From Leptolyngbyaceae cyanobacterium (GTDB taxonomy: Bacteria > Cyanobacteriota > Cyanobacteriia > Phormidesmidales > Phormidesmidaceae): a stretch of 58,357 nt of DNA. The notes under the pieces were generated by a model. That model ran no database searches, had not been told where the DNA came from, and was given only the letters and a program-made list of their open reading frames with translations. Below are positions 1 to 58,357 of the stretch, in pieces; the first letter of the stretch is position 1; the number at the start of each line of letters is the position of its first letter. The position numbers were made by a program, and so were the translations under genes. The stretch covers positions 1 through 58,357 of the forward strand of contig JBHJHA010000037.1 of NCBI GenBank assembly GCA_050331235.1, written 5' to 3'.

Positions 1-530
1 GATTGCCACCTTGAATGTCGCTACCGGGCGCATTGACCAGGCGACGGTCGGCGACACCCGCACGGAGAAAGATTTAGAGGCCCCTCTCCAAGCCCTGCTC
101 GCCCCAGTGGCCGAGGCCCCCAAAATTCATCTGGTGATGGACTGCCTCAATCCCCATCAATCAGAAGCTTTGGTGCGGCTGACCGCCGCCCTGGAACCCG
201 CGCCCATTCCATTGGGGGAAAAGGGCAAATTCGGGATTCTTCAGTCGATGGCCACTCGCACCGCTTTCTTGACCAATCCAGAGCACCGCTTGGTCGTCCA
301 TTTCACGCCGAAGCATTGTTCCTGGCTCAATCAAATCGAAATCTGGTTCTCCATTCTCATGCGGAAGCTGCTGCGACGCTCCAGTTTTACCAGTCAAGCT
401 CATCTCAAGGCTAAGATTCTCGACTTCATCGATTACTTCAATCGCACCATGGCCAAGCCTTTCAAATGGAACTATACGGGCAAGCCCTTAACCGCATAAT
501 GGCTATGCTTATTTGTGCCGTTGAGTACTA
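1..530 (+). mobile_element. IS630-family insertion sequence, 3' part (runs off window start)
   Basis: Transposase C-terminus to 499 followed by a short end ...GTTGAGTAC-TA (TA at 529-530), matching the TA target of IS630. Confidence 0.75.
11..499 (+). CDS. IS630-family transposase, C-terminal DDE part (5' partial)
   Basis: Motifs IHLVMDCLNPH, HFTPKHCSWLNQIEIWFS and PFKWNY typical of the IS630 DDE_3 domain. Confidence 0.85.
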   Translation: MNVATGRIDQATVGDTRTEKDLEAPLQALLAPVAEAPKIHLVMDCLNPHQSEALVRLTAALEPAPIPLGEKGKFGILQSMATRTAFLTNPEHRLVVHFTPKHCSWLNQIEIWFSILMRKLLRRSSFTSQAHLKAKILDFIDYFNRTMAKPFKWNYTGKPLTA

Positions 531-849
531 GAGGCAAACGCAGTGATACATGGGTCCTAAACCCTAAGGCATTACCATCCTTTCTCAACAAAGCACATCG
601 TCTTTGGAAACAAGAAGATGTCCAACTCGCGGCTTATCATTTATCAAGGTATATACGAGCGAAGAAGTAGATGCTCATATCAAGTCTTCGCCGAACATGA
701 CACACCAAAAAGCGATAAAACACCATAATTAGCTCAAGGCCTTTAAAGCATACAACCCGGGGCAAATTATAAGATGCCGTAGCAAATAAGTACTGTTACT
801 GCGCCTTTAGGATATGTAAAGACAAGGTCGTCACCTAAAATCTTGACTC

Positions 850-1167
850 ATGCTGCCAATGCTAAACCGTTTATTTGACCGCCGTTCCGACGATGTTGTC
901 GCTAACGTTGAGATTTACACTTGGCAAACTTGTCCATATTGCATACGGGCAAAGCTGCTGCTCTGGTGGAAAGGCGTTGACTACCAAGAATACAAAATTG
1001 ATGGTGACGGGGGCGCGCGCATCCGGATGGCCAACCGGGCCAACGGTCAGAAAACAGTGCCACAGATTTTCATCAATGACGAACATATTGGCGGATGCGA
1101 CGACTTATACGTTCTGGATCAGCGCGGTGGGCTAGACCCCAAATTAAGAACCGCCAGAACCTCGTAG
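850..1167 (+). CDS. grxC: Glutaredoxin 3
   Basis: CPYC active site, TVPQIFI and IGGCDDL motifs. Confidence 0.92.
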   Translation: MLPMLNRLFDRRSDDVVANVEIYTWQTCPYCIRAKLLLWWKGVDYQEYKIDGDGGARIRMANRANGQKTVPQIFINDEHIGGCDDLYVLDQRGGLDPKLRTARTS

Positions 1168-1621
1168 CGAGCTGGCGGACCCGTCTGCAACTGGTCTGCA
1201 GCTAATTCAAAAATCTGAATGATTGGGTCTTAGTCACTGGGCTACGCGATCAAAATCAAGTGGATCAGCGGGCCAGCGAGCGCGTCCTTCCCGTTTGACG
1301 ATTAGTGCCGGCAGTTGGCATCGTTCTCAAATGAGTGTCAGCGCAGAGAGCCACTCAACGATTAGCAGTAACGATTAGCAGTATTGAGCACTCTTTTGAA
1401 GAGTTGAAGGAAGAGACGCCCGTCTTGCAGAGCGATCGCTATCATCCTTCACAAACTTGAACGTGCCGAACAATTTTCAACGGGGTGAAACCGCTGTCTT
1501 CAAAAAGATGTAGCCGTCAAGGGGAGGGGGCATCACGGCTCCAGGAAAGGTGTCACAGGTTTGACACATTTCTTAAATACAGTGCAAATATCAAAGAATT
1601 TTAGTTTTTTGCATAGATGAT

Positions 1622-1894
1622 TTGCCCCCGATGTTTCCAACAGTTATACCTCAATGTACGGTTAAAACTTTTAAGTATTGGCAAGAAGGCATTAAGGTAG
1701 CCATGTACCACCAAAATGAGTTTTTTACCCAAAGTAAGTTCTATGGTGCCAATGAGCGACTACGGGCTTATGAGGAGGCCTGCCAACTATCCGAAAACGG
1801 TATGCATGTTTGTATTACTGTTTCTGAGCGAGGCTACCGATTATGGAAAAATCTCAAGCATTGCTCTGATCAAGCTGTCCATGCTGACAGTTAA
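1622..1894 (+). CDS. Small hypothetical protein (start may be ATG 1631)
   Basis: Protein-like 90-aa ORF co-oriented just upstream of the EAL gene; no recognised motif. Confidence 0.55.
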   Translation: MPPMFPTVIPQCTVKTFKYWQEGIKVAMYHQNEFFTQSKFYGANERLRAYEEACQLSENGMHVCITVSERGYRLWKNLKHCSDQAVHADS

Positions 1895-1981
1895 GACCTG
1901 CAAACAATTGGTCAGGACGACTTGATTATTAAACTTTTATAGAAATATATAGCAAAGTATTTAATCGCCAATGAAGAGAAG

Positions 1982-3022
1982 ATGGTCAACATTCCCTTGT
2001 TAATTAATGAGTTTGAAGATGAAAAGCTGGAACAGTTGGGCGATGTTACTAACCTAGTTCTTCATGAATTTAGAACCCCACTAACTTCGATTCAAGGTGC
2101 CTTGAAGCTATTGCAAAATGAATACTACAGCGAGGCATCACCCGACACAGACAAACTACTCAAAATCGCGATTTCCGCAACCAATCGGCTCAATCGCCTA
2201 GCGGCCGCCCTTGAAGAGGGCCCAGAAGTCGTCGGCACAATGATTTCAAGGAAAGAAATTAGCAACCTGAAATTAGAAAATTCACTCATTCAAGGTTTAG
2301 AAAGACAGGAATTTTTGCTGCATCTTCAACCAATTCTTGCTATTGAAGAGAAACGCATTATTGGCTTTGAAGCCCTAGCGAGATGGCAACATCCTACGCT
2401 GGGGATAGTCCCTCCTGGTGACTTTATTCCATTAGCCGAAAAAAGTGGAATTATTAATGAACTGGGCTTGTACCTCGTCAGGAAAGCTTGTCAGCTCCTA
2501 CATGATTGGCAAAGGCAGTTTCTTCATCAACCACCCTTTTTTATTAGCATTAATATATCTTCGATTCAGCTAGATGATCCCCGCTTTAGCGATGAAGTTG
2601 AAAAGATTCTCAGTCGCCACACTATTCAACCCCATACCTTGGTCATGGAAATTACTGAAAGTAGCCTCATTGAGAATAACAACGTTGCCTTGAGAACTAT
2701 TTTAAAGTTAAAGCAAATGGGAATTAATTTTTACCTAGATGACTTTGGCACGGGCTATTCTTCACTCTTGCGGCTTCAGGAATTACCCTTCAGTGCCATC
2801 AAAATCGACAAATCTTTCGTGGCACAGCAAAACTGGACTATTAGTAAGGCAATCCTACAATTGGCAGATAGCTTGCAGCTGAATGTCATTGTAGAAGGTA
2901 TTGAAACAGCAGAACAATTAGAGGTTCTAAGTGGCCTTGGCTGTAAAGAGATGCAAGGATACTATTTTTCAAAACCAATAGAGACTGACTGTGCTTACCA
3001 CTTGCTGTCGAGTCAAATATAG
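1982..3022 (+). CDS. HisKA-EAL protein, putative c-di-GMP phosphodiesterase
   Basis: N-terminal H-box HEFRTPLTSI; EAL-domain motifs FEALARW, EITES, DDFGTGYSSL, KIDKSFV, EGIET, QGYYFSKP. Confidence 0.88.
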   Translation: MVNIPLLINEFEDEKLEQLGDVTNLVLHEFRTPLTSIQGALKLLQNEYYSEASPDTDKLLKIAISATNRLNRLAAALEEGPEVVGTMISRKEISNLKLENSLIQGLERQEFLLHLQPILAIEEKRIIGFEALARWQHPTLGIVPPGDFIPLAEKSGIINELGLYLVRKACQLLHDWQRQFLHQPPFFISINISSIQLDDPRFSDEVEKILSRHTIQPHTLVMEITESSLIENNNVALRTILKLKQMGINFYLDDFGTGYSSLLRLQELPFSAIKIDKSFVAQQNWTISKAILQLADSLQLNVIVEGIETAEQLEVLSGLGCKEMQGYYFSKPIETDCAYHLLSSQI

Positions 3023-3223
3023 CCGGTCAAGACGAGATAACCAATACGATCGCCCATTATTTCTAGAGCTGATAGACAGCTATTTGAGCAATATAAAATA
3101 CAGGCCAAGGCTATATTATCAGTTGAGTAAGAAATCTGATTTTTTCTCAACTATTTAGTTCGAACTTTGAATCAGATTTATATGGTAAATTATCTTGGGC
3201 TGTTGCTGAGTTACAAAGCTAAT

Positions 3224-3604
3224 TTAGACGCTCCATCCCAAAACTGTTTCGAGCTGATCACCCAGCAAACCAGGATCAAATGGCTTGGTTAAAATGCCTT
3301 TTATCCCTAAATCAGCATATTCCAGCTTCATCGCCAGCTTGGCAGTGGCAGTCAGTAAAACAACTGGAATGGCTGCTGTCTTTTCGTTTTGCTTTAGGAG
3401 CCTAAGAGTATCTAGACCACCTGTAATTGGCATGATCAAGTCTAATAAGATAGCGTCTAACTGATTATTGGTAGCAACTTCAACGCCCTCTGGGCCAGAG
3501 GGGGCGGTCAGAATATCCCACTGCTTGGTAATCGAGAGACTCAGTTTAGCAATTTCTCGAATATCAGCTTCATCATCAATAATGAGTATCTTTTTACTAC
3601 CCAT
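3224..3604 (-). CDS. Single-domain response regulator (CheY-like)
   Basis: ILIIDDE, ILLDLIMP, LLTA and KPF receiver motifs. Confidence 0.9.
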   Translation of the reverse strand: MGSKKILIIDDEADIREIAKLSLSITKQWDILTAPSGPEGVEVATNNQLDAILLDLIMPITGGLDTLRLLKQNEKTAAIPVVLLTATAKLAMKLEYADLGIKGILTKPFDPGLLGDQLETVLGWSV

Positions 3605-4080
3605 GCCACCTCCTAAAAGCGATCAATATCAAACGTATGAAACAGGGCTCATTGCCGCCAGAAAGTAACTCAGACCTGCTCTACTCAATTGGTTATTCCA
3701 TCCTTTAGAGTGTAAGACTCGCGACGCAAAGGACAATTTTGAATTTATTTATTAACAGTCCTACGGCCAATGGAGCATTAATGGCGGCGAAGCTCGTAAG
3801 ACGCTGAGCCGACGCCGGAAATTTTCATGTCCTTACGAGATCAGTTGAAAAGAACCTCCAATCTGCTCGTTGTCAATATAAAATAGCTTAGCTAGAGACG
3901 ATATATCGATAAAAGGGTAGACGCAGTGGTTTTAGGGCCAATCACTTTTTCCATATTAGCTAAGTCGGCGGTAGAGTCTTGTTTTAGCATTCACTAGTAG
4001 ACTTTTTGACAAAAACTTGTGAAAAATTTTTAGCAGCATTCAGAAACTGTATTCACATGCTTAAAGTCACCTCTTAACTC

Positions 4081-5985
4081 CTACAAAAGCAACCGACGCT
4101 GTAGAGACGCCCGATTCATAATACGAACCAGCAGTTCAGACCCATTCACCGGTTTAGTGACGTAGTCATCGGCTCCGGCACGATAGGTTTCCTGAATAAT
4201 GTCAGAGTTGTCCTGTCCACTCAAAAAGACGATGGGTAAGTGCTGCCATTGTTTGTCAGCCCGTACAAGCTGGCAGAGTTCGATACCGTTGATATCAGGC
4301 ATCTCATAATCGAGCAGTAATAGGTCAGGGTGAATTTGGTGGAGCACATCCCAAAACTGATAGGGGTCTGTAAGGGGCGTCACCTGGATGCCTGCAACCA
4401 TCAATGGCTGTTGTACCGCTGCCAGCAGTAGGGGATCATCATCGACGGCTAAAACGTGCAGTTGTGCGGGAGAACGCTGTCGATGCCAAGCGATGACGCT
4501 ATCCACTATTGTTTGAGACGCGGTTGTGCGAGGTAAACACATACAGCCTTTGACACGTCGGACGACATCCAAGCGAACTTGCAGCGTATCGGGCTCGACC
4601 AGCACGATCGCCGGTAGATCAGGATACTGATCGCCCAACCGCTGCAGATAGGTCAACCAGGACGAGTCAGCGGAGCAGGCAGCCATATCCAGTAAAATCA
4701 AAGCATCTTGATGAGTACAGGGAAGGTGGCTTTGCGCGAAGTCAGCGATCGAGAGTGGCTGAACCGGCATAGGAGCGATCGCAGCGAGATCTGCAAGCCA
4801 GCGTTCATCGTGACTCACAACCAGCAAAGTGGGCAGTTCACCCAGCCGGGTGGCGGCCATGGATACTGGACTAGAGGTCGCAAACTTATCCAATGGGGCT
4901 GCCGATGCCAGCATCGGACCAATCGCCTGATGCAGCTTGTGAGTCGCCTCGCGCAGGGCCGCAAGTTCTACCTGTTCACCAGACTGCAAAAGGGCTTCCA
5001 CCTGGCGGCTGACCCTCGAGCCATCAGCCAGCCCAAACATCCCTAGAGATCCGGCTAATTTATGGGCTGCTTGCCGGGCTTGCTCAGGGGCAGGGCGATC
5101 GCCTCGAGCCAGTGCCGCCAAAAATTGGTCAATGGTGACTAACCGTTGCTGCAGTGGCCCTCGAAATTTATTGAGAGCTGACAGTGCTGCCTTTCGGGCC
5201 TCGGCCTGTTGGGCTGCCGATGTTGATGATTGAGAGTGAGGTTGCGGTGGAAGTTTTGGCGGATCTAAGCTAGGCGTAGTCCCTAACTTTGTCGCAGATT
5301 CCAGAACATCCTGGGGGGAAGCAATCAGGCAATATCCCATACCATAAACATTCTCAATAATGGGTGGAACTCCGGCTTGCTTGAGTTTTGCTCGCAGTCG
5401 TTTGATATGGGTCCGGACCGTTTCTTCTCCAGGAGTGTCTTCAAAACTCCACAGTTTTTCTAAGAGCACATGACTGCTAAAAATTCGCTGGGGATGGCGC
5501 AAAAATAATTCTAATAAGCAATATTCCTTAGGCGAGAGTGGAACTTCCCGTTGATGGTAAAAAACCTTGCAAATGCGGGGGTCGAGTTGTAGATTGCCAT
5601 GCTGTAAAATCGTCTCAGCAATTTCCCTGGGACGCCGCAAAACTGCTCGAATGCGAGCCAAAAGCTCATCTAAAGTACAGGTTTTTACGATGTAATCATC
5701 GGCACCGGCATCTAAACACTTAACTTTTGAAGTGTCTTCATCGTTAGCAGTTAACAATAGAATCGCACCTACATAGTTTGCTTGGCGTAGGCTTTGACAC
5801 AAAAAAATACCATCAGAATCCGGTAAGCTCACGTCTAAGATGAGCAAATCGTACTCGGATGAGTTGACATAATCCCAAACAAAGTGAGCTTCTGAAATAG
5901 TTTCGACAATGAATTTTTGTTTCGTTAAGCCTAGCGATAGCTGTTTAGCAAAAATGATGTCGTCTTCAACTAATAGAATCTTCAT
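4081..5985 (-). CDS. Multi-domain response regulator REC-winged helix-HPt-REC(degenerate)-REC (RcaC-like architecture)
   Basis: KILLVEDD receiver, OmpR wHTH (VRTHIKRLRAKL, NVYGMGY), HPt AHKLAGSLG, C-terminal LAVDDD/LLDYEMP/TKP. Confidence 0.88.
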   Translation of the reverse strand: MKILLVEDDIIFAKQLSLGLTKQKFIVETISEAHFVWDYVNSSEYDLLILDVSLPDSDGIFLCQSLRQANYVGAILLLTANDEDTSKVKCLDAGADDYIVKTCTLDELLARIRAVLRRPREIAETILQHGNLQLDPRICKVFYHQREVPLSPKEYCLLELFLRHPQRIFSSHVLLEKLWSFEDTPGEETVRTHIKRLRAKLKQAGVPPIIENVYGMGYCLIASPQDVLESATKLGTTPSLDPPKLPPQPHSQSSTSAAQQAEARKAALSALNKFRGPLQQRLVTIDQFLAALARGDRPAPEQARQAAHKLAGSLGMFGLADGSRVSRQVEALLQSGEQVELAALREATHKLHQAIGPMLASAAPLDKFATSSPVSMAATRLGELPTLLVVSHDERWLADLAAIAPMPVQPLSIADFAQSHLPCTHQDALILLDMAACSADSSWLTYLQRLGDQYPDLPAIVLVEPDTLQVRLDVVRRVKGCMCLPRTTASQTIVDSVIAWHRQRSPAQLHVLAVDDDPLLLAAVQQPLMVAGIQVTPLTDPYQFWDVLHQIHPDLLLLDYEMPDINGIELCQLVRADKQWQHLPIVFLSGQDNSDIIQETYRAGADDYVTKPVNGSELLVRIMNRASLQRRLLL

Positions 5986-6175
5986 TTCAACTTTACTATT
6001 TAAGTTTATCTAGAAAATTTTTTGAGTGTGTCTCAGTGACATGCGAATCAATGTCATCAAGATTTTCCCGTGGCTAGGGCAGTTGTGCGCCGGCAATCTA
6101 GTAGAAAATACGCCCTTTTCTGAGCCACAGTTCAAAATATAATAAATATGGTTAATCTGGGAAGGTTGATTTGAG

Positions 6176-7558
6176 ATGCCTGCTACTCAGGTCGCTGCGC
6201 TCCGAAAAGAAATCTTAGTGGTAGATGATGCTCCGGAAAATCTCCAGATGCTGTTAGATGCATTATCGGAACAGGGATACTCAGTTCGCTGTGCAAGAAG
6301 TGGCAACTTAGCTATTATTGGTTCCCAAGCCATTCCTCCCGATTTAATCTTGCTTGATATATTAATGCCCCAAATGGATGGTTATGAAGTATGCCAGCGG
6401 TTAAAGCAAGATGACAAAACTTGTGATGTCCCCATTATTTTTCTCAGTGCTTTAGACGACGGTGACAATCAAGCTCGGGCGTTTGCACTCGGTGGTGATG
6501 ACTATATTGCTAAGCCGTTTAATATCGTCGAGGTCCTGGCCCGGGTCAAACACCAACTTGATTTGCGGCAGCGGCAACTGCGATCGCAGCAACGAATTGC
6601 CCGATATCGACGTACTAGCTACGAGCTCAGGGAAGCCTACGCTTTTATCAAGGACGTGCTCAACTGTCTGCCCTATGGCATCGCGGCCTTTCAGTCTGTC
6701 GTCAACGAAGCCGGTGATGTCACCGGATTTAAGTCAATCATTGCCAATGCAGCCTTTTGGCAACTTGCCCATGACGCCTCAGATGCAGTTTTAACCGATG
6801 TCGAAGAAACCTTGCAGGCGCTAGTTGCCGATCATTCTCAACTTGAGCTATTTGGGGTGTGTCTACAAGCCATGGCGTCGGAGGAAAGTATCCAACGGGA
6901 ATTGCTCTGTCTCAACGAAAACCAACAGCAATGTTTCGAAGTCTTTGCGACTCAATTGCAAGGCACCGTCGTAACTTTGTTGAGGGATATTAGTGATACG
7001 AAAGCGCAAATCAGCACCCTCGAAACAACCAATCGTGAGCTTTACAGTCTGGCCACAACGGACGCGCTCACCCAAATCGGTAATCGCTACCAATTTGATT
7101 CTTACTTCTCGTTGGAATGGCAGCGATCGCTCCGGGAGCAACAGCCCCTTTCCTTGATCATTGCCGACATTGATAAATTCAAGCAGTTTAACGATGTGTG
7201 TGGCCATAGCGTTGGCGATCGCTGTCTGCAAGCAGTCGCCCAAGCTATACAGTCTGCCGTTCGCCGACCAACGGACTTGGTAGCTCGCTATGGCGGCGAA
7301 GAATTTGCCATCGTATTGCCCAATACCCCGCTGCGGGGAGCGAGGCAAATTGCCGACACGATTCAAATGGCCATCCATAGTCTGCATTTACTGGATGCAC
7401 CAGCTTTAACCTGTGAACAAGTCCGGTTGAGTTTGGGCATTGGCTGTACTTTGCCCCAAGAGGGCCAACATTCACGAGCCTTAATAGAAGCGGCAGACCG
7501 AGCCCTATATCGAGCCAAGGCCCAAGGCGGCGACACAGTTTGCGTAGACATGATTTAA
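6176..7558 (+). CDS. Response-regulator diguanylate cyclase (REC-PAS-like-GGDEF)
   Basis: ILVVDD/LLDILMP receiver; DIDKFKQFND, I-site RPTD and active site RYGGEEF. Confidence 0.92.
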   Translation: MPATQVAALRKEILVVDDAPENLQMLLDALSEQGYSVRCARSGNLAIIGSQAIPPDLILLDILMPQMDGYEVCQRLKQDDKTCDVPIIFLSALDDGDNQARAFALGGDDYIAKPFNIVEVLARVKHQLDLRQRQLRSQQRIARYRRTSYELREAYAFIKDVLNCLPYGIAAFQSVVNEAGDVTGFKSIIANAAFWQLAHDASDAVLTDVEETLQALVADHSQLELFGVCLQAMASEESIQRELLCLNENQQQCFEVFATQLQGTVVTLLRDISDTKAQISTLETTNRELYSLATTDALTQIGNRYQFDSYFSLEWQRSLREQQPLSLIIADIDKFKQFNDVCGHSVGDRCLQAVAQAIQSAVRRPTDLVARYGGEEFAIVLPNTPLRGARQIADTIQMAIHSLHLLDAPALTCEQVRLSLGIGCTLPQEGQHSRALIEAADRALYRAKAQGGDTVCVDMI

Positions 7559-7892
7559 ACCTGCGCCCAGCGAAAAAGCGGTTTGGTGGCATCATCTAGC
7601 GAGCTCGATTTAAGCTGGGTAGCAGTCCCAGAAAAAACCCCAAAAACAGAGTACGCCCCACCATTGCCACATTTCTAGCAGACACTCAAGATAAACCCCT
7701 GTTAGATTCAAAAAGAGTCCCTCGCTCCTCTGTGGGAAAAGCGTGTGGCTGCACTAGCACCAACCGCTAGATTGAGTTTATTTGTTAAAAGGTGACGGTC
7801 TGGGTGATGCCAAAAGGAAATTTCAGCTTCTGGCCGTACCCGAACCTCCATGCTGAATCCGGCAGAGGTTTTGACTGTAGGAGTTTTCTGCT

Positions 7893-10800
7893 ATGACAGC
7901 CCCCGGCCCCAAGGTACTGTTTTTGCTGGCATCATCGGTAGAGCAGGAGCGTTGCCAGCAGCTGCTGGCAGAAGCGCCTACCTGGCAAGGAGCGGTGATC
8001 TCGCCGGGTGACGTTGCTGCTACGATCGGGATCGCCCCCGAAATTGTCGTAATGGATCGAGCCAGCGATGAGGCGTACTGGCAAACCGGGCAAACCGGGG
8101 CAACGTCACCCCTTGCCGTGGTCTGGCTGCTGGAAGATGAAGACACCTGGCGATCGCCGGCCGATGAACCTGTCGCTATTTATGACTATTTGTACAAATC
8201 TCAACTGACGGCAGCCCGCCTGGGTTTGACGATTCAAAACCTCTGGCGACAATGCCACTTACAAAGGCAACTCGATCACTGTCATCATCGCGACGAGGTA
8301 TTGGACCATGCTGGGGTTGGCACCAACCAAGCTGATGCCTCTGGTCGATATATCCGAGTCAATCAACAATTTTGCACTCTGCTGGGCTATACCGAGGCCG
8401 AGCTGCTGCAGCTGACCTACCAAGCGGTGACCCATCCGGATGACCTCGAGGCCCAGGTCGAGATAGAGCGCCAGATTTTTGGAGGAAACCTGGCCAGCCA
8501 CACCTTTGAAAAGCGGTATCTAACTAAGGCGGGTGACCCAGTCTGGGCCCGCGTCACCCTCTCGGCCATCTACGATGCCAATCATCGCCCTGTGAGTGAT
8601 CTGGCCGTCGTAGAAGACATCAATATCCGGGTGAGTCTAGAAAAGCAACGTCATCAGGCAGAAGCTGATTTAAAGGCCCAGCGAGATTTTTTGCAAGTGC
8701 TGCTCGACCACTTGCCCATCAGCCTGTTTGTTAAACAGGCTCACCCCGATCGCTTCGGAGAATTTGTGCTGGTCAACTCGGTCTGTGAATCCTTCTTTGG
8801 CCAACAGCGGGAACAGATCATTGGCAAAACTGACTATGACCTGTTTACGGCAGAGCAAGCGGCCGCATTTGCCGAGGTTGATCGCCAGGTCATGGCCAGC
8901 CAAGACACACAAACCCTAGAAGAAGTGGTCGATCGCCCCCATGTGGGACTCCAGACTCTACACACCGTGAAAGTCCCAATTTATGATGCTGACCAGCGCC
9001 CTCAATATTTACTAGGCATCTCCTTAGACATCACTGCCCAAAGGCAGGCCGAGCACGCGCTACGAGCCCATCAGCAATTTGTCCAGCGGATTACTGAGAA
9101 CTCCCCCAACGCCATCTACATCTACGACCTGACCCAGCATCGCTACACCTTTGTTAACCGCGAAATATACAGCCTGCTGGGCTACGCCAAGGAAGACGTG
9201 AACGAGCAGATGCAGGGGGCTGCTCTGGCGCTCATGCATCCGGATGAGCAGGAGCCGCTAACCCAGCACCTTGCCAGGTTATCGACCCTGAGCGATGGCG
9301 AATTTGCCGAAATTGAATATCGCATCCGGCATAAAAATGGTGAATGGCGGTGGTTTTTAAGCCGTGACCGGGTTTTTCAGCGCGATGAGGCGGGTCGAGT
9401 CACCCAAGTTTTGGGCAATGCTCAGGACATCACGTCCATCAAACAAAGCCAGCTCGCCCTGAAAGAATCAGAAGCGCTATACAGCGATATGATGTGTAGC
9501 CTTGACTCGGCCTCAGTTGCACGGTTTCGGGTGACGGCGGAGGGCCATTGGGAGCGTGAATATCAGTCGCCAGGGTGCGAGTCTGTGTTTGGCTACACCG
9601 CTGCTGAGCTGTGTCAAGACAGTACCCTATGGCGATCGCGAGTAGAGGCCACAGACCTAGAGCGGGTGATCGATCCGCTGCTTGACACCTTTTTTGACCA
9701 CCGCACGGCAACCGCCGAATATCGATTTCACCATGGCGATGGCTCCCTCCGGTGGATTGCCTCTACCTATGTGCTGCGCTACGATGAGACCCGCCATCAC
9801 TGGCTGGTTACGGCGATCGCCTACGACATCACCGATCGCAAACTGACCAAGCATGCCCTAGTAATAAGCGAAGAACAACTGCGCCTAGCCCTTGAGTTTG
9901 GTCATGTCGCCCTATGGGACTGGGATGCCGCAACCGAACAGATCACCTGGAACCCCATCGGTTATGAAATCTTTGGGTACCAAGAAGATGAGATCGAGCT
10001 GACCTACGACTTTTGGCGACAGTGCCTGCATCCCGACGATCGACAGGCCGCAGACGCCAGCATTACCCAGTCAATTGCCGAACAGCGGAATTTGGCACTG
10101 GAATATCGCATTCTCCGCCCAGATGGCACCCAGCGCTGGATCTTTGATACGGGCCGAGGCATCTACGACGATACTGGAGCATTCACACGGGCCATTGGCA
10201 TTGCTCTCGATATTACCGATCGCAAACAGGCCGAACTCGAACGCCAACAGACAACCGAAGAACTTCACCGCTTTTTAGCCGTCGCCCTGGACCTGCTCTG
10301 CATTGCCAATGTAGACGGCTACTTTCTACGACTCAATCCAGCTTGGGAAGCAGCCCTTGGCTATGCCATCGAGGAGCTCACCCAGCAGCCGTTTATCGAC
10401 TTTGTGCATCCTGACGATGTGCCCAGCACCCTCGATGCCATCGCTCAGCTGCAAGCACAGCAGGAAATCCGCAATTTTGTCAATCGCTATCGCCACCGAG
10501 AAGGCTCCTACCGATGGCTTGAGTGGCGTTCGATTCCGGTTGGCGACCTAATTTATGCGGCGGCGAGAGATATCACCGATCGCCAGCGAACCGAGCTACG
10601 GATTCGACATCAAAATGCCTTGCTGGCCCAAATTGCCAAGGGTGAGCCCTTGGCCGATATTTTGACAGCTCTCGTCCAGACCATTGAGCAGCAGCTCCCC
10701 AGCGTTCTCGGGTCCATTCTTTTGCTTGACGATAACAATCGCCTGCGCTACGGGGCCAGCCACAAGCTACCGGCCATCTATCTAAACCTGTTTGATGGGG

Positions 10801-13800
10801 TAGAAATCGGCGATGGCGTGGGCTCTTGTGGCACCGCCGCCTGGCGTCGGGCTACCACTCTGGTGGCTGATATTGCGCAAGATCCGCTCTGGCGCGACTA
10901 TCGAGAGCTGGCGTTAAGTTTTGACCTGCGCGCCTGCTGGTCTTTTCCCATTACTGGCAGCGGCGGCCAGGTACTGGGCGTGTTTGGCATTTATACCCCC
11001 ACCAGCGGCTTCCCCCAAGCTGAGGAGCAGCAAACGATTGAACAAAATGTCTCCCTAGCCAGCATTGCCATCGAACGGCAACGGTCTGAGGTTGCGGTGA
11101 AAACCAGTGAGGCCCGGTTTCGGCAAATTGCTGAAACTGTTTGCGAAGGGTTTTATGTCGTAGACCTGGAAGCTTGGCACGACTCCTATTTCAATCCAGC
11201 CTTTACCGCCATTACGGGCTTTTCAGAAGCTGCGATTTGCCACGATCGCGACTTTTGGCTCAACCATATTCACCGGGACGATCGCGATCGCATTAACGAT
11301 ATTGTGCAGCGCGACCTTATGCAGGGCCTATCGTTTGATGAGGAGTATCGCTTTATTCGCCTGGATGGGGAAATTCGCTGGTTGCGCTCCCAATGTTTCC
11401 CGATTGTTAACCAAAATGGCATCGTCACTCGCATCATTGGCACGGTAGAAGATATTTCCGATCGCAAACAGGCCGAGGCAGCTCTACGGGAGAGCGAGCA
11501 GCGTTACGCCACCCTGGCAGAGTTGTCACCCAATGCCGTATACCGCTTTGATGCCCAGGGCCAATGTGTTTATGTCAATCCCCGTTGGTGCGAAATGACT
11601 GGGCGGACAGTGGAACAAGGCTACGGCGACGATTGGATTCAGGTACTCCATCCCGAAGATCGAGATCGGTTGCTGGCAGGCTTGCAGGAGGCGTTCGACC
11701 AGAGAACGTATCTGCGTAACCAAGGCCGACATCTACTCCCCGACGGCAGCGTAATCTGGTTTGATGCCCAGATTGCTCCCGAGCTCGACGAAAAGGGCTA
11801 TTTCCTGGGCTTTGTTGGGACTCTGACCGACATTACCGAAATCAAGCAAGCCGAATTTGCCCTGCGCGCCAGCGAAGCGCGCTTTAAGCGGTTGGCCGAA
11901 GCCTGCCCTGGCGTTATCTTTACCCTAGTGAGGGAGGCCGATGGTACGTTCCATTTTGAGTACCTTAGCCCAGCCTTTGAGGCACTGCACGAGATTCCAG
12001 TAGAAACCGCCTATCAAGATGCTGCGGTTGTTTTTAACCAGATTCATCCTGACGATCGCCCCGGCTACGAACAGGCCGCCCAGGAAAGCATCGGTACCCT
12101 ACAAACTTTCCACTACGAATGTCGCTTTGTGACACCATCGGGCCTGAAGTGGCTCCAGATCAGTACGCAACCGTCCCATCGCGAGGGACAACAGGTCACC
12201 GTTTGTTACGGCATAGCGCTAGAAATCACCCACCGTAAACAGGCCGAACTAGCCCTGAGGGTAAGTGAAGAGCGTTACACCACCCTGGTGGAAAACTCTC
12301 CCATCGGGGTCTTTCGCTTCGATCCTGCTGGTGAGTGTGTCTACGTCAATCCTCGCTGGTGTGAAATGACTGGGCGCACCTTAGCAACGGCTGGGGGCAA
12401 TCAATGGCCAGAAATTTTGCATCCCAATGATCGGGAACGGCTACTGGCAACCTGGAGGGCGGCCCTGGCTCAGCACACCAAATTTCGGGCCGAAGGTCGT
12501 CACATTCATACCGAGGGCAACATCGTTTGGTTTGACTGTCAGATGACGCCAGAGGTTGACCACCAGGGCAATTTATTGGGATATGTCGGCACCGTTTCTG
12601 ACATTACCGATCGCAAGCAAGCGGAGTTTGCCCTGCATAACCTCAACGCAGAACTGGAAGCTCGAGTGCACCAACGCACCCAAGAGCTAGCTCGATCGGA
12701 GCAAGATCTGCGCACCATCTTTAACAACGTTTACGACGCCATTTTCCTGCACGATCTGGATGGCACCATTATCGATATCAACGATCGCGCCATAGAACTG
12801 CTGGGGGCAACTCGTGAGCAGCTCGTGGGGGCCTTTGTTGCCGATATTTCCAGTCAAGACGCCCCCGTGGACGACCTTCCCCAAAAATTTCAACGGGCAC
12901 GGCAAGGAGAGTCACTACGGCTTGAATGGATAGGCCAACGATTGGACAATAACCACACGTTTGATCTTGAGGTGTCGGTCCGCCAGGTGACCCTGGGTGA
13001 GCAAACGGTCATCCTCGCCGGGGCCCGGGATATTAGCGATCGCAAACGCATCGAAGTTGCTCTAGCAGAAAGCGAAGCCAAATTTCGCCGCTTAGTAGAA
13101 GGAGCCAAAGACCTGATTTGGGCCTATGATGCCGATGCCAACTTTACCTATCTTTCACCTCAGTTTCAGACTTTATTTGGCTGGGAGCCCAGTGAATGGC
13201 TGGGTAAACCCGTTGCGGCGCTCGTCCATCCCGACGATTTGCCGGTCTTGCTGGCCGAATATCAGGGCCGGTTTAGCGGCAATGTCGCTCCTCAAGAATA
13301 TTCGCAATACCCCGAACTTCGCCATCGCCATCGGGACGGTCATTACATCTGGGTGAGAGTCAGCGGTACCCCCATACATAGCCCTGATGGTGATTTCTTG
13401 GGTGCCCAGGGAGTGCTGTCAGATATTAGCGATCGCAAACAGGCCGAAGCCGCCTTGCAGGAATCCCGCAACATGCTGGAACTCGTGCTGAATGCCATCC
13501 CGCAGCGGGTGTTTTGGAAAGATCGCCACTCAACATACCTCGGCTGCAACAGCCCCTTTGCCCATGACCATCAGCTCGCCCCGCCAGACATCGTGGGTAA
13601 AGTGGACACCGACTTCTATCAGGCTGAGCGCGCCTCACTCTATCAGCAAGAAGACCAACAAGTCATATCAACCCGAGCGGCCAAGCTGAACTACGAAGAG
13701 CTCTTGACCACCCCCCAAGGAGAGCAACTCTGGCTTAGAACCAGCAAAATTCCCCTGACCAATAGCCAAGGTGAAGTCGTCGGCATTTTGGGCTGTTACG

Positions 13801-16800
13801 AAGACATTACCGATCGCAAACAGGCGGAGCTGGCCCTACAGGAAAGCGAAGAGCGCCTACGGTTAGCCCTGCTGGCCGCCAACCAGGGGCTTTATGATCT
13901 CGATCTAACGACGGGTGAGGTCGTGGTCAGTCCCACATATGCCACCATGCTGGGCCATGACCCGGCCAACTTCCAGGAAACTTTTACCAAATGGCAACAG
14001 CGGATGCATCCCGCTGATCGCGAACGCATGGACCAGCACGTCAAGGCATATCTCACTGGTCAGATTCCTGAGTACTATGTGGAGTTTCGCCAGCAGTTGC
14101 CGGATGGTACCTACAAGTGGATTTTGTCGATGGCCAAAATTGTTGCCTGGGACGAAGCGGGGCAGCCCCAGCGAGTGATTGGTACCCATGCAGATATCCA
14201 GGAACGCAAACAGGCCGAAGCCGATTTGCAAGAATCCCGCAACATGTTGGAACTCGTGCTGAATGCCATCCCCCAGCGGGTGTTTTGGAAGGATCGAAAT
14301 TCGAAATTTTTAGGCTGTAATCCGGCCTTTGCCCATGATTATCGGCTAACCTCGGCTGACATCATTGGTAAAACGGATTCAGAACTTCCCTGGGCTGAAT
14401 GGGCCGAGCTCTACAATGGAGATGATCAAGAGATCATCAAAACTCAAACTCCTCGCCTCAACTACGAAGAACCAGGGACTAACTTTCAAGGAGAACCCAT
14501 CTGGCTTAGAACCAGCAAAATTCCCCTGACCAATAGCCAAGGTGAAGTCGTCGGCATTTTAGGCTGTTACGAAGACATTACCGATCGCAAACAGACGGAG
14601 CTGGCCCTACAGGAAAGCGAAGCGCGCTTTCGGCAAATTGCCAACAGCATCAACGAAGTCTTTTGGCTGACCACCCCTGACCACAAAATTTTGTACGTTA
14701 GCCCGGCTTATGAGCAGGTGTGGGGCCGTTCGGCTGAGGCGATTACTGCCGACTCTTGGCTCGAAAGCCTTCATCCCGACGACCGCGATCAGCTCCTCAC
14801 TCAGGTCGATGCCGCACTCCCCCAATTTCCTGCCGACTTGCTAAAGCCCAATTCGGAGGTGGAGTATCGTATTGTGCGACCCGATGGTACGGTGCGGTGG
14901 ATTCGCGATCGCGCCTTTCCCATTTATGACGACCAGGGCCAAATCTACCGCATCGCCGGAGTCGCCGAAGACATCACCGACCGTAAGTCCTTAGAGCAAG
15001 AACAGCAGCGTCTGCTCAGCATCTTGGAAGCCGCCCCCGACCACATCGGCCTAGCGACTCCGGATGGCACCGTCATTTGGAACAATCGCCAGGCCAAGCT
15101 GATTCGCGGCTTACCCCTAGATGCCGATGTCACACATTACCCCATTGAGAGCTATCACCCCCAGTGGGCTTTAGAAATCATTCAACAGGTCGGCCTACCC
15201 ACCGCCATGCAACAGGGGTTTTGGCTAGGCGAAACGGCGTTGCTCTCCGCAGACGACACTGAGATTCCGGTATCGCAATTTATCTTGGCTCACCGGGGGC
15301 CGACTGGCGAGGTCGAGTATCTCTCCACCATCATTCGCGACATCAGTCTGCTCAAGCAAGCTGAGCAGACCCTGCGGCAAACCAATACCGATCTCGAAAA
15401 CCGCATCGCCGAGCGCACAGCCGAGCTGCTTAGAGCCCGCGATGTTGCCGAAACGGCCAACCAGGCCAAGAGTATTTTTCTGGCGAATATGAGCCATGAG
15501 CTGCGCACCCCCCTCAATGCCATCCTCGGCTTTAGTCAGCTAATGGGCCGCGACCATACCCTGTCGAGTAAACACATCGAAAATCTGCAAGTCATCAACC
15601 GCAGCGGCGAACATCTGCTCGCCCTCATCAACGACATTCTGGAAATGTCGAAGATTGAAGCGGGGCAGGTGACCTTTAACCCAGAGCCCTTTGATCTGCC
15701 TCAGCTCTTAGCCAGCCTGATCGAAATGCTGCAGCTGAAAGCAGAGTCAAAAGGTTTAGCCTTGAGCCAAGTCAGCGGTTCTGAGGTGCCTCAATATATC
15801 TACACCGACAGCAATAAACTGCGTCAGGTGCTGCTCAATCTGGTCGGCAATGCCATTAAGTTTACGCAGAGAGGCTATGTGACCTTGCGGGTGACCCCGA
15901 CAGACCTGGCTGGCCAGCCCGTTCCCCCTCAGCTCTGCCACCATACAGCAGGGCTGGGACCCACGACAGCGCTCCAGTTTGAAGTGGAAGACAGCGGCGT
16001 AGGAATTGCCCCCGAAGAACTAAGTCAACTGTTTGAGCCGTTTGTGCAGACCGCCAGCGGTCGATTATCCCAAGAGGGGACGGGTCTTGGTTTGCCGATC
16101 AGCCAGCAATTTGTGCAGATGATGGGGGGTGACCTGACTGTGACCAGCCAGCCCCATGTCGGCTCGACCTTCGCCTTCACGGTTCCAGTGCAGCTAGTCA
16201 AGCCAGCAGCAGTTGAGCTATCGGAGGTGCCGCGGCGAGTCGTGGCGATCGCCCCCGCCCAACCCGCATATCGCATCTTAATCGTTGAAGACAACTGGGC
16301 CAATCGATTGCTGTTGCAAAATTTGCTGGCCGACCTGGGCTTCACGGTCAAAATGGCGGAGAACGGGCAAGATGCGATCGGCCACTGGCAGCATTGGCAG
16401 CCCCATCTGATTTTCATGGATATTCGGATGCCGGTGATGAACGGCTATGAAGCCACCCACATCATTCGCCAGCGGGAACAGGGGCAGCAGCAGGCAACTA
16501 AAATTATTTGCCTGACCGCAGGCATCTTTGAAGATGCTCACACTGACTTTGATGCCGCTGGATTTGATGACTGCATTTATAAGCCGATCCAGCAAAGGGA
16601 CGTTACTACGGCGATCGCCCAGCACCTCGGCGTGGAATTTCTGTACGAGACCGCAACTCCGGCCGCTCAGGCATCCTCAAATGCAGCTACGGTGGCCCTT
16701 ACCGCTGAGACGCTACAGGTTTTGCCCCAAAACTGGCTTGTCCAGTTTTACCAAGCGCTCATTGAGCTCAACCAGAGTCAAATGCTGGTGCTGATTGACA

Positions 16801-16907
16801 ACCTGCCCCCCGACCAGGCTGCCGTGGCCCAAGCATTGCGACACAAGGTGCGTGAATTTGACTTTGAGCCGCTGTTAGAGGCAATCAAAGTCATCGTCAA
16901 TCCGTAA
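7893..16907 (+). CDS. Giant hybrid sensor histidine kinase (degenerate N-terminal REC, about 17 PAS/PAC, 1 GAF, HisKA, HATPase, REC)
   Basis: 3004-aa ORF; repeated HPDD...DITDRK PAS/PAC modules, GAF (GSCGTAA), [38 protein letters not shown]. Confidence 0.93.
13434..14622 (+). repeat. Internal PAS-module duplication (771-bp offset)
   Basis: 13730-13851 vs 14501-14622 differ at only 2 of 122 nt; 13434-13525 vs 14205-14296 are also near-identical. Confidence 0.85.
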
Positions 16908-16929
16908 TACTATTTCTGCCAATCACGAC

Positions 16930-17018
16930 TACCCATAGAGTCTTCAAAGCCCCTTTTTCAAGAGGGCAGCGACAGCGGGGGCTCTTCAAATCTGTAGCGC
17001 TATTACAGAGCATGGGTA
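16930..17018. repeat. Possible MITE/REP-like intergenic element
   Basis: Bounded by inverted TACCCAT...ATGGGTA with internal CCCTTTTTCAAGAGGG hairpin; lies between convergent genes. Confidence 0.35.
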
Positions 17019-17155
17019 CAACTCCCGCCCGTGCTTGCCAGTTGCGCCCTACCCCATGGCAACGATGACTCAACGGGGAATATCTTCAGGGCGCTGGCAT
17101 GTCCTCCAACTTTGAGGCACCGATTTATTCCACTGGCTGGGCAGAGGCTTCTCCC

Positions 17156-20100
17156 TTAGCTCACATGTGCGCCCAATTTTTGCAAACCGACACTGGCCGC
17201 CTGACTTAACCCCGTTGCCCCTTGAAGCTGCATTCCCTCATACAGGCGATCGCCTTTCAGTCTGTCAATCCATTGCTGCTGCGGAACCGACCATAGCCAC
17301 CCCGTACCGTCTTCACCACCAATGGCCAGAGTTGTTCCATCGGCACTCCAGCCGACCGTCCAGAGCAGACTGTCGGGATCAGTCAGCACCGTTTCACAAA
17401 CATGGGTACTGACATCCCAGATGCGGACGGTGCGATCGGTGCCCACCGAGACCAGTTTTTGCCCATCGGGGCTAAACTGCACACTCCAAACCCGATTGTT
17501 GTGTCCCTGCAAAATCCCCAGACATTCTCCTGAGGCGACTTGCCACAACCGAATCGTGCGATCTTCACTAGCGGAAACCACCAAAGTGCCCCTGGGATTA
17601 AACTGTAGCTGAGTAATACGGTCCTGGTGGCCGGCCAGCGTGAGACCTAGCTCCCCGGTGGTAAGGTTCCACAGTCGGAGGGTTTGATCTTCGCTACCTG
17701 ACGCCAACCACTGCCCATCAGGGCTAAACTGCAGGGTCATGACATCACTGGCGTGGGCCTGCCAGGATTGTAAGCAATATTGAGTAACGGGATGCCAAAG
17801 ACAAATCGCTGCGTCAGCGCCCCCACTGGCTAGTAGATTGCCATCCGGACTCCAGGCCACCGTCCAGATGCGGTCATGGTGGTGCCCACGCAAACCGTGT
17901 AGGTGGTTGCCCTGGGAGACATTCCAGATATGGACCCAACCATCTTCACCACTAGATGCGAGCCGTTCTCCGTCGGGACACCAAGCGACCTGCCACACCT
18001 GCCGCTGGTGCCCTTTTAGTCGTCGCCTAGGGACGCCAGGGCCCCAACCCCAGAGCCACAAGCTGCCGTCTTGATGACCTGAGACTAGCGCAGGGCGGCC
18101 AGTGCTTAAAGAGTCCGCACCTGGCGAGACGATGGGGCTCCAAGCGACACTCCAGACGCTGGTGGTGTAGCCCTGTAAAAACATGAGGCTATGGCCCGAC
18201 CGGGTATCCCACAGCCGCAGGACTTGATCAATCCCGCCAGACGCCAGCAGGGGTTGCTGGGGATGCCAGCAGAGGGCCGAAACACCGGTCGGGTGCGCGT
18301 CCCAGACTTTTGTCGGGTTGCCCGTAGCAACTTCCCACAGGCGAATGGAGCGATCGCGGCTGCCGCTGGCTAGAGACCGACTATCGGGGCTAAATTGCAA
18401 ATCCCAAATCCACTCGGTATGACCGTGCAAGATTTTGGTGGCGCGATCGGCCTGAGGCTGCCACAGGCAAACAATACCGTCTTCTCCCCCGCTGGCAATC
18501 CATCGCCCATCGGGGCTCCAGTCCACCGCCCAAAGACTGTCGCTGTGACCTAAATAGGCGTGGCTTTCCCCCGTGGCGATCGCCCAAAGCCTTACCGAGC
18601 CATCAGCGCTGGCCGAGGCCAGCGTCTGACCATCAGGACTAAAGCAGACGGAGCGCACGCTATCAGTATGTCCTCGCCACACCTCTCGCGGGGCTCCCGT
18701 ACTGGCTTCCCATAGGCGGACCGTGTGATCTTCGCTGCCGGTTGCCAGCAGCAGGCCATTGGGGTGCCAACTCACCGACATGACCAAATTTTGATGACCG
18801 ACTAGGGTAGCAATGGCTTGACCGGTGCCAACATTCCATAGGCCCACACTGCCATCCATACTGGCACTGGCCAAACGCTGACCATCGGGGCTCCAGCTGA
18901 TCGACATAACCCGGCTGCTATGCCCACGAAAGAGTAGCTGAGTCTGGAGATCTGTAATACGATGCAGCCGCACCGTGCCGCTGCTGTCCCCCATGGCCAA
19001 ACATTCACCATCGGGGCTAAAGCTCAACGCCAGCACAATGCCAAAAACATCAGCAAAGCGGCTTTGGTGAAAGTGGGCTCCATTGAATTTCACCCGATGT
19101 AGGGGGGTTGCCTGTAAATAGGCCTGCCAGATGGGTAGGCCAGAAAAGTCATAGCCGGTCAAGTCCACCCCGAGGTCACTCAACAGGTCAATGCAGTTAC
19201 CGGTGCCATAGCCCTGCTGCGCCCATTGTTCTAGCGGACGCAATTGGTTTAGCACTGTCTGTAGTTGCTGCTCTAGAACCGCCAAGGAACTGCACCCACG
19301 GCGTAAGCGCTGCACCAAAGGCTGCAGAATCAGGCGGACTTGCACCTGGCGAATGTAGTCCCGAACGGTCGTTTTTACCAGGGCATATCGGCTAATCATG
19401 GGCAACCGCAGCCCGGCCAGAGAGCAGTTTTGGGCGTCTAGCTGGGGCAGGGACGTTGCGCCTACCAGCTCGTTATACAGTCCATCCAGCAACTGCTCCA
19501 ACACGTAATCCATAATTACTGGGAGCTGGCTGTAGCGATCGCCCTGATGCTCAACCAAAGAGCGCCAGTGCAAAGTCTCCAGGGCCTGCAGCACCTCGCG
19601 GTCAGGAACTGCCGGGAGTAAGTCGGCTACCAATTCATCGACCCGGGTCCCCTCTCGATTGATGGTCAACCAGTAACAAAGCGATCGCTCGAGCTCTGAA
19701 AGCCGCTGAAACTGCTTGTCGAGTAGCCAGCGGACCCCACCAAATATCCGCACTTCTTGGGCTAAAAACAATTCCAAATCGCCGCCATACAGATCGTGAA
19801 TGGACGCTGCGATGATTTTCAACACCAAAGGGTTGTGGTCATACTGCTGACTTAGGCGTTGTTGCTGCGCCTCACTCCCGATCAGCCCTTTGGCGGCCAA
19901 TATTCCTTGACCCACAGCAACGGAACCCGTTAGCGGCAAAAGCCGCACCGCACCATCCACGGTGCGGGTTGTCGCGATCGCTACGGGTTGCTCACGGCTG
20001 GTGATGATCAAGCAGCTCGCATGCTGAGCGCCCCCGACGGCCTGTAGCAGGTCGCTATAAAGCTCACAATTGGGTCGGTATTGACCATCGGCGCATTCCG

Positions 20101-20788
20101 CCTGTAGCACCGCATCAAAATTGTCTAATACGACTAAACAACGTTGATGGCGCAGCTGCTGCATCAACGTGGCCAAGGTGGGCGGCAGAGACTGTTGGCC
20201 TGACGAAAAGGTCACAAGTTCCTGCAGCAGTAGCTCGGGGGGCGGCACCTGACGCAGCGATCGCCAGATGACGACATCAAATAGGGGGGCAATCTGGCGG
20301 GCCAGTTGCGCTACCAGCGCCGTCTTGCCCACGCCGGCCTGACCCAATACAGTCAGAACCCGACAGCCCAAATGCACCCATTGCGTTAACTGATGAAGTT
20401 CTTGCTCTCGACCGTAAAAGGAATCGCCATCCGGGGCGGTGCCCCAGTCAGTACGAGGCAGAGGCGGCTGTACCGCCGGAGTAGCAGGTTCCTGAACGGC
20501 GGGCGGGCGAGGATAATCTAAGTCATCGGGTTGCAAGGGCACCTGAAACGCAGAGAAACAGAGTTCTAGCGTGCTGAGATCAACGCAGGACTGACGTTTC
20601 AGGACCTTCCTAACGGTTTTTGGTGCAATCCGAATGTAGTTTCCCAATTCCTGCAGGTTTAGTCGCCGCCCTTCAAATTGGCGTTTTTCGACAACCCGAA
20701 TGGCCGCCCGCAGGCGTGTGATGCCACGGGAGGAGAGGATAGCCCCCCGCTGGCGACGTGGAGCTATTTCAGAAGTTGGTTCAGTCAT
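17156..20788 (-). CDS. STAND (NB-ARC/NACHT-like) NTPase with N-terminal HTH-like region and C-terminal WD40 repeats
   Basis: FYGRE, Walker A GQAGVGKT, Walker B LVVLDN, ITSRE; numerous GH...W.P/FSPDG...LAS.S.D..V.LW repeats. Confidence 0.92.
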   Translation of the reverse strand: MTEPTSEIAPRRQRGAILSSRGITRLRAAIRVVEKRQFEGRRLNLQELGNYIRIAPKTVRKVLKRQSCVDLSTLELCFSAFQVPLQPDDLDYPRPPAVQEPATPAVQPPLPRTDWGTAPDGDSFYGREQELHQLTQWVHLGCRVLTVLGQAGVGKTALVAQLARQIAPLFDVVIWRSLRQVPPPELLLQELVTFSSGQQSLPPTLATLMQQLRHQRCLVVLDNFDAVLQAECADGQYRPNCELYSDLLQAVGGAQHASCLIITSREQPVAIATTRTVDGAVRLLPLTGSVAVGQGILAAKGLIGSEAQQQRLSQQYDHNPLVLKIIAASIHDLYGGDLELFLAQEVRIFGGVRWLLDKQFQRLSELERSLCYWLTINREGTRVDELVADLLPAVPDREVLQALETLHWRSLVEHQGDRYSQLPVIMDYVLEQLLDGLYNELVGATSLPQLDAQNCSLAGLRLPMISRYALVKTTVRDYIRQVQVRLILQPLVQRLRRGCSSLAVLEQQLQTVLNQLRPLEQWAQQGYGTGNCIDLLSDLGVDLTGYDFSGLPIWQAYLQATPLHRVKFNGAHFHQSRFADVFGIVLALSFSPDGECLAMGDSSGTVRLHRITDLQTQLLFRGHSSRVMSISWSPDGQRLASASMDGSVGLWNVGTGQAIATLVGHQNLVMSVSWHPNGLLLATGSEDHTVRLWEASTGAPREVWRGHTDSVRSVCFSPDGQTLASASADGSVRLWAIATGESHAYLGHSDSLWAVDWSPDGRWIASGGEDGIVCLWQPQADRATKILHGHTEWIWDLQFSPDSRSLASGSRDRSIRLWEVATGNPTKVWDAHPTGVSALCWHPQQPLLASGGIDQVLRLWDTRSGHSLMFLQGYTTSVWSVAWSPIVSPGADSLSTGRPALVSGHQDGSLWLWGWGPGVPRRRLKGHQRQVWQVAWCPDGERLASSGEDGWVHIWNVSQGNHLHGLRGHHHDRIWTVAWSPDGNLLASGGADAAICLWHPVTQYCLQSWQAHASDVMTLQFSPDGQWLASGSEDQTLRLWNLTTGELGLTLAGHQDRITQLQFNPRGTLVVSASEDRTIRLWQVASGECLGILQGHNNRVWSVQFSPDGQKLVSVGTDRTVRIWDVSTHVCETVLTDPDSLLWTVGWSADGTTLAIGGEDGTGWLWSVPQQQWIDRLKGDRLYEGMQLQGATGLSQAASVGLQKLGAHVS

Positions 20789-21659
20789 TCACAATTTGCC
20801 GCATAGGAAACAGTAACGGGCCGACTTGAGGGCTCACCATTCAGTGCTCAGCAGTGATGGCGTCCGGAAATCATTCTATAAACGGTTTCGAATGATCGAG
20901 GCTGCCTGCCAAGCTTGATTCTGAAAAGTTGTCTTGACTTAAAAGGGTCCCTAAGAGGGCAATAACGCCTAAGGGGATAAATGCACTCATTGATACTATC
21001 GGTAGGAGGAGCGATCGACTTTAAGGTTTCCTAAAGCAACGTTAGGGATCTTTTTCACCAAGTAAAATTTCACGGATTATATGTTTTGTTGTCTTATTCA
21101 GGAAATTTTTAATAGGAATGTATCTCAACTTCACTAACCCATTGAAGTAAGATACGCCCCGATAAATCCGGCTCAAATATCCTCACATTTCTGCCCCTTA
21201 GGTCAAAGGTTTATGACAATAATTTGCAGTAGTCAAGACCCAAAATCGCCACCAATTTGTCCGATCGCAGCTTTGATATGGGTCGGCCTGAAATGACTGG
21301 ACCCACGAATCAGCCTGGCAATCTGTGAATCTACTGAGGTGTCTATAGGCTCGCAACCGCGCGCGCTTTTTTACCGATGGAATACAGTTCACTAATATTA
21401 AGAATTTTTGATGTTTAAAGGAGTCAACGGCTTGATATTGCTCCAGAATAGTTTGAACGTTGTTCAAATTTTGATGCTGCTCAGCAGTGACAGGGTAACT
21501 TAGGATTACTGACCGGAGCTCTAGTCAAGATGTAGAGCTGATAAAGTTACCCCGTTTGATTTTGTGTTTCTCAGTAGTTTTCCCGAAGACTGTCGTTCAA
21601 GTTAAATCACGGTATTGGCCAAACTCGAGCTTTTGTAAACCGCAGTAATCAAATATACG

Positions 21660-24600
21660 TTGCTGCCCTACGGCCGGCTTGATGATGCCCAGGTGAATAT
21701 GTCCTCAGCTGCGATCGCCAACTCAACGATTAATCTAAGCGTAGAATCCGTCGCCAAAAATATTTTGATTGTTGATGACACGGCGGAAAATCTGCGCTTG
21801 TTAGTCACTGTGCTGTCTGCGCAAGGGTATGAAGTGCGTACGGCGCCCAATGGAAGATTGGCGTTGATGTCGGTACGGCAGCGATTGCCTGACTTGATCC
21901 TGCTGGATATTCGCATGCCGAAGATGAGCGGCTACGAAGTTTGCCAAAACTTGAAGTCCGAAGAGCAGACAAAAGATATTCCCATTATTTTTTTGAGTGC
22001 TCTGCAGGCGGGCAACGATAAGGCCAAAGCGTTTGAGGTGGGAGGCGATGACTACATCACCAAACCGCTTCAGGAAGAAGAAATCATCGCCCGGGTAAAG
22101 TATCGGCTACGCATGTTGGATTTGCAGCAACACCTCCTCCTCCAGCAGCAGCAGTTGGCTGAACAAAATCAGCAACTACAAAGGGAAATTCGCGATCGCC
22201 GCCGCATTGAGTCCGACCTTCACCAGGAGAAAATCCTGCTGCGTAGCTTACTGGATGCCATTCCAGACCTGATTTTCTTCAAAAACCAGCAGGGCCAATA
22301 TATTCTTTGGAACCAAGCCTTCGAAACGTTTACCGGCTTAGCCCCCAACACCATTTATCAGCGGACAGATGCCGACCTGTTTTCTCCCAAAGCCGCCAAC
22401 TGGATGCAAAACCATGACCAGCAGGTGTTCACCACGGGGCAAGCCCTGCGCCTTGAAGAGTGGGCCACCTATCCCGATCAAGACCGCCGATTGCTTGACA
22501 CCTATAAAATTCCGGTGCCGAGCTCAACCGGAGAACTATCAGGACTGCTAGGAGTGTGTCGAGACATTACCGACCGGTACCGAGCAGAGGATCATCTCAA
22601 TCGCACAACCTCCCGGCTATCGACGCTCATTAGCAGCTTACAGGCGGCCATCTTAGTCGAAGACGAACAGCGGCAAATCGCCCTGACCAATCAGTACTTT
22701 TGTGATCTCTTTGGGCTGCCACTCACCCCTGAAGATCTGCTCGGGCAGGATTGCCGCCAACTAGCCACACAGAGTGCTCACATTTTTGCCGATCCTCACC
22801 AAGCCAGTGAGCGCCTGCCACAGATCATTGAGCAACAACAGGCCGTCATCGGCGAAGAAATTGCCCTTGCTGACGGCCGCATCTTAGAACGGGACTACAT
22901 CCCAATTATGGCTGGCACCAACTTTCAGGGGCATTTGTGGCAGTATCGTGATATCACCTGCCGTAAAGCCAGTGAGCAGGCCCTGGTTAACACTTCTCAA
23001 ACCCTCTCCCAGTTCAGCCAGAACCTGAAACAGATTCATCGTCTTAATCTCAAAAGCTTCCATGATTTTGCCGAACTATTTGAAGACTACCTGACCACTG
23101 GCTGCCAGATTTTAAACTTCGCTGGGGGTGCCATTGGGTCTCTGCAGGGTCAAGACTACGTGATTGAGGCGCTGTCGCCCCCCCAGGACATCCTCTATCC
23201 GCAATATCGGTGTCATGCTGATGAAACGCTCTGTCAGCGAGCAGTTCAAACCCGACAGACTATTACCTACGCCCATATTGGTAACCTACCGGAGATGCAG
23301 GAGCACCCAATCTACCAAGCTTTGGGGTGGGAGTCGTTTATCAGCACACCAATTTTTGTCAACGATCGCGTATACGGCAGCCTCTGCTTTTTCTCCCGAG
23401 CACCTAGGACGCAAGGCTTTGTCAACCATGAACAGGAAATTATCGAGCTGTTGGCCCAGAGCATTGGTAAGTTTATTCGCTCTTGGGAAATGGAGCAGCA
23501 ACAGCAAGCAGTGGAAACGGCTTTGCGGGAAAGCGAGACCCGATTTCGGCAGTTGGCCGAGCACATTGAGAATGTCTTCTGGATCTTTGAGCCCGCTCAA
23601 CAGCGATTTACCTACGTATCCCCTGCTTTTGAGCGAATTTGGGGCCGTTCGTGTGGTGACCTTTTAGCGCGCCCTGACCTATGGCAGGAGACCATCCATC
23701 CTGAGATGGCCGATCGCGTGACGGCTCTGCGGCAGACCGGGCAACACTATGACGAAAAGTACCGAATTTTACGCCCCGATGGTCGTCTTCGCTGGGTCCG
23801 CGATCGCGCTTATCCCATATTTGATGAGACGGGCCGAGTCTATCGATTAGTCGGGCTGGCGGAAGATATCACTGATCTCAAAAACCAAGAGCAGGCCCTG
23901 CGACTGATATTCGAAGGTACAGCTGCCAAAACCGGGCAGGAATTCTGCCAGTCGCTGGAGCGCTACTTAGCTGAGGTGCTTCAGGTCCGCTATGTCAAGG
24001 TGGGACGGCGCATCGCTCCCCATCGGTTGCGCCACCTAGCGTTTTGGGATCATGACTGATTTGAAGAAAACCATGACTATGAAACCATCGGCACGCCCTG
24101 CGAACAGGTAGAACAGGGAGAAATGGTCTTCCACCACCAGCGGGTAAAAGCGCTCTATCCCCAAGATTCCTTCCTGCAAAGTCGGGACGTAAGCAGCTAT
24201 TTAGGGCTCCCCTTGACGAACGCAGACAATCAAGTGATTGGCTATCTGGCAGTAATGGACGATCACCCCATGCCGCGCAGTCAGGTGCGGGAGCTGATCC
24301 TGCAGATTTTTGCCGGCCGGGCTGGGGCAGAGCTTGAGCGCCAAATGTATGAGCAAGAGCTGCAGCAAGCTCGCGACCTAGCTGATACCGCAAACCGAGC
24401 AAAAAGCGAATTTTTGGCCAACATTAGCCATGAACTGCGCACCCCGCTGAATACCATTCTCGGATTTAGCCAACTCATTTTACGAGAAGCCACCCTCGCG
24501 ACCCAGCCCCGCGAGTATCTCAACACCATTAACCGCAGCGGAGAGCATCTCCTCACCCTGATCTATGATGTGCTGGAGATGTCCAAAATTGAAGCCAATA

Positions 24601-25850
24601 AAATTGTTCTGCATCCCCAACCAACGGATTTGCCTGGGTTACTGGCTGACCTACAGGAAATGTTTTCCCTAAAAGCTCAGGCCAAAGATATTGCCATTAT
24701 TTTAGATTGTGCTCAAGCGGTGCCTGCCTGCATCGAAGTGGATAAGAGGAAACTGCGGCAGGTTTTAATTAATCTCCTGGGCAATGCGGTGAAGTTTACC
24801 CAGCAGGGCCATGTACGACTAGCGGTGCAGGTCGTCTCAGCCCAGGCTCCGGCGGCGGCCACCCCAACTGCCACAAAGTTGTCACAATACTGTCCTATGG
24901 TGTTGGCATTCAGGGTCGAAGATACGGGCCCCGGCATCTGTCCTGAGGAGCTACCAATGCTGTTTCAACCCTTTGTGCAAACGAGGGCCGGGCAGCTTTC
25001 CCAGGAAGGAACAGGGCTAGGATTACCCATTAGTCAACGGTTTGTTCAACTCATGGGAGGCAAGATTCACGCCCAAAGCGAACTAGGCCGAGGTACAACC
25101 TTTGCCTTCGAAATCGAAGTCGTCCCCCTCTCAGAGGAGGCGGTGATAACGCCGGACGAGGTGCAGCAGCCAGTGCAATGCTTGGCTCCGGACCAGCCGG
25201 AATATCGGGTGCTGGTGGTAGAAGATCACCCAGAAAATCGTCAGTTGCTAGTCAGCATTTTGGAGTCAGTCGGATTTACCGTTTACACCGCGGAGGATGG
25301 CGTCGCGGCCATTGAGCAAGCCAGCCATTGTCAGCCTCATATTATTTGGATGGATATCTGTTTACCCCGGATGGATGGCTACGCCGCTACTCAGCGGATC
25401 AAAGCCTTAGCCTTACAGCCCTCGCCTGCAATCATCGCGCTAACGGCTAGCACCTTTGAAGATGAACGGTTGCGGGGAGCGGCCGCCGGCTGTGATGACT
25501 TCTTGCGCAAGCCCTTTAAAGCCGAACAAATTCTTCAAAAGATCGCGGATTTCCTCCCCGTCCGTTATCTCTACCAGCGCGATCGCCCCGCCCCAGCGGC
25601 AGCTACCCCACCCCCCCCAGATGAGTCAGGTCACCATGACCAGCTAGTCATTGAGCTGATGACCATGCCCCCCCTGTGGCGACAGACCCTACACCGAGCC
25701 GCCCGCCGCGGGTCTGACGAGCAGATTGTCCAGCTTGCTCAAGAACTTCCCCCCGCCCAAAACACCCTGGCCGCCGCCCTGGCCACCTGGGCTCAAAGCT
25801 TTGACTTTGAAAGTATACTTAACCTCCTGACGCTTGAGCCCCGCCCCTAG
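21660..25850 (+). pseudogene. Hybrid histidine kinase (REC-PAS-PAS-GAF-PAS-GAF-HisKA-HATPase-REC) interrupted by an in-frame TGA at 24057-24059
   Basis: ORFs 21660-24059 and 24123-25850 are in the same frame; read-through gives [24 protein letters not shown], a continuous GAF domain. Likely start ATG 21699. Confidence 0.85.
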
Positions 25851-25921
25851 AACTGTTAACCGCAAGTCCTATCTCCAGAAGCTAATTAGTCGAAATCTTT
25901 ATTTGCGGAACCGTTGCTGCC

Positions 25922-28900
25922 ATGTTGGATAGCTTCCTATCCCAAACCATTAATTTTCAACCGATTACCATTGGGCCTCAAACCTCCCTGCGATCAGCCA
26001 TTCTCGAGAGCAAAAGGGCTAGCTTCACCGCCCTTTGGGTGACGGAACCGGGTCTGGGGAATCACCAGAAACTGATGGGTGCGGTGTTTCCGGATCAGCT
26101 GCTAGAGGCGGTGACCACAGCCGACCAGCCAGTCTCTGCGCCTGTAGCATCGTTCATGTTGAAAGGATTGCCTCTAGTCCAACAACATCAGCCCATTTCA
26201 CTAGAGGCCTTGCTGGAGTTGTATCAGCAGCACCAGGTTGATATCTTGCCAGTGGCCGGTGACCAAGAGCAGTTTGTCGGTACTATTGCCCAGCGAGATA
26301 TTCTGTGCTGCTATTGCCAGCAATCCTCTCCCAACCTGTTGGAGCAGCTGTTTGATCAGGAGCAATATGGCCTCTTTTTTATGATGAATGATTCCCCCGT
26401 AACCTGGAATGCATCCATCGATCAAGAAGCTACCCTAGATGAGGTTTTTGCCCACCAGCATTTACCCAAGGTCAACCCAGCGATGCTGCAACAGTATGGG
26501 GCTACGGAAGCACAGTTTCTCGGTCTTACCCCAGCGGATCTCTTTGCCCATGACCTAGCGGCCGGACGACAACTGTGGCGGCGGTTGTTTGATGATAAAA
26601 CTTTAACCGCCATCACCCAAGAACGCCGTCTGGATGACCACGCCGACATTTGGATAGAGGGTCACTATATCTGTCTTTACAATGCCGCGGGAGATATTCT
26701 GGGCCATCTAGGGATTCAGCGTGAGATTACTTACTACAAAGAGATGGAAGCACTCTTGCTGCGGCGAGAGCGATATCTAACGGTAGTGGTGGCCATTCAA
26801 CAGCAACTGTTGGCGAAGGAATGTATTGCTCAATCCTCCTTCCCTCGGCCCCAGGATAATCTTCCGGGGCCGAGGGAAGCCCTATGGGGAGCGGATTCCA
26901 TAACCTCACAGGCGATGTACTACGAGATTTTGCAGCAGCTGGGAGAAACGGCTGAGGCTTCCAGGGTATACCTGTTTGAGAATCTTCAAAACAATCTCAT
27001 GAGCCAGCGAGTAGAGTGGTGCGCCGCCGGCATTCGTCCAGAACTTGACAACCCACAACTGCAAAATCTCTCCTACGATGATTTTTTTCCTCGCTGGTGG
27101 CGGACTTTGAGCCAAGGGCAGCCCATCAACGGAGTCGTCAAAGAGTTTCCCAGCGAGGAGCGGGCGGTTTTAGACTCCCAAGGAATTTTGGCGATTTTGA
27201 TTTTGCCCTTGACGGTCAAGGGCAAGTTTTGGGGCTTTATCGGCTTTGATAACTGCCGGCAGGCCCGGCCGTGGGAGGCAGCAGAAGTGAAACTGCTGAC
27301 GGCGGCAGCCGCAGCCCTGTCCTTATATCTAGAAAACTGTCAGGCGGAAATCAAATTACATCGAACTTGGCAACGGGAGCGCCTGACTCAGCAACTGGTG
27401 GAGCACATGCGGCAGACGCTGCAGGTGGAGCAAATTTTTGCGACGACGACAACGGAACTGCGATCGCTACTGGGATGCGATCGCACCCTAATCTATCGGT
27501 TTAACTCTGATTGGAGTGGTAGTTTTGTGGCGGAGTCGGTAGCCCCTGGTTGGCGGGCTCTGTCACAGATTTACGCCGGCTCACCCCCGCTACAAAATAG
27601 CGTAACCGCCCATGCGGCCTGTCAAGTACAAACTTGGCAAATCCAAATGCCCTTCGAGGTGGACACGTATCTCCAAGAATTTCAAGGGGGAGACTATCGA
27701 CAAGGCAAACCTTTTAGCTGTGTTGAGGATATCTACCAAGCTCAGTTCGAAGCCTGCTATCTAGAACTTTTGGAGAAAATACAGGCCAGAGCCTATCTGG
27801 TAGTCCCCATCTTCTTGAACGATCATCTCTGGGGGCTGCTCTGTAACTATCAAAACAGCGGTTCGCGCCAGTGGAATAGAGACGACATCGACCTGGTATT
27901 GCATATCACGGCCCAATTGGGAATTGCCCTGCACCACGTTGAATTGTTAGAACAAACTCGCCGACAAGCCCTGGAGTTAGCTAAAGCAAAGTCTGCGGCA
28001 GAAGCCGCCACTCAAGCTAAAGCGGAATTTTTAGCAAACGTGAGCCATGAGCTCCGCACCCCCCTCAACGCCATCTTGGGTTTTGGGGGGCTCTTGGCGG
28101 ACGAAATGAGCCCTGCTACGACGGCATCGGCGGCGGCCTCGAGTCTGGCTGAGCAGCAAGAATACATCGACATCATTAACCGCAATGGTCGCAACTTGCT
28201 CAACTTGATCAACAACGTTGTCGAAATTGCCCGTTTAGAGTCTGGGCAAAGCCAGCTCCTTGCCGTGGCCTTTGACCTCCATCAGCTACTCCAAGATGTT
28301 GAGGCGATCTATACCAAGCGTGCCGCCCAAAAGGGCCTGCAGTTAGTTTTTCGACTCAGTCCACACCTACCGCAAATAATTACGTCCGATCGCGACAAGC
28401 TGCTACAGGTGTTGCTCAACTTGCTGAACAATGCGGTGAGGTTTACCGAGTCAGGTGAAGTAACGCTCAAAGCTAGCGTGCAAAATCAAGTGGAAATTGA
28501 TCCCCGTCTGTCTCGCGTCAATTTAGCCTTCACCGTTGAAGACACCGGGACCGGCATTGCTACCGAAGAGCTCGGCACGCTGTTCCAACCCTTTTCTAAA
28601 CCTAAGGCACAGCAAATCAGTCAAGGACCAGCCCTCGGACTCGCCATCAGCCGCAAATTTGTCAACATACTGGGCGGTGATATCACCGTCACCAGTACCG
28701 TTAACCACGGTAGCCAATTCAGGTTCAATATTTGGGCGATCGCGAGGGCTGCATCTGCGCCTAAAGCCGTGAAATCGCAGTCTGTGTCTATTGAGAAAAA
28801 CGCTCCATCCGTAACGATTGGCCGGATTCTGATCGTCGAGTCTCAACCACAAGACAACTATCACCTAAAGCAAGTACTGTCGCCACTGGGCTGTGATTTC

Positions 28901-29479
28901 AGGACGGTGACTAGCCCTCAGGAAGCTTTGGCTCTCTGGGCTAACTGGCAACCCCACTTGCTGTTTCTCAACCTGGATTCAGCCTCGGCCGAGGCTCCAG
29001 AAATTATTCAACAAATCCACCTGCAGGCCGATGCTTTAGGCTCAACTACAGCGTCTGTCGTCACCAAAGTAATCGGTTTGCTGCCCCCTCATTCAATTTT
29101 ATCGACCAATCCGCCGCCGTCCGGTTACGATGAACTCCTGTATTGGCCAGGCCCACACGCTGATCTCATCGATATCGTTAATAGGTACCTCAATCTGTCT
29201 TTGCCGTTGCTTACTCCAACGTCTTCAAAGTCGAACGAGGCCAAAGCGGCGATCGCGGCCACTGTTCAGCCGACTCAGTTGCAACAGTCATCCCTATTGC
29301 AGGTCCCCTTTGCCTGGCGACAACAGGCGTACCAAGCAGCGCGCACAGGGGCTGATCAAAAGCTATTTCAGCTCATCGCTCAGCTGGAACCAGACCATGA
29401 GTATCTGCGCCAACTTTTGAGCAATCTGACCGAAAATTTTCAGTTCGACCAAATTATTGCGCTGCTCTCAGATGATTAG
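25922..29479 (+). CDS. CBS-PAS-GAF-CBCR GAF histidine kinase with degenerate receiver
   Basis: CBS-like N-terminus; CBCR motifs [22 protein letters not shown]...[16 protein letters not shown]; the receiver lacks the phospho-Asp (LFLNLD). Confidence 0.88.
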
Positions 29480-29928
29480 GCTACGCTGCCTGCGATCGCA
29501 GGCGACTGACACTGACGTAAAGTATACTTTCGCCCATTAAGAACAGACCCAAACCCAACCCTTGTTAGCTTTAATTCTGAACAGAACTTCAGGAGTAATT
29601 ATTGACATTTAGTATTCCTATCGAGATGTATTCCTCTTTAATAAAACACTTGAGTCAATCAGCTCTGTTTAACCGTCTCAGAACTTTAAGCAGTCAACAT
29701 CTCTCACTCCAGACAGTGAGAAAATACTTTTGGGTTTTCATACGTCGTTAGCCATGCTCCTTGGCTGGTCAGAGAAACTGAAGCAAGTAACATTTCAGGA
29801 GGCAACTCGTTGCTTGAATCGCCCATTCAATTAAAGACCCACAATACTATGAGGTCATCTATTCTCTGAAAACTGCGGTCCTAATTTCTATCTTGATTTA
29901 TTTGTCAACATCGTCAGCACTATCTATC

Positions 29929-31065
29929 ATGAATGACCCTTTAAAAGATTCGTCCAAACAAGAGATTCTCGTTGTTGATGATACGCCAGATAATTTACGT
30001 CTCTTATCAGCTATTCTGACCAAAAAAGACTATGAGATTCGCAAAGCACTTAGTGGCAAGCAGGCTTTAGACTCTGTAAATGCTGATGCACCTGACCTGA
30101 TTCTCCTGGACATTAAAATGCCTGGCTTAGACGGTTATGAAACCTGCCGAGCACTCAAAGAGAATCCCGCCTCTAGTGCAATTCCCGTTTTTTTTATTAG
30201 TGCCCTAGATGATGCTCTCGACAAGGTTAATGCTTATGGGGTAGGCGGCGCAGACTATATTAGCAAGCCGTTTCAGGAGGCAGAGGTATTGGCACGGATT
30301 AAACATCAGCTCCATCTCCGAGATTTGCAACGGCAATTAGAAGTCAAAAATCAAAAACTGATTCAGTCTAACCAAGAACTTGAGCAATTCGCCCACGTAG
30401 TGTCCCATGATCTACAGCAACCTCTACAAAGCATTACTGGCTACACCAGAATTATCGAACTACGATATTCTGACTTGCTGGATGCCGATGCCAAACAATA
30501 TTTGACCAATATTTCAGATGCAGGCGATCGTATGCATCGGCTAATTCAAGATCTGTTGAGCTATGCCACAGTCGACAAAGAGCATGACATTTCTGCCGTT
30601 GTTGACTGCAATATTGTATTAGCCAAGGCTCTGAATAATTTGGAAATGCTAATTCAAGAAAGTACAGCCTGTATCCAGTATCCTGAACTGCCTAGTATTT
30701 GTGGTAGAGAAACTCAACTGATTCAACTTTTTCAGAATCTCATCAGCAACGCGATTAAGTATTCGCGACCGGATATTTCTCCGCAAATCAAAATCGACGT
30801 CTCGTTAAACTCTGATGGGCATTATACATTCGAGTTTCGAGACAACGGCATCGGGATTGCCCCTGATAACATTCACACCATTTTTCAGACGTTTTCTCGC
30901 CTTCATTCCAACGCAGAGTATCCCGGATCAGGGATTGGTTTAGCGACGTGCAAAAAAATCGTTGAGAGTCATTCCGGCAAAATATGGGTTGAATCAAAGC
31001 TGACAGAAGGCAGTGTTTTCTTTGTACAACTCCCGTGTGCCCTCCCCGCCCATGATGATGCTTAG
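29929..31065 (+). CDS. REC-HisKA-HATPase sensor kinase (Cph1-like kinase core)
   Basis: ILVVDD/LLDIKMP; SHDLQQPL, QNLISNAIKY, DNGIGI, GSGIGLA. ATG 29929 preferred over TTG 29893. Confidence 0.9.
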   Translation: MNDPLKDSSKQEILVVDDTPDNLRLLSAILTKKDYEIRKALSGKQALDSVNADAPDLILLDIKMPGLDGYETCRALKENPASSAIPVFFISALDDALDKVNAYGVGGADYISKPFQEAEVLARIKHQLHLRDLQRQLEVKNQKLIQSNQELEQFAHVVSHDLQQPLQSITGYTRIIELRYSDLLDADAKQYLTNISDAGDRMHRLIQDLLSYATVDKEHDISAVVDCNIVLAKALNNLEMLIQESTACIQYPELPSICGRETQLIQLFQNLISNAIKYSRPDISPQIKIDVSLNSDGHYTFEFRDNGIGIAPDNIHTIFQTFSRLHSNAEYPGSGIGLATCKKIVESHSGKIWVESKLTEGSVFFVQLPCALPAHDDA

Positions 31066-31162
31066 TCCTTACAGGCTTTGCCAACGCACCTGTGAACCTG
31101 GATTGGCAAAATGTATCGTTTGACTTAGTTGGATGTCTTGTAATGCCTGCTCAGCCGCTCAC

Positions 31163-32041
31163 TCAGTTTTTGAGCCTTGCCCGTTGGCGCTGAACGAGCC
31201 CGGCAAATACGGCGCTAGAGGCAAACATGATCAAGCTGTAGATAGCCGCCGGAATAGCCATGCTGGGCATATCGAGAAAAACTGGACTACTCGCAATGGC
31301 GATCGCTAACGTCCCGTTTTGAATCCCAACTTCGACGGTAATCGCCTTGGCGCTATTAAGCGTCAGTTGACTTAGACGGGCGATCGCAAACCCCAGCCCC
31401 ATGGTGAGCACATTCAACGCTAGCGTCACCCCACCGACTTGTAAGAAAAAGCTAACCACATTGGCGCGCTCCTTCGCCAATAGGCCCACAACAATCAGCG
31501 CCAAAAAAACCAGCGACAGCCACTTTACCTGACGCTCAACTTGAGCCGCCAAGTGCGTAATATAATGGTGGAGTACCATGCCCAAGGCCACGGGAATCAG
31601 AGAAATCACGGCAATTTGAAGAACCGTTTTTAAGAATGGCAGTTGCAGGGCAATGGCTTCTCCCATAAAGTACCGCATGGCCCCATTCACCAGCAGCGGA
31701 ATCGTCAATACCGTGACCAGGCTACTGATAGCCGGCAGAGTGATGGATAAAGCTACATTTCCCTGGACTAGGTAAGAAACCAGGTTAGAGGTCGGGCCAC
31801 CCGGACAAACCGCTAAAACTACTATCCCCACTGCCAGCTCTGGCGTAAGAGGAAAACTGGTTGCCAGCAAAAAGCCGATAACGGGCAACATCACTAGTTG
31901 AGCCAGGAGCCCTACCACAATGGCTTTAGGCTCTGCAAAAATTCGCTTGAAGTCATCAATGGTTAGCCCTAACCCCATGCCCAGCATGATGATGAATAGG
32001 GCCATTGGCAGAAAAACTGTGGTCAAAAAACTGGCTTCCAT
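31163..32041 (-). CDS. Bile acid:sodium symporter (BASS) family transporter
   Basis: Hydrophobic multi-TM protein with MLGMGLGL, CPGGPTSN and EVGIQNGTLA motifs. Confidence 0.9.
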   Translation of the reverse strand: MEASFLTTVFLPMALFIIMLGMGLGLTIDDFKRIFAEPKAIVVGLLAQLVMLPVIGFLLATSFPLTPELAVGIVVLAVCPGGPTSNLVSYLVQGNVALSITLPAISSLVTVLTIPLLVNGAMRYFMGEAIALQLPFLKTVLQIAVISLIPVALGMVLHHYITHLAAQVERQVKWLSLVFLALIVVGLLAKERANVVSFFLQVGGVTLALNVLTMGLGFAIARLSQLTLNSAKAITVEVGIQNGTLAIAIASSPVFLDMPSMAIPAAIYSLIMFASSAVFAGLVQRQRARLKN

Positions 32042-32288
32042 CGCTCCCCCTTCACCGGTTAAATGCTTGCACGGTCCTTATCATTGCACGGTGAAGAGCC
32101 CAAGCTTGGGTCAGAATGGCTAGGCAAAAGTGCACCGCTATGCGAACGATGCGGAGTATGGTGTCATCTCAACGGATACCACTTGAGATAGGCTGCTATG
32201 GCGCTTAGGATACATAATTCCTAAGCCTGCTGGAAAGCATTTCAACCAGTCCAGTAGAACGCAATCCCAGAAATCACATTCGAATAAA

Positions 32289-32316
32289 GCCTCCTCAGGC
32301 AAAACCTTGAGGAGGC
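32289..32316 (-). terminator. Intrinsic terminator downstream of the small secreted protein gene
   Basis: GCCTCCTCA...TGAGGAGGC stem followed on the minus strand by TTTATT. Confidence 0.6.
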
Positions 32317-32350
32317 AGGAAGTGTTTGAGGAACGTCGCTGGAGTGAAGC

Positions 32351-32584
32351 TTACTGTTTATCAATGATGCGTCGCTGTTCGTTGTAATCAGTTGCGTCTT
32401 TGTCTAAGTTCTCACGGCGCAATTGGTCAAAGTTGACCGCGTCCTTATCAAGGTTTTCGCGCCGGAGTTGGTCAAAGTCAGTAGCGGCAAAAACAGCGGG
32501 GGCGTTAATGAGACCGCCGGTTAAGGAAAGAACTAACGCAGCAGCGGTCAGGGGAGTGAGTGAGTGAGCGATCCGTTTCATCAT
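32351..32584 (-). CDS. Small secreted protein with three ~15-aa tandem repeats
   Basis: Signal peptide ending AVFA; repeats ATDFDQLRRENLDKD / AVNFDQLRRENLDKD / ATDYNEQRRIIDKQ with synonymous differences; AAGGAG RBS upstream and terminator downstream. Confidence 0.8.
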   Translation of the reverse strand: MMKRIAHSLTPLTAAALVLSLTGGLINAPAVFAATDFDQLRRENLDKDAVNFDQLRRENLDKDATDYNEQRRIIDKQ

Positions 32585-32715
32585 GAGAACTCCTTGTTTG
32601 GGGTGATTAAGGTTTCAATCATCTTGAGTTCTATAGTGGAAGCTGGCCCTGAGACTTTCCTGACCTCAAACTTAGTGAGACTTAATCCCTCTCTGAGAAA
32701 GCTGAGAACGGTTAA

Positions 32716-32745
32716 GTCAGGATAGGGCGATCGCCCTATCCTGAC
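32716..32745. promoter_or_regulatory. Perfect 30-bp palindrome centred on HIP1 in a divergent promoter region
   Basis: GTCAGGATAGGGCGA|TCGCCCTATCCTGAC. Confidence 0.55.
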
Positions 32746-32785
32746 AGGGGCAGACGACTAGGCGCGATCGCTTGTCTTCAAGTAG

Positions 32786-33736
32786 ATGTCTATGCAGCTC
32801 GAACCCAGTATTCAACTCCTGGACTGGCTGCTCCGGCAGCGGCGCCCCATCAGCGACCTTACCCTGCCAGAAATCCAACAGCGCAACACGGCTTCGCTTG
32901 ATGGAGTGCTGGCCTGGTTAATTTTGGGTCCCAAGTACCCATTACCCCGGGTAGTCAATCAGACCATTGACGGTCGCCATGGACCGATCCCGACGCGGCT
33001 GTATTATCCCGCGTTGCAATCAGGGATTCCGCTGATTGTGTTTTTCACGGCGGGGGCTGGATAACGGGAAGTTTAGAAATCCACGATCGCTTTTGCCGGC
33101 GCATTGCCCTCGCGACCCAGGCTCTGGTAATGGCCGTCGACTATCGCCTGGCCCCTTGGCACAAATATCCCACTCCGCTGGAAGACTGTTACGATGTCGT
33201 GCTCTGGGCCGCAGCCCCCGCTGCCAAGCTCAGGGCTGATGAGCATCAGCTCATTGTGATGGGAGACAGCGCCGGGGGTAACTTGGCCGCAGGGGTTTGT
33301 TTAATGGCACGCGATCAAGCCGGTCCATCCATTTTGCGGCAGGTGCTGCTTTATCCCGCTGTGGATGGCACGCTGTCTTATCCTTCCCATCAGCGCTATG
33401 CCAACGCTCCCCTGCTCAGCCAAGAGGCAATTCACTTTTATCGCGATCGCTACCGCCAAGTTCCTCAAGATATTCATGACCCTTATTTCTCCCCGCTGTT
33501 GGCACCCGACTTGAGTAACCTACCGCCAGCCCTAATTTTGACGGCTAAGTACGACCCCTTACGCGATGAGGGCGCCGCGTTTGCCCAGCGGTTGGCGACC
33601 CACAGCGCAGTTGTGTATCGCGACTATGCTGGCATGGTGCACGGCTTTATGAGCCTTTCCCCGCTTTTGTTCGAGGGCGGCGGCGGCCTTTGCCCTGGTG
33701 GGCGCTGATATCGAAGCTGTGACCACTACCACCTAA
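32786..33736 (+). pseudogene. HSL-family alpha/beta hydrolase (esterase/lipase), two frameshifts
   Basis: HGGGW is split by a missing base at the T5 run 33041-33045; GDSAG, DPLRDEG and HGF are present; an extra base near 33654 shifts a plausible C-terminus ending TAA 33734-33736. Confidence 0.8.
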
Positions 33737-33769
33737 AATGAAACGCGATCGCCCATTTGGCTGTTCAGC

Positions 33770-34573
33770 ATGTCTCAGTTACGAAATGCCACCGTTTTAA
33801 TAACTGGCGCAGGGGGCGGGTTCGGACAAGCGCTCACGCGGCAGCTACTGGCCAAAGGCAGCCAGCTCATTTTGACCGACCATCCGGCAGTCAACTTGTT
33901 GGCCAAAGTGCAAGCCCTACAAGGCTCCGAGGCGACACCCGCCGACCAAATCCTCACCTGTATCGAGGCTGACTTAGCCCATGCTGCCGGCTGCCAATAC
34001 CTGTACGACACCATTCAAACAAGCGGACTTGTACCCAACATTGTGATTAATAATGCAGGGGTCGCCCTTGTGGGAAATATGATTGACGTTCCCCCTGAGC
34101 GGTGGGAAGCCATGTTGCAAATCAATTTACTCGCTCCGATGCACCTGAGTACGCTATATGCTCGAGATATGCAGGCGCGGCAACAGGGGCACATCGTCAA
34201 TATTTCTTCTTTAGCAGGATGGATTGCGCCCCCTGGTCTCACTGCCTATGCCACTAGTAAATATGGTCTCCGAGGGTTTAGTGAGGGCCTGCGGTACGAA
34301 CTTGCCCCTTATCACGTTCGGGTCACCACGGTGTATCCCTTCTTTAGCCGCACGCCGCTGTTGACCGCCCCTCGGTTTGGCCGGCTGGCCGCATCAGACC
34401 AAGCCCTCCCCGCCGCTTTAACCACTGACCCGGAGCAAATTATGGCCAGAACGATCCGGGCAATTGAGCGCAATCAGGCCGAGGTTTTCCCTGATAAATT
34501 TGCCCAAGTGGGACAATGGCTAAAGCGATATTTTCCGATCGCCTTTGGCGGTTTAGGCTGGCTCAAAGTTTAG
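33770..34573 (+). CDS. Short-chain dehydrogenase/reductase
   Basis: TGAGGGFG, NNAG, NISS and YATSK motifs. Confidence 0.92.
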   Translation: MSQLRNATVLITGAGGGFGQALTRQLLAKGSQLILTDHPAVNLLAKVQALQGSEATPADQILTCIEADLAHAAGCQYLYDTIQTSGLVPNIVINNAGVALVGNMIDVPPERWEAMLQINLLAPMHLSTLYARDMQARQQGHIVNISSLAGWIAPPGLTAYATSKYGLRGFSEGLRYELAPYHVRVTTVYPFFSRTPLLTAPRFGRLAASDQALPAALTTDPEQIMARTIRAIERNQAEVFPDKFAQVGQWLKRYFPIAFGGLGWLKV

Positions 34574-34631
34574 AGATATCGGTGCGATCGCTCGATGCAT
34601 CGCGTCTAGGTCCCATCCATAGCCCAGGTTT

Positions 34632-35972
34632 ATGCACGATACGCAACATCGACAACTCATCATCGGCGCCGGATTTGTCGGGTTAGGCATGGCCCAGGCC
34701 CTCAAAGCTGTTGGCATTCCCTATGACCAGGTCGATGCCAGCGACAATATTGGTGGCAACTGGTACCATGGCGTCTATCACACGGCCCATATCATTTCCT
34801 CCAAGCGGGTTACAGAGTTTACGCAGTTTCCGATGCCCGCCAGCTATCCTGATTTTCCTAGCGCACAGCAGATTTTGGCCTATTTACGGGCATTTGCAGC
34901 GCATTTTGAACTGCGCGACCATATTCGGCTTCGATGCCCAGTAACCGACGTTCGACCGGTGGTGGGCGATCTCTGGGAGGTGACCTTTGAGACAGGGGAG
35001 CAGCACATCTACAAAGGCGTTATTCTTTGCAATGGGCATCACTGGTGCAAGCGATTTCCGGAGTTTGAGGGGCATTTTGATGGCCCCATTTGGCATTCCA
35101 AAGATTATCGCCATCCCGATCAGCTCCGCGATCAACGGGTGTTAGTCATTGGTGGCGGCAACTCCGCCTGTGATATCGCGGCTGAAGCAGCCAGGGTCGG
35201 CAAAAAGTCAATCCTCAGTCTTCGAGAATCTGTGTGGTTTATTCCCAAGAGCTTTGCGGGGGTGCCCATTGCTAACTTGGCTCAGCCGTGGACGCCAGAA
35301 TGGATGCAGCGGCTGATGGTGTATGCCATCATTCGCCTCAGCTTTGGTTCTCATGCTAGTTATGGTCTGCCCCAACCAAATCATCGGATTTTTGAAAAAC
35401 ATCCTACGCTCAATAACGAAGTACCGTACTACTTGCAGCACGGGCGCATTACCCCCAAGCCCGCCGTGCAACGACTAGCTCAGCGCCAAGTGCACTTTGT
35501 AGACGACAGCATCGAAACCGTCGATATGATTATTTGTGCCACAGGCTATCACCTTGCCTATCCCTTTTTGCCACCGGAACTGCAGCGGGTGCAAGGGGCA
35601 ATCGTGCAGTGCTATGGAGGCTCGTTTTTAGCCGATTACAAAGGGCTGTACTTTGTCGGTTGGGGGCAGGCCCGGGGCGGTGTGGGCTCTCTGATGGCAG
35701 CCTATGGTCCAGTGTTTGCGCGGCTGCTACAGCTACAGGATGAGATCGAGATACCCATCGGTCGAGTCTTTCAGGAACTGGGTGTCGCCCAGCCGAAGAC
35801 TCACTTGTCCGATCCACAGGCAATATTCAACCAATTGCGGCTGTTGCGATGGGCGTTTCCCTGGATTAGACGCCGCGCTTTGCAAATCAACCAACGCTGT
35901 CGCCCCTTTGCAAATCAGCCGATTGCGATCGCCCCAAGCGTCTCTTCCCCAGTTGTGTCTGGCCCAAAATGA
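34632..35972 (+). CDS. Flavin-containing monooxygenase (class B)
   Basis: GAGFVG, GGNWY, FMO motif FDGPIWHSKDY, GGGNSA, ATGY. Confidence 0.9.
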   Translation: MHDTQHRQLIIGAGFVGLGMAQALKAVGIPYDQVDASDNIGGNWYHGVYHTAHIISSKRVTEFTQFPMPASYPDFPSAQQILAYLRAFAAHFELRDHIRLRCPVTDVRPVVGDLWEVTFETGEQHIYKGVILCNGHHWCKRFPEFEGHFDGPIWHSKDYRHPDQLRDQRVLVIGGGNSACDIAAEAARVGKKSILSLRESVWFIPKSFAGVPIANLAQPWTPEWMQRLMVYAIIRLSFGSHASYGLPQPNHRIFEKHPTLNNEVPYYLQHGRITPKPAVQRLAQRQVHFVDDSIETVDMIICATGYHLAYPFLPPELQRVQGAIVQCYGGSFLADYKGLYFVGWGQARGGVGSLMAAYGPVFARLLQLQDEIEIPIGRVFQELGVAQPKTHLSDPQAIFNQLRLLRWAFPWIRRRALQINQRCRPFANQPIAIAPSVSSPVVSGPK

Positions 35973-36408
35973 TGGGCCCATCATCCCGTCGATTAATTTG
36001 GCCACCCTTGGAGCAACAAGGCCTAGATAACTGTTCTTTGGGCTGGATTTGCGAGCCCTCTGCAGAAATCTTCCGCTCTCTTTGAATGGACAGCTCAGTC
36101 ACTAATCAACAATTTCGGGAAAAAGCTCCCAGCATGGTGGAACATAGTATTCGCGATCGCAGAGGCTGTCGCATCATACCAATTTTATTTAAACTCTTTT
36201 CGTCTGTTATCTGGGCAACGGCAATAACGTTCTAATCTGCTTCAAAGCCGATCAACTCTGCTATGAGCGACTTTCAATCTGCTGTAGAAGACCGTAAAGC
36301 CAAATTCATGTCAGCACAGAAACATAAATTTTCCGTGTTGAATTATACAATCAATTAACGGGCAGGGCATAGTGAGATTATAGAAAGTAGATTTTGTTCG
36401 CCCGCTTT

Positions 36409-38613
36409 ATGAATGCGCCACTGAATACCAATGAGAGCCAACGTCTAGCTAAGCTGCTCAGCTACGACATTCTCGATACCGAGAGCGAAGTTGCCTACGA
36501 CGACATTACTCAATTGGTAAAGCAAATTTGTGATGTGCCCATCGCGTTGATTAGCTTTGTCGACAGCGATCGCCAGTGGTTTAAATCCGTTCAAGGACTG
36601 GATAGCCGACAAACCTGTCGCAACGTTTCATTTTGCACCCATGCCATTTTACAGGCCGAGGTGATGGTTATACCCGATGCGACTGCTGATCCTCGGTTTT
36701 TTGACAATCCTTTGGTTACAGGTGAGCCCCATATCCGCTTCTATGCCGGGGCACCGCTGATTACCAGTGATGGATTTGCGCTGGGCAGTCTGTGCGCTAT
36801 CGATACTCAACCTCGCACATTCTCAGCGGCCCAGCGCGAGTCATTGCTGTCACTAAGTCGCCTGGCCGTTAACCAGCTAGAGCTGCGGCAGACTTTACAG
36901 CAGCGGCAGCAGGCAGAAGAAAAACTGAAAGCTCAGCAAAAAGAATTTGAGCAGTTGAGTAACAAAGCTCCTGGTATGCTATTTCAACTGCGTCGCACCC
37001 CTGAGGGTACTCTGTCCTTTCCCTACGTAAGTAACCGGGCTGCTGACCTGTTTGGGGGCCTACAGCCGGCAGAAATGATTGCCGATGCGGGGACCCTGAG
37101 CCGCCTGGTCAGACCAGAGTTTAAGGCTGAATGGCGACAAGTCATTGCTACGTCCGCTGAAACTTTAGACGACTTAGATTGCATCGTGCCCATCATCGAT
37201 GGGCAGGGCTACGAAAAATGGATAGGCGTGCATGCGACAGCGGAGCAGTTGGTGGATGGCACTATCCTCTGGCACGGTGCGATGACTGATGTGACGGAGC
37301 GCAAAAAGCTTGAAGCAGAAGCCGCAGCCAACCAGCGATCGCTCCAGCTAATTTTGGACACCGTTCCCCAAGGGATCGTTTGGAAAGATCGCAACTCCGT
37401 TTTTCAAGGGTGCAACCATCGATTTGCGGAGATGCTCAACCAGGCTTCACCCACAGACATCGTAGGCAAGACTGACTACGACATTACCCCCGTGATCGAG
37501 CAGGCCCAATCGTTCCGAAGAATTGATCGGCAAGTGTTTGAATCAGGTCAAGCACATCTCAATGACGTAGAGCAACTGACGACTCCACATCAGACCACCT
37601 GGATCAATATCAATCGGCTGCCAATTCGAAACCAGCAGGGCAAGGTCGAGAGCATTTTGATGACCATCGAAGACATTACTCCCCTCAAACGAGTTCAGCA
37701 GCAGGTAGCTGATCAAGCCGCTGAACTACAGCAAACGCTCCAGACGCTCCGGAGTACCCAAACCAAAGTCATCCAAGCTGAAAAAATGGCCGGTTTGGCA
37801 CGACTGGTGGCAGGAGTCGCCCATGAAATCAATAATCCTGCCGGGTTCATTATGGGCAACATTGACCACGCCCGTAACTACACCGCAGAGTTGTTGGAGC
37901 TGATTGATACCTATCAGACCTATCACCCGCTGCTCCCCGATACAGCGCTGACGACCATCTACGATAAACAATCAGAAATCGTGATCGATTTTTTACGCCA
38001 GGATCTACCCAATCTGTTTGACTCCATGAAAGCGGGTACAGTGCGAATTAAAAATATTGTGGATTCTCTCCGCACATTTTCCCGCATAGATGAAGCCTCC
38101 TTTAAAGAAGTTGATATCCATCAAAGTTTAGATAGTACCCTCACACTTTTACAGCACCGGCTGAGAGGGCGTGGTACTCGCAGAGAGATTGAAATAGTAA
38201 AGCACTACGGGCAATTGCCGCGGCTTGATTGTTATGCCGGGCAGCTCAGTCAGGCATTCATGCAGATTTTGAGCAATGCCATCGATGCTTTGGATGAATA
38301 TCAACCAGCCGCCCCTAAAATCACTTTGACGACGAATCGAATTGATGATGGCTCAATTGAAATTGTCATTGCCGACAACGGTTCAGGTATTCCTGATGCG
38401 CTGCAAGATCGAATTTTTGACCCCTTCTTTACTACCAAAACTATTGGCAAAGGTACTGGAATGGGACTCTCCATCAGCTATCAAGTCGTCACCGATACCC
38501 ATGGCGGCGAGCTGATGTGCAACTCCTCTCCAGGGCAGGGCAGTACCTTCACAATTCGGTTGCCACTCCGGGTGAAATTTATGCCTCGTCAGGAAGTTGC
38601 TTACGTTAACTGA
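36409..38613 (+). CDS. GAF-PAS-PAS sensor histidine kinase (NtrB-like core)
   Basis: GAF ([16 protein letters not shown]), two [29 protein letters not shown]. Confidence 0.9.
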
Positions 38614-38666
38614 CCAAAATTGGCCAGGCAGCGACTCGAGCCAGTTTGGTGTGTCTATCTTCCTCT

Positions 38667-39053
38667 AAACAACTACTAGGTGACAACTATGGGCTCCCAG
38701 GCGTGCCCGCACAGAGCAAAATAAACTAACCACAGAGGTTATAAACAGCGCCGCCAAAGGGGCAAGAAATTTTCTCAAGAGTCCGGCCTCAATGAGCAAG
38801 TAGATCGGCTTTTAGCCAAAGCAATTTTCAACCTTGCTCAGCATTATGAAGCAGGCAGCATTGTGCTCCCTAACTTGACTTATATTCGGGAAATTATCGA
38901 GGCAGAAATTAATGCTAGGGCTCAGTCCAAAGTTCCAGACTTTGTAGAAGGCCAGAAGCAGTATCCCAAGCTTACAGGACTCAGGTTAATCGTTGGGGCT
39001 ACAGGAGACTCCAAGCAGACATCAGTAGCAAAGCAGGTCAGGCTGGTATCGCT
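38667..39053 (+). pseudogene. cas12k: Degenerate cas12k fragment (3' region) from an older CAST
   Basis: Aligns by eye with ~52950-53339 of the full cas12k (e.g. IVEAEINARAQSKVPDFVEGQKQY region) with many substitutions and several indels. Confidence 0.9.
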
Positions 39054-39058
39054 TGAAA

Positions 39059-39091
39059 GCGCATGGATTGAGACGACTCCTCTACTGTGGA
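39059..39091 (+). CRISPR. Fossil homing crRNA unit (short repeat plus tRNA-matching spacer) of the older CAST
   Basis: GCGCATGGATTGAGAC-GACTCCTCTACTGTGGA parallels 54081-54113; spacer matches the tRNA 3' end at 14 of 17 nt. Confidence 0.8.
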
Positions 39092-39126
39092 CTCACAGGG
39101 AAGTCGTTGGATGCAATATGTTTTCA

Positions 39127-39171
39127 GCGACACTAATTCCGGAACGACGACAAATAAATCCGGATAGTAAA
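39127..39171 (+). mobile_element. Degenerate tRNA-proximal end of the older CAST
   Basis: GCGACACTAATTCCGGAACGACGACAAATAAATCCGGATAGTAAA is nearly identical to the current end (~54167-54211), with terminal GTACA changed to GTAAA. Confidence 0.85.
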
Positions 39172-39190
39172 ATTGTACAGGCAGGACACC

Positions 39191-39392
39191 TGTACGGTCC
39201 GGATTTATTTGACACTTTACGGAATTAATGTCGCCGAATTAGACTAGATCATATATACTATTTTTGAACGAATTTCTAGGCTTTGAGGCTCGTTTAGGGA
39301 GTATTTCCTGTTTTTGAGTGGGGCTAACACTCAAAAAGTCTATTCCGCATTTGAGTGTCGCCTTTTTGCAATTTCCGGAATTGAGTGTCGTC
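39191..39392 (+). repeat. tnsB-proximal transposon end with repeated TnsB-binding sites
   Basis: TCCGGATTTATTTGAC (~39198), TTACGGAATTAATGTCGC (39217-39234), TTCCGCATTTGAGTGTCGC (~39343) and TTCCGGAATTGAGTGTCG (~39373); hairpin TTTTTGAGTG/CACTCAAAAA at 39311-39337. Confidence 0.8.
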
Positions 39393-39394
39393 TT

Positions 39395-41041
39395 ATGGAG
39401 CAAGAACTCAAAAACGCCGACATACCAGTTACCCTGACGGATCAGCTAAGTTCTAGGGCTCAGAAAAGACTGGAAAGTATATTACGTCTCTTAGAACCCT
39501 GCCCATCTCGGAAGGAGTATGGACGGCGACTTCGGATTGAGGCGCAGAAACTCAATGTCAGTGTCAGGACAATGCAACGCTACATCAGTACCTGGCGCGA
39601 AAGAGGGTTGGTCGGACTCCAGGATGATGTGCGCTCTGACAAGGGCAAGTCTCGAATGGCTCCGGAGCTCACAGAACTTGCTGTCAAGCTGTTCAAGAAT
39701 CGTAAGAGAAACGGTCTTGTGCTTAATCGGCTAGATATCTACAAGCGAGTTCGGCAGAGAGCTGTTGAGTTAGGTTTACAGTCTCCTAGTCGCACAGCAG
39801 TGTACGACTTTCTCAAACCGCTCTATGAGGAAGAGGAGTCGAAGCGTTCAGTTAGAAGCTCTGGATGGCAGGGGGAGAAACTGATTCTCAATACTAAAGG
39901 GGGAAGCAATCTCGACGTCACTGAAAGCAACCAGGTCTGGCAAATTGACCATACCCCAGCAGATATCTTGGTGGTCGATGATGATGGAAATTTGCTGGGT
40001 TGTCCTTGGTTAACTGCCGTAGTTGATTCATATTCACGCTGCATTGTTGGCTTTCATATTGGTTTCGATGCGCCAAGCTCGAAGGTGGTCGCTTTAGCCC
40101 TACGTCATGCCATCTTGCCTAAGCGCTACCCAGACATTTATGGATTGAAAGAAGAGTGGGGTACGTTCGGTGTACCGCGCCATATATACACAGACAATGG
40201 CAGAGATTTTCGATCAGATCATGCCAAGCAAGTCGCCGGGCAGCTTAGATTTTCCTGGCATTATCGATCCCGTCCTCCAGAAGGTGGAATTGTTGAGCGT
40301 TTTTTCAAGACGCTCAATCAACAAGTGTGGTCAAAACTGGAAGGCTATAAGGGCTCTAACGTACAAGAGCGCCCGGAAGGAGCCGAGAAGTCTGCCATTT
40401 ACACATTAGAGCAAGTCCGTAGGGGCTTAGTCAGATACATCGTCCATCAATACAATCAGGATCTTGATCACAGAACCAACCAGAATCGCTATCAACGTTG
40501 GGAGGCGGGATTACTTCACACGCCAGTTTTACCAAGCGAACGAGAACTGGATATTTGCTTGATGAAACAGGCCACGCGCAGAGTCCAGAGACATGGACAT
40601 ATTAGCTTTGAGGGCATTACTTACAAAGGCGAAAACTTGGCAGGTAACGCGGGTAAGCAGGTCGCGCTTAGATATGACCCAGACAATCTTGGCATCCTGT
40701 ATATCTACAGCTATCACCAAAACCAGGAAATCTTTCTGTCACGAGGTTTTCCACTAATTGCAGGTTTAGAGAATCGCTCCTTAAAAGAGTGGAAAGCTGC
40801 AAAAGATGTACTTAAGAAAAACCAGAAACCTGTGACTTCTGAGAATGTGACTTCGCATTTTGAGCAAAAAGATGTCGCTCCTCAGAAGACTATGCGTCAG
40901 AGACGACGGGCAGCCCAGAAAGGGCATAAGCAAACCCTTCCAACTGTCAAAGCTGATCTGAAAAAAGCGTTTGATACTGAGACCGCAGAAAATCCCTTGT
41001 TGGATTTAGAACCTGCTTATGAAGATGACCTGTTCGAGTAA
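39395..41041 (+). CDS. tnsB: TnsB DDE transposase
   Basis: HTH (VSVRTMQRYI), RSDKG, DDE triad WQIDHT / YTDNG / GIVERFF, Mu-like C-terminus (LRYDPDN). ATG 39395 preferred. Confidence 0.93.
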   Translation: MEQELKNADIPVTLTDQLSSRAQKRLESILRLLEPCPSRKEYGRRLRIEAQKLNVSVRTMQRYISTWRERGLVGLQDDVRSDKGKSRMAPELTELAVKLFKNRKRNGLVLNRLDIYKRVRQRAVELGLQSPSRTAVYDFLKPLYEEEESKRSVRSSGWQGEKLILNTKGGSNLDVTESNQVWQIDHTPADILVVDDDGNLLGCPWLTAVVDSYSRCIVGFHIGFDAPSSKVVALALRHAILPKRYPDIYGLKEEWGTFGVPRHIYTDNGRDFRSDHAKQVAGQLRFSWHYRSRPPEGGIVERFFKTLNQQVWSKLEGYKGSNVQERPEGAEKSAIYTLEQVRRGLVRYIVHQYNQDLDHRTNQNRYQRWEAGLLHTPVLPSERELDICLMKQATRRVQRHGHISFEGITYKGENLAGNAGKQVALRYDPDNLGILYIYSYHQNQEIFLSRGFPLIAGLENRSLKEWKAAKDVLKKNQKPVTSENVTSHFEQKDVAPQKTMRQRRRAAQKGHKQTLPTVKADLKKAFDTETAENPLLDLEPAYEDDLFE

Positions 41042-41048
41042 TTGACGC

Positions 41049-41867
41049 ATGCAAAATCAAGTTGATCAAATTGCATCTGCTCTTGGGGCTTTACCAGAGC
41101 TATCTCCTGAGACTCATCAGGAGTTGGCAAGGTTATCAAAACCCCCCTATTTCCCGTTACCTAAAGTCAAGAGCTGTCATGCATTTTTAGAGGAGTGCCG
41201 TCTGGGTAACGCCCATGGTCGAATTGTGGGTGACAGTGGTGTTGGGAAAACAGTCGCAGTCAAAGCTTACGCAAAACGCCTGACACAGGTTTCAGGTGGT
41301 CAGGGGGCACTTTATGTCTTGCTAGATCCAAACTGCTCACCTAAAAGCTTTTACGAAAACATCCTTGGAGCACTTGGATTTTCCTACACCAGGGGCAGTA
41401 TCTAGGACTTACGCAACAGAACATGCCAAGTCCTATCGAGTAGGCAGATTAGGGTTCTTTTTTTGGATGAAGCCAGTTTTCTGAAGAGGGATGCGCTGGG
41501 AGAGCTTCTCTACCTGGAACAGTCTGATGCCGTGCCTTCCATTTTTCTGATTGGGACAGATCGGCTGGATGCTCTGCTAGGCCCCAACGAGGAACAAGTC
41601 AATCGCAGATATCCCCGGTATCAATATGGCCGTGTTTCTAATGCTGAACTAAAGCAATTGGTCGAACTTTGGGAGGCAAAAGTCCTCTGCCTGCCTGTGA
41701 AATCCAACCTAGCCTCGAAGAAGCCCATGAACTTGTTGATCAGCTCTACATCCGGTTGCATTGGCAAGATGGACGAAATTCTGAGAAGGGCGGCGAGAAA
41801 GGCTCTAATTTCAGGAGAGTCGAAAGTTAGCTACGAGATTCTGCAAGAAGTTGCTGGGCAGTTTTAA
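41049..41867 (+). pseudogene. tnsC: TnsC AAA+ ATPase with in-frame TAG at 41403-41405
   Basis: Walker A GDSGVGKT upstream of the stop; read-through RGSI*DLRNRT...VLFLDEA joins in frame to ORF 41463-41867 (LIGTDRL, MDEILR). Confidence 0.9.
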
Positions 41868-41870
41868 GGG

Positions 41871-42383
41871 ATGGAAAATGAATTGGCCACTCAATGGCAT
41901 CTCAGGCCGGAGCCGTTCGAGGGGGAGAGCTTTAGCCATTTTCTAGGGCGTTACTGTGCGGTGAACTATATAAGTCCCAATATCCTGGCTGAACATATTG
42001 AAGTGGGTTCAGCAGCTGTTGGGCGGTGGCGGAAGCTGAGGTATAGTCCGCCGCCCTCCGAGCGGCATTTGCAACGGTTGGCGGAAGTGACGGGAGTGAG
42101 TCCGGAGAGGCTGTTAGCGATGCTGCCTCAGGAACCAATGCAAATTGGGACGATCCGACTGTGTGCGGCCTGTTTTGGGGAAGTACCGCACCATCAAATG
42201 CATTGGCAGTATAAATCCACCCAGTTTTGCCAGAAGCACTACTTAACTCTCCTGTCCCGCTGCCCCGTTTGCAAAGCGCCTTTTCCCATACCGGCTGAGT
42301 GGACATCGGGAATTTGCCCAAGATGTGGCACTGCCTTTACTGATATGTCAAAATTTCAAAAAACAATCACGGCTCTCAGGTAG
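41871..42383 (+). CDS. tniQ: TniQ (short V-K type, zinc-binding)
   Basis: PFEGESFSHFLGR, IRLCAAC, CQKH, CPVC, CPRC; directly follows tnsC. Confidence 0.92.
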   Translation: MENELATQWHLRPEPFEGESFSHFLGRYCAVNYISPNILAEHIEVGSAAVGRWRKLRYSPPPSERHLQRLAEVTGVSPERLLAMLPQEPMQIGTIRLCAACFGEVPHHQMHWQYKSTQFCQKHYLTLLSRCPVCKAPFPIPAEWTSGICPRCGTAFTDMSKFQKTITALR

Positions 42384-42649
42384 CCACGGCGACTCGACAA
42401 TAACACTTGAATTGATGCAGCACTGCTACATTGAAATACCCTTCTCTCCCCGAAGTGTTGAAAATGGCAGAACGCCGAATCCCAGGTTACACGAGCAGTC
42501 TTTGGAAATAATTCGGGTCTTTCCGAATCTGAGAAATCCTATCTGCAGCAACGTGGCGCTATCTTTCAAGATTCACCAGGATCTGACATTTTCGATAGGA
42601 GTCCAGTAAGGCGATAGCTCTCTATTCTGTCCAGGTCTGCAAGTTGCAA

Positions 42650-42737
42650 AATCGCGCCAACTTCGGCATCTGAATCGCATCAACTTCGGCAGTCAAATCG
42701 CGCCAACTTCGGCACCTGAATCGCGTCAACTTCGGCA
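42650..42737 (+). repeat. IS21 left-end multiple terminal repeats (4 x, 23-bp period)
   Basis: AATCGC(G/A)(C/T)CAACTTCGGCA at 42650, 42673, 42696 and 42719. Confidence 0.9.
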
Positions 42738-42808
42738 GGTCATGTCTAGCCCATTTGGATGTACTCATACCCTTAGCTCAATCAAGCGTCAGCGGGATGA
42801 GAACAGCC

Positions 42809-44350
42809 ATGGGTCGAAGTGGTCAAGGAGCCAAATTGCCGATGGTGAAATTTCGAGAAATTATCCGCCTGCACGAGTTGGGGTATAACCAAAGCGAAAT
42901 CGCGCTGAGTTGCACCGTTGCTCGCTCGACAGTGCAGGACTATATCCGGCGAGCGAGTGGCAAAGGACTGAGCTATGAGGAGTTGTCTCAGCTTAGTGAT
43001 AGTGAAGCGCAAGCCCGACTGGGCAAAGGCAAACAGCCCAAAGTTGAGACAGCGATTGATTTTGCCGGTGTGCATCGTGACTTGCAAGGTAAAGGAGTGA
43101 CATTAGCGCTGCTGTGGCAAGAGGGACTTGACCAGCAGCAGTGGAATCTGAGCTACGGTCAGTTCTGTCGGCGCTATGGCCAATGGAAAGGGCAACAAAA
43201 CCTCTCAATGCGCCAGACTCATCAGGGCGGTGAAAAGATGTTTGTCGATTACTGTGGTCAAACCGTCGCTGTCTATGACCCGGTGAGTGGGGAAACGCAG
43301 ACGGCGCAAATCTTTGTGGCTTGTCTGGGAGCTAGTAACTATACCTTTGCCGAAGCGACGCCGACGCAAAGCTTGCCGCACTGGATTGGCTCCCATGAAC
43401 GAGCCTTAGCCTTCTTCGGAGGGGTGCCCAAAGCCATCGTTCCCGACAACCTCAAGTCAGGTGTCACCGACCCTTGTCGGTATGAACCGGGTGTCAACCA
43501 GAGCTATCACGCTTTTGCCGAACACTATCAGGTGGCGATTCTACCGGCTCGCTCGAAGAAGCCTCGCGACAAGTCCAAGGTAGAAAAAGCGGTGCAGGAA
43601 GTCGAACGGCAAATCTTAGCGCCGCTACGCCATCAGCGCTTTACCAGTTTCACTGACCTCAATGCCGCCATTCGAGAGCGCTTGGAGAAGCTGAATCATC
43701 GGCTGATGAAAAGCTATGGCTGCTCGCGCCGCGTGCTGTTTGAGCAAGTTGACCAACCGGCGTTGCAGCCTTTGCCGACTCATCCCTTTGTCTTTGCTCG
43801 TTGGAAGCAAGCGAAGGTGAATTTGGATTACCACCTAGAAGTGGACAAGCACTACTACTCCGTCCCCTACTGGTTCGTGCGTCGTCAGGTCAACGTCAAA
43901 GTCAGCGAAAGCTTGGTGGAAATCTTCTTTGAGCATCGCCGGATTGCTGTTCATCCCCGTTCTGGTGCTCCCTATCGTCACACAACGCTGCCGGAGCATA
44001 TGCCGCCAGAGCACTGGGCTTACCAACAACAATCGCAAGAGACCTTCCTGGTCTGGGCACAGCAGGTCGGTCCCCAAACGCACCGCCAGGTGACGGCTAT
44101 CTTTGCTGCGAAAGACCATGAGGAACAGGCCTTTCGCACCCTCAAAGGCTTGCCGTCGCTAGCTACGCGCTATGGCACTCAGCGTTTAGAAGATGCCTGT
44201 CGGCGCGCCAACACCTTTGAGCTAGTGGGCTATCGACGGCTCAAAGCCATTCTCAAGGCCCAACTGGACCGGCCTGTGCCACTTCTAGAAGTTCCTCAAG
44301 CACCCTCAGCGCGACATGACTATGTGCGCGGCGCTGATTACTACCACTGA
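42809..44350 (+). CDS. istA: IS21 transposase
   Basis: MFVDYCG, IVPDNLKSGV, KPRDKSKVEKAV, HYYSVPY, HDYVRGADYY. ATG 42809 preferred over TTG 42755. Confidence 0.92.
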   Translation: MGRSGQGAKLPMVKFREIIRLHELGYNQSEIALSCTVARSTVQDYIRRASGKGLSYEELSQLSDSEAQARLGKGKQPKVETAIDFAGVHRDLQGKGVTLALLWQEGLDQQQWNLSYGQFCRRYGQWKGQQNLSMRQTHQGGEKMFVDYCGQTVAVYDPVSGETQTAQIFVACLGASNYTFAEATPTQSLPHWIGSHERALAFFGGVPKAIVPDNLKSGVTDPCRYEPGVNQSYHAFAEHYQVAILPARSKKPRDKSKVEKAVQEVERQILAPLRHQRFTSFTDLNAAIRERLEKLNHRLMKSYGCSRRVLFEQVDQPALQPLPTHPFVFARWKQAKVNLDYHLEVDKHYYSVPYWFVRRQVNVKVSESLVEIFFEHRRIAVHPRSGAPYRHTTLPEHMPPEHWAYQQQSQETFLVWAQQVGPQTHRQVTAIFAAKDHEEQAFRTLKGLPSLATRYGTQRLEDACRRANTFELVGYRRLKAILKAQLDRPVPLLEVPQAPSARHDYVRGADYYH

Positions 44351-44379
44351 AACTGACCCACTATTCAGAGTTCTTTGCG

Positions 44380-45174
44380 ATGCAACAAACCTTAGACCAA
44401 TTGAAAACCCTCCGCCTCATCGGCTTGCTCGTTCGCGCAGCGTGCCCGAAGGGCTTAGCCTGGCAGGAACAACAGGGACAGCCTACCTATCACGACCTCA
44501 CCTTTGATGAACGCTTTGCCCTGCTCGTTGAGCGGGAGTATCTCAGGCGGCAGCACCAACGACTGCAACGACGACTCAAGCAGGCACAGCTTTCTACTCC
44601 AGCGACTCTGGAGGCAGTTGATTTTCATGTGCCACGCGGCTTGAAGAAAACTCAGTTCCTGGAATGGGCTCAGGGCCAGTGGTTGGGCCAGCACCTTAAT
44701 CTCATCTTGATGGGGCCGACAGGCGTGGGAAAAACCTTCTTGGCTTGTGTTTTAGCCGACCATCTCTGCAAGCAGGGCTATACCGTGCGCTATTTCAAAA
44801 CTGCTGAACTGCTCTCAGAATTGAAGTTCGCCAAACTCGATGGCTCGTTCCCCAAACTGCGCAAACAACTCGCAACCTTTGACCTCATTATTCTCGATGA
44901 GTGGCTGCGCGATGCCCTCGCGCCCAATGATGCCCGCGAAGTTCTCGACTTCCTCGATGACCGCTATCGACGTTCCTCTTGTCTGCTCGCAACCCAATTC
45001 CCCATCAACCAGTGGCATCCCCAAATTCAAGACCCGACGTTAGCCGATGCTATTCTTGACCGCTTGGTGCATGACTCCCTTCGCCTGGCCCTCAAAGGTG
45101 AGTCCATGCGCAAGCTCACCAGCCCGCTCAAGGGCGAAACTGATCTGATTGCAGAGGAAAACGCCATGTCTTAG
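44380..45174 (+). CDS. istB: IS21 helper ATPase
   Basis: GPTGVGKT, IILDEW, TLADAILDRLVH, LKGESMR. Confidence 0.92.
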   Translation: MQQTLDQLKTLRLIGLLVRAACPKGLAWQEQQGQPTYHDLTFDERFALLVEREYLRRQHQRLQRRLKQAQLSTPATLEAVDFHVPRGLKKTQFLEWAQGQWLGQHLNLILMGPTGVGKTFLACVLADHLCKQGYTVRYFKTAELLSELKFAKLDGSFPKLRKQLATFDLIILDEWLRDALAPNDAREVLDFLDDRYRRSSCLLATQFPINQWHPQIQDPTLADAILDRLVHDSLRLALKGESMRKLTSPLKGETDLIAEENAMS

Positions 45175-45314
45175 AAACGCCGATCACCGTTGTCGTCAAC
45201 TGACGACTATTAGACGACAATGAAATTGACCTGCCCAATGACCGCGAAATTTTCTCAGGTTTTCAGGGGTGCCGAAGTTGATGCAACTCGGTGCCGAAGT
45301 TACGAGAATACGCA

Positions 45315-46581
45315 TGGGTCCGCTCGCTAACGTATAAGGCCCGTACCGATGTTCTTGATGCTCGACATAGAGTTCGTTGTCGAAGAGTCCCCACCACAGC
45401 ACCACGGTTTCTCCTGCTAAATCCGGGTCTACTTCATACGTCGCCCCGGCTACCGTGACCCGAGCATCACTGCCAACTTTTCGGGTTTCCGGTTCACGCG
45501 CAAAGGTGCAAAAGCGCTCCCAATTGCACATGCCCCGAATCCCAGCCGCGGGTAATCGGCTGACCCAGTCTTCCCTCCGGGAATGGGGCTCGCTGCGATG
45601 TTTCAGGCTGTTGTAATGCAGTAAGAACCGACATAACCAGGCGTTCGCCTCCACTTCCGTCTCCGGCTCATGGAGGTGATAGAGGGTCTCGTGCATTTCC
45701 TTGACGCTGCGAAACGGGCGTTCGACTTTCCCTTTCGAGCGAGCGGTCACCCGCCGACCATCCTTGCCTTGGGGCATGTGAGTTCGCACCTCAATGCCCA
45801 GCGCATCCATCACGCTTTGGAAAACCTGGCTCCGCGCAATGGGGCCGTTATCCATGTAGAGCATCTGAGGAATTCCCTGGAAGGGGAAATCCTCCACCGA
45901 TTTAGGCGACATGGCCGTAAACAGAAACCGTAAGGCCGCCTCCACATCCTCTCCATACACCCCGTGGTATTCCTGATAAGCCACCCCACTGCGGTCATCC
46001 ACGACGCTGTAGAGCATCAGCAGCGGACGCCCTCGAGCGGGGTCCATCCAGACGGGGGTTTTGACATGCTTAAGATCCGACGGACTGAGATCAAAGTGCC
46101 AACAGTCATTGCTGTGTTCCGCCTGGAAATGAACCACAGGCGGTTGGCGAGTCATCCGCGCCTGGTCATAGCCCCACTGCTGCAGATAGCGATTCACAGT
46201 CGTTTTCTTCAGCAATCCTGGAGGGGCCTGAATCAGTCCCTCCGGGGTATCTACCCCGTGCTCTTCCAACAGCCGAATTGCTTGCACGGTTGAGAGATGG
46301 CGGCCTTTGCCATTGCAGGTGCGTACTTTCAGGGCGGCAATCGCCTCACAGTAGCGTTCCATATTTAGTTTTGACATCACCCGGGGGCTGCCCGCATCGT
46401 CACGGCGAGCCGAACGAACCCATTTTTGCTCTCGCAGCGTGCGATATAAGGTGGCCTCTGAAACGTCATAGAGCTGCGCCGTTTTCTGCACCAACTGCCG
46501 ACGTTCGGCACTGCGGACGGGCAATTGATCCAAGCGTCGCCGTAAGTCCAGTAAGGTTTCGGATGGAATCTGCTTGCCCAC
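45315..46581 (-). pseudogene. DDE (rve, Mu/TniA-like) transposase, 3' truncated by IS21
   Basis: WHFDLS, LYMDNG and KGKVERPF catalytic motifs; the ORF tail below 45315 is read from the IS21 end. Confidence 0.82.
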
Positions 46582-46593
46582 GGCTCCCCCTGG

Positions 46594-47217
46594 TTATCCC
46601 GACGAGGGACGAGAGTGAATCTGGCGACGCTTGAGCCAGTCGTAAAGCGTCGAAGGTGCACAGTCCACTAATTTGGCAATCGACCGCTTACTAATCCCTT
46701 TGGCCAAGTAATCCCGAATCTCGGTTTCCTTATCATCCAGCTTCAAATGCTGGGACTGACTGCCTTTCGGGCGGCCCAGTAATTTCCCCTCGGCCTTACG
46801 TTTCGCGAGGGCCTCAGTGGTGCGCAGGGAAATAAACTCCCGCTCAATCTCCGCGGCCAGACCTAAGACCGTAGCTGTAATACGACTTTGCATCGAGCTG
46901 TCCAGGACCATCTGTTGCTTGGCGATATGCACCGTAATCTCCCGCTGCATGGCACATTCCAGCATTTCTAGAACTTGTAGAGTGGAGCGGGCCATGCGGC
47001 TGATTTCGGCAAACACCACAGTGTCACCAGTCTGGGCGGTTTCCATCAGGAGTTGACCAACCGCTCGTTCACGCCATTTCACGCGACCTGAGACGCTATC
47101 CTCGACAAACTGTAGGGGACCTAACTGATGCGTATTGGCGTACTCCAAAATGCCGTGGCGCTGATTAGCTCCGTCTTGATGTTCACTGGAGACGCGGAGA
47201 TAGGCGTAGGCGGCCAT
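46594..47217 (-). CDS. Serine recombinase (resolvase) with C-terminal HTH
   Basis: YAYLRVSS, EISRMAR, AEIEREFISLRT, GRP, HTH (PSTLYDWL). Confidence 0.92.
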   Translation of the reverse strand: MAAYAYLRVSSEHQDGANQRHGILEYANTHQLGPLQFVEDSVSGRVKWRERAVGQLLMETAQTGDTVVFAEISRMARSTLQVLEMLECAMQREITVHIAKQQMVLDSSMQSRITATVLGLAAEIEREFISLRTTEALAKRKAEGKLLGRPKGSQSQHLKLDDKETEIRDYLAKGISKRSIAKLVDCAPSTLYDWLKRRQIHSRPSSG

Positions 47218-47253
47218 AAATGTAACCGTTTCCAACAAAAACGGCTTTGAGGC

Positions 47254-47315
47254 TTAATTCAAACAGATACGTTCTAATTTAAACCTAAAGAAGCGCACAT
47301 ATCTGTTTGGATTAA
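47254..47315. promoter_or_regulatory. Putative res site / resolvase binding sites
   Basis: TTAATTCAAACAGATA ... TATCTGTTTGGATTAA (15/16 inverted repeat, 30-bp gap) in AT-rich DNA just upstream of the resolvase. Confidence 0.55.
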
Positions 47316-47452
47316 ACCATCGTTAAATTCAAATATGCAGTCGTTGAAATACTCAAAGATTCAAAAGTTACATTGACTGTCCTGCTAAAGATTTCTGATT
47401 CGTCAAACATCATTCTTCACTAATCTTGTCTCCTTATTAAGAGGTTCATGCC

Positions 47453-48865
47453 ATGGTAAACCGATCGCAGAAAGTCATCCGACGCGCTTTAAAACCCTTC
47501 TTTTACAGCCTGATGGGAATGCTAATGGTTTTGGCGATCGCGGGGCTTTCCCAAATCGGCCTTGCCCAAGCGCCCTCCCGCGTGCTGTTTGAAAACGTGC
47601 GCATTTTTGATGGCACGTCCCCCGGTCTGTCTGACCCGGCCTATGTGCTGGTGGAAAACAATAAAATTCAGACTATCTCAGACGAACCCCTGGCTGTGAC
47701 GGCTGTAGGAGATTTGACCATTGTTGATGGCAATGGTCGCACCTTAATGCCAGGACTCATTGATGCCCATTATCACTTCAACGTTGCCACCTTAGCCCTT
47801 GAAGATCTGTTAGACCCCAATATTTCTAACGAAGCCGCCCGTGAAGCCATTCTTCAGACCGCCCCCATCGAAGCCAGCAACTATTTGATGCGCGGCTTCA
47901 CGAGTGGGCGCGATGTCGGGGGGAATGTGTTTGACCTCAAGCGAGACATTGATGCAGGTGAACTGGTGGGACCACGCATTTGGCCCAGTGGTGCTTCGAT
48001 TAGTCAAACCAGTGGTCATGGTGATTTTCGCTTTCCTGATGAGCTCCCCCGAACGCCGACATCGCCCCTCTCTCGTACAGAGGTGCTCGGGGAAACCATC
48101 ATTGCCGATGGTGTGCCTGAAGTGCTGCGTCGAGTGCGCGAGCAGCTCAGACAAGGGGCCTCCCAAATCAAGGTTCACGCTGGTGGCGGTGTTACCTCAT
48201 CTTTTGACCCCCTGGATGTTTTGCAATATACCGAGGAAGAGTTACAGGCGGCGGTCGATGCGGCGGCTGATTGGAACACCTATGTGGCGGTGCATGCCTT
48301 TACGCCAGCTTCGATTCAGCGGGCGATCAAGGTGGGTGTCAAAACCATTGAACATGGCCATTTAATCGATGAGGAAACTGCTCAGCTGATGGCTGAGACG
48401 GGGACTTGGCTGAGCATGCAGCCCGTGCTAGATGACGAAGATGCGCTCGTTCCCGAAGGCTCGGCACCGGTGAACCGGGAAAAGTATTTGCAAACGACTG
48501 AGGGTACCGAAATTACCTACCGCTTAGCCAAGCAATACAACGTCAAAACGGCTTGGGGCACGGATGTGCTGTTTGACCCTCGGCTCGCTTCTCGTCAGAT
48601 GTTCCAGCTCACCAAAATGGTGCGTTGGTATGAACCCTGGGAAGTGCTGAAAATGGCGTCCCATGACAATGCCGAAATGCTGGCTTTATCTGGCCCACGC
48701 AATCCTTATCCTGGCAAGTTAGGCGTTGTCGAGGAAGGGGCACTGGCCGATCTGTTGCTGGTCGAGGGTGATCCCACCGAGGACATCACTGTGCTGGAAG
48801 ATGCTGAGCAGAATCTACTGGTGATCATGAAAGACGGCAAGATTTACAAGAATCTGCTGTCGTAA
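47453..48865 (+). CDS. Secreted metal-dependent amidohydrolase (prolidase-like)
   Basis: Signal peptide; PGLIDAHYH, QIKVHAGGG, AVHA, EHG, GTD, GALADLL. Confidence 0.88.
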   Translation: MVNRSQKVIRRALKPFFYSLMGMLMVLAIAGLSQIGLAQAPSRVLFENVRIFDGTSPGLSDPAYVLVENNKIQTISDEPLAVTAVGDLTIVDGNGRTLMPGLIDAHYHFNVATLALEDLLDPNISNEAAREAILQTAPIEASNYLMRGFTSGRDVGGNVFDLKRDIDAGELVGPRIWPSGASISQTSGHGDFRFPDELPRTPTSPLSRTEVLGETIIADGVPEVLRRVREQLRQGASQIKVHAGGGVTSSFDPLDVLQYTEEELQAAVDAAADWNTYVAVHAFTPASIQRAIKVGVKTIEHGHLIDEETAQLMAETGTWLSMQPVLDDEDALVPEGSAPVNREKYLQTTEGTEITYRLAKQYNVKTAWGTDVLFDPRLASRQMFQLTKMVRWYEPWEVLKMASHDNAEMLALSGPRNPYPGKLGVVEEGALADLLLVEGDPTEDITVLEDAEQNLLVIMKDGKIYKNLLS

Positions 48866-48883
48866 CGGCGGACCCGGAGAAAG

Positions 48884-50512
48884 GTGATGAAAAAGCGCTT
48901 GGTCTTTCTCCTGAGCCTATGCCTTGGCCTGGTGCTCAGCACGCTGCTAGCGGCACCCACACCGAGTCTGGCTCAGGATGTCCGCCCGATTACCTGGAAT
49001 GATTTGCTGGAGCAAACCGCGATCGAGTTTGACGACCCGTTCGCGGCGCTCAGCGAAGAGCAACTGTACCAGGTGTCAATGATTGCCCGATATCGCCTGC
49101 TACGGCAACAAGGCAAAGCGGGATCGAATACCCCATCTGAAACAGAGCGGGAATATTTAGCGACGTTGCAGGCCCAGAGCATTGACGTGGATTGGTTGCT
49201 GGCCCAGCGAGAGCGGGTGATGCAGGCTCGGAAACAGCAGTTGAGTGCGCCTGCGACGGTGAGTGGGGAGCGGGTCGCGATTTCTGGCTATGTCTTACCC
49301 TTGACCCAAAAGCGGCAACGCGTGACGGAATTTTTGCTAGTGCCCTGGCTCGGAGCCTGTATCCACACGCCCCCGCCCCCGCCCAACCAGATTGTTCATG
49401 TGACCTTTCCCCAAGGCATGGCGGTTCACGATCGCTTTGACCCCATGACGATTGCGGGGTTACTCGATACCGCCTTTGCATACCACGAGCTTTTTTTAGT
49501 GGATGGTAGCCGGGATGTGGGGGTGACCTACACCCTGGCGGCTGAGGCGGTGACGGCCTATGTCCCTGGCGAGACAGATCCGCTGTCTCAAGTGGTGATT
49601 CCGGAGGAAGCTCTGGCTGGACAACATTTTTGGCAGCGCTGGCAAACCCAGGTATCTTTACTGTTTACGAACACGATGGCTGACATTCAGGGCCAACCTC
49701 TGTCCCGGGCGTTTCTCATCGGCGTGGTCATTGCTTTTGCCTATGGTGTGATCCATACCCTTGGCCCCGGCCATGGCAAGGCGGTGATTGTTTCGTATTT
49801 TGTCGGTGAGGGCGGCAGTCTGCAACGGGGGCTATGGATGGGAGTGCGCATTGCTGTGCTGCATGTGTTGGCTGCGGTGGTGCTGGTGGTCGCGACCGAT
49901 GTCGTGGTACAGCAGGTGGGCGGCAGTGCCGCAGGGAACTTTCGCATCATGCGCCTGGTGAGCTATGGCGCGATTGCTAGCATTGGCGGTTGGATGTTGT
50001 GGCAGGCGCTACGGACTTATCGAAACGCGGCTCCCTTGCCCCAAACTATGGCATCGGCTGCTTTAGAACAGACGCCCACCGAGACCATTATCTATCCCCG
50101 CCTGAGCCAAGCCGTTCTAGCGCCGCCACCGGACAAAACTATCTTTAATCACACTGCGAATTGGGGCTGCTCCTGTCTCAGTTGCCTTCCCTCCACCAAA
50201 ACTGGGACATGGTTATCGATGGCGGTTGGGGCGGTGCCCTGTAGCGGCGCGTTAATTGTGCTCCTCTACGGTTTGGCGAACAATATGCTGTGGGTTAGCG
50301 TCACCCTAGTCGTCGCCATTTCAGTCGGCATGGCGATCGCCCTTTCCACCGTTGGAGTTCTCGCGCTTCTCGGTCGACAAACGCTTGATCAACGCCTGCT
50401 GGGCAGTGCTCGCCAACGCACCATCGCCGCTGGTCTCAGGCTCATGGGCGCAATCGCTGTGTTCTCCGTAGGTCTTTTTTTATTTGTAGTGACCTTAGCA
50501 CCTACAGCATGA
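48884..50512 (+). CDS. DUF3299-like domain fused to an RcnA/NiCoT-type nickel/cobalt transporter domain
   Basis: FLLVPWLGACIHTPPPPPNQ, then HTLGPGHGK and VPCSGAL with multiple TM helices. Confidence 0.78.
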   Translation: MMKKRLVFLLSLCLGLVLSTLLAAPTPSLAQDVRPITWNDLLEQTAIEFDDPFAALSEEQLYQVSMIARYRLLRQQGKAGSNTPSETEREYLATLQAQSIDVDWLLAQRERVMQARKQQLSAPATVSGERVAISGYVLPLTQKRQRVTEFLLVPWLGACIHTPPPPPNQIVHVTFPQGMAVHDRFDPMTIAGLLDTAFAYHELFLVDGSRDVGVTYTLAAEAVTAYVPGETDPLSQVVIPEEALAGQHFWQRWQTQVSLLFTNTMADIQGQPLSRAFLIGVVIAFAYGVIHTLGPGHGKAVIVSYFVGEGGSLQRGLWMGVRIAVLHVLAAVVLVVATDVVVQQVGGSAAGNFRIMRLVSYGAIASIGGWMLWQALRTYRNAAPLPQTMASAALEQTPTETIIYPRLSQAVLAPPPDKTIFNHTANWGCSCLSCLPSTKTGTWLSMAVGAVPCSGALIVLLYGLANNMLWVSVTLVVAISVGMAIALSTVGVLALLGRQTLDQRLLGSARQRTIAAGLRLMGAIAVFSVGLFLFVVTLAPTA

Positions 50513-50519
50513 TGACTTG

Positions 50520-50724
50520 CCCATTTGCAGGCGAATGGGAATTCCCGTGTAAGCGCCTTATTTGCAAATAATATGGGTCAGACCGGATGTTTGCAGGTTC
50601 ATTTGCAGGAATGCGGGTCCATTCTCAAATAATGTGGGTCCAAACCCTATTTTCATTTGCAAATAATGTGGGTCGAAAATGCGATGTTTGCGGGTTGAGG
50701 CGATTATGTTTGCAGGTCGCAACA
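50520..50724 (-). repeat. Terminal end of a nested Mu/Tn7-superfamily transposon with multiple transposase-binding repeats
   Basis: Ends ...GGTCGCAACA (TGTTGCGACC on minus); repeated ATTTGCAAATAAT(A/G)TGGGTC and ATGTTTGC(A/G)GGT motifs. Confidence 0.65.
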
Positions 50725-50951
50725 CTTAGAGAACTTTCGTTTACTCAATTACGCGGAGATTCTCCAGGTCATCATTCTCTTTGGCGCAGTTCTTGGCAGC
50801 CCGGAAGAGCTGGCCACGGTTTCTGGACTTTACACTCCGGAAGAATAAACCAACTAGAATCAGATTTCCTTAAGTAATGTCGTAAATTGACTGATGGAAA
50901 TCAGTTCTTCCCAGATCTTGAACTTAACTCCAAGCTGGCTAAATAGTACTG

Positions 50952-51527
50952 ATGAGTATTCAAATTCAATCGTGTATTCACACCGAAGTTGACGATATTC
51001 ATGACCGCGAGTCAGGTTTTTGTATCGCGGGCAAAATCCTTCATGTCGAATGCGACCTTGACCGCGATGATCTCATAGAAGTACAGGTCGGTCATATTGT
51101 GGCCCATCAGATTGTCGGCACCGTTGATGAGCTGACAATTTGGGCTGACAGTATCAGTCATGATTTATCTGATGCTGTTGTATGGCTACAGGATCTTTGT
51201 CGGAGCAAAGATGATTTAGCTTGCTTGAGTAGTTATTTATTTGTCGAAGAGCTTGAAATCAATCCTAAATGGCGTAGACGCGGAATTGGCCTCAAAGCCA
51301 CCGCTGCCTTTTTGGAGGTACATGCCAACAGAGGCTTTGTCTTTTTGAAACCGATGCCTCTTCATAAGCCAGACTCACCCGAAGAAAACATCCGGGAAAT
51401 TGAAAGGCTGAGAAGATTTTGGCAAAGATTGGGACTTGACCATTTCGATAGCGAAGCTAATTTCCTTTGGAATTCAGCTTGGCAATGTCCCAGGGAGTTG
51501 GCAGGAACTGAGGATCTTCTACCGTAG
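50952..51527 (+). CDS. GNAT-like acetyltransferase-fold protein
   Basis: LFVEELEINPKWRRRGIG acetyl-CoA motif A and LRRFWQRLGL. Confidence 0.62.
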   Translation: MSIQIQSCIHTEVDDIHDRESGFCIAGKILHVECDLDRDDLIEVQVGHIVAHQIVGTVDELTIWADSISHDLSDAVVWLQDLCRSKDDLACLSSYLFVEELEINPKWRRRGIGLKATAAFLEVHANRGFVFLKPMPLHKPDSPEENIREIERLRRFWQRLGLDHFDSEANFLWNSAWQCPRELAGTEDLLP

Positions 51528-51590
51528 ATTGCTTGACAGCTGCGGTATGGGGAAGGATAGAATTTTCGGAAAAGTTAGTACGCATAAACT

Positions 51591-53486
51591 ATGGGCCAGA
51601 AGACAATTCGCTGCCGCTTAATTGCTACGGAGGAAAGCCGTCAAGCAATCTGGCAACTAATGGCTGAACGCAACACTCCCCTAATCAATGAAGTGTTACA
51701 GCAGATTCCAAAACATCCAGACTTTGCCAAGTGGCAACAGAGAGGAAGTTTGCCAGACAGTGCAGCTAGGGTGATCATCGATAGGCTAAAAAATGACCCA
51801 CGTTTCAGCGGTCAGCCTTCCTACCACTACATCTCAGCCCAGAAGCAGGTGACCTATACCTTCAAGAGTTGGCTTACTATTCAACGTCGCAAACAGTGGA
51901 AACTAGAGGGCAAACGTCTGTGGTTAGAGATTTTGCAATCTGATACAAAGTTGGCAGAGCTCGCAAAATGCAGCATAGATAAACTGCATACAGAGGCGGA
52001 AAAGATCCTGCGTCGAGTGACGGGCCAAGATTCCTTTAAGCGCCTTCTGGAGCGGTACAAGAGTGAAAGGAACCTGCTTTGTAAGTGCGCCATCGCCTAT
52101 TTACTCAAGCGAAACTTGAATATTGAGGCTGAGGAAAACCCCGAACAGCTAGAAAAGCGACACCATAAAACTGAGGTCCGGATCAAGCGCTTGGAAATCC
52201 AACTTCAAGCAAGTCTTCCAAAAGGCCGAGATCTATTAGGAGAACGTCAAGCAGTAGCCCTCGCCCAAAGTGTTTTAGCTCCCCCTGAAGACGATCAGAG
52301 CTACGAAATCTGGAGAAATGCCCTAACAAGGGAGCCTGCTCAGCTTCCCTTCCCAATACTTTATGAGACTTCCGAATGCTTGCAATGGAAAAGAAATGAG
52401 CATGGGCGATTGAGTGTTAGCTTCAGTGGTTTGAGTGAACATATCTTGAAGGTTTACTGTGATATGCCACATCAGCACTGGTTTAATCGCTTCTTTGAAG
52501 ACCAAGAGACCAAAAGATCAGGAAGTGATCAGCACTCTGCGGGCTTATTCACCTTGCGCTCAGCTAAGTTGTCATGGAGACCTGATCCAAAGCATGTCAA
52601 CGCTTCTGCTCCTTGGAATCGTTACTATCTGAATCTTTCCTGCACGGTTGATACCCGTTTGTGGACACAGGAAGGAACTCAAACCGTCATCCAAGAAAAG
52701 GCTGCAAATACAGCAGTAAAGCTTGAGTCGATGCGAGAGAAAAGCAATCTCAGCCCAACGCAAGAAGGATATATCAGGCGGTTGGAGTCTACTTTAACCA
52801 AACTACAAATACCCTATCCTCGCCCCAGTCGAAGACCTTATTCAGGGAAAGCGAATATCCTGGTTGGAGTCAGCATGGGACTAGATAAGCCAGCGACAGT
52901 TGCAGTCGTGGACGCCCTTACTAGTGAGGTATTGACTTATCAATCAACCAAAAAACTATTAGATGACAACTATCGGCTCCTGAGGCGTGCCCGCACAGAG
53001 CAAAATAAAGCTAGCCACAGAGGTCACAAACAGCGCCTCAGGGGCGGCAAGAACTTTGCTCAAGAGTCTGACATCAGTAAGCAGGTAGATCGGCTCTTAG
53101 CGAAAGCAATTGTCAACCTCGCTCAGCATTATGAAGCAGGCAGTATTGTGCTCCCTAACTTGGCTTATATTCGTGAAATTGTCGAGGCGGAAATAAATGC
53201 TAGAGCTCAATCCAAAGTTCCAGACTTCGTAGAAGGCCAGAAGCAGTATGGCAAAGCTTACAGAACTCAAGTACATCGTTGGGGCTATGGGAGACTGCAA
53301 GAAGCCATTAGTAGCAAAGCAGGTCAGGCTGGCATCGCTATCGAGATAACTCAACAGGGTTCTTCAGGCAATTAAGCTGAAAAAGCTAAGGATTTGGCTT
53401 TAAGAGCTTTTGAAAGCCGCAAAACCGATGAAGTCAAGCTTGGCAATAAGAATTCTGATATCGCCACCGTGAGAGTGACAGGGTAA
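51591..53486 (+). pseudogene. cas12k: Cas12k (type V-K effector) with premature in-frame TAA at 53373-53375
   Basis: TIRCRL, MAERNTPLINE, LPKGRD, PFPILYET, LFTLRSA, VDTRLWTQEGT, GVSMGLDKPATVAV, VHRWGYGRL; the conserved EKAKDLALRAFESR lies after the stop, ending TAA 53484-53486 (631 codons). Confidence 0.93.
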
Positions 53487-53544
53487 ATTCTCCGTAATTA
53501 GCTATTTGAGGACCAAGTAGCAATCCAGCAAGCTAGTATATATG

Positions 53545-53787
53545 TACAAAAGCGCCGCAGATCATGCGCAAGCCTCTGTTCTGTGAAAAATGAGGGTTTG
53601 TATGACTGTGTAATAACAGTCATACTTTCTGGCCCTGGTAGCTGACCACTCCGATGCTGCTGTTGAAAGTGAACTCGCCTAGACTTGGACACCTAACAAC
53701 AGGAAAGGGGCGCACCCAGCAAGAGAGGACGGACTTACTGTAGTGTTGGCTGCTGAATCAACTCCGAACAAGGAGTAATCCATGCAC
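53545..53787 (+). ncRNA. Type V-K tracrRNA
   Basis: Recognisable V-K tracr blocks AGCGCCGCAG..CATG, GCCTCTG, AAATGAGGGTT, GACTGT..ACAGTC, CTTTCTG.CCCTGGTAGCTG, GATGCTGC, GCGC.CCCAGCAA, GCTGAATCA; 3' anti-repeat TCCATGCAC. Boundaries approximate. Confidence 0.88.
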
Positions 53788-53986
53788 TCATACCCAAATA
53801 ATACCCGCCGCGAACCCTGAGCAAGGGAATTTTTCCTGGAAGGTTCGCGCAAGCGTAGAAGCTTTGAGCAGTGGTCTTTTCACATGTTCTTTGCTTTCAG
53901 GTTCAAGCCAAATCTATCCGCCTTAATTGAGGTTCGCGATTGGAAAGGCTGGAGCCGTTCATTTGAAAGGGTTCTAAATGAGCGCC

Positions 53987-54113
53987 GACGCCATGAGCTA
54001 TCCAGGCTCATGAGGATTGAAACTGAAGAATTTAGTAAAGGAGTACTCATATACTTACTGAGTACTCCTTTACTATTGAAGTGCATGGACTGAAACGACT
54101 CCTGTACTCTGGA
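53987..54113 (+). CRISPR. Minimal CRISPR locus: one full 37-nt repeat, a hairpin segment, then a short repeat plus homing spacer
   Basis: Repeat GACGCCATGAGCTATCCAGGCTCATGAGGATTGAAAC (53987-54023); short repeat GTGCATGGACTGAAAC (54081-54096); spacer GACTCCTGTACTCTGGA (54097-54113) matches the tRNA 3' end 16/17; leader-like GCGAACC...GGTTCGC upstream. Confidence 0.85.
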
Positions 54114-54147
54114 ATCGTAGGTTGTTGCTAGATGTATCAAGCCTTTA

Positions 54148-54211
54148 GCGACATTAATTCCGGAAAGCGACATTAATTCCGGAACGACGACAAATAAATC
54201 CGGATCGTACA
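54148..54211 (-). repeat. tRNA-proximal CAST end with three tandem TnsB-binding sites
   Basis: GCGACATTAATTCCGGAA x2, then CGACAAATAAATCCGGA and terminal CGTACA. Confidence 0.9.
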
Positions 54212-54241
54212 ACACCCCGATCATCAGCAGGGCAAATGAAG

Positions 54242-54314
54242 TCCAGGGTACAGGAGTCGAACCTGTCTAAGGCGAATTATGAGTTCGCTGCCTAATCCGC
54301 TCGGCCAACCCTGG
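54242..54314 (-). tRNA. tRNA with CAT anticodon (probably tRNA-Ile2, lysidine type; Met not excluded)
   Basis: CCAGGGT acceptor stem, GCGAA-CTCATAA-TTCGC anticodon arm, GGTTCGACTCC T arm, discriminator A, no encoded CCA. Confidence 0.92.
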
Positions 54315-54638
54315 TCGGCCTTACCATTTTATGCGAGAACTTTAATTTGTTGTGGGTTATATTAGGCAATCTGTTGCGGTTTGGCTCAACGGATCTCGAA
54401 ACGTTCAGAGGGGGTCAGTTCTTGGCTAAGGTCAGTGGCCCCGATCTCGAGTTCCAATTCTCGTCAGAGCGCTCGATCCGGAAAATGCTCGACGCACCTA
54501 CATTTGTTTGGCAGGGCTGGAAATTTACCATGCCAATTGGCGTTGAGCGTTTACCAGGAGGCCAACTGGGATGGAGCAGCAACATAGAAATGCCGACCTC
54601 GATGTTTCGCTAATCCTTCTTGCCAATGGGCGATCGCC

Positions 54639-55277
54639 ATGTTTCAGCAAGCTTTTGAATATGCCTTTTCCAATAGCGACAAGTTCATCGCTGCCTTACA
54701 CCAGCATTTATTGCTGATGGCGGTGCCACTGATCATCAGTCTGCTGGTGGGACTACCATTGGGGCTGTGGAGTGCTCATTCTAAGCTGGTTGCGACTTTG
54801 GTTATCAATGGTTTCAATGCACTGAGAGTGATTCCCAGTCTGGCGGTACTCTTTCTAGCAATTCCTGTATTGGGCCTAAGTTTTGCTTCGGCTACTGTGG
54901 CCCTGACTTTGCTAGCCATGCCGCCAATCTTGATCAGTACTGACGTCGCCTTTCGTAATATTGACCGCGCTATCGCCGAGGCTGCCACCGGCATGGGCAT
55001 GTCAACGGCACAGCGCCTGCGCCAAGTAGAAGTGCCCCTGGCTTTGCCTGTCGTCATCGCGGGTATTAAAACTTCGACGGTAGAGGTGATTGCCAGTGCC
55101 ACGCTTGCGGCTTTTGTCGGTGCGGGGGGCCTTGGCGACTTTATAGTTTTAGGCTTTGCGGCCTATGACCCAGCGATTTTACTTGTAGGGGCAGTTCCCG
55201 TGGCGCTAATGGCGCTGGTGGCAGAAGTCAGCTTGTCTTTAGTGCAGCGATCGCTGCAGCCACCGGCTCATAAATGA
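54639..55277 (+). CDS. Osmoprotectant (glycine betaine/choline) ABC transporter permease
   Basis: IPSLA, EAATGMGM, VPLALPVVIAG, GAGGLG (OpuBB/ProW-like). Confidence 0.88.
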   Translation: MFQQAFEYAFSNSDKFIAALHQHLLLMAVPLIISLLVGLPLGLWSAHSKLVATLVINGFNALRVIPSLAVLFLAIPVLGLSFASATVALTLLAMPPILISTDVAFRNIDRAIAEAATGMGMSTAQRLRQVEVPLALPVVIAGIKTSTVEVIASATLAAFVGAGGLGDFIVLGFAAYDPAILLVGAVPVALMALVAEVSLSLVQRSLQPPAHK

Positions 55278-55404
55278 GTCTCGTTCCTTAGAGAAAATCA
55301 GTCAAAGGGATGACGGTCAGCTATCCCACCACGGCTTGATGCCAAACATTCGAGGATTCGCAAATTGCACTAAACTCGTCCTGTTAAGGATTCAGAGATA
55401 GGTT

Positions 55405-56229
55405 ATGCCAGCACAATCAATAATCCCAATTGTAGTGAACGGTGCCTGCGGCAAGATGGGGCGGGAAGTTGTCAAGGCGATCGCTCAGGCCGATGATATG
55501 ACGCTGGTGGCCGCCATCGACAAAAATCCGACAGTATTGGGACAGGATATCGGTGAGGTAGCGGGATGCGGACCGCTCGAGGTGCCTGTAACGCCCGATT
55601 TAGAAGCAGCCTTAGTGCAGGCTCAAAGTGAAGGCCTAGCCGTCATGGTTGACTTCACCCATCCCGATACCATTTACAACTCAGTACGGGCAGCGATCGC
55701 CTATGGTGTGCGTCCCGTTGTAGGCACCACAGGATTGAGCCCTGAACAGATCAAAGATCTGGCCGAATTTGCCGACAAAGCCAGTATTGGCTGCTTGATC
55801 ATTCCCAATTTTTCGATTGGCGTTGTGCTTATGCAACAAGCGGCGCAGCAAGCGGCGCAGTACTTTGAGCATGTCGAGATTATCGAGCTGCATCACAACC
55901 AAAAGGCTGATGCACCTAGTGGTACCGCTATCCAAACGGCACAAATGCTCTCTAGACCTGATGCCACCTATAACCCCGCCCAGGTAGAAGAAACTGAAAA
56001 GATGTCAGGAGCACGGGGCAGCAGCACCGAAGACGGCATTCGCATTCATAGTGTCAGGCTGCCGGGTCTGATTGCTCACCAAGAGGTCATCTTTGGGGCC
56101 CCAGGTCAAATTTATACCCTCAGACATGATACGAGCGATCGCGCTTGCTACATGCCAGGCGTACTATTGGCAGTGCGGCGGATAATGCCGCTCAAGTCAC
56201 TTATTTATGGCTTGGATAAAATTTTGTAG
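55405..56229 (+). CDS. dapB: 4-hydroxy-tetrahydrodipicolinate reductase
   Basis: [36 protein letters not shown]. Confidence 0.96.
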
Positions 56230-56259
56230 CGAGATCCAGCCTGTCTTGATTAAGAAATA

Positions 56260-56289
56260 GCCTGACCCTAAAGCCCCCAAGGGTCAGGC
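56260..56289. terminator. Stem-loop downstream of dapB
   Basis: GCCTGACCCT / AGGGTCAGGC 10-bp stem. Confidence 0.45.
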
Positions 56290-56671
56290 ATCTCACCTGT
56301 AAGGACGCCAAATGCAGAATGGTGAAACCGCTCTAAATTGCCCCCAAGAGTGGCTCTTTCATGCCTGCGTGCGTTCTCCAGAATTAACTCTATTGTGGTC
56401 TGCAGGCGGTGGAATGACTTCACAGAAACCACGCAAATGTGCATAAATTGCTGCTGAACTTTAGGTCTGTAGTCAGTGTATTCACGTTTGATATGGGTTG
56501 AATTCCAGGGAAGGTGAAGTCCTCTGATCAAGAAGGGTATAGAGACTGTTTGAGATATCCTCACCATGCACCATTGGCAAGTCCTACGAACGCTTTACCA
56601 GGCACGTCCGTGACAGAAAGTCTGCCGCTGGTTGAGTACGTTAGGGTTATAAGGCTTTAGTATGAACGGTT

Positions 56672-57796
56672 ATGGATCAGTATTTTGCAACGGTGGCACG
56701 GGGGCTCGAGGCAATCGCGGCTGAGGAACTTGATCGGCTGGGCGCTGTCAATTCCCAGCCGGAGTTCTGCGGCGTCGCTTTTGCTGGAGATCACGAGCTG
56801 CTTTACCGAGCCAATCTTTGGGCCCGACTCCCGTTTCGCATCCTGGCAAAGGTGGCAGAGTTTCCCTGTCGGGATGCGGAGGATCTGTATGCTGGTGTCC
56901 AAGGGATTGATTGGGAGCAGTACATCCATCCTCAGTTGACCCTAGCCGTTGCCGCCACAGGCAAGACAGCTGCGTTAAATCATACACATTTCACGGCACT
57001 CCAGGTCAAAAATGCCATCGTCGATCAGCAACGCGATCGCTTCCATGAGCGTTCCAGTGTCGATATTCATCAGCCCGATGTACAGGTCAACGTACACCTG
57101 TATCGCGATCGCGCCACCGTGAGCTTAGATAGCTCGGGGGAGAGTCTCCATCGGCGAGGCTATCGACCAGCGGTGGGCAAAGCACCGCTCAAAGAGTCTT
57201 TAGCCGCAGCGCTGGTGTACTTATCTGGGTGGCAGCCCCAGCAAGCATTTTGTGACCCGCTCTGTGGCTCGGGCACTTTGCCGCTGGAAGCCGCACTGAT
57301 GGGGCTTAATCGAGCTCCTGGTCTATTTCGCGATCGCTTCGGCTTTGAGTCATGGCCAGATTTTGATGAAGCGCTTTGGCAGCGCTTACGCCAGCAGGCG
57401 CAGCAGGATCAATTAGCAACTCTCAAGGCACCAGTCGTGGGCTGCGATCGCGATGCGCAGGTGGTCATTCAGGCCCGGAGCAACGCCAAAAACTGCCAAA
57501 TTGCTGACCAAATCACTCTACAGGTGCAAGAGTTGGCGGAGGTCGAGGCCCCAGCTTCTAGCGGTGTGGTGTTGTGCAATCCGCCCTATGGGGAACGGCT
57601 GGGCCGGGGGGAAGATTTGAGCTCTTTTTACAAATTGCTGGGAGACGTTTTGAAGCAACGATTCAAGGGGTGGACCGCGTTTGTGTTGAGCGGCAACAAG
57701 TCGCTCGCCAAATCGATTGGCCTCAAATCGTCCCAGCGCATTCCCATTTTGAATGGCAATCTGCCTTGTCAGCTGATGAAGTACGAGCTGTACTAG
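56672..57796 (+). CDS. THUMP-domain RNA methyltransferase (RlmL / N-terminal RlmKL type)
   Basis: YFATVARGLE, SLHRRGYR, APLKESLAA, DPLCGSGT, NPPYGER. Confidence 0.9.
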   Translation: MDQYFATVARGLEAIAAEELDRLGAVNSQPEFCGVAFAGDHELLYRANLWARLPFRILAKVAEFPCRDAEDLYAGVQGIDWEQYIHPQLTLAVAATGKTAALNHTHFTALQVKNAIVDQQRDRFHERSSVDIHQPDVQVNVHLYRDRATVSLDSSGESLHRRGYRPAVGKAPLKESLAAALVYLSGWQPQQAFCDPLCGSGTLPLEAALMGLNRAPGLFRDRFGFESWPDFDEALWQRLRQQAQQDQLATLKAPVVGCDRDAQVVIQARSNAKNCQIADQITLQVQELAEVEAPASSGVVLCNPPYGERLGRGEDLSSFYKLLGDVLKQRFKGWTAFVLSGNKSLAKSIGLKSSQRIPILNGNLPCQLMKYELY

Positions 57797-58357
57797 CCAT
57801 AGCAAACCGCAGATAGGTTGAGCTGATCCTAGGTATCAACAAAGGCCTGGTCAACGACGGCTCGGAAAGATTCACCGGCCTGAATTTTCTTTCGCATTCG
57901 ATTCTTCAAGACGAACCACCAATGCTCAATCGGATTGAGGTCGGGCGAATACGGTGGCAAGTACAGTAGACGACCCCCCGCTTGCTCTACCAGCGATTGA
58001 ATCCGTCCGCCTTTGTGGAAGGTCGCGTTATCGCAAATGATCACCGTTCCCGGCGCTAAGGTCGGCAGCAATGCCTGCTCCAACCAGGTCTCGAAAACGT
58101 TGCGGTTGCAGTAGCCTTCGTAAGTCATCGGGGCTAGCATGGTCTCCTGGCATAAGGCTGCGATAAAACTGACCCGCTCGCGACGACGGCCTCGTTGCTC
58201 GGCGGCAAACCGCTCACCGCGCTTGCACCACCCGTAGCTGTAGTCCTCTGTATTATCGATGCCCGCCTCATCGAGATAGACACAGTTGTGTGGCTCAAGT
58301 CGTTCCATCTCAACTAGAAACGCTTGACGCTTGTTGGCATCCCGTTCGTGGCAGGCG
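57794..58357 (-). mobile_element. IS630-family insertion sequence (partial, runs off window end)
   Basis: Transposase on the minus strand ends at 57829; the element end plausibly abuts the TA at 57794-57795. Confidence 0.72.
57829..58357 (-). CDS. IS630-family transposase, DDE portion (5' partial)
   Basis: YLDEAG, ICDNATFH, YLPPYSPDLNPIEHWW; the frame stays open to the window edge. Confidence 0.9.
   Translation of the reverse strand, partial: ACHERDANKRQAFLVEMERLEPHNCVYLDEAGIDNTEDYSYGWCKRGERFAAEQRGRRRERVSFIAALCQETMLAPMTYEGYCNRNVFETWLEQALLPTLAPGTVIICDNATFHKGGRIQSLVEQAGGRLLYLPPYSPDLNPIEHWWFVLKNRMRKKIQAGESFRAVVDQAFVDT

Follow-up and report, generated by a model that had tools for sequence, protein, structure and literature searches.

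Probable remnant of an older type V-K CAST beside a later, related element at a cyanobacterial tRNA-Met gene

Results and Discussion

The segment at 38667–39179 of the window (a 58,357-nucleotide stretch of DNA, which is one entire contig from the metagenome bin of a 4.8-Mb cyanobacterial genome) is very probably what remains of the tRNA-side tip of an older type V-K CAST. A sister element likely homed to the same site later by the same guide-RNA mechanism, inserting between this remnant and tRNA-Met. Ends are named here following the published convention, as given in PMC9938897, in which the tRNA and cas12k side is the left end (LE) and the tnsB side is the right end (RE). Stacked V-K CAST relics, in which an LE fossil abuts a later RE, were not found described in the literature searched, although a published mention is possible. 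Degenerated cas12k copies are mentioned in Ziemann 2023. The kind of element is known, and it is the layout for which we found no description; stacking at one site is known for Tn7-like elements generally.

The resident CAST and its attachment site

A type V-K CAST beginning with TGTACGG and ending with CGTACA occupies 39191–54211 (Table 1). Its terminal inverted repeats (39191–39211 and 54191–54211) are 95% complementary, and the 5 bp directly outside the two termini form a perfect duplication. The RE contains four TnsB-type sites (39191–39214, 39217–39236, 39343–39364, and 39373–39394), and the order tnsB-tnsC-tniQ, read inward from this end, is present. No TnsA-type Pfam match was obtained among the 14 CAST open reading frames scanned. 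Judging from sequence similarity, Cas12k, TnsB, TnsC, and TniQ are orthologues of the ShCAST proteins, and by its gene set, ends, and duplication the resident can be classed as an ordinary member of the V-K CAST family. Its cas12k is the only full copy in the genome, according to a search of the bin's own assembly. A divergent MerR/Arc-type regulator was looked for upstream of cas12k, where two open reading frames (50587–50877 and 50952–51527) lie on the same strand as cas12k and have no Pfam match. For the ~700 bp downstream of cas12k, Rfam gave no family and no clear 37-nt repeat family was seen.

Table 1. Features of the stacked locus, with positions in the window
Feature	Position	Strand	Basis
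Relic cas12k tail	38667–39053	+	Last ~130 codons minus the final ~12; frameshifted
Relic truncated repeat (R*')	39054–39073	+	Alignment to 54076–54095
Relic homing (anchor) spacer	39074–39091	+	14/17 match to tRNA-Met 3' end
Relic left end (LE')	39126–39179	+	Two TnsB-type sites; 81% complementary to RE tip
Target-site duplication ACACC, tnsB-side copy	39186–39190		Same 5 bp outside both termini
RE of resident CAST	39191–39394	+	Terminal TGTACGG; internal repeat/inverted-repeat comparison
tnsB	39314–41041	+	Pfam rve and Mu-transpos_C; ShCAST TnsB in PDB, E 3e-144
tnsC	41049–41867	+	AAA_22/TniB in N-terminal half (Pfam); one in-frame TAG at 41403–41405
tniQ	41871–42383	+	Pfam TniQ; ShCAST TniQ, E 5e-42
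IS21-family insertion in CAST cargo	42649–45174	+	Pfam rve/Mu-transpos_C_2 and IstB_IS21; terminal repeats
cas12k (resident)	51591–53375	+	594 aa, open frame; ShCas12k chains in PDB, E 2e-166
Expected tracrRNA and minimal/degenerate CRISPR array region	53376–54079	+	By position only
Resident truncated repeat	54080–54095	+	Next to LE
Resident homing spacer	54096–54113	+	17/18 positions complementary to tRNA 54242–54259
Resident LE	54147–54211	+	Three contiguous TnsB-type sites, last bases CGTACA
Target-site duplication ACACC, tRNA-side copy	54212–54216		Sequence
tRNA-Met (CAT), attachment site	54241–54314	−	ARAGORN; Rfam tRNA; sequence

This current CAST may be dead too, given the TAG stop in its tnsC. 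The tnsC frame is otherwise open, and the C-terminal half past the stop still matches residues 144–274 of ShTnsC (E 2e-25). The interruption makes the function of the tnsB-tnsC-tniQ set doubtful, and the element is probably not autonomous, unless the TAG is a consensus error in the bin. Two other features of the element were noted. The IS21-family insertion sits directly past tniQ in the cargo and comprises istA (42755–44350), istB (44380–45174), and four copies of its 23-bp terminal repeat (terminal repeats at 42649–42761). A serine resolvase gene occupies 46594–47238 on the minus strand.

The CAST lies 29 bp behind tRNA-Met. The protospacer is in the 3' end of the tRNA gene (54259–54242, minus strand), the PAM is GTT at 54262–54260, and the resident LE stands 48 nt from this PAM. 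V-K CASTs are described in PMC9938897 as being arranged in the order tRNA, LE, truncated repeat with a 17-nt anchor spacer, array, tracrRNA, cas12k, cargo, tniQ-tnsC-tnsB, and RE, with 46–82 nt between PAM and LE. The window element resembles these in gene set and order, in its terminal repeats, and in its 5-bp duplication; its truncated repeat and 17-nt spacer match the tRNA with a GTN PAM, and the distance of its LE falls within the published range. Unlike them, however, it is accompanied by a second, older LE-side tip just beyond its RE.

A decayed stub outside the right end

The sequence that adjoins the RE-side ACACC is a stub of ~520 bp, the parts of which follow one another in the same order and orientation as at the resident LE side. 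The cas12k tail aligns to resident positions 52950–53339 with 87% nucleotide identity over 390 columns (blastn, E 2.6e-131), including 45 substitutions and five 1-nt indels, and contains internal stops. It ends at a deletion joint (39053/39054), where the final ~12 cas12k codons and ~740 bp, equivalent to the expected tracrRNA/array region of the resident (53340–54079), are missing. Past this joint, positions 39057–39094 are 84% identical to the resident repeat and spacer (54079–54116). The left end follows; here, positions 39126–39172 are 94% identical to 54166–54212, including a 32-bp exact run, and the two relic TnsB sites equal resident sites at 21/21 and 18/19 positions. At the relic tip, AGTAAA takes the place of the resident CGTACA, leaving no intact terminal ACA at the homologous position, and a TGTACA is found 8 bp outward of it at 39174–39179. 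The old terminus is ambiguous on this sequence and may be either the mutated tip at 39171 or position 39179. A further 14 bp (39172–39185) separate the relic end from ACACC, after which the RE begins.

These results uphold the description given by an earlier, sequence-only reading of the locus, which had recognized a decayed cas12k fragment (38667–39053), a short repeat plus spacer that still matches the tRNA, and a TnsB-site-bearing end (39127–39171), arranged as at the far end of the intact element and lying 14 bp from the duplication. The check that it had proposed, an alignment of the relic to 52950–54211, matched all three parts in the order described. Further remains of the old element were sought with CAST queries in positions 1–39190 (blastn and tblastn), and no tnsB, tnsC, tniQ, further cas12k, RE, or duplication of its own was detected there. 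The other end of the old element and its duplication are gone, which makes its own insertion at this site presumptive.

Divergence between relic and resident

The relic and resident elements appear to be closely related. By tblastn, the relic cas12k shares 79–82% amino acid identity with that of the resident. In a sample of 400 cyanobacterial genomes, the next closest Cas12k (G373) has 66% identity to the resident protein, and the rest at most 47%. For TnsB, the nearest relative of the resident lineage found was 77% identical (G286). The spacers are also alike. That of the resident has a single mismatch to the tRNA-Met 3' end (1/17) and that of the relic has three (3/17), of which one, a T for C, is common to both spacers and two are extra in the relic. 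The common mismatch fits descent of the two elements from a shared ancestor. Another tRNA as the target of the relic spacer was considered and rejected, as the bin's own genome holds no better target within 3 mismatches.

Such similarity could also be produced locally, if part of the resident's own tRNA-side tip had been copied and the copy had since decayed. Aberrant or replicative transposition could have made such a copy, as could tandem self-insertion in a polyploid chromosome. The membership of both in one lineage and their common spacer mismatch would agree with such an origin, as would the replicative transposition of V-K CASTs, which are without TnsA (PMC11406308). The pattern of substitution speaks against it. 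Across 126 codons, relic and resident cas12k give a dN/dS of 0.23 (dS 0.33, dN 0.075), and the substitutions at codon positions 1, 2, and 3 number 13, 9, and 23, whereas a dead duplicate would be expected to show a ratio near 1. This ratio indicates that most of the 13% nucleotide divergence arose with both genes under purifying selection, in separate lineages, and divergence as working genes makes relic and resident sister elements rather than a local duplicate. The indels in the relic cas12k came later, after the divergence under selection. Moreover, the duplication stayed perfect and the TnsB sites 94% identical during that time, as would be expected of functional constraint on a separate lineage more than of a copy decaying at this site. 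We consequently regard a local duplication as highly improbable. The sequence-only reading had proposed two related but divergent CASTs and had itself named local duplication as the outcome that would speak against it; both the codon-level ratio and the gap to the next nearest Cas12k favor its proposal.

The bin's own assembly was also examined for a donor of the relic. Protein and DNA searches of its 4.8 Mb recovered no cas12k beyond the resident and the relic, and a donor copy elsewhere in the genome was rejected, as there is no third cas12k. A second tnsB homologue, without a second cas12k, is located on another contig (G000:C82:3234–4700, minus strand). It was rejected as a part of the old element, being only 46% identical in amino acid sequence, and probably belongs to another Tn7-like element.

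Order of arrival at tRNA-Met

The relative age of the two insertions can be read from the joint and from the geometry of homing. The intact ACACC duplication implies that, before the resident inserted, the locus ran from the old end through 14 bp, ACACC, and 24 bp to the tRNA. In this reconstructed pre-insertion state, the old tip would stand 62 nt from the PAM, or 54 nt with 39179 as its terminus, compared to 48 nt for the new tip. Furthermore, guided insertion takes place at a fixed distance from the PAM, so an element standing 15 kb from the tRNA today cannot have arrived by homing later than the one adjacent to the tRNA. Reasoning from this established mechanism, the guide-RNA geometry gives the order old, then new. 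The two elements have the same orientation, the newer one lies between the older one and the tRNA, and the duplication of the newer one is intact. The landing of the newer CAST between the older end and the tRNA, as the sequence-only reading had it, is thus supported by the duplication and by the fixed PAM distance.

A plausible sequence of events would be as follows. A first element would have homed to tRNA-Met by its short crRNA, coming to rest with its end 62 nt (or 54 nt) from the PAM. A second element of the same lineage would then have been guided to this protospacer again, landing 48 nt from the PAM and pushing the first away from the tRNA. The displaced element would subsequently have lost everything from its tnsB-side end to the middle of cas12k. 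A deletion would also have removed the tracrRNA and array, and the tip would have mutated.

The wider locus was compared with 11 tRNA-Met loci from the same genus, each fetched with up to 10 kb of 3' flank (less at contig ends). No CAST proteins were detected within the fetched flanks of these congeners. In the comparison among relatives that the sequence-only reading had suggested, no empty, old-only, or stacked state of this lineage appeared among the 11 loci, and the flanking genes, at ~72% identity, are too diverged to align. One congener (G010:C66, L034) has an LE-like relic of this lineage, ~75 bp long with three TnsB-type sites, ~32 bp behind its own tRNA-Met, with no CAST genes in the 8 kb fetched beside it. 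In 7 of the 11 loci, a glutaredoxin gene follows tRNA-Met after ~100–135 bp in the same orientation (two of the seven verified by tblastx, the others by visible similarity). In the window, its orthologue (77% amino acid identity) is at 850–1167 on the plus strand, opposite to tRNA-Met and 37.5 kb to the left of the relic. This displacement and inversion indicate that a larger rearrangement, an inversion or other, touched the locus, and suggest that the segment between the glutaredoxin gene and the relic was inverted or otherwise rearranged. The left 38 kb of the window consists of signal-transduction genes. At both window ends (1–499 and 57829–58357) there are IS630/DDE_3-type transposase genes, and the assembly probably broke at these IS copies.

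The rearrangement leaves room for a different history, in which relic, CAST, and tRNA flank were imported together, ready-made, by homologous recombination after DNA uptake, with no second homing in the lineage of this host. The displaced and inverted glutaredoxin gene is compatible with import, as is the histidine kinase to the left of the relic, which is without a close orthologue in the genus sample. Import would, however, only move the stacking to another host, leaving the reading of the joint as two sequential insertions unchanged, and no donor sequence was found. Among the alternatives considered here, we give it the lowest probability.

The joint in independent assemblies

The contig comes from a bin of a stromatolite metagenome, which raises the possibility of an assembly chimera or strain mixture, whereby a relic-only strain and a CAST-only strain were threaded together through the 32-bp repeat of both left ends. 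The relic/RE joint was compared with Logan k=31 contigs from three runs of one study. The independent contigs of the likely source run stop exactly at this repeat (39134–39165, where LE' and LE are identical), which two paths enter and two leave in the k=31 assembly (depths of 8.9, 26.5, 7.3, and 11.8 for records 1, 6, 7, and 8, respectively), as a chimera would also predict. The k=31 contigs neither confirm nor refute the pairing of relic and RE, which rests on the bin's own assembly. Nonetheless, one independent contig of 2433 nt (record 7) runs from inside the LE-type 32-mer through AGTAAAATTGTACAGGCAGGACACC (mutated tip, 14 bp, and ACACC) into the RE and tnsB, so that an LE-type site abuts the RE in the reads under either pairing. 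The alternative pairing would be a head-to-tail CAST junction with a mutated tip, and the simplest origin for such a junction would be recombination of the stack at the repeat.

Other observations also count against a chimera. ACACC flanks the CAST exactly as expected of a TnsB duplication, the 32-bp repeat is shorter than an ordinary read, and the same stacked layout occurs in genomes that are assembled into few, megabase-sized contigs (G370 and G419, discussed below). Weighing both sides, we consider a chimera or strain mixture very unlikely and retain the stacked arrangement as assembled. A 158-nt contig identical to relic positions 38701–38858 was found in a second sample of the same study, and the old-only joint was not seen in the Logan contigs of the three runs.

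Target immunity at the joint

The two conserved TnsB-type sites of the relic are only 14–19 bp from the point at which the newer CAST inserted. These sites match those of the resident almost perfectly, so the newcomer's TnsB should have recognized them, and with near-identical sites at the old end, target immunity was probably either circumvented or not strong enough to keep the second element out. The conclusion of the sequence-only reading, that immunity failed to stop a renewed invasion, is a reasonable one. The old end may already have been a two-site stub with a dead tip when the newcomer arrived.

Laboratory data on this question are available for the ShCAST core machinery in E. coli, where a mini element placed 50–500 bp from the programmed site lowered transposition ~100-fold (preprint 10.1101/2025.08.27.672191). 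The situation in the window is similar to this assay in that transposon ends lie close to a programmed insertion site, but it differs in that an end with two cognate-looking sites is found 14–19 bp from an insertion that was completed.

Reuse of one attachment site also has precedents outside the V-K family. Tandem Tn7-like islands at attTn7 were reportedly described by Parks and Peters in 2007. In Acinetobacter baumannii, natural Tn6022 insertions are reported beside and inside resident elements despite strong immunity (PMC11014353). As in those cases, one attachment site was reused in the window, the newest element is nearest to the recognized sequence, and resident ends protect incompletely. 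The selector here, however, is a guide RNA and not TnsD/TniQ. The window pair are also close relatives with near-identical TnsB sites, whereas heterologous elements are expected to ignore each other, and the older element of the window has been reduced to 520 bp.

Similar joints in other cyanobacteria

The sequence-only reading had suggested that V-K loci be screened for cas12k and homing-crRNA relics beyond the tnsB-side end. For this purpose, we used 60 regions upstream of tnsB homologues from the 400 sampled cyanobacterial genomes, four of which were shorter than 900 bp (contig ends). A search with ten Cas12k queries (tblastn) detected no C-terminal cas12k fragment outside the RE in any of the 60 regions; only the window, included as a control, was positive. 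A second scan examined the 80 bp beyond the RE for the tip of the RE in inverted form. It flagged twelve loci, in five of which the pair is at the RE terminus (L063, L077, L094, L103, and L121). The other seven were rejected as stacks, being hairpins or pairs away from the RE tip. An older LE-like tip therefore abuts the RE in 5/60 other tnsB-upstream regions. 

In the five loci, the new RE is located between 3 nt inside and 5 nt outside the old tip, and offsets of −3 to +5 nt are as expected if old and new insertions were measured by one shared ruler. Compared to these, the 14-bp shift toward the PAM in the window is an outlier. Both junctions could be checked in two of the five loci, G370 and G419. 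Outside the RE in G370 (L077), there is a CRISPR-repeat remnant, followed by a truncated repeat, a spacer, and five TnsB-type sites. The relic spacer matches the neighboring tRNA-Ala at 15/17 positions and the resident spacer at 16/17. A perfect AATGT stands on both sides of the G419 element (L121), and the last ACA of the old tip remains between the new LE and tRNA-Lys. Hence, the newcomer in G419 inserted 3 nt inside the old tip.

On balance, we lean slightly toward the view that Cas12k transposons regularly re-home into occupied sites, landing a few base pairs from the old tip or in it under the same guide-RNA ruler. The older copy would be displaced and would decay until only its left end remained as a stub. 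The tRNA sites would accordingly hold a layered record of CASTs, and about one V-K locus in ten would show immunity, ~100-fold in the laboratory, failing over evolutionary time even between near-identical ends. V-K CASTs are under development as single-copy, site-specific insertion tools, in which target immunity is expected to keep insertions single. The window joint, with a related element 14–19 bp from two cognate-looking TnsB sites, and the five loci with a newcomer at or inside the old tip point to an immunity that is not absolute. The exact sequence of each junction is available for reconstruction as a test target, and the joints show how far the ruler can move if the usual landing position is taken (in the window, the older end is at 62 nt from the PAM and the newer one at 48 nt). 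With relics of this kind, genomes also reveal in which order CAST lineages arrived at tRNA sites and how these lineages turn over. The added value is modest, namely a natural record of re-homing into an occupied site at this locus and in 5/60 others.

Several further loci were noted in the course of the screen. L054, L058, L059, and L060 have cas12k tails beside tRNAs with no tnsB in the fetched flank; they were rejected as stacks and are plain relics. In G370 (G370:C1, L077/L123), the 5 bp flanking the element differ at its two ends (ACTGT and TGTGG). It is a matter of speculation, but this difference would fit if the element had inserted into the old tip and an 8-bp tandem repeat had then collapsed. 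N-terminal cas12k fragments of 42–60 amino acids are present upstream of tnsB in L119 (G249:C1:214487–214612) and L079 (G412:C63). The fragment in G249 precedes a second tnsB by ~250 bp, and a further tnsB is located another 10 kb up, an arrangement in which one CAST may be nested in another or may truncate it. Lastly, L083 (G408:C5) has two inverted TnsB-type sites ~150 bp inside the RE of another V-K element.

Follow-up and report, generated by a model that had tools for sequence, protein, structure and literature searches.

A type V-K transposon beside a tRNA gene

The window, the whole 58,357-nucleotide stretch of cyanobacterial DNA that was analysed, holds a type V-K CAST of 15 kb, with both ends, a 5-bp duplication, tnsB, tnsC and tniQ, cas12k, a tracrRNA and a homing guide all present (Table 1). 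The element begins with TGT at 39191 and closes with ACA at 54211; following published convention, the end on the tRNA side (54211) is called the left end. It shows the traits expected of type V-K: TGT/ACA termini with arrays of TnsB sites and a 5-bp duplication, tnsB-tnsC-tniQ at the right end without tnsA (a scan of 12 ORFs of the element and the remnant gave no TnsA match), a Cas12k effector recognised by its NF038191 score and by its fold, a predicted tracrRNA with anti-repeat downstream of cas12k, and a 17-nt guide against the adjacent tRNA, the left end being proximal and 47 nt from the PAM. A preliminary description had presented the element as fully delimited with all RNA parts readable: its ends, duplication, tracrRNA and homing spacer stand, and all four genes it named lie in the expected places, but the claim for the RNA parts goes too far, as a single full repeat is left and no array with spacers.

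Table 1. Features of the element and its flanks, in window coordinates.
Feature	Position	Strand	Details
Older sister element remnant, same tRNA	38654..39179	+	
Target-site duplication, copy 1	39186..39190	+	ACACC
Right end (tnsB side)	39191..39393	+	TGT terminus; four TnsB sites
Right-end TnsB sites	39198-39213, 39217-39234, 39343-39361, 39373-39391		
tnsB	39401..41041	+	open; DDE triad D185/D267/E301 intact; Asp at ShTnsB R158 position
tnsC	41049..41867	+	272 codons; in-frame stop at codon 119 in window only
tniQ	41871..42383	+	open; 170 aa
Cargo: IS21-family element (istA, istB)	42645..45314	+	terminal repeats; NF033546, NF038214 above cut-off
Cargo: DDE transposase cut by IS21, with serine resolvase	45315..47238	-	nested, truncated transposon
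Cargo: amidohydrolase and DUF3299-NicO membrane protein	47453..50512	+	
ORF, 191 aa	50952..51527	+	no family match; 39% homologue in cargo of L003 element
cas12k	51591..53486	+	NF038191 736 bits (cut-off 150); stop at codon 595 (ShCas12k P619 position)
tracrRNA (putative)	about 53551..53787	+	V1 length, about 235 nt; altered 3' anti-repeat at 53775-53787
CRISPR repeat, single full	53987..54023	+	37 nt, ending GAAAC; rest of array lost
Inverted repeat, perfect, 17 bp	54033..54075	.	between solo repeat and homing unit
Truncated homing repeat	54081..54096	+	
Homing spacer	54097..54113	+	17 nt; 16/17 match to tRNA
Left end	54148..54211	-	three TnsB sites
Target-site duplication, copy 2	54212..54216	+	ACACC
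Target tRNA, anticodon CAT	54241..54314	-	called Met by ARAGORN; alternative Ile2
Homing protospacer	54242..54258	-	47 nt PAM to left end
Inferred PAM, TTC	54259..54261	-	directly 5' of protospacer

The target tRNA was the sole match of an Rfam scan of the window, and a homing match of equal quality arose once in 20,000 random trials. Insertion beside its own protospacer is a sign of a past event only. The older remnant at the same tRNA holds a 3' fragment of cas12k (87% nucleotide identity over 390 nt), a homing repeat and spacer, and a left end with two TnsB sites (94% over 47 nt); its spacer aims at the same protospacer, with two mismatches relative to the working spacer. The present copy would have inserted next to the left end of an older sister and later lost its array.

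The single-sequence fold of Cas12k was poor (pLDDT 42.7), and an aligned fold (88.5) was used instead, both without DNA; the structural model matches ShCas12k with an E value of 7.5e-53 and 46% identity. The RuvC triad is inactivated, with S428 and P522 at ShCas12k S452 and P546, while the third position is the stop in the window copy and Pro in 12 of 18 relatives. This stop takes away the final conserved helix; full-length natural relatives of Cas12k exist. A promoter scan listed no cas12k promoter.

The proposal that two single-codon repairs could restore the element might stand for cas12k at most. Position 41403 reads A in the contigs of both run X1 (depth 7.3, and possibly itself the source of the window) and run X2 (depth 3), giving lysine at tnsC codon 119 as in the closest relative, L001; we therefore reject the tnsC stop as a genuine lesion, and it is likely an assembly error. 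The cas12k stop is present in an X1 contig of 8.9 kb that is identical to the window, in a region outside the coverage of X2 and X3. With the tnsC stop missing from the contigs of two runs, the stop in cas12k is the one that seems genuine. The X1 contig that covers tnsB differs from the window at one base (40646). Targeting has likely been lost through the cas12k stop, with tnsB, tnsC and tniQ likely intact.

A lineage with its own ends and guide scaffold

Checked against known V-K sets, as the preliminary description had advised, the element falls in a tight lineage of 21 Cas12k and 19 TnsB clusters that forms one supported branch for both proteins, the Cas12k tree being made by a quick method. 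Near-identity to a characterised CAST was not seen; the Scytonema structures match TnsB and Cas12k as distant homologues.

The seven TnsB sites lie near the consensus first proposed as different from that of ShCAST, and the divergence is common to the lineage: its sites read TCC(G/A)G, not T(A/G)AC, with CC(G/A)G at site bases 9-12 in 13 of 13 lineage ends examined (the comparison set being 32 non-lineage ends, including L083 and L215, both mis-picked). ShTnsB reads bases through R158 and K154, and the R158A change abolishes activity. At the R158 position the lineage has Asp in 14, Ala in two, Ser in one and Asn in one of 18 proteins, compared with Arg in 99 of 101 others; R77, R99 and R106 are retained, and the C-terminal tail is of the EDDLFE type rather than the EDYGW/F type. 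The V-K_V1 combination of TnsB R158 with T(G/A)AC sites is thus lacking. Ends have also diverged in other V-K lineages (the CGCA type and V2), so that divergent ends alone are not unique to this one. Since the divergent sites are shared by the lineage ends and matched by a change in the base-reading helix of TnsB, orthogonality to ShCAST ends is plausible, and a lineage element is likely to function independently of ShCAST, the standard tool.

The guide scaffold has changed as well. The putative tracrRNA has a mean column identity of 87% over six lineage loci, repeat and anti-repeat are altered together, and the V-K_V1 pair, a repeat ending GGTTGAAAG with anti-repeat AACCCnCCC, is absent. Predicted pairing to the anti-repeat is -15.9 kcal/mol for the homing repeat compared with -6.4 for the array repeat. 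When viral contigs were scanned with 15 nt of anti-repeat, about 550 stretches matched, which we took as unspecific.

Compared with ShCAST (Scytonema hofmanni, V-K_V1; PDB 8rdu, 8ea3, 7n3o, 7svw), the element has the same gene set and order without tnsA, a dead RuvC, a similar tracrRNA size, a 17-nt tRNA homing guide, TGT...ACA termini and a 5-bp duplication. It differs in Asp for R158 in the window TnsB, with TCC(G/A)G sites and another TnsB tail, and the lineage differs in Tyr or Trp for R78 of Cas12k with TTC ahead of the protospacer, in repeats ending GGATTGAAAC with a different anti-repeat 2, and in PAM-to-end distance (43-64 vs 60-66). V-K_V2 (Ziemann et al. 2025, PMC12416283) offers a precedent: it too forms a subgroup apart, having ends and an anti-repeat of its own and a shorter distance (54 nt). 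It has a 450-nt tracrRNA, a 306-aa TnsC, a TnsB domain 20 aa longer and Arc_2 regulators, and occurs in Nostocales, whereas here we find about 235 nt of tracrRNA, a 272-aa TnsC, no TnsB insertion and no regulator in the window copy; membership of V-K_V2 was rejected on all four traits. The lineage motif was not found in the supplement of that study.

Apart from three unscreened Cas12k table entries, we found no earlier description of the lineage. These are MG64-37, MG64-39 and MG64-40 (PMC11906591, supplementary table 1), which carry Trp at 78 and are tabulated without screening, ends or Tns entries; MG64-39 bears the lineage repeat, and the tracrRNA start of MG64-40 is near-identical. The two active systems of that report have GTN and rGTN PAMs. 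The homing unit resembles the truncated repeat-spacer units of Hsieh and Peters (10.1101/2021.02.06.429022) in its 17-nt guide preceded by a repeat stretch of about 13 nt, in aiming at a tRNA and in its opposite orientation. They report GTN in nearly all units, with exceptions confined to their supplement, which may include lineage members. Our metagenome scan gave two Cas12k loci, both non-lineage.

PAM recognition and competing readings

The ShCas12k structure places R78 at G(-3), with T287 and R421 at -2/-1. The R78 position is Tyr in the window Cas12k, and across the lineage it is Trp in 20 and Tyr in one of 21 proteins, compared with Arg in 97 of 99 others; both exceptions outside the lineage form its sister group (100% support). 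T260 and R397, the readers of -2/-1, are intact in all 21. The sole altered PAM-reading residue is thus the reader of the sole altered PAM base.

TTC precedes the protospacer in all eight readable lineage homing sites, at five different tRNA targets (a ninth, in L229, is hidden by N), compared with GTN in 21 of 21 other loci (GTA 15, GTT 3, GTG 3); L033 and L090, which have three mismatches at the 5' end and lack a called tRNA, were left out, as were loci without a match. Counting against TTC, the homing sites are not independent, because all fall on the invariant tRNA GTTCGA and four of the eight are one and the same tRNA-Pro site; the target match also extends beyond base 17 in three or four of the guides to tRNA-Pro. 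The V-K_V1 pattern, a GTN PAM read by R78, is not seen: the lineage has TTC in the standard register and Tyr or Trp at 78. It is likely, judging by sequence, that lineage Cas12k targets TTC rather than GTN. The apparent PAM shift, the stronger feature of this element, was missed in the preliminary description.

It could be argued that the PAM is still GTT, with the last C of the repeat serving as base 1 of an 18-nt guide and W/Y78 still reading G: GTT lies one base upstream in seven of eight homing sites (GGTTC or AGTTC context), and the repeat's C always matches the target. We assign this C to the repeat because every lineage array repeat ends GAAAC; published homing guides are 17 nt following GAAA(G/C), and the seven Arg-78 systems of the Ziemann 2025 table that target the same T-loop retain GAAAG and hold the C in the spacer, which begins CGA, one base earlier, with none starting one base later. 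The best homologous target of L213 array spacer 3 (seed 20/20, 29/32 overall) is preceded by CTTC, so that base -4 is C and not G, although weaker matches of this spacer are preceded by other bases, which counts against TTC. About 27 array spacers yielded this one credible target, a homologue and not the exact source. Together with the coincidence of altered residue and altered base, this makes a retained GTT improbable.

Loss of R78 might instead have relaxed the PAM to NTN, with TTC merely mirroring the sites supplied by the spacer-acquisition machinery. Aromatic side chains do not necessarily recognise a base, and one type I-D CAST takes both GTN and TTN. Yet the D-loop GTA/GTT sites are used by none of the eight lineage homing sites as against all 21 other loci, and Trp is almost fixed at 78, which suggests a contact; we thus regard relaxation as unlikely. 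An adaptation module preferring TTC was not found, which counts against a TTC PAM: Cas1 occurs in four of ten lineage carriers checked, next to I-D-like, type III-like or no arrays, and none is present in the element's own genome. Type I-C adaptation was rejected as the spacer source, with Cas8c in six of 173 genomes of the order and one lineage carrier. Lineage-like repeat ends do occur next to a type I-D operon; type I-D is reported as GTN, which counts against TTC. Searches with lineage arrays gave no credible target in plasmids and phages, viral contigs scanned with single spacers, in five scans, showed no match, order-wide searches with the arrays of L218, L220, L216 and L027 recovered nothing beyond repeats and weak matches, and repeats swamped those with host I-D-type arrays.

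The view that the element is a usual V1 member whose ends have drifted, functionally the same as ShCAST, fits its gene order, V1-length tracrRNA and PAM-to-end distance of 47 within the published 46-82, but is hardly credible given that Cas12k 78, TnsB 158, the TnsB tail, the sites, the repeat and the anti-repeat all changed together on a single long branch.

Implications for type V-K systems

We thus consider it quite probable that this is a distinct V-K lineage, in which a Cas12k without R78 reads a T-rich PAM (TTC/TTN) and TnsB reads its own ends. By analogy with ShCAST work, Cas12k, together with its tracrRNA and the guide of 17 nt, would bind the T-loop/acceptor sequence of the tRNA, TniQ and a TnsC filament would fix the insertion distance, and TnsB would join the left end downstream by a replicative route, with a 5-bp duplication. 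The aromatic residue 78 would accept or prefer T at -3, with T260 and R397 still reading -2/-1; the equivalents of R158 and K154 would have been lost alongside the change of bases 9-12 in each TnsB site; and the perfect anti-repeat match would favour the homing guide over array guides.

More tentatively, and with somewhat less than even confidence, the lineage may be a third V-K subgroup that acquired a natural T-rich PAM through the change of R78 to W/Y and coexists in the same genomes with ShCAST-type elements, insulated from them at four interfaces: the PAM, the crRNA:tracrRNA duplex, recognition of the ends by TnsB, and the contact of the TnsB tail with TnsC. If so, it would add an independent second integrase of the single-effector kind and supply a way to switch the PAM of ShCas12k by one residue. 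The assayed Cas12k proteins in the V-K CAST reports compared all have GTN-type PAMs, which restricts target choice for the most compact CASTs; a T-rich PAM with its own ends and guide scaffold would permit wider targeting and two V-K systems per cell. The paired changes (Cas12k 78 with PAM -3; TnsB 154/158 with site bases 9-12) directly test published structures, and the lineage strains the proposal that GTN-selecting type I-D adaptation feeds V-K arrays.

Anatomy, insertion history and lesions of the element

The element is a genuine type V-K CAST. Both ends, the duplication, tnsB, tnsC, tniQ and cas12k, the tracrRNA, the homing spacer and the target tRNA could all be confirmed as the preliminary description had delimited them. 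One full repeat is accompanied by a truncated repeat bearing a 17-nt spacer, 16 bases of which match the adjacent CAT-anticodon tRNA, and the tracrRNA is kept across six loci of the group of related elements that we call the lineage. The host is a cyanobacterial assembly (95.5% complete), and close relatives are carried by the filamentous cyanobacteria CCP2, CCT1, CCP5, Tildeniella torsiva and Nodosilinea sp. LEGE 07298. V-K elements are not normally known to carry a resolvase.

Locations of features in the window and at other loci
Feature	Location	Remark
Older sister element, remnant	38654-39190	cas12k fragment, homing unit for the same protospacer, left end
Element	39191-54211	TGT at 39191, ACA at 54211; flanked on both sides by ACACC; encodes TnsB, TnsC, TniQ, Cas12k
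Nested truncated transposon	45315-50724	serine resolvase and DDE transposase
Repeats	50520-50724	may be far end of nested transposon
Perfect 17-bp inverted repeat	54033-54075	between solo repeat and homing unit; not seen in the relatives compared
Transposase-like ORF	57829-58308	near window end; IS630-like by eye
Ordinary-type tnsBCQ (L215)	G000:C82:1783-5030	own genome, contig C82
Regulator-like ORF	L218:4035-4673	long, divergent, beside cas12k; tracrRNA insertion; sole case among 8 lineage loci checked
tnpB of IS200/IS605-type element	L239:1360-1396	target of a CAST spacer (L213 array spacer 3)
Tildeniella element cargo	L212:6980-18055	by its ORF starts, resembles a type I restriction-modification cluster

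The left end of the sister element lies at a distance of 53 or 60 nt from the PAM, and the present element sits between that end and the tRNA. Insertion of the new copy took place 6-13 nt from the sister end, with near-identical TnsB sites, and the two left ends are 94% alike. Divergent V-K elements are known to form dual insertions; target immunity would be expected to work against one beside so similar an end.

The window carries in-frame stops at codon 119 of tnsC and codon 595 of cas12k, and both had been taken as lesions in need of repair. The cas12k stop appears to stand: it is also present in the covering contig of X1, one of two sequencing runs (X1 and X2, two samples from one study). 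It sits at the position of ShCas12k P619, and the helix that it removes is present in 18/18 complete lineage relatives aligned; a search of the own genome for a second full cas12k found none. The tnsC stop probably does not stand, as position 41403 is A in the contigs of both runs, with the window's T supported by none, and the closest relative has Lys at the affected residue. At position 40646 in tnsB the X1 base also differs from that of the window, and yields a near-invariant Tyr. The simplest reading of these two T/A differences, both of which restore conserved residues, is base-call error in an assembly of low depth, although the window bases may represent a minor allele. Since the tnsC stop is absent from the run contigs and the cas12k stop is present in that of X1, a single lesion, rather than two, has likely disabled the window copy. 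Decay is seen in other lineage copies: tnsB is cut at 521 aa in L003, and stops occur in tnsB of L002 and in cas12k of genome G460.

PAM reading and Cas12k position 78

With the protospacer register set by literature convention as the 17 nt following the repeat end, TTC precedes the protospacer in the window and in L027, L213, L216, L218, L220, L223 and L231; these eight homing sites fall in five different tRNAs, in the T-loop in every case. At 21 other loci the protospacer is preceded by GTA, GTT or GTG, and all 16 that show position 78 (ShCas12k numbering) have Arg there. According to Xiao et al. (10.1101/2021.07.07.451486), R78 contacts G(-3), while T287 and R421 contact -2/-1. Position 78 is Trp or Tyr in 21/21 lineage Cas12k, and the equivalents of the -2/-1 readers are kept in 21/21; Arg is found in 97 of 99 other Cas12k, and the two Trp exceptions (P0159 and P0197) form the sister group of the lineage.

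The T-loop register is ambiguous, since GTT is also present there, one base further upstream. Three results speak for TTC over GTT: the lineage array repeats themselves terminate in GAAAC; seven Arg-78 systems in the table of Ziemann 2025 target the same T-loop (one of them the same tRNA-Leu site as L223) with spacers that open with the C of TTC and none that opens one base later; and spacer 3 of the L213 array matches tnpB genes preceded by CTTC. Against the TTC reading, the lineage homing sites are mutually non-independent, and the informative array spacer is a single one. As the lineage PAM, TTC, TTN and NTN are indistinguishable on the present sequence evidence.

Transposon ends and guide RNAs

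At terminal positions 9-12, 13/13 lineage ends read CC(G/A)G, where most of 32 other ends have (A/G)AC(A/T/G); positions 15-17 and 20-23 are common to both. This bears out the divergent TnsB sites first described from the window. In lineage TnsB (ShTnsB numbering), R77, R99 and R106 are kept in 18/18 and R81 in 15/18, and R158 is lost in 18/18. Tenjo-Castano et al. (10.1101/2022.08.05.502904) place the base contacts of R77/R81 and R99/R106 in one set and those of K154/R158 in another; from the nucleotide spacing there we infer that K154/R158 map to the changed positions 9-12. The TnsC-docking tail of TnsB also differs in the lineage. A third end type, at three loci with deep-branching Cas12k (L034, L088 and L089), has CGCA at positions 9-12 and a GTA PAM; V-K end variation is therefore wider than this lineage alone.

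The lineage tracrRNA is V1-sized, and its 3' anti-repeat is predicted to pair much more stably with the homing repeat (-15.9 kcal/mol) than with the array repeat (-6.4 kcal/mol), so that homing would be favoured. Lineage PAM-to-end distances (43, 47, 52, 53, 58, 62, 64 and 64) spread beyond the 56-65 of other loci. Some host arrays hold repeats that agree with those of the lineage in their first and last bases, and one adjoins a full I-D operon. Solo lineage-type repeats at L235, L236 and L233, away from any cas12k seen, are probably relics.

A distinct lineage within type V-K

Lineage TnsB forms 19 clusters at 65-100% identity (next-nearest 52% or less) and lineage Cas12k 21 clusters at 58-100% (next-nearest 48% or less). 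The phylogeny proposed in the preliminary description, run for both proteins by quick and FastTree methods on subsets of 69 and 45 rows, sets each apart as one side of a branch with 100% support. Linkage of the two proteins is seen in the L003/L027 element, which has the duplication TTAGC at both ends, and on contig G460:C28. Among the 57 genomes with a match in a 401-genome sample of the class, lineage TnsB occurs in the own genome and one other only. Ordinary Cas12k elements coexist in lineage carriers such as G376, G460, G463 and G495; in the own genome, the tnsC of L215 is split, and the locus, which has a right end of its own, is cut by the contig start, with no cas12k assembled there.

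Searches of the open literature yielded no paper on a Cas12k with a TTC or TTN PAM, nor is one described in the accessible parts of PMC9938897, 10.1101/2022.10.12.511933, PMC9881144, PMC11406308 and 10.1101/2025.08.27.672191, and the lineage motif was not found in the first 400 characters of each cell of the PMC12416283 supplement. In the available part of 10.1101/2021.08.16.456562, the PAM variation noted is confined to -5, -4 and -1, and the supplements of 10.1101/2021.02.06.429022 possibly list lineage TTC sites as exceptions. The supplementary table of PMC11906591 includes lineage members (MG64-37, -39 and -40), unscreened there. By itself the locus would be ordinary; lineage-wide, the structurally matched changes in apparent PAM and in ends are a directly testable lead.
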